From Thermoproteota archaeon (GTDB taxonomy: Archaea; Asgardarchaeota; Jordiarchaeia; Jordiarchaeales; Freyrarchaeaceae): 36,964 nucleotides of DNA. Position 1 is the stretch's first letter. Each line of letters starts with the position of its first letter. The DNA lies in assembly GCA_029258835.1 (NCBI GenBank), contig JAPDJY010000075.1:1-36964 (forward strand). The letters are read 5' to 3'. The notes under the pieces are model-generated. The model saw only the letters and a list, made by a program, of their open reading frames with translations, did not search any database and had not been told where the DNA came from. A program made the position numbers and the translations under genes. Below, in pieces: positions 1 to 36,964 of the stretch.

Positions 1-168
1 CTTATAGAGAGGCGACACATGCTGCACGCTATAAGAATATGTGTTCCGGTCGAAGAACAAGTCAAAAGGAAGTTCGGATCGTTTGAGAGAGCGGTGGAGA
101 AGGAGGTATCACATTACAGGGCTAAACAAATGCTAGCTAACCTTGACGGGTTAGCTCGTTACGGGTAG
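1..168 (+). CDS. 3' end of a gene truncated by the window edge; resembles the C-terminus of archaeal Lon-like AAA+ ATPases that lack the protease domain
   Basis: Frame 1 is open from base 1 to TAG at 166-168: LIERRHMLHAIRICVPVEEQVKRKFGSFERAV...RYG*. The 'H..AI....EEQ....(F/Y)GS' pattern is recalled from this family; not searched. Confidence 0.45.
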   Translation, partial: LIERRHMLHAIRICVPVEEQVKRKFGSFERAVEKEVSHYRAKQMLANLDGLARYG

Positions 169-258
169 GCTTGAATGAAACATTGTGAAACATAAACTTA
201 AAAGTTAGCTTCTATTCTTCCTTTAACGGTCTTCACGTTCGCTTTAGGCGGTGCTTAC

Positions 259-1080
259 ATGACTGAGAGAGAAGCTGAGAAGCTTTGGAGGAAGCTTGTG
301 AAGCCCGTGGTTCCAGGATCCAAGAAGCTTTACGAGCTTTACCGCATTTACACGTTTCTGGGTGTTAAGAGGGGGGAGCTCCTGCTCGACCTGCTGGAAA
401 GGTTTTCACCAACCAGAGGAAGGTTTTTCCTTGATGTTGGGTGTGGCGCCGGAGGGCTCGCCATAGCTTTCACTAAGAGGAGCCTTGCAACGGTCGCGTT
501 CGACGTCGACCCAAGGTATTTAGAGGTTGCAAGGGTGTGGGGGGAAGAGGAGGGAGTCGAATTAAACCTGCTCCTTGCGAGCGGGGAGAACATGCCTTTC
601 AGAGGGGGGAGTTTCGACTTCGTAGCGTGCAGCGACCTGATAGAGCATGTGCATAACCCCGACAAGCTAGCTGAGGAGGTAGCTAGGGTTCTAAGGAGCG
701 GGGGGTTCCTCTACCTAACGTGCCCTAATAGGATCTCTCCAAGGCTCGTGTGGAGGGACAATCATTACCTCCTTCCCTTCTTCACGCTCCTTCCAAGGCG
801 GATGGCAGACTGCTACGTTAAGGCTACTAAGAGGGGGGAAAGCAACGAGGTCTTCTTCCTGCCAACGTACCCGAGACTGGTGAAAATGTTCGAGAAGGTT
901 GGAGTGAAACTTTACTCACGAGAACTCGAGGAGAAAATTCGGGAGGCTGAGAGGGCCCTGTCATTCCTTAAGGAAACGAGACTCTACAAAACGGTAATGC
1001 ACATAGTCGAGTTCGCTTTAAAGCACTTCTACGTTAAATGGATATGTCCAATATGGATTTTCATAGGCAGAAGAAAGTGA
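259..1080 (+). CDS. Class I SAM-dependent methyltransferase (Methyltransf_11-like)
   Basis: Motif I FLDVGCGAGG, AFDVD, and 'MPFRGGSFDFVACSDLIEHV...RVLRSGG'. Confidence 0.9.
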   Translation: MTEREAEKLWRKLVKPVVPGSKKLYELYRIYTFLGVKRGELLLDLLERFSPTRGRFFLDVGCGAGGLAIAFTKRSLATVAFDVDPRYLEVARVWGEEEGVELNLLLASGENMPFRGGSFDFVACSDLIEHVHNPDKLAEEVARVLRSGGFLYLTCPNRISPRLVWRDNHYLLPFFTLLPRRMADCYVKATKRGESNEVFFLPTYPRLVKMFEKVGVKLYSRELEEKIREAERALSFLKETRLYKTVMHIVEFALKHFYVKWICPIWIFIGRRK

Positions 1081-1236
1081 GAAAGGAAATAAATGAAAGG
1101 TTGCGGTGGAGGAAGAGGGGCTCAACTATTACCCTCTACCACCCCTTTTATCACTGTTAATGATGAGTTATTGGGGGGAGGAAAAGTAGAAATTATGGGA
1201 TTACAATTTTTAAATTTGGTTAATAAGGTGGGTTTT

Positions 1237-2580
1237 ATGATTAGGCTTGAGTACGATAAGGGCACCATTGTGATCCGTGGCATGCAGGTTCCCAATTCTA
1301 GGTGGGATGATAGGGTCAATGCCTATCGTGCCCTAGCCATGTACTACCGGGACATCGTAGACTACCTTAAGGCTTCGAAGATACGGTTTGAAGACAGTGT
1401 TCTTGACCTCGTGCCGTGCCCTGCTCTTAGGCTTAACTTGGAGTTAAAGGATTACCAAGAGGACGCTGTTAGGGCATGGGTTGAGGCTGGGAAGCGTGGC
1501 GTTATGGTTATGCCTACCGGGTCGGGGAAGACGTTCGTGGCTATGAAGGCGATGTCCATTATATCGGAAGCGACGCTGGTTGTAGTGCCGACGTTAGACC
1601 TCATGGATCAATGGGCCACCCGCCTGTCAGAGACGTTTAACGTTTCCGTGGGCGTTTACGGGGGAGGAGAACACGTCCTCGGCCCCGTCACCGTTGCAAC
1701 GTATGACACAGCCTACCTTAGGATCGAAGAGCTAGGAAACAAGTTTTCACTAATAGTTTTCGACGAGGTCCACCATCTTCCATCACCCGGCTACTCGCAA
1801 ATAGCCGAGATGTCGGCTGCACCGTATAGGATGGGGCTTACGGCGACTTACGAGAGAGCTGATGGGCTACACGTTGAGCTGGCAAGGCTCATAGGAGGAG
1901 TGAGGTATGAAGTTCCAATCAGAGAGCTAGCTGGTAGGCACCTTGCCGAGTACGAGATACGTCGCATCCTTGTCGATCTCTCCCCCGAGGAGCGTGAAGA
2001 GTACGAGAAGGCGTACTCTGTTTACGTTAACTACTTACGGGAGCATAACCTCTCCATGAGCTCGCCGGAGGACTTTAGGAAGCTAGTTCTGAGGAGTGGC
2101 AGGGACCCGAGGGCGAGGGAGGCTCTCCTAGCAAGGCACAAAGCTAGAACCATTTCGATAAATTCATCAGCTAAGCTGGATGCACTAACGAAGATTCTTG
2201 AAAAGCACGTCAATGACAGGATAATAATATTCACCGAGCATAACAGCTTGGTTTACGCTGTAAGCACAGCGTTCCTTATCCCGGCGATAACGCATAAAAC
2301 CCCTAAGAAGGAGAGAAGCGAGATTCTCAGTAAGTTCAGGAATGGAGAGTACCGGGCAGTGGTGACGAGCAAGGTGCTTGATGAGGGTGTAGACGTCCCT
2401 GAGGCAAACGTAGGCGTCATCTTAGGGGGAAGCGGGAGCAAGAGGGAGTTCATCCAGAGGCTGGGGAGGCTTCTAAGGAAGAAGGAGGGGAAGAGAGCTG
2501 TGCTCTACGAGATCGTGTCCAAATCCTCCGAGATAGCGATCTCGAAGAGAAGGCGGAAGGGTTTAGAGCAAGCAACGTAG
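1237..2580 (+). CDS. xpb: XPB/Rad25-family SF2 DNA helicase
   Basis: Q motif LKDYQ, Walker A PTGSGKT, DEVH, TAT, 'VLDEGVDVPEA', QRLGRLLR. Likely start is ATG 1237 (MIRLEYDKGT) after AAGGTG; the ORF track extends it to 1093. Confidence 0.92.
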   Translation: MIRLEYDKGTIVIRGMQVPNSRWDDRVNAYRALAMYYRDIVDYLKASKIRFEDSVLDLVPCPALRLNLELKDYQEDAVRAWVEAGKRGVMVMPTGSGKTFVAMKAMSIISEATLVVVPTLDLMDQWATRLSETFNVSVGVYGGGEHVLGPVTVATYDTAYLRIEELGNKFSLIVFDEVHHLPSPGYSQIAEMSAAPYRMGLTATYERADGLHVELARLIGGVRYEVPIRELAGRHLAEYEIRRILVDLSPEEREEYEKAYSVYVNYLREHNLSMSSPEDFRKLVLRSGRDPRAREALLARHKARTISINSSAKLDALTKILEKHVNDRIIIFTEHNSLVYAVSTAFLIPAITHKTPKKERSEILSKFRNGEYRAVVTSKVLDEGVDVPEANVGVILGGSGSKREFIQRLGRLLRKKEGKRAVLYEIVSKSSEIAISKRRRKGLEQAT

Positions 2581-2627
2581 CATGATGGCGGAGATTGGCA
2601 AGCATTTATGTTGGATGGTGGTGGAGG

Positions 2628-4157
2628 GTGCTTCCAAGCGAGCTCCTAGTAGCTAGGATTTATGGGAACAAGATAGTTCCCCGGTTTGCTAGGATGAGCA
2701 GGGAAAACCTCGGCTTGGCAGCCGAAATGATTAACATTTTCAAAACGAGTATTGGTAGAAAGAGGGGGGAGATTCTTGATCTTGTAAGCGAGTTTGAGGA
2801 GGGGGTCAACTACCGCTTTGTTCGGGGGCTGCGAATTCTCCTTGAAAGAAGAAGCGTTTTCGAGGTGAAAAGCAGACTTAACCCAGTGGAGGTCAGGAGG
2901 TTCGTGTTTGAGGAAGCCAGCAGGGCTGGTGGTCCTGTGACGAGTAGAGGGGAAAGAAGGAGGATTCTGGAGAGGGTTGCGGTGAGGCTTTCCTCGACGG
3001 TGGAGGAGGTGGAGGAGGCTTTATGGGCTGACCAGGAAACAGAGCAAGTTCTGGTTTCCTTTAGCGACGTAGATCCAGCGGAACTCCTAAGAATTTATAA
3101 CTTGTCCCTAGCTCAAACTATGCTTTTTAATGCCATCAGCTTAAACGTTTACGTGGAGGGAGGAGGGAAGGAGGTACTTAGGGAGGTTAAGTATAGGGGG
3201 CTCATGTACCTTGCTGAGAAGCAAGGGGAGTGGGTTACCATAACAATCGATGGGCCGGCGTCGCTGTTGAAGATGACCGAGCGCTATGGAACGTCCATGG
3301 CCAAGATCCTCCCGTCAGTGATCACGTCCGGGAAATGGGCTATAAGGGCGAACGTGGTGAGGAAGGGAGCCGATAATAAGCCGAGAATTTATGAGTTCAC
3401 CTTGAATTATAGGGACAACTACCTTCTTAAGGCGAGGGAGAGGGAGGAGGTAAAGTTTGACAGCATGGTTGAAGAGGATTTTTACAGGGCGTTTCAGTCC
3501 CTAGGAACGGACTGGGTGATAAAGAGGGAGTCAGAGCCGCTGCTTGCGGGTAAGACCATTCTGGTGCCAGACTTCACCCTAGAGAAGGGGCCTGTAAAGG
3601 TTTACTTGGAGATAGTGGGGTTCTGGACTGACGAGTACGTTAAGAGGAAGCTGGAGAAGCTGGGTAAGGTGGAGGAGAACGTCATCTTAGCTGTAGATGA
3701 AGAATTAGCGTGTTCCTCCTTTCAAAGGTATCGAGACGTCATATATTACAGGAAGAAAATTCCTTTGAAGCCGCTTATCGAGATACTTAGAAGGTACGAG
3801 GTTGAAGCGCTGGAAAGAAGCGCTAGAAGTTTAGAGTTGGAAAGGTACGTTCCTGACAAGGATGTCATCCGCTTAGACGAGGTGGCTGATGCTTATGGTG
3901 TCAGTGTTGAGTCAGTTAAGGAAAGGCTGCATGTTGAAGGCTATAGGGTGATAGGGAGCTTGCTGATCAGTGAGCAGGTTTTAGAGGCGATTAAAGGCGA
4001 ATTAGAGTCTAAGCCTGAAAGGAGCAGACTGGAGGCAGAGGCCATCCTTAAGAGGTATGGAGTGGGAGACTTCGACTTGGTTTTAGACGCTTTAGGCTTT
4101 AAGACCGTTTGGCCAGGTGTGATAGACCCGAAAAAAGCGAAGGTGGTTAGGAAATAA
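2628..4157 (+). CDS. bax1: Bax1 (DUF790-family) endonuclease, partner of XPB
   Basis: N-terminal MLPSELL, 'YNLSLAQT', 'DGPASL...TERYG', PD-(D/E)xK-like 'PDF...EIVGFWT'. Lies directly downstream of xpb. Probable GTG start at 2628. Confidence 0.9.
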   Translation: MLPSELLVARIYGNKIVPRFARMSRENLGLAAEMINIFKTSIGRKRGEILDLVSEFEEGVNYRFVRGLRILLERRSVFEVKSRLNPVEVRRFVFEEASRAGGPVTSRGERRRILERVAVRLSSTVEEVEEALWADQETEQVLVSFSDVDPAELLRIYNLSLAQTMLFNAISLNVYVEGGGKEVLREVKYRGLMYLAEKQGEWVTITIDGPASLLKMTERYGTSMAKILPSVITSGKWAIRANVVRKGADNKPRIYEFTLNYRDNYLLKAREREEVKFDSMVEEDFYRAFQSLGTDWVIKRESEPLLAGKTILVPDFTLEKGPVKVYLEIVGFWTDEYVKRKLEKLGKVEENVILAVDEELACSSFQRYRDVIYYRKKIPLKPLIEILRRYEVEALERSARSLELERYVPDKDVIRLDEVADAYGVSVESVKERLHVEGYRVIGSLLISEQVLEAIKGELESKPERSRLEAEAILKRYGVGDFDLVLDALGFKTVWPGVIDPKKAKVVRK

Positions 4158-4382
4158 ACGCGCCTTTAACCTGTGTTTTTTGATGGTTGAAACGTGCATG
4201 TTGCACTTGTAACGTCCAATGGTTTCTGCATGTAAAATCATACTTAGGGGAGGGTGGTGGGGATGTGGCAGGTACCTCCAGCCATGAGGTGGGGAACGTA
4301 GATGAGAGGGTGTGAATCCCAGAAGGGTAAAGGTGATGGTCAGATAAACGTGAAGTGGCTCATTTACGTAGGAGCTCTTCAA

Positions 4383-4482
4383 TGAAGCCTGAGGAGGAAA
4401 GGCTCCCGGCCCGTGGAAGCGGTGAAGCCGCAAGAGCGGCGGAGAGCCGAGGCTGTTTTTAAGGGTTATGGTGCCGGCTTCA
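4383..4482 (+). ncRNA. Candidate structured non-coding RNA or cis-element upstream of smc
   Basis: Nested pairings AGCCT/AGGCT, GGCTC/GAGCC, hairpins CCGT-GGAA-GCGG and GCCGC-AAGA-GCGGC, then a T-run at 4456-4460. No credible ORF. Confidence 0.35.
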
Positions 4483-4623
4483 GAAAGCTTATTTTCTTCC
4501 TTTTACTTATGTAGGATGATTTTCTCAGAAGCAATAAATCATGTTAAATCGTTCCTTTAGCAAAAGAGGGGACGTGTTTTCCTGAGAATGGAGGGCTTTC
4601 GGAGACGCGAGGAGGGCTTCTTC

Positions 4624-7600
4624 TTGGTGTTTCTGAAGAAGGTTGAAATGGTAAACTTTAAGAGTTACGGGAACAGGAAGGTTACCCTTACCTTTCCGAA
4701 AGGGTTCACCGCTATCGTAGGCCCAAATGGGAGCGGTAAAAGCAACGTAGTTGACGCCGTCCTCTTCGTCCTAGGACGCTTAGGGTCGAAGAGCCTTAGG
4801 GCGTCCGTCCTCACCGACCTAATATTTGCCGGGTCAAAGTCGTCTAAGCCGTCCAAATATGCTAAAGTTACAGTGTGGTTCGACAACAGGGACAGAGCGT
4901 TCCCCTTAGACAACGACGAGGTTCAAATATCAAGGAAGGTTAACTCTGATGGCCGGACAGAATACCGTTTAAATGGTAAACTTACCACGAGAACTGAAAT
5001 AGTGGACATGCTCTCCCTAGCCAATGTGAGCCCGAACGGCCTTAACATAATACTTCAAGGAGAAGTTTCGCGGATAGTCATGATGTCTCCCTTAGAGAGG
5101 AGACGTTTAATAGAGGAGATAGCTGGGATATCCCACTTCGACGAGAAAAGGGAGAAAGCCCGGAAGGAGCTTGAAGAAGCTAAAAGGAAGATCTCGCAGC
5201 TGGAGCTGCTCCATGTGGAAATACAGAAGCAGCTTGAAAAGTTGAGGCGTGAGAAGGAGGAGGCTGAAAGGTGGCTCGCACTCTCCAAGGAGATTAGAAG
5301 GAAAAGAGCGGCGCTCTTGAGCGCCAGGTACTATAACCTCAGAGGGAAGCTGGACGAGATGAGGGAGAAGCTGAGGGTTGTCGAGGAAGAGGTAGGAGAG
5401 GTTTCGGTAAGGAGGAGCATCTTGGTGGAAAGGCAGGGAAGATTAGAGGAGGAGATACGGCTTGAAGAGGAGAACAGGAAGAGGATGGCTAGGCAAAGCC
5501 AAGAATTGACTTCGAAAATACGCGTGTTGACTAGCCAGGTGGCTGAGATGCAGGCGGAAGTTAAGTATGAAGAGAGAAAACTTGAGGATGCGGAGAGAAG
5601 CATAGAAAAGCTAATGGCTCTCTTCGGGAGAGTAGAAGAGCTGATCGCTGAAAACTCTGAAAGGATGCGGGAATCCGAGGAGGATAGGAGCAGGATTTCA
5701 AGGATGCTTTCCGATGAGGAAAGGAAGCTTGAAGAGTTGAGGAGGGAGCGAGATTCCGTGAAGGAGAGCCTTAAGGAGATCCGTGAGCAACTGTACGAGG
5801 TAAGGAGGGAGGAGAAGGAGGTTGAGGAGAAAGTTAACTCTTTAAGAATTAAGGCCGGCGACGCTTTCAACGCATTGGCGCTGATATCATCTGGAATAAG
5901 GGAAAAGGAGAGGGAGCTTTCCCTCTTAGAGAGGGAAAGAGAAAGGCTCATGCGGGAGATTTCGGAGCTGAAGGCAAGGGTTGAGGAGTGGAGTTCGGTT
6001 ATAAGTAGAGCGAGTTCTATTTTGCCACTGCTCACCCAGGAACAGAAAAAGTTGAACGGGAAGGTGAAGGAGCTTAAGGGGAGAATGGAAGAGGTTAAAG
6101 GTGAAAAGGCGAGACTAGAAGCCTTAATGGAGGCGCAGCACCTTCTCGCCCCTCAGAAGAGAAGAGAGTTTACCGAAAGCTTAAGGAGGAAGGGGGTGAA
6201 GGCTTACGGATTCCTTATTGATCTGTGTGAGGTCGACGAGGAAAAGAGGGATATTCTAGGCTCACTAAGGAAGCTCCTCACCGTTTTCCTAGTTGAGGAC
6301 TTAAACGATGTCAGAGAGGCGATATGGCACTCTCGAGAGGAGGGACTTACTAGAATCACCGTCTTCCCGAGGAGCATGGTGAAGCCATGTAGTGTTAAAG
6401 TGAACTCTGTCTTAAGGTACGTGAGGAGCAGAGGGTTCAGCGATGTTTTCAGCTACCTTTTAGGGGACGTGGTTGAGGGGGAAGGGTTCGAAGAGGATGC
6501 AGAGGTCGTCGCTGAGGATGGGATAACATATACTAGGAAAGGGCTGGTTGTCGCCGAGAACCTTCCGGTTTTAAGATACTCATTAATTCTGGAGAGGTTA
6601 CATGATGAATCCGAGGTACTACGGGAGAAAGTGGAAAAATACAGTCGAATAGCCGAGAAAGCAGCCACCACCTTACTCATCCTAGAGAGGGAAGCAGCAT
6701 CCCTTATGCGTCAAAGGGAGGAGGCAGCCTCCAGAATTTCCATTCTGCATGAGGAGCTTAGTGGCATAGAAAACTCGGTGGTTCGGCTTCAGGCGTTAAT
6801 AAACGATTTCCGCTTGAAGGAGGAGGCGCAGCGGAGAGAGGCTGCAGAGGCGAGGAGTAAACTGGAGGAGTATGAAAGGAAGCTGGAAGAAGTAGCTGCC
6901 AAGAGGAGGGATCTTGAAGATAAGTTGTCCACCCCCATCTTGGGGGAGTTCGAGGAGTTAATCAGGCGGAAAGAGGAGAAGATTGGAAAGGTAAAGGAGG
7001 AACTTCAGAAAGTTGAGTTAAAGCTGGCTAAGCTTCAAGCCGAAAAGGAGGGGTTGGAGGGTGAGAGGGAGAGGGCAACGTTAGAGTTGAACAGCGCAAG
7101 GGCGAGGATGAGAGAGGGGAGGGAGCGAATAGACAGTAAAAGAAGGATCTTAGTTGATGTTGAGGGGGTTCTGGCAGAGAGTGAAAGAAAAAAAGAAGCA
7201 GTTGATGAAGCGTTAAGGCACACTCAAGAAGTGTTGGAGGAGAAGAGAGAGGAGTTAAAGAAGGTAGACAAGGAGATAAGAGAGCTGACAGGAAGACTTG
7301 AAAAACTGCTTTCGGTTCAAGGAAGCATTAAAAGCGAGATAGGCAAGTTGGAGGCGGAGGTTGAGGGGGTTGTGAGGGAGGCTGAAGGCGAGCAGGTTAC
7401 CCTCTCACGTTCTTCTCTAAGCGATTCGGATATGGAAAGGCTTGAAGGGGAGGTTGCACAGCTCCTAACGGAGAAGGAGAAGCTTGAACCTGTTAACCTT
7501 AAGGCACCTGAACAGTACGAGGAGGCGAAGAGCAGATCCTCAGAATTCGGCGAGAAGATTCTGGAGCTAGTTGAGGAAAGAAAGGCCATAGAACGCCTCA

Positions 7601-8112
7601 TAGAAGAGATAAGCCAGCGTAAGAAGAAAGTGTTTTTGGAGGCTATTGAGGTGATAAACAGGTACTTTAACGAGTTCTTCTCTGAGCTATCCCCCGGAGG
7701 ATGGGCTCAGCTGGTCTTAGAGGATGAAGGCGACCCGTTTGAAGGGGGGGTGCTCATAAGGGCTAAGCCAGGGGGGAAGGAGGTTAAAAGCCTTGAAGCT
7801 ATGTCTGGCGGGGAAAAATCTTTAACGACGATCGCCTTCATCTTCGCCATCTATCGTTACAAGCCAGCGCCGTTCTACCTTCTAGATGAAATAGACGCCT
7901 TCCTAGACAAGGAAAACGTTAGGAGGGTGGCAAAGCTGATAAAAAAGCTGTCAAGGGAATCCCAGTTCATAATTATAAGCTTAAGAGACCTTATGGTTAG
8001 CGAGGCGGACAAGGTGTATGGGGTCGCCAGCGTCGACGGTGTGTCAACGGTCGTCGGCGTCGACTTGGAAAGGGTGTTACCGTACGTGGAAGCTGAGGGG
8101 GGAAACATGTGA
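4624..8112 (+). CDS. smc: Chromosome segregation protein SMC (condensin ATPase) with a divergent hinge
   Basis: NFKSY, Walker A GPNGSGKSN, Q-loop LQGEV, long coiled coils, 'PVNLKA', signature MSGGEKS, Walker B/D-loop LLDEIDAFLD. Likely TTG 4624 or GTG 4627 start after GGAGG. Confidence 0.95.
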   Translation: MVFLKKVEMVNFKSYGNRKVTLTFPKGFTAIVGPNGSGKSNVVDAVLFVLGRLGSKSLRASVLTDLIFAGSKSSKPSKYAKVTVWFDNRDRAFPLDNDEVQISRKVNSDGRTEYRLNGKLTTRTEIVDMLSLANVSPNGLNIILQGEVSRIVMMSPLERRRLIEEIAGISHFDEKREKARKELEEAKRKISQLELLHVEIQKQLEKLRREKEEAERWLALSKEIRRKRAALLSARYYNLRGKLDEMREKLRVVEEEVGEVSVRRSILVERQGRLEEEIRLEEENRKRMARQSQELTSKIRVLTSQVAEMQAEVKYEERKLEDAERSIEKLMALFGRVEELIAENSERMRESEEDRSRISRMLSDEERKLEELRRERDSVKESLKEIREQLYEVRREEKEVEEKVNSLRIKAGDAFNALALISSGIREKERELSLLERERERLMREISELKARVEEWSSVISRASSILPLLTQEQKKLNGKVKELKGRMEEVKGEKARLEALMEAQHLLAPQKRREFTESLRRKGVKAYGFLIDLCEVDEEKRDILGSLRKLLTVFLVEDLNDVREAIWHSREEGLTRITVFPRSMVKPCSVKVNSVLRYVRSRGFSDVFSYLLGDVVEGEGFEEDAEVVAEDGITYTRKGLVVAENLPVLRYSLILERLHDESEVLREKVEKYSRIAEKAATTLLILEREAASLMRQREEAASRISILHEELSGIENSVVRLQALINDFRLKEEAQRREAAEARSKLEEYERKLEEVAAKRRDLEDKLSTPILGEFEELIRRKEEKIGKVKEELQKVELKLAKLQAEKEGLEGERERATLELNSARARMREGRERIDSKRRILVDVEGVLAESERKKEAVDEALRHTQEVLEEKREELKKVDKEIRELTGRLEKLLSVQGSIKSEIGKLEAEVEGVVREAEGEQVTLSRSSLSDSDMERLEGEVAQLLTEKEKLEPVNLKAPEQYEEAKSRSSEFGEKILELVEERKAIERLIEEISQRKKKVFLEAIEVINRYFNEFFSELSPGGWAQLVLEDEGDPFEGGVLIRAKPGGKEVKSLEAMSGGEKSLTTIAFIFAIYRYKPAPFYLLDEIDAFLDKENVRRVAKLIKKLSRESQFIIISLRDLMVSEADKVYGVASVDGVSTVVGVDLERVLPYVEAEGGNM

Positions 8113-8786
8113 AAGGCATACAGGGCTTTAGGGAGTACCTTGCGTTACTGGATCCGCCGGATAAGTGGATGAGAAACCCCTTAACAGTGGATCTAAAAAG
8201 CATTGTATCCCAGTTCACGGAGAAGGTTAAGTCAAGCTCGTACATAGACCTTAAAGCGTGCGGGATCGCTGTTTATAACAGCGCCTACCTTCACCGTAGA
8301 AGGGTGGATGTTGTCCTCAGCATGTATAGGCCACGGCGGGAGAAGAGGAACGGGGAGGCTTACGCGCCTCAGCTCGACTTAGCCTTGAGAAGGGGGATGC
8401 ATCCTGTAAGCTTTGACGACCTAGTGAGGGCGCTCCACGATGCCCTATCAGAGCTTAACCCTAGGAGGAGGCGGAGAAGGAGTGAAGACGTGCGGAAGGA
8501 GGTTAAGTTCTTCTTAGACGAGGAGGAGGTGAGGGTCGAGGAGTTAATAGGTGATGTATACCGGGCTCTTCAACGCCTTAGCCGCCGCGAAAAACCTGTA
8601 AGGTTTAGGACGTTAATACTTAACTATGAGTGGGATGCTATACCCGTAGAGTTGGTGAAGCTTAGGCTTGTCCGAATACTTCTCTGTCTCCTCCACCTTA
8701 CAGTCCAGAGGAAGGTCGAGTTGTTGCAGAAAGAGACGGGAGAAATCCAGATATACCTTTTAACGGAGGGGTGGGGAGATGAGTGA
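8109..8786 (+). CDS. scpA: Kleisin ScpA (divergent)
   Basis: Overlaps the smc stop (GTGA). 'NPLTVDL...F...IDLKACG' N-domain and a C-terminal winged helix 'LVRILLCLLHL..RKVELLQ..GEIQI'. Sits between smc and scpB. Confidence 0.8.
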   Translation: MKGIQGFREYLALLDPPDKWMRNPLTVDLKSIVSQFTEKVKSSSYIDLKACGIAVYNSAYLHRRRVDVVLSMYRPRREKRNGEAYAPQLDLALRRGMHPVSFDDLVRALHDALSELNPRRRRRRSEDVRKEVKFFLDEEEVRVEELIGDVYRALQRLSRREKPVRFRTLILNYEWDAIPVELVKLRLVRILLCLLHLTVQRKVELLQKETGEIQIYLLTEGWGDE

Positions 8787-9351
8787 AAGAGGGGATGGGA
8801 ATGATGTCCCCCTAAAGCAGAGGGTTGAAGCCGTTCTCTACATAGCGGGGAGGCCGTTAACGCTGGAGGAAATATCGGAGGCGGCTAAAGCTAAAGGTAA
8901 AGCGTCCGTTAGGAACGCTATAGAGGAGCTCAAAGAGGAGTACCAAGAAAGGGGCTCAGCCCTGACTATAGTAAGCCTCCCAGGAGAGAAGTATGTTATG
9001 CAGCTACACGAGAAGTTAGCACCTTACGCTGAGAAGGTTGCCCCTGACGCCGTTCTGTCGGAGCAAGTGATGAAAACTCTCTCGGTGATAGCGTTCCTTC
9101 AGCCAGTAAAGCAGTCACACATAGTGAGGGCGAGGGGGAAAGCTGCTTACAGCCACATTAAAGAGCTGGAGTTTAAGGGGTTCATCAGGTCTGAGAGGGC
9201 TGGCTTAACGAAGATCCTTCGAACAACAGACTACTTCGCCGAGTACTTCGGACTATCAAAAAATGTTGCAGCCCTTAAGAGGCAATTAGGGCTAAGAGTG
9301 AAGGCAGGGCGACTTCACCCGACCCAAACCAAGACGGAAATGGAAAGTTAA
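8779..9351 (+). CDS. scpB: SMC-Scp complex KITE subunit ScpB
   Basis: 'VEAVLY.AGRPL', 'TLSVIAFLQPVKQS...RG..AYSHIKEL...GFI', 'TT..FAEYFGL'. Confidence 0.95.
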   Translation: MSERGDGNDVPLKQRVEAVLYIAGRPLTLEEISEAAKAKGKASVRNAIEELKEEYQERGSALTIVSLPGEKYVMQLHEKLAPYAEKVAPDAVLSEQVMKTLSVIAFLQPVKQSHIVRARGKAAYSHIKELEFKGFIRSERAGLTKILRTTDYFAEYFGLSKNVAALKRQLGLRVKAGRLHPTQTKTEMES

Positions 9352-10031
9352 GGTAGTGCAACCATGTAAAGTCCAGGGTTCTCCACGTCCTCCTCAACCA
9401 GCTTCAACGATCTTAAATGGTTAAGAAATTCTTTCACGTATTTCTCTCTCATGTCCAGCTCCTCAGAAAGGTCTTCTAGGCTGGCGCAGCCCTTATTAAC
9501 TAGGCTAAGGAGGATGGCCTTCTCAGGATAGCTGAGTTCAAGCAAGTCTATCAGCTCACTAATCCTAAAGCTAAGCTCCTGCTTAATGTTTAAGAGCTTC
9601 AACATCTTTTCATCCAGCTTTTTAATCTCACTGTTAACTTCTTTAAGCTGTTTAGCAAGTTCTTTTACTTCGGACGCTACGCCGCCAACTTCCCCCAGCA
9701 CAGCCCCCTTCCTCCTTTCGCTCTTCCGCACTTCCATGACCTTTAACTCGTAGAGGGAGGGACCAAGCGAGAAGTTCATCACAAAAAAGTTATTGACAGC
9801 ATAGTACGTCCTCTCGGGTCCAATGCTGGATTTCTCGCTGCCGACCTTCACAACAAGCCCTTTCTCCTCTAAAATTCTTAAGTGATCCATTATAACTTTC
9901 TGGCTGACGTTCAAAAGGCGTGCCAGCTGAAACGGATAGTGAGGCCCCATAGATAAGAGCTTTAACAAGAGGCGCCTTGTAGGATTACCAAGCACGTAAA
10001 AAAGCTCCTCAATATTTAATGGTTCACGCAA
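9348..10031 (-). CDS. ArsR-family heat-shock repressor (Phr/HSR1, COG1777-like)
   Basis: 'LGNPTRR.LL.LL..GP.Y..QLAR.L.VSQK....HLRILEEKGLV...GPERTYY', a coiled coil, and a second C-terminal winged helix. Co-oriented downstream of cdc48. Confidence 0.85.
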   Translation of the reverse strand: MREPLNIEELFYVLGNPTRRLLLKLLSMGPHYPFQLARLLNVSQKVIMDHLRILEEKGLVVKVGSEKSSIGPERTYYAVNNFFVMNFSLGPSLYELKVMEVRKSERRKGAVLGEVGGVASEVKELAKQLKEVNSEIKKLDEKMLKLLNIKQELSFRISELIDLLELSYPEKAILLSLVNKGCASLEDLSEELDMREKYVKEFLNHLRSLKLVEEDVENPGLYMVALP

Positions 10032-10076
10032 AGGAGAACACCTCCAAACTAAGAGAGAAAGAAGAGTGTAATCGGT

Positions 10077-12275
<2,199 letters not shown>

Positions 12276-12303
12276 TCACCCCCATAAGCATGACTAGTTA
12301 GTA

Positions 12304-12445
12304 GGGATAAATTAGAGGAAAAAGAGCGAGGATCATATTATATCCAAGGCACTCCCATCAACCAGGCCAGCCCCATCCTCACCACCCCCTCAGGGTTTTA
12401 GGTGAGGTGGACTACCTGGTTGATCACTTCCTCTAATTTATCCCC
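12304..12445 (-). promoter_or_regulatory. Highly structured 5' leader RNA of cdc48
   Basis: 17-bp perfect inverted repeat (12304-12320 with 12428-12444) enclosing ATCAACCAGG/CCTGGTTGAT, CCTCACC/GGTGAGG and GGGAGTG/CGCTCTT stems. G-U pairs work on the minus strand. Confidence 0.75.
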
Positions 12446-12485
12446 AGTATTTTACTTTAAGTAAAATACTTTATAAATTTTTCGC
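12446..12485 (-). promoter_or_regulatory. cdc48 operon promoter (BRE + TATA) with a palindromic heat-shock repressor operator
   Basis: Minus strand reads GCGAAAAA-TTTATAAA, followed by the perfect palindrome AGTATTTTAC-N5-GTAAAATACT (12446-12470) between the TATA box and the predicted TSS. Confidence 0.85.
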
Positions 12486-12502
12486 ATGACAAGGTGGGAT
12501 GT

Positions 12503-13249
12503 CTATAACTTGAATAGTTGCTTGGCGTTCTCAAAAAGGGAGTCTTCAACGGTGCTAACGCTTAAGTTCTTGATCTCCGCTATCTTTTCGATGACGAGCT
12601 TACAGTTGGCGGGCTCTCCTTCCACCCCTCTGTATTTTACAGGGCCATCCGACTCACTTAGGATGTGGTCGAGTTCAACTTGTTTAACGACCCGTCTAAC
12701 TTTTGCCGAGTAGCTTATTGCGGGGGTTATCGAGAAGAAGTAGCCTCTTCTGATACCCTCCTTGGCAAGGCTGGCTGGCCCAGTGTACCAGTGTATAATC
12801 ACTTGTAGTTCCCCGTACTCTCTTAGAATGTGGAAAACGTCTTTTTCAGCTCTGAGAGAGTGAACTATTACTGGTAGCTTAGCGTCAATGGCTACTTCAA
12901 GCATCACCCTAAAAACTTCTTCCTGTCTTCGCCAGGTATCTTTGCTTTTCGAGAAGTAGTGGTCGAGGCCTACTTCTCCTATTGCAACTGCCTTACCTAC
13001 GTTTTCCCTTAGGAATTCTATTGCTTTCTTTAATTCATTATGGGGTAGGGATTCGACTTCGGCTGGGTGAACTCCTAGGGCTGGTTTAACAATGTTTCTA
13101 AACGAGTTTGCGAGCTCTAGGTTTTTCGTCATCGAGTTGAACTCCATGGATACGCTTACTATTTTGGATACACCTACCTTCTTAGCTCTTGCCACGATTT
13201 CACCCGGGTTGCCGTAGAGGTCAAGGTGGCAGTGTACGTCTATGAGCAA
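12503..13249 (-). CDS. tatD: TatD-family metal-dependent hydrolase/DNase
   Basis: DVHCHL, ALGVHP, IGEVGLD, LPVIVHS, HWYTG, ESDGP. Confidence 0.95.
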   Translation of the reverse strand: MLIDVHCHLDLYGNPGEIVARAKKVGVSKIVSVSMEFNSMTKNLELANSFRNIVKPALGVHPAEVESLPHNELKKAIEFLRENVGKAVAIGEVGLDHYFSKSKDTWRRQEEVFRVMLEVAIDAKLPVIVHSLRAEKDVFHILREYGELQVIIHWYTGPASLAKEGIRRGYFFSITPAISYSAKVRRVVKQVELDHILSESDGPVKYRGVEGEPANCKLVIEKIAEIKNLSVSTVEDSLFENAKQLFKL

Positions 13250-13494
13250 TGGTTCAGCCTCCTGACGTATTTTCTAAGTGGAAATCAGGGTTTTCGCTTT
13301 CATTTTAAGTTGACTTTTCTGTTGGATGCTTATTGGGTTTAATGGTGCGTTGGCTGCTGATGGTTGCTTTCTCGTGGGTACCTATCATTTTCTAGGTTTG
13401 GTTGGTGGAGTCTGTTGCTGACTGTTGGAAAGGTTTAAGTTTGATGCACTATGGGTTACGTTAAGGTGGTTTTTAGCTCAGGGAGGGTTGATAT

Positions 13495-13815
13495 GTGACT
13501 GTGGTTATCTTCATAACTGCAAAGGAGGATGAAGCTGAGAAGATAGCCTTTGAGGTCGTTAGTAAACGTTTAGCTGCTTGCGTTAACATTGTTCCATCTG
13601 TTTCCTCTATTTACTGGTGGCAGGGTAAAGTTGAGAGGGATAAGGAGAGTTTGCTTGTGGTTAAGTCTGAGGAGGAGGTTCTTGACAGATTGATTAAAAC
13701 CGTTAAAAGGATTCACAGTTACTCGGTTCCAGAGATAATTGCGGTGAAGGTTGTAGGCGGCTTGGAGGATTATTTACAATGGGTTAAGGAGACTTGTGTT
13801 GGAAGCGGTGAATAG
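13495..13815 (+). CDS. cutA: CutA divalent-cation tolerance protein
   Basis: RLAACVNI, SIYWWQGKVE, HSYSVPEII. Confidence 0.96.
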   Translation: MTVVIFITAKEDEAEKIAFEVVSKRLAACVNIVPSVSSIYWWQGKVERDKESLLVVKSEEEVLDRLIKTVKRIHSYSVPEIIAVKVVGGLEDYLQWVKETCVGSGE

Positions 13816-14527
13816 GTTGGCTAGGAAGCCTGTTCGTTACGGGGACAGAGTTAAGGTTGTTTATTCCAAGGAAAGGTGGGAAACCCTAAAAGAGCTCAGG
13901 TTTGAGGCCCAGCGGGTCATGGAGGTGCTTGAAAGGTACGGTTTTTACTCCTTCGTTCATGGCAGCGTGGCCCGTGGTGATGTGACTAAGAGTAGCGACG
14001 TGGATGTAGTGATACCCTACGAGGTTGCATCGTTCAGGGTTGAGCTGGCGTTGAGGGAGCTATCTGAAACTTTTATGGAGAAGCTGATCGTTCAGGCGAC
14101 CCCTCAGCATGCGCCTAAAGCACACATACAGTTGAACGAGAAAGTGACTGTCACGTTTCCGCTCGCCAAACTCAGCCGTTTAGAGTATGAGTTTTACAGC
14201 TTCGGAGGATTGGTTGAGCTTAAGGACCTTAGGGCTGGGAAACGTGTCCTAGGAGTGGATAAGCGATTAATGCTTATTGAGCCGACGTTAGATGGACATT
14301 TTGAAAGCCCTGTTATTGGGAGGGAAAGCGTGGTTGCAAGGCTTTTAGGGGTGAACGTTGAAACCGTCCAGCAGAGGGTTAGAGTTCTAACGAGGAGAGA
14401 CGAGATAGGTAGAACCGGCGTGTACCTTAAGGAGCATCTTGCCATGGATGAAAGCTTCGAGGAGGCTTTGAAGAAGCTAGCCGACCATGACCCCGTTGTA
14501 AGGAACAGGGTGAGGTGGAGGGGATGA
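13796..14527 (+). CDS. Predicted Pol-beta-superfamily nucleotidyltransferase (COG2413-like)
   Basis: HGSVARGDV..SSDVD motif, QATP, 'EFYSFGG', 'GVDKRL', 'RRDEIGRTGV'. Confidence 0.88.
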   Translation: MLEAVNRLARKPVRYGDRVKVVYSKERWETLKELRFEAQRVMEVLERYGFYSFVHGSVARGDVTKSSDVDVVIPYEVASFRVELALRELSETFMEKLIVQATPQHAPKAHIQLNEKVTVTFPLAKLSRLEYEFYSFGGLVELKDLRAGKRVLGVDKRLMLIEPTLDGHFESPVIGRESVVARLLGVNVETVQQRVRVLTRRDEIGRTGVYLKEHLAMDESFEEALKKLADHDPVVRNRVRWRG

Positions 14528-15612
14528 GGTTGCGTGTTCTTCCCGACGGGGAATCATGGGTTCTAGGTAAGCTGCCAGAGGGATGCAGGAGGTGTGCACG
14601 TGGCGCGAAGCTAGTGTTGTTCATTACCGGACTATGCGATAACCCCCCTGAGTGCTCCTGGTATTGCCCGATATCGCTCTCTAGAAGGGGGAAAGATGAA
14701 ATGTATGCGAACGAGCGGCTTATTAAGGACGTCGCTGATGTTCTGGAGGAGGCTCGCCTCATAGACGCTGAGGGAACGGGGGTTACGGGAGGAGAACCGC
14801 TCATGGTTTTGAACCGTACGTTAGAGTTTATAAGGGTTTTAAAAGACAACTTCGGCTCAAGGCATCATATCCACTTATATACCTCGGGCAGGATGCTTTC
14901 GGAGAAGGCAATTAAGAGGCTTGTTGACGCAGGCCTCGACGAGTTAAGAATACACTTGCCAAGAGTTGAAGCGATTAGAAAAGCCCTTGAATACCCGATT
15001 AGTGTAGGGGTGGAGGTTCCTGTTCTTCCTGGTTCGGAGGGGAGGCTTAGGAGGATGGCTGTCATGCTGGATGAGCTTGGAGTCGAGTTTTTAAACCTTA
15101 ACGAGTTAGAGTTTTCGGAGGGGAACGCCGATAAGCTTAAGGAGAAGGGATTTTCTCTCAGAGAAGGGAGCTTTGTCGCTGCAGCGGGAAGTAGGGAAAC
15201 CGCTGAAAGGCTCCTAGATTGGGCTAGGGAAGAACTCTCAATGAGCATCCATTACTGCTCGGCTAGGTTCAAGGACAGCATCCAGCTCAGGAACAGGCTT
15301 GCTAGAAGGGCGCGTAACGTGGCTCGACCATACGAGGCAGTTACGGATGATGGTTTGCTCGTTAAGGGAGTAATCCACGGGGTTCCCGCTTCAAAGCTAG
15401 ACTCGCTGGCAGCATCCTTAAAAGAGAAGTTTAGGATACCAAGCCGCATGATCAGGGTTAACAGGGAAAAATGTAGAATTGAGACTTCGGTTAGGATGGC
15501 GTATAAGATAGCGAAGAGAATTCCTAAAGCTAAGAGAGAATTTAAGATAGGTGTGGTTGAGGAGTATCCTACGGAGGAGCCAAGGCTAGAAACGGAATAT
15601 ACACCACTATGA
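14524..15612 (+). CDS. Radical SAM protein (COG2108-like) with an atypical cysteine motif
   Basis: 'LPEGCRRC..GAKLVLFITGLC', cluster motif CDNPPECSWYC, TGGEP, HIHLYT, LDELRIH, LNLNELEFSE. ATG 14524 overlaps the upstream stop (ATGA). Confidence 0.9.
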   Translation: MRLRVLPDGESWVLGKLPEGCRRCARGAKLVLFITGLCDNPPECSWYCPISLSRRGKDEMYANERLIKDVADVLEEARLIDAEGTGVTGGEPLMVLNRTLEFIRVLKDNFGSRHHIHLYTSGRMLSEKAIKRLVDAGLDELRIHLPRVEAIRKALEYPISVGVEVPVLPGSEGRLRRMAVMLDELGVEFLNLNELEFSEGNADKLKEKGFSLREGSFVAAAGSRETAERLLDWAREELSMSIHYCSARFKDSIQLRNRLARRARNVARPYEAVTDDGLLVKGVIHGVPASKLDSLAASLKEKFRIPSRMIRVNREKCRIETSVRMAYKIAKRIPKAKREFKIGVVEEYPTEEPRLETEYTPL

Positions 15613-15646
15613 AGCCGCTAAAGGATCCTTCCCGGTTTCTTAGCGT

Positions 15647-16534
15647 TCATGAAGCACTCTGTACGGCCGTAAAAGCCTTTTTCTGCACCAGATCCTTTAA
15701 GGCGGCAGAGAGTATTTTGAGGAGGAGTTCCCTGTAGCCTGGGTCTATAGCTACCGTTCCATAGGCTTTAAGTCCGAATATTTCACCAACCTTTTCGGGA
15801 GGCATTGCGTTGGGTAGGTCCTGCTTGTTAGCGATCAAGATTACTTTTGCTGAGTCTAAGCTTTCAGTTACTAACTTGAATAGCTCCCGTGACTCGTACA
15901 CGCCCTTCGGTGTAGAGTCTGTCACGAACAGTATTACGTCAGTGTCTCTAGTTAGCCTCCCCCACATGGGCCTAAACCTTTCCTGCCCACCAATGTCCCA
16001 GAAGATTATCCTAGCGTTAACATCAGGTATATTATACTCTTTGATGTCCACTACCATGGTTGGCAAGTATTCTTCTCCAATGTTTTCTCCGAGTATCAGG
16101 TTTAGCAGGGATGTTTTCCCAACACCTTGCTTTCCAATTATCGCTACCTTAATTTGGGTTCTTAGGATATCATCCGCAATCCTTTCAAAATTTCTAAAGA
16201 CAGAAATGTCACCATTCCAGTTTTCCAGTTTCTTGGAGAACATGTCTATGAACGTATTCTTTATTTGCCTTAGCTTCTCCTTTAACATGTCGTCTTTCTC
16301 GTTCTTGTCAGCGCACAGTATAAAAAGTACGTCCTTGTAGGATGAGTAGACGAACTTGATGTTTCTCATCACAACCGACTCAATCTCCTCTTCCGAGTCG
16401 AAAGACTTTATAAAAGCGGCAAAGGCGGTTAGGAAGCCTGAAATGATACTCTCATCTATCCACCTATTTTTGTGGTACGATTTATGAAAGAGACAAAGAC
16501 CTGACGAAAGGAGTATGTACAAATCCCAGATCAA
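15647..16534 (-). CDS. N-terminal longin domain fused to an Arf-like/Ras-superfamily small GTPase
   Basis: Longin-like 'YIL..SGLCLF.K.Y......IISGFLTA...F' over about 125 aa, then G1 GKQGVGKT, G2 PT, G3 WDIGGQ, G4 NKQD and G5-like TVA. Confidence 0.88.
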   Translation of the reverse strand: MIWDLYILLSSGLCLFHKSYHKNRWIDESIISGFLTAFAAFIKSFDSEEEIESVVMRNIKFVYSSYKDVLFILCADKNEKDDMLKEKLRQIKNTFIDMFSKKLENWNGDISVFRNFERIADDILRTQIKVAIIGKQGVGKTSLLNLILGENIGEEYLPTMVVDIKEYNIPDVNARIIFWDIGGQERFRPMWGRLTRDTDVILFVTDSTPKGVYESRELFKLVTESLDSAKVILIANKQDLPNAMPPEKVGEIFGLKAYGTVAIDPGYRELLLKILSAALKDLVQKKAFTAVQSAS

Positions 16535-16900
16535 AGGGTTACCTCCATATTAACATGCCAGAGAACCTTTTCTGTAGAAAAACTTAGAATCTAAAGATCT
16601 TTTAAAAGTTTTTTCGGAAAAGAAGGTCAGCTACGATTAATTATGAAATAAACATAAGAATAGAATGCAGATTCCTCAAAAAAATAAAAAACACTGGTGA
16701 CTAAGGAAAGAAGATACTAAAAAATAACGTAGAGATATGTTTAGTTTTTCTTTTTGCCAGCCGACTCTAAAAATTTAGTCTTCGAAAAACTAGAGACGAT
16801 AGAGGTCGAAAAGGTAATGTAAGAGGAAGTTAAAGTAGTAGACAAACTTTTTAATAGAGTTTTGGAGCGTTATTAATTTGCGGGGTTGGTGGTGGCAGGA

Positions 16901-17215
16901 ATGGAGATTGTAGCAATAGGTGACCGGGACACGGTAATAGGGTTTAAGTTAGCGGGAGTTTCATCTGCGTTCGAGGTTGATGATCCTGAAAGTGCGAAAA
17001 GGATCTTGAAAGATGTTTTTCAAATGCAAAATGTGGGTGTCGTAATAATAACAGAGAAGCTGGCGGATCAGATAAGGGCGTTTATTGAGAGGTTAACCGA
17101 ATCTGCGGATTTACCCATCCTCATAGAAGTACCGGATAAAACAGGGCCTAAGGGTGGACCCGATCCGATTCAGGCATTAATAAAGAAAGCAGTAGGGATA
17201 GAGATCAAGATTTAA
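16901..17215 (+). CDS. atpF: A/V-type ATP synthase subunit F (stand-alone)
   Basis: 'IVAIGDRDTVIGFKLAGV', 'VGVVIITE', 'PILIEVPD..G', 'LIKKAVGIEI'. Confidence 0.93.
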   Translation: MEIVAIGDRDTVIGFKLAGVSSAFEVDDPESAKRILKDVFQMQNVGVVIITEKLADQIRAFIERLTESADLPILIEVPDKTGPKGGPDPIQALIKKAVGIEIKI

Positions 17216-17260
17216 CTTGTTTTACCCGAATTTCCTTTGTTGCTCTTCTACAAATGGAGG

Positions 17261-17746
17261 CTACAGATTTCGCAGTATGTCTTCGATTGTCATTGTTTTG
17301 CTGCAGTAGTTACATCTGAGTATGACTGGTTCGCGTTCCTCTACCGTGAAGCTTGGTTCAACTGGTTCGCTACTATTTGTTATGCAGTTTGGGTTGACGC
17401 ATTTCGGGAAGCCCTTTATTGTGTCGGGTAGTTTGACGCGTTCCTTTCTCGCAATTCTGTATTGCCGTACGATGTTTATTGTTGCGTTAGGCGCTATCAG
17501 CGCTATTTTATCTGCTTCTTTGGGGTCAAGTTCTCTTCCCTCAACTTTCACTATGTCTTTTTTTCCGAGTTTTTCGCTTGGAACGTGCATTACTATGCTG
17601 ACTACGTTCTCCTCTTCACCGCATATTCCAAGTATCTTCAACACTTTTAGCGCCATGCCATTGGAGATGTGATCTATTACCGTTCCATCTCGAATTTTGC
17701 GAACCCTAAGTTCCCTTTCAAGATTTTCAATGCTCAAGAATTTCAC
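17261..17746 (-). CDS. pyrI: Aspartate carbamoyltransferase regulatory chain
   Basis: GTVIDHI, KKDIVKVE, APNATINI, and zinc ligands CVNPNC...CNYC. Confidence 0.97.
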   Translation of the reverse strand: MKFLSIENLERELRVRKIRDGTVIDHISNGMALKVLKILGICGEEENVVSIVMHVPSEKLGKKDIVKVEGRELDPKEADKIALIAPNATINIVRQYRIARKERVKLPDTIKGFPKCVNPNCITNSSEPVEPSFTVEEREPVILRCNYCSKTMTIEDILRNL

Positions 17747-17867
17747 CCGAATTTTTTCTAATAGAAACGGGAGAATTTAAAGGAGAGAAATATGTAGGAA
17801 TGATCAAAGCTATTAGCTTTGGTGCGACATAAAAATATAGTGCTAGAATGGGGAAGAGTGTTGAAAT

Positions 17868-18806
17868 GTGGAGGATGCTGTGTTGCCTGGGGGGATTCTG
17901 GGGTTAAAGGATGTTGTCTCGATAAAGGACTTTTCTAGGCGGCACATTGAGTGGCTTCACGAGAGAGCGGAGGAGATGGAAGAGGTTTTCAGAACGGGCT
18001 CTGACATCCTTAAAGGCAAGATCCTCGCCACCCTTTTCATGGAGCCGAGTACGCGTACAAAGCTGTCCTTCGCAACAGCGATGTATAAGCTTGGAGGGAA
18101 CGTCATAGGGTTTGAGAGCGTTGAGACGTCTTCAATTGCTAAGGGAGAGAACCTTAATGATACGATTAAGACCGTTGAAAACTACTGTGACGCCGTAGTA
18201 CTACGTCACTGGCTTGAAGGAGCGGCGAAATTCGCGTCGGAGATAGCTAACGTGCCGGTTATAAATGCCGGCTCGGGAACGGAGGAACACCCAACCCAAG
18301 CCCTCTTAGACCTTTTCACGATAAAACGTGAAATAGGGAGGATAGATGGGTTAAAAGTGGCGTTAATGGGAGATCTTAAATATGGTAGAACCGTGAAGTC
18401 TTTAAGCTATGGATTAGCCAACTTTGACGTTGAAATCTACCTTGTTTCCCCCGAAAGCTTGAGGATGAGCGAGGAGGTCATAAGGTACTTAGAAAAGAGG
18501 GGTGTGACGGTCGAGGAGCACCGGAACTTGGAGAAGATAATAAAGAAAATAGATGTCCTCTATGTTACGAGGATTCAAAGGGAGAGGTTTCCGGATCCAA
18601 CCGAGTACGAACGGCTACGGGGAAGCTATAAGATAGATCTTAAGACGCTTGAGGAGGCAAAGCCAAACATGATTTTAATGCATCCGCTCCCTAGAGTCGA
18701 CGAAATAGCCCCAGAAGTAGACGCAACACCTTATGCAAAGTACTTTAAACAGCCATATTACGGTGTAATAGTAAGGATGGCGATCCTTAAAGCCCTTCTC
18801 AGCTAG
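17868..18806 (+). CDS. pyrB: Aspartate carbamoyltransferase catalytic chain
   Basis: EPSTRT, HPTQALLD, GDLKYGRTV, YVTRIQRER, HPLPR. The true start may be a few codons downstream. Confidence 0.98.
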   Translation: MEDAVLPGGILGLKDVVSIKDFSRRHIEWLHERAEEMEEVFRTGSDILKGKILATLFMEPSTRTKLSFATAMYKLGGNVIGFESVETSSIAKGENLNDTIKTVENYCDAVVLRHWLEGAAKFASEIANVPVINAGSGTEEHPTQALLDLFTIKREIGRIDGLKVALMGDLKYGRTVKSLSYGLANFDVEIYLVSPESLRMSEEVIRYLEKRGVTVEEHRNLEKIIKKIDVLYVTRIQRERFPDPTEYERLRGSYKIDLKTLEEAKPNMILMHPLPRVDEIAPEVDATPYAKYFKQPYYGVIVRMAILKALLS

Positions 18807-21633
18807 CCTCCCGCCTATCCCAGAACTTTCTAGTTCTCATATACTTCTTTTCCTCTTCTAGGATCGCCTCGTAGAATGCTCCTTCAGACTTATATGTCCT
18901 GTTGAGGATGCGGAGGGCTGCCCTCGGGCCCACACCTCTAGCTGCCATGCATATAACAGCCCTTTTGCCGTAGGCTGAAACCACCTTAGCGGATTCCAGT
19001 CCTCTCTTAAAAATCCTCTTATCATCCTTTGAAAGTTTTTTCCCAAGCTTTTTGAGACGTAACGCCTTGCTTAGGGACCCGCCGTCGCTGTAATATGTCA
19101 CCGCGACAAGCCTACCATTACACTTAGGGCATGAGATAACTTCAGGCAGGGTTTCAACCGTCCTAACGGATTCCCACCCTGGACATCCCGGCCACATGCA
19201 AACCAGCTTAACGCGCTCTTTGAGGAGGCGGTTCCTTACAGCTTCGGTGATGGCTGCGGCGGGTGTTTGGGGCTGAATGAGGTCTCTGCTGACGTGTTCC
19301 AACGCATCCTTAGCGAGGGGGGAGGGGGTTATCCTAGTGGTGCAGTAAATGTTGATCTTTCCAGCTTTTATTGCTGAGATGACGTAGCCAGTCCTTTCAA
19401 GATCTAGCTTTTCAGTTAAGACTTCCTTTACGGCTTCACGTTCTAGGATTGAACCATCAAAGATGCGGGCGATCCTTTTAAGGTTGCTTTGTCTGTAATC
19501 GGCGTTTCTCTCTAGGACGCCAAGCCTTCTAGCGACTTGGAGAAGGTGCCAGAGGTAAAGCGACGAGTTCTTTATTGAATACGTGATTAATGGGTGTACG
19601 TCGCTTTCCTTCAAGTCCAAGATGAAGTCAACTAGTTCTTTCACGTCTATGCTAGCATCAGAGCCAAGGAGGATATGGTAAGGTGTGGATTTAACTGATA
19701 CAGCAACACCTTTCCTTAGGGAGAGAGACGTTGCGATCAGCCTTCCTAAGGTTTCATTTACTAGGCTACCGAAGCACGCGTGAATTACCACTAGGGAGTC
19801 TCTCACCTTCTCCACTAGTATTTTCTCGTGGGTTGGAACGACCTCTTCCTTCATGTGAGACTCTATAACGCTTAAAACAATTCTTTTTGCATCGTCGCTG
19901 AGAGGGTACATGTCCAACGGGCAGGCTGAGGCTTCGCCTGAAAGCCACTTTGAAACCTCTGATCTCAGCAAGCCGACTTCCTGAGCTACTTCAAACGGAA
20001 CTGGGATCATCTCACCCACCCAAGAGGGAAGCGCAGCGGTAGTGTTCCTTAACGTTTCAACGTTAATTTTGTCGTCTTCGATGCTTGTAACCCTCCATGG
20101 ACGACCATTCATCACGAATGCGCCTTCACTTTCTAATCGAGGGATAAAAGACTCGTCAAGCTCACCTATCTGTTTCCTGGACGCTACGTCGTAAACTGGT
20201 AGAGATTTCACGTCAGGTATCGTGGAAAGGTTTTCATAGTAGTATTTTCGTGTGATCCTTGTCTTGCTTAAAACGTCATCTTTCACGCGAATTATGTTAA
20301 GCTGGCTTAGGAAAGAGGCAACCTCGCGTAGCAGACTCATCGTCAGGTTCCTGTAAGGCCAGGAGCGTTTAAACACTTCAAGAACTTCTGGCATGCGAGT
20401 CTTTCCGAGATCCAAAACCAACCCTGCGACCTGATGCGCCAGCACGTCGTATGAGTCCTCGTATAGGGTTACTGGCTCAAGTTCGCCTTTAGCAGCCCTT
20501 CTAGCTATGACCGCTGCCTCGCATAGATCATCAACCCCGCAGGCTAAGATTACGCCTTCCGCGTTCCTATCAACGCTATGCCCACTGCGACCGACCCTCT
20601 GCACTAAACGTACAACTTGCCTAGGTGAATGGTACTGTACTACGAAATCGACGGCGCCTACGTCGATACCTAGCTCTAGGGACGACGTAGATATGACGCC
20701 CTTCAACTTTCCCACTTTAAATTCGTGCTCAGTTTCAACTCTTACATCTTTAGATAATGATCCATGATGAACCCTAACGTTCATTTCCGGGTCATAGAGG
20801 ACGGCGCCTAGTCCGAGGGATTCGGCCATTTCCCTCGTGTTAACGAACACAAGCGTGGCTTTACGCCCCTCAATAAGGTTTGCGATCTGCATCACACGGC
20901 TGATTAACCGCTCCACACCATGCTCCAGCTCGTCCTCTTGCATGAAGCTCGCCGGCTTCACGTTAACAGACATGTTCTTGTAGCCTTCAATCGAAATAAT
21001 TGTAACATTTCTTCCAACTCCTCCGAGGAAGTTAGCTATCACCTCGTGGCTTCCAACCGTTGCTGAGAGACCTACCCTTTGAAACTCGCGCCCCGTAAGG
21101 TTTACTAGCCTCTCCAGGGCTAGTGAGAGCTGTGTCCCCCTTTTAGATGAAGCTATTTCATGTATTTCGTCAACCACAACGAACCGGACTCTTCTAAGGT
21201 GCTCCCTCATCTTTGGGGCTGGTAGTATTGCTTGGAGGGTTTCAGGGGTTGTTATGAGAATGTCGGGGGGAAACAACAACTGTTTCCTCCTTTCATATCC
21301 ACTCGTGTCGCCGTGCCGCATAGCCATTCTTATTCCAAGCGAGGATGCGAGGCTTTGCATTCGTCTGAAAAGGTCTCTGTTAAGGGCGCGAAGAGGGGTT
21401 ACGTAAATGGCTTTAATACCTTCTCCTCTAGGATCATCCAAGAGGAGATGGAAAAGCGGAAAGAAGACTGCTTCCGTCTTACCCCATCCGGTGGGAGCTA
21501 TGAGAAGTACGTTGCCTCCCTTGAGTATTACAGGAATTGCTTTTTCTTGAGGAGGAGTCGGATGAAGGTACCCCTCTTTCCTTATTAACTCCCTTATTCT
21601 AGGGTTAAGAAGGCTGAAGGCGTTCTTCATCAC
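18799..21633 (-). CDS. lhr: Lhr-family SF2 helicase with a C-terminal Cys-rich motif
   Basis: APTGWGKTE, PLRALNRD, TTPETL, DEIH, LSAT, HHGSLS, SSLELGID, QRVGRSGH, LPSWVGE, and C-terminal CMWPGC...CPKC. Confidence 0.95.
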   Translation of the reverse strand: MMKNAFSLLNPRIRELIRKEGYLHPTPPQEKAIPVILKGGNVLLIAPTGWGKTEAVFFPLFHLLLDDPRGEGIKAIYVTPLRALNRDLFRRMQSLASSLGIRMAMRHGDTSGYERRKQLLFPPDILITTPETLQAILPAPKMREHLRRVRFVVVDEIHEIASSKRGTQLSLALERLVNLTGREFQRVGLSATVGSHEVIANFLGGVGRNVTIISIEGYKNMSVNVKPASFMQEDELEHGVERLISRVMQIANLIEGRKATLVFVNTREMAESLGLGAVLYDPEMNVRVHHGSLSKDVRVETEHEFKVGKLKGVISTSSLELGIDVGAVDFVVQYHSPRQVVRLVQRVGRSGHSVDRNAEGVILACGVDDLCEAAVIARRAAKGELEPVTLYEDSYDVLAHQVAGLVLDLGKTRMPEVLEVFKRSWPYRNLTMSLLREVASFLSQLNIIRVKDDVLSKTRITRKYYYENLSTIPDVKSLPVYDVASRKQIGELDESFIPRLESEGAFVMNGRPWRVTSIEDDKINVETLRNTTAALPSWVGEMIPVPFEVAQEVGLLRSEVSKWLSGEASACPLDMYPLSDDAKRIVLSVIESHMKEEVVPTHEKILVEKVRDSLVVIHACFGSLVNETLGRLIATSLSLRKGVAVSVKSTPYHILLGSDASIDVKELVDFILDLKESDVHPLITYSIKNSSLYLWHLLQVARRLGVLERNADYRQSNLKRIARIFDGSILEREAVKEVLTEKLDLERTGYVISAIKAGKINIYCTTRITPSPLAKDALEHVSRDLIQPQTPAAAITEAVRNRLLKERVKLVCMWPGCPGWESVRTVETLPEVISCPKCNGRLVAVTYYSDGGSLSKALRLKKLGKKLSKDDKRIFKRGLESAKVVSAYGKRAVICMAARGVGPRAALRILNRTYKSEGAFYEAILEEEKKYMRTRKFWDRREAS

Positions 21634-21636
21634 GGG

Positions 21637-22500
21637 TCAACCCTTTAAAGCTGAGGCTTCCTTTTTTCCCTTTAAGTGGCTTATTTTTCCAAGATACGTG
21701 CCATCAAGCAGTGTTAACGAGAGATCATCGTGATTGATTATCCTGCTTGACAGGAGAGGGCCTAGAAGCTCCGTGTTTAAGTTTACGGGTAACCCCCCGA
21801 GTAGCGGGTTAAAGGCAGGCATCACCATCACGCTAACCGAACCGTTAAAGGACGCTAGGTCCCCTCTCCCCGCTTTTTTCATAGCGTACAGGGCCAGTTT
21901 TCCACGCTCCACCTGAACTTCCATCCAGACAGGCTTCGTCCATCTGATGCCAGTAGAGGTCTTAAATTCTATAACCGGGTGGTTGTGTCCTATTATTATT
22001 TGGTCAGCCTTGAGAAGCTCGGCTCTTGGCCATGCATGTCCGTGTAGCAAGGCTACGTTATCTGATATAAGCACCCCCTTGGAATCGTGCAACACCACGT
22101 TGCCTGGGATAACCCTCTCAAGATTTACGTCATGATTGCCCTTAACTATTTTTACGGTGACCGATGAGGATAACTCTTCTAGCAGAAATTTACATTCTAG
22201 AAGTTCCCTCCTAGACGAGGATAGAACACCATGTTTAACGTCACCGAGAATTATTAAGGATTTAGCCTTAGTCTTCCTCACCAAATCGAGGATTTTCTCG
22301 GCGAGCTTCTTGGTTTGAAGCGGGATCCGTATGCCGGCTTGTTGCAGTGCAAACTCGTATCCCACATGAATGTCTGCGATACATAAAATCTGGTCATGCT
22401 TACCCTTTAAAAGGAGGGCAGGCTCGTTAAGCACCGGCTTTACAATTAAGACCAATTGGATCCACCTTTGAAGTGCAGTGAGTAGATCAACAGGGAACAT
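21637..22500 (-). CDS. Calcineurin-like metallophosphoesterase (Lhr-associated type)
   Basis: ADIHVG, GDVKH, GNHD, HGH, GHNHP, MPAFN. Ends 3 nt before lhr. Start uncertain. Confidence 0.9.
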   Translation of the reverse strand: MFPVDLLTALQRWIQLVLIVKPVLNEPALLLKGKHDQILCIADIHVGYEFALQQAGIRIPLQTKKLAEKILDLVRKTKAKSLIILGDVKHGVLSSSRRELLECKFLLEELSSSVTVKIVKGNHDVNLERVIPGNVVLHDSKGVLISDNVALLHGHAWPRAELLKADQIIIGHNHPVIEFKTSTGIRWTKPVWMEVQVERGKLALYAMKKAGRGDLASFNGSVSVMVMPAFNPLLGGLPVNLNTELLGPLLSSRIINHDDLSLTLLDGTYLGKISHLKGKKEASALKG

Positions 22501-22564
22501 CCAAGCTAATTTATATTTCTCATCAAAAGTAAATAAAGAGAAGGAACTTACAAGAGGGGATTAA

Positions 22565-23011
22565 GTGGTAAGCAGCGGTGGGAGCGTAGAGGAAAAAGGT
22601 AACGTGGACGAGAGAAATGAGATCTTAAAGGTGTTAGGGGATGTTGGGAAGCGAGGGTGTCTCTCAGGGAAGGTCCTAGAGGAGCTCTCCTTGGAGTTTG
22701 GGGAGAGGTTCTGGAGGGCGCTTAGGGCCGTTGCTGAGAGAAGAGTGAAAAAGTATGTTTTCGAGCCTAGTGGAAGGAGGCTATGGGTTGTGGTCGGCAG
22801 AAGGCAGGATTACCTGATAATATCAGATTTTTACTGTAGTTGCGAGGATTTCTACCTGAATGTGGTCGTCCGAAGGAAAACGTTTATGTGTTATCATTTA
22901 CTGGCTAAACGATTGGCTGAAGCCCTTAAAGTATATGAGACGTACATGCTGTCAGACGAGGAGTTTGAGCCGCTAGTAGAAGAGTGGAAAAGCCTTGAAA
23001 GGGAGTGCTGA
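22565..23011 (+). CDS. SWIM zinc-finger protein
   Basis: 'WVVVG...DY.I...YCSCEDF...CYHLLA' matches CxC-xn-CxH. Confidence 0.85.
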   Translation: MVSSGGSVEEKGNVDERNEILKVLGDVGKRGCLSGKVLEELSLEFGERFWRALRAVAERRVKKYVFEPSGRRLWVVVGRRQDYLIISDFYCSCEDFYLNVVVRRKTFMCYHLLAKRLAEALKVYETYMLSDEEFEPLVEEWKSLEREC

Positions 23012-23161
23012 TTAACCGTAGTTAAATCCCGTTTAGGAGGTTCCGTAATGCTGTTTGAGTTTCCTTTCATTCAGGGTTTGACTTTGCTCTTAGGGGCATT
23101 AATCGTTATTTTCATACTTGTTTACGTGGTGATTAGCGTTAGAGGGAAGGAAGAGTGAAAT

Positions 23162-23413
23162 ATGACTTCTAAAGGGAGCGGCGTGGATTGTCTTAAGGAG
23201 AAAATTCGGGAGGCGTTTATGGAGGCGTTTCCGCACCTGTGCGAGCCGTTACAGGTTAAGGAGCTGCTAGAACGTGAGCTTGAAAACGTGTCCACAATGG
23301 ATGAGCTTATAAGTAGGCTGGACAGGAGGGTCTTGGAAGAAAGGAGCCCAACGGAGAAAACAGACATAAAAATCATCTTGATGTTCCTTGAAAGGAAGCT
23401 GAAGGAAACATAG
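23162..23413 (+). CDS. Small helical hypothetical protein
   Basis: 83-aa ORF with a purine-rich upstream region and E/K/L-rich composition like its neighbours; no motif recognised. Confidence 0.6.
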   Translation: MTSKGSGVDCLKEKIREAFMEAFPHLCEPLQVKELLERELENVSTMDELISRLDRRVLEERSPTEKTDIKIILMFLERKLKET

Positions 23414-23512
23414 GTTTAAGTAGGAAATGGGAAGTTTTTGAAAAAACATAAAAAGAAGGCCGTGTTAAAAGATTAAATTGACTGCTCTTATGTTTATGAG
23501 TGGAGGGGTTCT

Positions 23513-24517
23513 TTGAGTCAGAAGCAGACGCGTAAACTGGTGAAGTGGGGTAGCAGCAATACGCTAATCATTAGTTTGCCCCGGGATTGGGTACGTCGTA
23601 ATAGGCTTACTTCAGATGATGAGGTACACGTTATAGAGAACCCTGACGGCACTCTCCTGATAATACCGTTTGAGTCAGGCTCCGAGCAAACATCCACCTC
23701 CACGATCGACATTCAAAAGTATCCTAACCCTGAACATTTAAAGTACGTTATTCAGACGAAATACCTTAGCGGCTTCGACGTAATTAACATATCCTCAAAG
23801 CACCCGTTTACATCTGAAAAATACGCTTACATTTCGGAGGTTGCGCAGCAACTTCTTGGCTTTGAAATAACAAGTAAGACGCCAAACCAAGTCACATTGC
23901 AGGATGTAATGTCGATACAACAAACGAACATTACGCTTCTAATACGTGTCCTGAGCAGAAACGTTCTTGAACTAATGGAGGAGTTTATCGACGCATTCCA
24001 GAGGGGAGATTTAAAGGTTGCTGAGGCAATAATCCAGTCGCGCATTAACATAAATAGATATTATATGAGGATAGTCAGGCAGCTTAGAAAGGGAATACAG
24101 CAGTCACTCCTACTAGTTCAGATGGGGGTAACGGCCCAAGACACCATCGACATGGTCACCTATGTGACAGCGTTAAACGAGATAGCGGGGAACATTGAAG
24201 TAATGAGTAAAGCCATGCAGAGACATAGGTACCCGGAAAATGAGGAATACGTGAAGGAAGTTGTAGAAATTCTACAAAAAGTCTACGAGCTGCTTCAAGA
24301 GGCAACACGGTCATTCCTGTTCAAAAAGGAGCAAGATGCAATAGAGGTCCTAACGAGCATTTCAAAGCTGCTAATGGAAAAAAGGGAAATAGAGAACAAG
24401 CTGGATCAAGCATCCATCTCGGAAACCCTCATGCTTCAGATAATATTGGACGCCAGCGAGAAAATAACAGAAGCTACAAAACCAATAGCACAGGCAGCAC
24501 TAAGACGGGCGCTTTGA
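23513..24517 (+). CDS. phoU: Archaeal PhoU-family regulator with an N-terminal AbrB/SpoVT domain
   Basis: 'RKLVKWGSSNTLIISLPRDWVRRN.L' AbrB-like N-terminus, 'YLSGFD.I', 'LLGFEI', then helical PhoU-type repeats. SD GGAGG. Confidence 0.8.
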   Translation: MSQKQTRKLVKWGSSNTLIISLPRDWVRRNRLTSDDEVHVIENPDGTLLIIPFESGSEQTSTSTIDIQKYPNPEHLKYVIQTKYLSGFDVINISSKHPFTSEKYAYISEVAQQLLGFEITSKTPNQVTLQDVMSIQQTNITLLIRVLSRNVLELMEEFIDAFQRGDLKVAEAIIQSRININRYYMRIVRQLRKGIQQSLLLVQMGVTAQDTIDMVTYVTALNEIAGNIEVMSKAMQRHRYPENEEYVKEVVEILQKVYELLQEATRSFLFKKEQDAIEVLTSISKLLMEKREIENKLDQASISETLMLQIILDASEKITEATKPIAQAALRRAL

Positions 24518-24753
24518 CGGGCATAAGCACATCCCCGATAAAATAAGGCAACAGGAAATTTTAAACTAAGTAGGAGGCTATTTCTCCCGTCCTTAGAGTG
24601 ATTACTATGAAATTATGTTTTAATTCGCCCTCTTAAACTTGCAGCTTAGGTTTCAGCTGATTCGTCACCGATTTGGTTTTAAAGCCAACAAAAAACATAA
24701 ATACAAACTTAAGTCAGTTGTCTTTCGGTCAAGGGAGATCGGAGGCGAGTAGA

Positions 24754-26454
24754 GTGGCACAGGCGTATGTTCTGAAAGGCGGATACGTTTATGATCCACT
24801 AAATAACATTGACGGGGAAAAGATGGACATTGCCATAGCTAATGGAAAAATAGTTGAAAAGCCTCCAAAAGGTGCTAAAACCATAGATGTTTCAGGAAAA
24901 ATCGTGATGCCTGGAGGGGTCTGCATTCATTCTCATATAGCAGGAGGGAAAGTCTGCACGGGCCGTAAGCTCCGTCCGGAGGATCATAGGAAGGATGTTG
25001 AGTCTAAGAAGCCAGGGTTAAGATCTGGAGTAGGACACTCAGTTCCCTCAACGTTCACAACAGGATACAGGTTTGCACGTATGGGATATACTACGGTCTT
25101 CGAGCCAGCTGTCCCTCCTCTTAAGGCTAGACACACCCACGAGGAATTCCAAGACATCCCCATTCTCGATAATGGAGGATTCGCCTTAATGGGGAACAAC
25201 TGGTTCGTGTTAGAGTACATCAAGAATAACGAGATAGATAAGCTGGCTGCATATGTTGCATGGCTTCTCTGGGCAACTAAGTGTTATGCCGTCAAAATAG
25301 TTAATCCTGGTGGAGTAGAGTCATGGGGGTGGGGTAAAAACGTTAACAGTCTTGACGATAGAGTTCCATATTTTGACGTGACTCCTCGGGAGGTTGTGAC
25401 AGCATTAGCTCAAGCTAATGAGAAATTAGGGTTACCGCACACCATTCATGTCCACGGGAACAACCTAGGTCATCCTGGAAACTATGAAATCACCCTTGAA
25501 ACGTTCGATGCTGTTAGGGAGGTAAAACCATTTAAAGAAAGGAAAAGCGTGTTTCACCTCACCCACTTACAGTTTAACGCCTATGCTGGTACAAGCTGGA
25601 AGGACTTTGCGTCTGGAGGGCAACAAGTGGCAGAGTACTTGAACAAGCACGACCATGTAACGGTTGACATAGGGCAGGTAATATTCGGGGACACGACGAC
25701 TATGACCGCTGATGGCCCCTGGGAGTTTAGGCTTTACCATCTTACAGGCAACAAGTGGGTGAACAGCGACGTAGAGCTCGAGACGGGTTCAGGGATAGTC
25801 CCCTACGTGTTCAGGAGGAAGAACCCTGTTAATGCTGTTCAGTGGGCAGTAGGCTTAGAAGTAATGCTTTCCGTGAATGATCCCTTCAGGCTTTGCCTTA
25901 CCACCGACCACCCGAACGGGGGGCCATTCTACTTCTACCCGAAGATCATTTCCTGGCTGGTTAGTCGTAAAGCAAGAGAGGAGATGCTTGAGAAGGTACA
26001 TAAGACTGCTGTGGAGAGAACCACATTGAAAGACTTAGACAGAGAGTACAGCCTTTATGAGATTGCTATTGTGACGAGAGCCACGGAAGCTAAACTTTTG
26101 GGGCTTAAAGATAGAGGACATCTTGGCCCTGGTGCGAAGGCTGACGTAGCTGTTTACGACCTTGACCCGACAAAAGTGGATATTTCAGCGTCGCCTGAGG
26201 TGGTCGAGAAGGCTTTCAGCGCGGCGGCATACACCTTCAAGAATGGAGAAATAGTTGTTAAAGACGGGCAGGTTGTAGCTACACCTGATGGAAGCACCAT
26301 ATGGGTTAAGGTAAGGAACCTTGACGAGTTGAAGGAGCTCATCGAGGAGGACCTGAAGGAGAAGTTTTCGAAGTACTACACAGTGTCACTGAGCAATTAC
26401 CCGGTTGGCATGGAGTACTTGCCAAAGCCCGAAGTAGTGGAAGTTGGAGGTTAG
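24754..26454 (+). CDS. fwdA: Formylmethanofuran dehydrogenase subunit A (amidohydrolase)
   Basis: 'GGYVYDPLN.IDGE', HSHIAG, RPEDH, KIVNPGG, HTIHVHGNNLG.PGN, TMTADGP, TTDHPNGGPF. Likely GTG start at 24754 after GGAGG. Confidence 0.97.
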   Translation: MAQAYVLKGGYVYDPLNNIDGEKMDIAIANGKIVEKPPKGAKTIDVSGKIVMPGGVCIHSHIAGGKVCTGRKLRPEDHRKDVESKKPGLRSGVGHSVPSTFTTGYRFARMGYTTVFEPAVPPLKARHTHEEFQDIPILDNGGFALMGNNWFVLEYIKNNEIDKLAAYVAWLLWATKCYAVKIVNPGGVESWGWGKNVNSLDDRVPYFDVTPREVVTALAQANEKLGLPHTIHVHGNNLGHPGNYEITLETFDAVREVKPFKERKSVFHLTHLQFNAYAGTSWKDFASGGQQVAEYLNKHDHVTVDIGQVIFGDTTTMTADGPWEFRLYHLTGNKWVNSDVELETGSGIVPYVFRRKNPVNAVQWAVGLEVMLSVNDPFRLCLTTDHPNGGPFYFYPKIISWLVSRKAREEMLEKVHKTAVERTTLKDLDREYSLYEIAIVTRATEAKLLGLKDRGHLGPGAKADVAVYDLDPTKVDISASPEVVEKAFSAAAYTFKNGEIVVKDGQVVATPDGSTIWVKVRNLDELKELIEEDLKEKFSKYYTVSLSNYPVGMEYLPKPEVVEVGG

Positions 26455-26474
26455 TGGAGGAGAGGTGAAATTTA

Positions 26475-27311
26475 ATGAAGGTGGAGCTTACCCCTATTGA
26501 GAAGCCTAAGGTTCCGGTTGAAGCTGAAGTGATATCCCCTGACGTTTTCTCGGGGAGAAGCGTTGAGGAGATCGGTGAGTTGGAAGTTTGGCGGGGGAAC
26601 AGGAAGAAGAAGCTTAAGGATTTATTTAGGATTTCAGGTGATGCTGCGGGATCCTCCGAGGAGACAACAATAATTATAAACGGAGACGTGAGTTACGCTA
26701 AGCGCATAGGCCAGAACATGTCGTCTGGGGAGATAGTAATTAAGGGAAGCACCGGGATGCATGTCGGTGCGGACATGAAGGGAGGACGGATCGTGGTTGA
26801 GGGAGACGCCGACCACTGGGCGGGAGCCGAGATGAAGGCGGGAGTACTTCACATTAAGGGTAATGCGGGGAATTACCTTGGTGGCGGCTACAGGGGCGGA
26901 ACGGGGATGAGCGCCCTTAAGAAGGGAGTTTATGGAACCATAATCGTTGAGGGGAACGCGGGGAGCGAGGTCGGAGCATGGATGTCAAACGGAAAAATAA
27001 TAGTTAAGGGGAATGTGGGAGCGTTCGCAGGGGTGCACATGTCAGGTGGAATAATAGTGATTCACGGCGACGCCGGGGAGAGACTTGGAGGCGAAATGAC
27101 GGGGGGAACCATAGTCGTTATGGGGCGTGTACAGGAGCTTCTGCCGAGCTTCGAATATAGAGGGGAGGTATCCGAGGTCGAGGTTGACGGCGAGAAAATT
27201 TCGGGACCGTTCCTCTCCTTCTCCGGAGACCTTGCAGAGGACGGGAAAGGTATGATTTACATATTAAAGGAGAAAAACCCCCATTTAACGACTCCGATAT
27301 CTGGCTGTTAA
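26475..27311 (+). CDS. fwdC: Formylmethanofuran dehydrogenase subunit C
   Basis: 'EAEVISPD', GXGXG beta-helix repeats (G..M.GG.I.V.G), 'FSGDLAEDGKG'. Confidence 0.95.
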   Translation: MKVELTPIEKPKVPVEAEVISPDVFSGRSVEEIGELEVWRGNRKKKLKDLFRISGDAAGSSEETTIIINGDVSYAKRIGQNMSSGEIVIKGSTGMHVGADMKGGRIVVEGDADHWAGAEMKAGVLHIKGNAGNYLGGGYRGGTGMSALKKGVYGTIIVEGNAGSEVGAWMSNGKIIVKGNVGAFAGVHMSGGIIVIHGDAGERLGGEMTGGTIVVMGRVQELLPSFEYRGEVSEVEVDGEKISGPFLSFSGDLAEDGKGMIYILKEKNPHLTTPISGC

Positions 27312-27335
27312 GAGCTGGGTTGGTGGTTTAGAAAA

Positions 27336-28295
27336 ATGGTTAGTGTGAATTTGCTGGCACAGGAAATAGTTGAGGACATGATGGACTATGCTGAGGAATT
27401 GCAGATTAACGTCATAACGTTAGATAGCGGTGCGACAATAGTTGATGCGGGAGTAAAAGTGGACGGGTCTATCCTAGCAGGAGAATACGTAACTGAGATA
27501 TGCCTTGGCGGACTGGGATCAGCTACTGTTACCTCTTTCCAGTATGGGGATTTAATCCTTCCCGCGATAAGCGTATCTACGAATCATCCTGCCATTTCAA
27601 CGCTGGGATCACAGTTTGCAGGGTGGAGGATCACCAGTAAGGATGGAAAGTTTATCGGTATGGGTTCAGGCCCAGCTAGAGCCTTAGCGCTTAAACCGAA
27701 GAAGCTGTATGGGAAAATAGATTATAAGGATGACGCTGACGTAGCGGTCTTATTCCTCGAAGCAGATAATGTTCCTGGAGACGAGACGGTAGAGGTTGTG
27801 GCTGAAGCTTGCCGCGTTGAGCCATCAAACGTCTACATGGTTGTGGCGCCTACCAGCAGCATTGTGGGATCTGTTCAGATCTCTGGGCGAGTAGTTGAAA
27901 CGGGAATTCATAAGATCTCTGAAGTTGGACTTGACCCAAAAAAGATTAAGTATGCGAGCGGTGTAGCACCAATAGCTCCGATCCACCCAGACTCAATGGT
28001 TGCTATGGGTCGAACAAATGACATGATAATCGCTGCGGGACACGTAAACCTTTTCGTTGAAGTGGAGAATGAGGAGGAACTGAAAAAGTACGTGGAGAAG
28101 ACGCCTTCAAACACCTCTGAAAGTTACGGCAAACCATTCTATGAAATATTTAAAGAAGCAGGGTTTGACTTCTATAAAATAGACCCAGGACTCTTTGCTC
28201 CGGCGAGTATAATGGTAAACAACATAACAACAGGTAACTCATTTTATGCTGGGCAAATAAACGTAGAGCTGGTTAAGAGATCTATAAGCCTTTAG
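27336..28295 (+). CDS. mch: Methenyltetrahydromethanopterin cyclohydrolase
   Basis: ICLGGLG, GSQFAGW, MGSGPARAL, GSVQISGRVVETGIHK, MGRTND, DFYKIDPGLFAPA. Confidence 0.97.
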   Translation: MVSVNLLAQEIVEDMMDYAEELQINVITLDSGATIVDAGVKVDGSILAGEYVTEICLGGLGSATVTSFQYGDLILPAISVSTNHPAISTLGSQFAGWRITSKDGKFIGMGSGPARALALKPKKLYGKIDYKDDADVAVLFLEADNVPGDETVEVVAEACRVEPSNVYMVVAPTSSIVGSVQISGRVVETGIHKISEVGLDPKKIKYASGVAPIAPIHPDSMVAMGRTNDMIIAAGHVNLFVEVENEEELKKYVEKTPSNTSESYGKPFYEIFKEAGFDFYKIDPGLFAPASIMVNNITTGNSFYAGQINVELVKRSISL

Positions 28296-28430
28296 GGAGA
28301 CAGGCAGCCCCCGTCGTATTCTCCCATCCACCCTTAATTTTCTTGAAAATGCTTTTTTAGAGAAAACCTTTTTCTTGAAGCCACTCCTTTTTTACTATTA
28401 AATGGAAGATGAAGAATTTGAGGGGTATGT

Positions 28431-29720
28431 ATGTGGGATGTCATCATTGTGGGTGCCGGGGTTGCTGGGCTTTCAACGGGGGCTATTCTAGCTAGGGAGG
28501 GGCTTAGGACGTTGGTTGTTGAAAGGGCTTTCATGGTTGGTGGTAGAGGAAAGTGCTTCGAGTACAAGAAAGGATATCTCGTGGATTACGGTATTCACGC
28601 TCTCAGAATGGCTGATGAGGGAGCTGCTGCAAGCGTTTTCAGGAAACTAGGTGAAAGCCTAGAAGTGGTTGAACCAGAGGAGTCCGGGCTTTACCACCAG
28701 GGAGAGTGGAGTGAGCTACCCCTTAGCGTCAACGCGATAACGTCTAGCCCTCTTTTCAGCAAGGAAGACCTTGATGAGTTGATGAAGGGACTTACCGAGC
28801 TTCTTGGTGCTAAACCGGAAGAGTACTGGGATGTTCCCTTAAAGGATTGGGCCGAAAGGGTCTTTAAGAGTGAAAATGTACGCTGGTTTATTCAGGAGCT
28901 TTTGGCGAAGCTTTTATTGATAACAGTAGATATGAGTGAAACTTCGACTGGCGAGTTTTTCGACTTAGTTCAGGCTTTTGTCAAGTCGGGTAAGGGAGCC
29001 GGCTACGTGGTTGGCGGATGGAAAACTATAACGGATAGGTTAACCGAGATTATAGAGGAGAACGGTGAGGTTAGGACTAAAGCTAAGGTCGACGGCGTCC
29101 TTGTCAAGGAGAGACGAGTTAAGGGGGTAAGCATACGTGGGGAGAAGCTGGTAGCCGACACCGTGGTAGCGGCAATCCCCGTTCAGCACCTTTTCAGCGT
29201 AGTGGACAGAAATCTATTTCCCAACGACTATGCTGAGAAGCTTTCCAGCATGAAACCCACGATGGGTGTTTCGATAGACTATGGATTATCGGGAAGGATT
29301 TCCGAGTACGATACGTTCATGTGTTCTGACCCATGGATGACAGGCGCTGCAACCTCTAACATGGATCCAAGCGTTGCGCCCCGAGGGGAACAGCTCCTAA
29401 CGGTCTTCTCAGTTTTACCCTCCGATGTAGTCTTAGACAAGGAAAGGGCCAAAGCGGAGATAAGTCGTATAGAGGAGAAGCTTGGGGAAATGTTTCCAAA
29501 ATTTAAGGGAAATGTCAGGTGGAGGAGGCCGCTAATACTCCGCATGGTGGATGGAGCAGCCCTAACAGTGACGCAGTCGCAGGATAAGAGGCCGAGCCCT
29601 GAAACCCCCCTGAAAGGACTTTACTTGGCGAGTGACACGTGCAACGGCAGAGGGGCTGGAGGTGACATAGCGTATAACTCAGCGATGAAGTGTGCTGAGG
29701 TGATCCTCAAGTCCAGATGA
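28431..29720 (+). CDS. FAD-dependent oxidoreductase, phytoene desaturase/amine oxidase family
   Basis: Rossmann GAGVAGL...ER...VGGR, 'DPSVAPRGEQL', 'TPLKGLYLASD'. Confidence 0.85.
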   Translation: MWDVIIVGAGVAGLSTGAILAREGLRTLVVERAFMVGGRGKCFEYKKGYLVDYGIHALRMADEGAAASVFRKLGESLEVVEPEESGLYHQGEWSELPLSVNAITSSPLFSKEDLDELMKGLTELLGAKPEEYWDVPLKDWAERVFKSENVRWFIQELLAKLLLITVDMSETSTGEFFDLVQAFVKSGKGAGYVVGGWKTITDRLTEIIEENGEVRTKAKVDGVLVKERRVKGVSIRGEKLVADTVVAAIPVQHLFSVVDRNLFPNDYAEKLSSMKPTMGVSIDYGLSGRISEYDTFMCSDPWMTGAATSNMDPSVAPRGEQLLTVFSVLPSDVVLDKERAKAEISRIEEKLGEMFPKFKGNVRWRRPLILRMVDGAALTVTQSQDKRPSPETPLKGLYLASDTCNGRGAGGDIAYNSAMKCAEVILKSR

Positions 29721-29807
29721 AAGATTGGTGTCTCCGAAGCTAATTTTCTTAACTTTTTTAAGGAGAGGTTCTTGATACCACCTTAGGAGGATGAGAGGCC
29801 GATCCCA

Positions 29808-30737
29808 ATGTACGTTAAGCAGATGCGTATTCGCAGCGGCATGACCGCCTTAGAGATTATTAGGGAGATGGGTGATGCCGGTGTTTTTATAGCTGGGCGT
29901 GTTGCCAGAGCAGTTCAGGTTCTTTCGAAAATGTTCAGCGATCCTGCAGTCACAACCTTCCTTGGAGCAGCCGGGGCTTTAGTCCCAGCCGGGCTGGGAG
30001 GAATCATCGCGGAAATGGTCTATGACGGGTTTATAGACGTGATCGTCACTACGGGTGCGAACCTAACACACGACCTAATTGAGGCATTTGGCGGAAAGCA
30101 CAAGAAGGGGATCAAAGGCAGCGATGTGGAGCTAAGGGAGAAGGGAATCAACAGGATATTTGATGCGTATGTTTCCAACGAGGCTTTCACCGTTTTTGAA
30201 GAGAGAATCCAAGAGGTGTTGTCCAATATAAGTAGTGAGAAGCGAAGTAGGGGGATCCCTGTTTACCAGTTAATTAAGGAGATAGGGGAACAGATCGACT
30301 GCAAGACATCCTTTGTTAGGGCGGCGGCGGAAATGGATGTGCCGGTTTTCTGTCCTGCAATAACAGATTCAATTTTAGGATTACAGATGTGGCTTTTCTC
30401 CCAGAGAAACCAGTTAAAAATAGATGTTCTTGAAGATCTACACAAGATAGTTACTATTGCTTACGATGCTGAGAAGACGGGAGCGTTCATTCTTGGAGGG
30501 GGTGTCCCGAAAAACCATATTTTGCAGGCTATGCTGCTGACGGGTAAGGGGTTCAACTTCGCGGTTCAAGTGACACTCGACCGACCGGAACCTGGTGGAC
30601 TAAGCGGGGCAACGCTGAGCGAGGCAAAGTCATGGGGGAAGATAGAGAAGGATGCAGAGACCGTGGACGTCATCGCAGATGTAACAGTAGCGTTGCCGTT
30701 AATGATGGCGGCAGTGAAGGAAATCCTGAAAAAGTAA
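29808..30737 (+). CDS. dys: Deoxyhypusine synthase
   Basis: TTGANLTHD, GINRIFD, CPAITDS, LGGGVPKNH, GGLSGATLSEAKSWGK with the catalytic Lys. Confidence 0.93.
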   Translation: MYVKQMRIRSGMTALEIIREMGDAGVFIAGRVARAVQVLSKMFSDPAVTTFLGAAGALVPAGLGGIIAEMVYDGFIDVIVTTGANLTHDLIEAFGGKHKKGIKGSDVELREKGINRIFDAYVSNEAFTVFEERIQEVLSNISSEKRSRGIPVYQLIKEIGEQIDCKTSFVRAAAEMDVPVFCPAITDSILGLQMWLFSQRNQLKIDVLEDLHKIVTIAYDAEKTGAFILGGGVPKNHILQAMLLTGKGFNFAVQVTLDRPEPGGLSGATLSEAKSWGKIEKDAETVDVIADVTVALPLMMAAVKEILKK

Positions 30738-30807
30738 GGTAGTTCTCCGGACATTTAGAAATTCTCCTCTACATTCCTGCAATTTAAAAGGAGACAGTTG
30801 ACGTTTC

Positions 30808-32124
30808 TCATGGGAAGTGCCATAGTGGAACGAGCTTTATGGGCGGCTTATTTCTTGTGTTAAGTCGTTCGTAAGGCCTCGTGAGGTGGCGTTGGGCCTG
30901 TGGAGGAGGGATGTAAAGGCCTTCCTTGATGTTACGTGCGAAATGAACGGCTCTCTTCCCTGTCAGGAGCCGCTTACCACATCGTTTACATTTAAAACCT
31001 TTTCCTCTTCCTGCCGAGGTCATCCTTTTACCACAGTTTGGACATAGAGGGTTTTCCCACTTGATTAAAGGGGAAAGCTTGATGACCTCCAGTTTCTCTA
31101 TATTTACTGTTTTAGGATGCTTTGACGATGGAGGGCGGACCCCACCGTAGACACGCACCACGTCGCCTGGTATGAGCTTACTCACAATCCACCTGAAGGC
31201 TTTAGTCGGCTCGTAGGCTGCGCAGTCTATTTCTCCTGTTTCATCTCCTATTTTAACGATCACATGCCCACCTGGTATAATCGTCGGATTACACGTTACC
31301 TTTCCCTCCACTATTACAGACATGTAAGGGCGGAGCTCGGCAATTTTAAGTTTTAACCGTAAGTGGGCATCCGTACCTTGGTTTGACCGGAAGATAACCC
31401 ATCTCTCTATCGGCTCGTAAACCCTAACTAAAGTGTGCGCGTAAAGCACGTCCTCCGGCGTCTCGCCTCTTATCCCATAAAGCACAGGGTCTGGGCCATG
31501 AGGCGTTATGAGAATTCTTTCCCCGTCAATGTTGTTAAATGTGCGATGCCCTGTTAAGCGATCCATTTCCCTTACAGACCCGGGATCCACTCTCCTAGGC
31601 TTCCCCCGGTTTTCACGAGTCCTATATGCTATTAGTTCATAAGTGGAGTCATCTTCTAGCAGCGCCCCCACCGCAGCTAGTGCCCCTATGATGCCTCTCC
31701 CCTTCTTGAAGGCATGTACTTCTACGCCACATTTTTCAGCGACGCGTCTAGCTTCCTCCAAGCTAATCATGTCGTATAACGCTTTCTCAGAGAAGCGCCT
31801 GAGCTTTACGGGAACCTGGCCTACGAAGTAGGCTACACCAGGGTTCGTGCCGGGAAATGATAGGTCTGAAAAGTTTTCCACTTCTTCTAGTACAAGGGAT
31901 TTAACTTTTTCAATGTCCTCCTCGTCTACTTTAAGACGTAAGCATATACATCCATTACCCCTAGTTCTAAACGGGATGTTAGGATTTAACCTTACTAGGA
32001 GAGGGTAATCTTTAAATTCAACGTTAAACCTTGAAAGTTTCTCTACTAGGACCGCACATAAGTACGTTGTACATCCTCCTTTAGGGGAGTCTGTGTCATC
32101 GAACCCTATGTGGATCAGAGGCAT
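30808..32124 (-). CDS. tiaS: tRNA(Ile2) agmatinylcytidine synthetase
   Basis: GFDDTDS..GGCTTY, LVRLNPNIP.RTRGNG, GRGIIGALAA, PHGPDPVLYGIRG, NQGTDAH, AAYEPT, zinc ribbon, RHLTRP. Confidence 0.97.
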   Translation of the reverse strand: MPLIHIGFDDTDSPKGGCTTYLCAVLVEKLSRFNVEFKDYPLLVRLNPNIPFRTRGNGCICLRLKVDEEDIEKVKSLVLEEVENFSDLSFPGTNPGVAYFVGQVPVKLRRFSEKALYDMISLEEARRVAEKCGVEVHAFKKGRGIIGALAAVGALLEDDSTYELIAYRTRENRGKPRRVDPGSVREMDRLTGHRTFNNIDGERILITPHGPDPVLYGIRGETPEDVLYAHTLVRVYEPIERWVIFRSNQGTDAHLRLKLKIAELRPYMSVIVEGKVTCNPTIIPGGHVIVKIGDETGEIDCAAYEPTKAFRWIVSKLIPGDVVRVYGGVRPPSSKHPKTVNIEKLEVIKLSPLIKWENPLCPNCGKRMTSAGRGKGFKCKRCGKRLLTGKRAVHFARNIKEGLYIPPPQAQRHLTRPYERLNTRNKPPIKLVPLWHFP

Positions 32125-32383
32125 GAGAGCCCTCCTCCAAGCATCGTTTACAGACTGTTTCTTCTCTCTTCTTCACGCTGCAATCCTCGCAGACGAGCAA
32201 ACCGCAGTAGTTGCAAAACCTGTCTGCAAGCATTTTCCCGCATAGCTCGCATAGGCTTTCAATGCAGTAAGTGCACTTGCCGTCCCTAAAACAGTTCTTG
32301 CAGACATGCCGCCCACACAGACTGCACGTAAATTCACCTAGCTGAGAGCCGCACACATCACACAGACCGCTCATCTTAACCAC
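32096..32383 (-). CDS. Small Cys-rich protein with 8 CxxC motifs (tandem HIT/B-box-like zinc fingers)
   Basis: CDVC, CSLC, CKNC, CTYC, CELC, CNYC, CEDC, CKRC. Overlaps the tiaS start. Confidence 0.85.
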   Translation of the reverse strand: MVKMSGLCDVCGSQLGEFTCSLCGRHVCKNCFRDGKCTYCIESLCELCGKMLADRFCNYCGLLVCEDCSVKKREETVCKRCLEEGSHASDPHRVR

Positions 32384-32657
32384 TTAACGAATAGTCCAAT
32401 TGAAAGCATCACTCTGAAAAAATACCATGAGAGGCTTAAATGTTCATTGGCAATGTCTTTTAAAGGGGTTGTGACACGTGAATTCTATCCTTTCAAATCT
32501 TAACTTGTAAGCATCCAATTAATTCTAATGGATAAGAAAAAATGCGGTGAAGTGATAGGAGAGCTTATATCAAATCCCTCAAAATAATTAAGAGATGGCA
32601 AGCTGGTGGTTGAGTAGTTGCTTTTCGCCGTCTAAAAGGAAGCGGTGAAGCTAGGGG

Positions 32658-32900
32658 TTAAGTTTTCCCCTCTGCCACGATTAGCGTTAAAGTCGATACT
32701 ACACCCTTTATCCTCCTTATCTGCCAGATCACGGCTTCTTTTAGCCTTTCCATGGAGTCGGTTTGAACCTTAGCCAGGACGTCGTAGACGCCATATAGGA
32801 TGTACGCTTCAATAACTCCCTCGATCTCTGACACAGCCTTTAAAACTGTTTCCTCATTTGCTGGCTCGGTGTTGATCAAAACAAAGGCGGTTGGCACCAC
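32658..32900 (-). CDS. Stand-alone Lrp/AsnC ligand-binding (RAM) domain protein
   Basis: 'PTAFVLIN', 'LYGVYDVLAKV', 'IRRIKGVVSTLTLI'; no HTH. GTG start at 32897 or 32900 after AAGGTGA. Confidence 0.9.
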   Translation of the reverse strand: MVPTAFVLINTEPANEETVLKAVSEIEGVIEAYILYGVYDVLAKVQTDSMERLKEAVIWQIRRIKGVVSTLTLIVAEGKT

Positions 32901-33002
32901 ACTCACCTTTACAAGCACTTCCTGCTAAGAAGCCTTTAAAACTTCTTTTATATAGCTGTTTCCCTAACGTTTCATTGGCTTTCACGATCTGGAGGAGGAC
33001 AC

Positions 33003-33506
33003 GTGGATCCTAGAATTTTCGTGTATCATGAGAGAGCATGTGACCCTTTCAAGTGTACCGCTTTAAGGCTTGCACGCCTTGGGAAGGTTAGAGTTGTGTG
33101 GCGTGTAAGCGACGTCCCTCGCGGATGCATAGTGTTAAACCCCGTCTCTTCTACCGCCTTGTCACCAGCAGATAGGGAAGCTGCCGAGAGGAGAGGGATA
33201 GTAGCCGTAGATTGCTCTTGGAAAAATCTAAGCAGAGTCTTTAAGTGTATAAGAGGGGTGCACAGGGCTTTACCATTTCTGGTCGCCGCGAACCCAATAA
33301 ATTATGGAATGCCAACAAAACTCAGCACAGCTGAGGCCGTGGCGGCGACGCTGTACATACTCGGCTTCAAGAAGGAGGCTGAGAGGATTTTAGCATGTTT
33401 TAAATGGGGAGCAAGCTTCTTAGAATTAAACCGTGAACTACTGGAAAAATACTCCTCGGCGAAGAACAGCGAAGAAATAATCGAGATACAAAGCAACTAC
33501 CTTTAA
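33003..33506 (+). CDS. tsr3: 16S rRNA aminocarboxypropyltransferase Tsr3
   Basis: CDP.KCT, LSPAD, DCSW, RALPFLVAANP.NYG...KLSTAEA, FKWG..FLELN. Confidence 0.97.
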   Translation: MDPRIFVYHERACDPFKCTALRLARLGKVRVVWRVSDVPRGCIVLNPVSSTALSPADREAAERRGIVAVDCSWKNLSRVFKCIRGVHRALPFLVAANPINYGMPTKLSTAEAVAATLYILGFKKEAERILACFKWGASFLELNRELLEKYSSAKNSEEIIEIQSNYL

Positions 33507-33515
33507 GGTATGAGG

Positions 33516-33919
33516 GTGAGGCGACGTGCCAGGAGTAATCCACCTTCTGTTGAGGAGGCGCCGTCGCCGGCGACTCCCTGGCGGCATTCGGCTATGCGCC
33601 CTACCCGCCGCCTCCCGTGGGAGAGTCATCGGCAGCCTATTCGGGCTTGCATCCCCGAGGATGGCCGTTTCAACGGTCCCACCTACGTCCTCAACGGGTT
33701 ATCTCAGCGCTTGTTGCCAAGCGCCTTCTCGGGAAGCCCTCAGCCGCCTCATCGTCATCTCGTAGGTGGACGTGTCGTTTGCAGCCCCAGTAAGGGTTTC
33801 TGCTCCAGAGCCAGGCCTCTCAGCCTGCGCCTCGCGGCGCTCGGGTCCCACATGATGGGTGGAATTTCCTCGGTGCTTTTCGTAAGCACCGTTAGCCGCC
33901 CTCTGGCCCGTCGCCTCAC
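33516..33919 (-). ncRNA. rnpB: Archaeal type A RNase P RNA (about 404 nt as encoded, about 385 nt if the 19-nt insertion is spliced out)
   Basis: P1 GUGAGGCGACG/CGUCGCCUCAC, CR-I GAGGAAAUUCCACC pairing with CR-V AACAGAAGGUGGAUUA, P3 CGGUGCUU/AAGCACCG, CR-III UUGAAACG, AUGCAAG, and P12 with GA/UGA K-turn-like motifs. Confidence 0.97.
33779..33797 (-). other. Putative 19-nt bulge-helix-bulge (tRNA-type) intron in RNase P RNA
   Basis: Minus strand reads GCAG-AA^A-CCCU-UACU-GGGG-CUGC-AA^A-CGACACG: a 4-bp helix with a 3-nt A-run 3' of it on each strand. Excision gives GGAGCAGAAACGACACG. Confidence 0.75.
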
Positions 33920-33942
33920 ATGAAACTGTATAGTGCCCGCAC

Positions 33943-33958
33943 ATAATAAAGCTTTTTA
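33943..33958 (-). promoter_or_regulatory. BRE/TATA promoter of RNase P RNA
   Basis: Minus strand AAAAAGC-TTTATTAT, 24-31 nt upstream of the P1 5' end at 33919. Confidence 0.75.
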
Positions 33959-34396
33959 GGGACGGGGTTGTTGCTTCAGTCTCCTCGATTTTGGAACGAA
34001 GTTTCTGAGCGTGCCGCCTGCAGCCTTCCCACATCCTAGGAAGTCGCCCCTGTTTTTCACGATAACGTATCCTTTAAGGGAGGGATTTACGGGTATGGTT
34101 TCGCCCTTAAGCCACTTATCAGCTAGGCTATCGTCTACCTCGACAATGTTCTTTTTTGCTTCCGCTCCGACCATTTGGGACCCTTCGATGGATAGACGTA
34201 TTCCGTCAGGCATGATCGTCGCAAAGTATATTCCCATGGCTAAGGGGTTCTCTATGTGCGTCTTTTCAAGTAACGTTTCGGAGACTGCACGTATCCTTTT
34301 CCTACCTGAAAGAAGCAGCCTTACCCCTTCGATTCTTCGGACCCCAAACTGTTCCTCAAGTTTACGCCATATTTCTTCTTCGTTTTCAAAGCTCAT
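33956..34396 (-). CDS. Nip7/RsmF-C-terminal-like PUA-domain RNA-binding protein
   Basis: 'MGIYFA....GIRLSIEGSQMVG..AKKNIVEV...WLKG...GYVIVK...DFLGCG....LRNFVPKSRR'. ATGA overlap with the methyltransferase gene. Confidence 0.85.
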   Translation of the reverse strand: MSFENEEEIWRKLEEQFGVRRIEGVRLLLSGRKRIRAVSETLLEKTHIENPLAMGIYFATIMPDGIRLSIEGSQMVGAEAKKNIVEVDDSLADKWLKGETIPVNPSLKGYVIVKNRGDFLGCGKAAGGTLRNFVPKSRRLKQQPRP

Positions 34397-35341
34397 TTTG
34401 ATCCCTCTTTTCTAATTCTTGCAATGAAAAATCCGTCTGTACGGTTGTCATGTGGGTATATCCGTGTGCACCATTCAACGCTGTCATGTAGCCTCCTTCC
34501 ATCCCATTCAACTATGCCAGGACGTGTCTTAAGACCTTTAACATTGAATGGCTCTACGACCGCGTCCCTTTCCTTTGAGAGGAGGAAATCTACTACGACC
34601 TCGTTTTCCTCAGGGTGGATGCTGCATGTTGAGTAGACAAGGATTCCGTCGGATTTCAGCATCTTAAAACCTGCGAGTATAAGGCTTCTCTGAAGCATAG
34701 AGAGATGTCTTACCCGCCTCTCCGTAAACCTTGGAGGCCTCTTTCCTAGCAGATGGCCGGATGAAGAGCAGGGAGCGTCGACGAGAACCTTATCAAATCG
34801 GTCTTTCACCAGCAACGGCATTCTCCTACCATCAAACATCGTCACCACGGTATTCAGGACGCCGCACAGCTGCAGATTATGGCCAAGCGACGTTATTCTT
34901 TTAAGGGAGATGTCGTTAGCGACTATTCCACCTTTATTCTCCATAATTTGGGCCATCTGCGTGGTCTTTGAGCCGGGAGCTGCACACACGTCTAAAACGT
35001 AATCGTCTTGTCCCAGCTCGAGAAAAAGAGGGGGGATCATGCTTCCCCCTTCTTGCATGTAAACGTACCCTAGCAAGTGTTCACGTGTGAAAAGGTCCGA
35101 GGGCTTCACCTTAGGCTCTACGATTCTAAAGCCGGCATCGAAACCAGCCTAATGGTTTCAGTTTAACGCCTCTCTCCCTTGCTATCCGCCGGATATCATG
35201 CACTCCTTTCTTAAGCGTATTCACTCTCACGAAAAACTCGGGGTATTCTTCGAGGCATGTGAGTACGTCGTCAACTTCGTCTTGAATTAGACGCTTGTAC
35301 AGGCCTATCAGCTCTGGCGGCAGATTTAGGTGGTTCCTCAA
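34393..35341 (-). CDS. NOP2/RsmB/NSUN-family RNA m5C methyltransferase split by a +1 frameshift at about 35141
   Basis: The N-part (TTG 35341 after GGAGG; RVNTLK) stops at 35126-35128. The C-part in the +1 frame has QE..SMIPP, DVCAAPGSKT, DAPCS, YSTCS, PH...TDGFF. Removing one T gives about 315 aa reading LKPLGWFDAGFRI. Confidence 0.88.
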
Positions 35342-35373
35342 CCTTCCTCGCTCCTCCGTTAAGTAATTTACAT

Positions 35374-35571
35374 CTACATACCCATTGAAGTTAATATTAT
35401 GTGGATGCCAAGGCCCAAAGTTAACGACGCTATACATGCAGCTAAAAACAGCTTCTTAATATTTTGCTCGGGGTCCCTCAGGGCAAATAGAAACCATGCT
35501 GTTACGATGACCCCTATTATGCTCAGGAGGTATCCAGCCCATGCAGGTACACCCCATGGTGGAATGAACAC
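35374..35571 (-). CDS. Small 2-TM membrane protein
   Basis: 65 aa with two hydrophobic segments; GGGAGG upstream. Confidence 0.65.
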   Translation of the reverse strand: MFIPPWGVPAWAGYLLSIIGVIVTAWFLFALRDPEQNIKKLFLAACIASLTLGLGIHIILTSMGM

Positions 35572-35594
35572 CCCAAAATTCCCTCCCTAGGCGC

Positions 35595-36323
35595 CTAGAT
35601 GGATTTTATCTTTCCTTTATGTGCAAGGTATCCCTGAACAAGCATGGATGCTCCGAGGAGAGCCATCGCGCTTGGCAACACGTTGGCTAGGCTTAGGGAC
35701 AGCAATGTTCCACCAAGAGTTATGGATAACTTGGAACCTCTACTCTTCTCCTGAAGCCGCCTTCTGGGTTTTGCAGCATATATTTCAACTTCTTTCATGT
35801 TAAGACGTTGAGATAATACTTTAACAATCTTGCTTTTCCTCCACTTAATGGACACTTCAGCCATACGCTGCTTAGCCAAGTTGTATAATTGGACGCGGTT
35901 AAGCTGGTAAAGCAGTTGCTCCTTAACGTTAAATGTTTCGGTTATAGGCTTCCCTTCAAGAAGGGCAGAACATGAAATGTAAAACGACAGAAACGAAACC
36001 ACAAGGCTGGGTATAGCTACGATTATAAAGTTCCATGTTAGAAACAAGCCGCATGCAATAATTAAAGCCGCCAACCCATAAATAAGAATATCTATGAAGG
36101 CGAAGAGGCACGCCTTCCTGAGGGCGTAACTTAACCCAACTAATGAGATGGTAGCGCCTATGGCAACGACCAATAAGGACTCGTAAGAAACGTGAAAACC
36201 ATCAACTTGAATTATTAAGCCTGCAATCAAGAACAACCACATCTGCTTCAAGGGCGTAAAAAACTTCAAAAACTTTTCCCACATAACTTTAAACCCTCCT
36301 TCTTTAGGACCCGAACACCCCAC
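35595..36323 (-). CDS. Multi-pass membrane protein of unknown function
   Basis: About 4 N-terminal TM segments, a basic soluble linker and a hydrophobic C-terminus. The start may be the downstream ATG (MWEKF). Confidence 0.7.
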   Translation of the reverse strand: MGCSGPKEGGFKVMWEKFLKFFTPLKQMWLFLIAGLIIQVDGFHVSYESLLVVAIGATISLVGLSYALRKACLFAFIDILIYGLAALIIACGLFLTWNFIIVAIPSLVVSFLSFYISCSALLEGKPITETFNVKEQLLYQLNRVQLYNLAKQRMAEVSIKWRKSKIVKVLSQRLNMKEVEIYAAKPRRRLQEKSRGSKLSITLGGTLLSLSLANVLPSAMALLGASMLVQGYLAHKGKIKSI

Positions 36324-36648
36324 AGAACAACCGAGAAAGGGATCAAGAAAGAGGCTGGAAGCATTTTAATCGGATTTACTTAATATTTACCTCACCAGCT
36401 TACCTATAAATGGTAAGGAAGATAAAAGCTTTTCTCTTGGCATTCACACGGTTTATTCTGTAAACAAAACATGAAAGATAGACGATTTCAACAGCTTTAA
36501 TCTCATTTATTAACATCCCAAATAAATGGTCAGAGAGCCATGCAACATAGTCAGAATTAAGGAAAATTAAAAATGAATGAAGCGGAAGGTTATACCACCC
36601 TTAAAGTTTCGGATCCTGGTAACTCTTCGAGAGAATTTATAAAATTAA

Positions 36649-36759
36649 ATGAAGAGTATTCAAGTTTCCGATGAAGTTTGGGCTGAGTTGGTGAGACTCA
36701 AAGCTGACTTCAAAGCCAGAAGCATGAACGAAGTCATCAGAAAAGTGTTAGATAGATGA
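36649..36759 (+). CDS. 36-aa ribbon-helix-helix (VapB/CopG-like) DNA-binding protein, absent from the ORF track
   Basis: MKSIQVSDEVWAELVRLKADFKARSMNEVIRKVLDR*, an RHH-type pattern (SIQVS..V...L..LK...S.NEVI..L). Confidence 0.8.
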   Translation: MKSIQVSDEVWAELVRLKADFKARSMNEVIRKVLDR

Positions 36760-36964
36760 ATGGAAGCAGTTAAGGCGTTGAAGTGTGTGGAGATTCCATG
36801 CAATCCTCCAGAAGAGGTAATCGAGTTACTTAGTGTGTTCAGGAGCATGGTTAACTACTGCGTCCACGTAGGGTTGGAGAGGGGGGTAAGCTCGAGTAGG
36901 CTTACAAGAGAGGTTTATCACAGGCTGATGGAATATGATCATAGCTGGTACGTTCTCTCAGCAG
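36760..36964 (+). mobile_element. 5' part of a TnpB/IS605-OrfB-like gene, truncated by the window edge
   Basis: ATG abuts the RHH stop and the frame is open to the end: MEAVKALKCVEIPCNPPEEVIELLSVFRSMVNYCVHVGLERGVSSSRLTREVYHRLMEYDHSWYVLSA. 'LL..FR.MVN.C...GL' and 'VY..L....H.WY.LSA' are recalled from archaeal TnpB-like N-termini. RuvC is not visible in the window. Confidence 0.6.

Follow-up and report, generated by a model that had tools for sequence, protein, structure and literature searches.

RNase P RNA (RPR) is one of the few universal ribozymes. Introns bounded by a bulge-helix-bulge (BHB) motif occur in archaeal 16S and 23S rRNA genes, where they are usually tens to hundreds of nucleotides long and often encode homing endonucleases. 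In archaeal pre-tRNAs, non-canonical BHB introns were reportedly described by Marck and Grosjean in 2003, and the cbf5 pre-mRNA of Crenarchaeota is said to carry a BHB intron as well (work attributed to Watanabe in 2002 and Yokobori in 2009). Furthermore, a circularly permuted SRP RNA of Thermoproteus is reportedly matured by BHB cleavage and ligation, as credited to Plagens et al. in 2015.

The element analysed here, a 19-nt insert in the RPR gene of an archaeon of the Asgard class Jordarchaeia (which includes Freyarchaeia), has something in common with each of these systems. With the Thermoproteus SRP RNA it would share a universal ribonucleoprotein RNA as host, one whose function needs EndA and a ligase, but the RPR insert is an ordinary intron inside its gene, with exons joined into a linear RNA, whereas the SRP RNA is permuted and then circularized. 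The cbf5 intron provides the precedent for EndA splicing of a transcript that is neither tRNA nor rRNA; its host, though, is protein-coding, while RPR is a catalytic RNA. As in the rRNA introns and in the BHB processing stems of archaeal pre-rRNA (PMC10515664, PMC7038931), an EndA-type motif lies in or beside a large and structured non-coding RNA belonging to the translation apparatus; unlike the rRNA introns, however, that of RPR is a micro-intron of 19 nt in a ribozyme. The resemblance to the relaxed HBh′ introns of archaeal pre-tRNAs, including those of Asgard archaea (PMC5829648; PMC11291895; bioRxiv 10.64898/2026.10.13.758758), extends to a 4-bp central helix (H) with one strand from the exon and one from the intron, two 3-nt bulges that hold the cut sites, a hairpin on the intron side, micro-intron size (15–28 nt in the class) and the same predicted enzymes, i.e. 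an (αβ)2 EndA with an L1 (Crenarchaea-specific, CSL) loop together with RtcB. The differences are that the host is the RNase P ribozyme, that the exon strand of H is universally conserved CR-II sequence, and that the exon-exon helix h is wholly absent. Finally, the spliced RNA matches all 288 positions of the type A archaeal model with CR-II contiguous (RF00373; PMC6565675), whereas the encoded gene is split within CR-II. A full-text literature search, which covered the Jordarchaeia and Freyarchaeia genome papers and the 2026 preprint on Asgard tRNA introns, returned no paper that describes an RNase P RNA gene with an intron. Taken as a whole, the evidence makes it very probable that the CR-II of this RPR gene contains a BHB intron of 19 nt, of the relaxed HBh′ type, which EndA would cut out, with RtcB joining the exons.

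The window, i.e. the whole stretch of DNA that was analysed, is 36,964 nt long. Its sole Rfam match is RF00373, the archaeal RPR model, found by cmscan at 176.9 bits (E 4.4e-51; gathering score 84) over model positions 1–288. The gene encodes 388 nt, of which 369 nt make up the spliced RNA. Its parts are as follows.

33524–33911, minus strand: RNase P RNA gene (type A-like archaeal RPR), a full-length RF00373 match with RNA contigs over 33512–33907
33798–33911, minus strand: 5′ exon (P1 to the 5′ half of P11), ending in ...GGAGCAGAA, from the cmscan alignment and the junction-crossing RNA contigs of runs X9 and X13
33800–33803, minus strand: exon strand GCAG of central helix H, within CR-II, pairing with 33781–33784 in the minimum free energy (MFE) folds and paired in 8/8 relatives
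33797–33799, minus strand: bulge 1, AAA, the 5′ splice site; the 3-nt spacing between H and h′ is invariant across variants
33779–33797, minus strand: 19-nt BHB-type intron, an insert relative to Rfam, missing from the X9 and X13 RNA contigs and kept in the X17 DNA contig
33785–33796, minus strand: inner hairpin h′, CCCU-UACU-GGGG (33796–33793, 33792–33789 and 33788–33785), variable in sequence and length among relatives
33781–33784, minus strand: intron strand of H, CUGC in most variants and CUGU in two
33778–33780, minus strand: bulge 2, AAA, the 3′ splice site, lacking an outer helix h and open towards the exon; the X14 RNA contig stops matching at 33780
33524–33778, minus strand: 3′ exon, beginning with ACGACACG and holding the rest of CR-II, P12, CR-III and the 3′ halves of P10 to P1, from the cmscan alignment and RNA contigs
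33771–33777, minus strand: continuation of CR-II, CGACACG, read from the sequence
33555–33579, minus strand: GC-rich hairpin of 25 nt, specific to the lineage and absent from the Rfam model, lying before the 3′ side of CR-V, opened by cmscan as an insert and retained in RNA (ungapped in X9 and X14)

The cmscan alignment opens the 19-nt insert in J11/12 of CR-II, between model segments ...ACAGAA and ACGAcACg, so that the gene reads CAGAA on the 5′ side of the insert and ACGACACG on its 3′ side. Together with its 5′ flank, the insert folds as GCAG / AAA / CCCU-UACU-GGGG / CUGC / AAA, in which each strand of a central helix of 4 bp is followed by a 3-nt bulge and the inner hairpin closes the intron side. 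This arrangement was recovered in the MFE folds of both a 51-nt region and the whole 388-nt RNA. Each bulge sits 3′ of its own strand of the central helix, which is the handedness of pre-tRNA introns at position 37/38. On the exon side, GGA faces CGA and no pairs form, so that helix h is absent while h′ is present. Since no exon-exon helix can form, the motif fits only the relaxed HBh′ class and not the strict hBHBh′ class. The first-pass annotation, which had proposed this intron from the letters of the DNA, gave every coordinate of the motif correctly. It had also placed the insert in J11/12 and regarded the motif as a relaxed one, with an exon-side helix that it called weak.

The intron was placed at 33779–33797 by the rule that the endonuclease cuts after the second nucleotide of each bulge. 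Application of this rule yields exactly the contiguous CR-II consensus, the product being GGAGCAGAAACGACACG. The uninterrupted form of CR-II that the first-pass annotation had given for type A archaeal RNase P RNAs agrees with the Rfam consensus and with 59 Asgard homologues. A direct repeat, AAAC, flanks the intron, so that five placements of the deletion, from 33777–33795 through 33781–33799, give the same product. No group I or group II self-splicing intron was matched among the Rfam models in the window, and the insert is 19 nt long, whereas the ribozyme core of such introns takes up hundreds of nucleotides.

The shape by itself is weak evidence, because the local fold has no unusual stability (z = +0.53) and loose BHB shapes are common in RPRs. 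A loose shape finder returned 4081 matches over 67 RNase P RNAs, or about 61 per RPR, and was dropped as a motif test for this lack of specificity. By a hand estimate, the chance that a random 19-mer at this place would give a perfect in-register 4-bp H and 4-bp h′ is about 1e-4. What lifts the motif above chance is the combination of an insertion in a segment that runs on unbroken in 59/59 other Asgard RPRs, restoration of the consensus by the cut rule, the same geometry in nine variants and the absence of the insert from RNA.

The RNA evidence consists of assembled contigs, rather than raw reads, of three metatranscriptome runs (X9, X13 and X14) that derive from one marine-sediment sample and one study, and that were compared, together with a DNA run from that sample (X17), over positions 33300–34100. 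Contig record 6 of X9 (359 nt, 33521–33898, depth 6) and record 2 of X13 (277 nt, 33612–33907, depth 28) each differ from the window in one respect only, namely that 19 letters are absent at 33777, which is the left-aligned form of a deletion of 33779–33797. The 19 nt are thus removed from the RNA and the exons are ligated, in a register that the RNA defines to within the five equivalent AAAC placements. In record 4 of X14, an RNA contig of depth 168, the alignment ends at 33780, which is the last position common to the spliced and unspliced forms, and is followed by 6 letters unlike the unspliced DNA; this is the pattern expected of a spliced junction. DNA contig record 5 of X17 (33586–33808, depth 2) keeps the 19 nt that the RNA lacks; its alignment is ungapped, although on one side it ends just 11 nt past the intron. 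No circular form of the intron was seen. The removal of 33779–33797 to give the restored CR-II, as put forward in the first-pass annotation, is therefore borne out by RNA contigs from two runs and by DNA of the same sample.

The P12 extension and the 33555–33579 insert served as an internal control. Both are kept in the RNA contigs, so the gap does not reflect a general trimming of inserts, and both are true expansion segments. The long P12 extension (about 33690–33750) is the second lineage-specific insert of this RPR relative to the Rfam model. Furthermore, RNA cover is limited to the RPR gene, as expected for a stable small RNA. No intronless RPR copy was found in the genome assembly, and the nearest relatives are at most 86% identical; the RNA contigs thus come from this species. 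A search with a 71-nt query centred on the intron, for which only 3 words were sampled, hit 11 DNA runs and listed no RNA run, which with so few words is not evidence either way. Separately, record 1 of RNA run X13 is a 95-nt palindromic contig made up of 33582–33641, GCTTT, and 33612–33641 again in the same record orientation; lying in the 3′ domain of RPR, it is probably an assembly or library artefact.

In a set of genomes from 11 species of the class, in two families, the insert is present at the same RPR site in 8/8 of the RNase P RNAs found. For the other three assemblies (G003, G005 and G007), neither the covariance model nor BLAST returned an RPR gene, which is uninformative as these assemblies are incomplete. 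By contrast with the 8/8, the segment xAG-AAACG is uninterrupted in 59/59 RPRs of the other sampled Asgard families, and several of these, e.g. in family f16, are identical to the predicted spliced product in this segment. A scan of 185,579 species genomes with the motif pattern gave matches only in Jordarchaeia and in three bacterial genomes (L055, L057 and L058), the latter being about the number expected by chance and set aside. A metagenome scan, with a pattern that itself required the insert, added three further variants.

Altogether, nine different introns were collected from genomes and metagenome contigs, with lengths of 15, 19, 23 and 28 nt; the RPR of the complete Freyarchaeia genome CP147778.1, from the sister family, has an insert of 23 nt. 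All nine have the exon strand GCAG, AAA in both bulges, an inner stem of 2–7 bp and unrelated loops; the intron strand is CUGC in 7/9 variants and CUGU, which makes a G-U pair, in G006 and L092. That is, the 4-bp helix and the 3-nt bulges are kept by the 8/8 relatives and the three metagenome variants, and hairpins of another geometry, which the first-pass annotation had named among the observations that would speak against an intron, were not seen among them. Across the alignment of the 8 genomes, all cells of H (100%) are paired, including a single change from G-C to G-U, while in h′ one C-G pair has become U-A by a compensatory change. When the partners were slid by 1–3 columns, pairing fell from 95% to 13–37%. 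Covariation is thin, one double change being one evolutionary event, since the class is small and H has conserved CR-II sequence as its exon strand. The register is constant despite the change in length, a property that is required of an endonuclease substrate and not of a free expansion hairpin. A single gain in an ancestor shared by both families of the class, followed by retention, is the probable history of the intron.

In another, intron-rich Asgard family (f13), the RPRs of two complete 2.8-Mb genomes (L021 and L069) are 397–400 nt long and have a low-occupancy insert in the P3 region, at about RPR positions 27–50. It gives loose BHB-like matches and may simply be a longer P3.

Three other explanations of the hairpin or of the RNA gap have to be weighed against an intron. 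The hairpin could be a lineage-specific expansion of J11/12 that is kept in the mature RPR and whose likeness to a BHB is coincidental. Archaeal RPRs do carry lineage-specific inserts, of which this gene has two others (P12 and 33555–33579), and the bare shape is as common, and the local fold as ordinary in stability, as given above. Yet precisely these 19 nt are missing from two RNA contigs in which the other inserts are kept, none of the 59 RPRs from other Asgard families is interrupted at the site, and the register of helix and bulges is invariant while the insert varies from 15 to 28 nt; moreover, a retained insert would split the T-loop anchor (PMC6565675). A retained expansion is thus very improbable. 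A fault in the RNA data themselves, either an assembly error or reverse transcriptase switching templates from one AAAC repeat to the other past the hairpin, deserves slightly more weight but is still a poor candidate. A deletion around a hairpin, bounded by a 4-nt direct repeat, is a context in which reverse transcriptase can skip, and the evidence consists of contigs only, with every RNA run from a single sample. However, in two runs the dominant path of assembly is the one with the deletion, the much deeper third contig breaks at the same place, and no unspliced RNA contig was seen among those aligned. A repeat of 4 nt is also far shorter than the 31-letter index words, which makes a collapse in word-based assembly unlikely, and an artefact would leave unexplained both the geometry conserved across two families and the exact match of the product to universal CR-II.

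Finally, the RNA might stem from a co-occurring strain whose DNA has no insert, given that metagenomic samples are mixtures of strains and that the DNA comparison draws on one run, with a contig depth of only 2. Against such a presence/absence polymorphism, the RNA contigs show 0 other differences from the window over 359 and 277 nt, no copy without the intron occurs in the assembly, and every RPR gene recovered from the class carries the insert (bearing in mind that the metagenome pattern demanded it). A strain difference is therefore extremely improbable, and removal of an intron by splicing is the reading followed below.

Two EndA paralogues are present in the genome, each with the domains PF01974 and PF02778. 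The first, a protein of 190 aa, most closely resembles the catalytic α subunit of EndA from Aeropyrum pernix (3P1Z_B, E 4e-46), has an intact Tyr/His/Lys triad and carries a Lys (K45) that aligns with K44 of the CSL/L1 loop of the A. pernix protein. The second is β-like, because an Ala occupies the position of the catalytic His of Methanocaldococcus jannaschii EndA. RtcB is present as well (606.9 bits). EndAs of the (αβ)2 type with an L1 loop cut relaxed motifs, and Asgard archaea have this type (PMC5829648). The protein sequences are thus consistent with a two-subunit enzyme with the L1/CSL lysine, and this would fit the need for a broad-specificity EndA that had been anticipated from the relaxed motif. 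EndA and RtcB would accordingly be the candidates for the enzymes that act on the RPR intron.

The same genome (2.7 Mb, 94.7% complete) appears to be rich in tRNA introns. ARAGORN found no more than 8 tRNA genes without an interruption, and a search with the Rfam tRNA model gave 12 matches; at this completeness, most tRNA genes must be interrupted, which agrees with the 92–95% of tRNA genes reported as interrupted in Freyarchaeia (PMC11291895). Only the uninterrupted count of ARAGORN was used, the calls of its intron mode being implausible introns of 700–1900 nt. Splicing in silico and rescanning of 9 tRNA loci gave 19–22-nt HBh′ micro-introns without h, e.g. in tRNA-Lys at C8:6776–6871, with a result that is noisy because many tRNA genes have several introns. 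It is therefore suggestive only that several tRNA genes hold micro-introns of 19–22 nt without an exon helix.

A further hairpin was noted in the SRP RNA of this genome, where an insert with BHB geometry occupies the apical loop of helix 8 (L080:1725–1754; contig C3, about 131046–131075), outside the window. It reads CGGG-AGA-GCG-GUGGA-UGC-CUCG-AUG, with CGGG and CUCG paired as the helix, AGA and AUG as the bulges and an inner stem of 3 bp. Cut by the BHB rule, the loop would lose 18 nt (L080:1731–1748) and read AGGCCCGGGAGGGAGCA, exactly as in the uninterrupted helix 8 of other Asgard SRP RNAs. Among the SRP RNAs of the class, a variable hairpin of 18 to about 33 nt is found at this site in 9/9, with H and the bulges kept and with U-to-C changes that leave H paired. 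The insert is thus a candidate for a second intron in a non-coding RNA of this genome, as judged from the comparison of sequences.

The neighbours of the RPR gene are RNA-modification genes (window positions 30808–35437), as follows.

30808–32124, minus strand: tiaS
33003–33506, plus strand: tsr3-like gene (Ribo_biogen_C)
33956–34396, minus strand: ORF with a PUA domain
34393–35109, minus strand: RsmB/F-type methyltransferase

In addition, a frame break separates the N-terminal part of a NOP2/NSUN-type m5C methyltransferase from its catalytic part (35110–35155, minus strand). A 1-nt shift at UGG-UUU-C brings back W-F-D-A-G-F, matching the family, and the break could be either an assembly indel or programmed recoding. 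A 34-nt BHB candidate over the break (35111–35144) was rejected, since it would remove the W-x3-GF segment of the family, which the 1-nt shift restores.

For the RPR intron, the following course of events can be proposed. In the primary transcript, the CR-II exon strand GCAG would pair with CUGC at the intron's 3′ end, making up the central helix of 4 bp, the AAA after each strand of H would form a 3-nt bulge, and the short hairpin would close the intron side. A two-subunit α/β EndA with a broad-specificity loop would then cut in both AAA bulges, and RtcB would ligate the exons into the contiguous ...GCAGAAACGACACG.... In the holoenzyme structure of M. jannaschii, CR-II and CR-III form the T-loop anchor for tRNA (PMC6565675). 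The restored segment would likewise combine with CR-III into the interleaved T-loop anchor that docks the tRNA elbow. In the unspliced RNA, on the other hand, a 19-nt hairpin would stand in CR-II and four CR-II bases would be held in H, so that folding of the anchor should fail. Because the insert and the sequestration of bases in H should block the T-loop fold, unspliced RPR is probably a poor enzyme. Coupling of 5′ processing to splicing in a regulatory sense may follow from such an arrangement.

With this intron, the hosts of BHB introns, that is, tRNA, rRNA and cbf5 mRNA, would extend to a catalytic RNA. It also provides a compact, conserved and RNA-verified substrate for studying how an Asgard EndA recognizes relaxed motifs. 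In practice, when RNase P and SRP RNAs of such lineages are annotated with covariance models, the mature RNA is under-scored or mis-drawn unless micro-introns are removed.

A more far-reaching view, which we offer as speculation that will quite likely prove wrong, is that RPR splicing is an obligatory and possibly regulated licensing step, with the tRNA-splicing machinery acting as a hub for core non-coding ribonucleoproteins, the SRP RNA candidate included. If this were true, tRNA 5′ maturation would be switched on only where EndA and RtcB capacity exists, in a cell in which nearly every tRNA needs splicing, and unspliced RPR might be an inactive reserve or an enzyme with an altered choice of substrate. 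Apart from any such licensing, RNase P of this archaeon appears to depend on the tRNA-splicing machinery. This would be a new dependency between two tRNA-processing pathways, in which the enzymes of tRNA splicing have to act before the T-loop anchor of RNase P can form, and it would operate within the archaeal group that is closest to eukaryotes.
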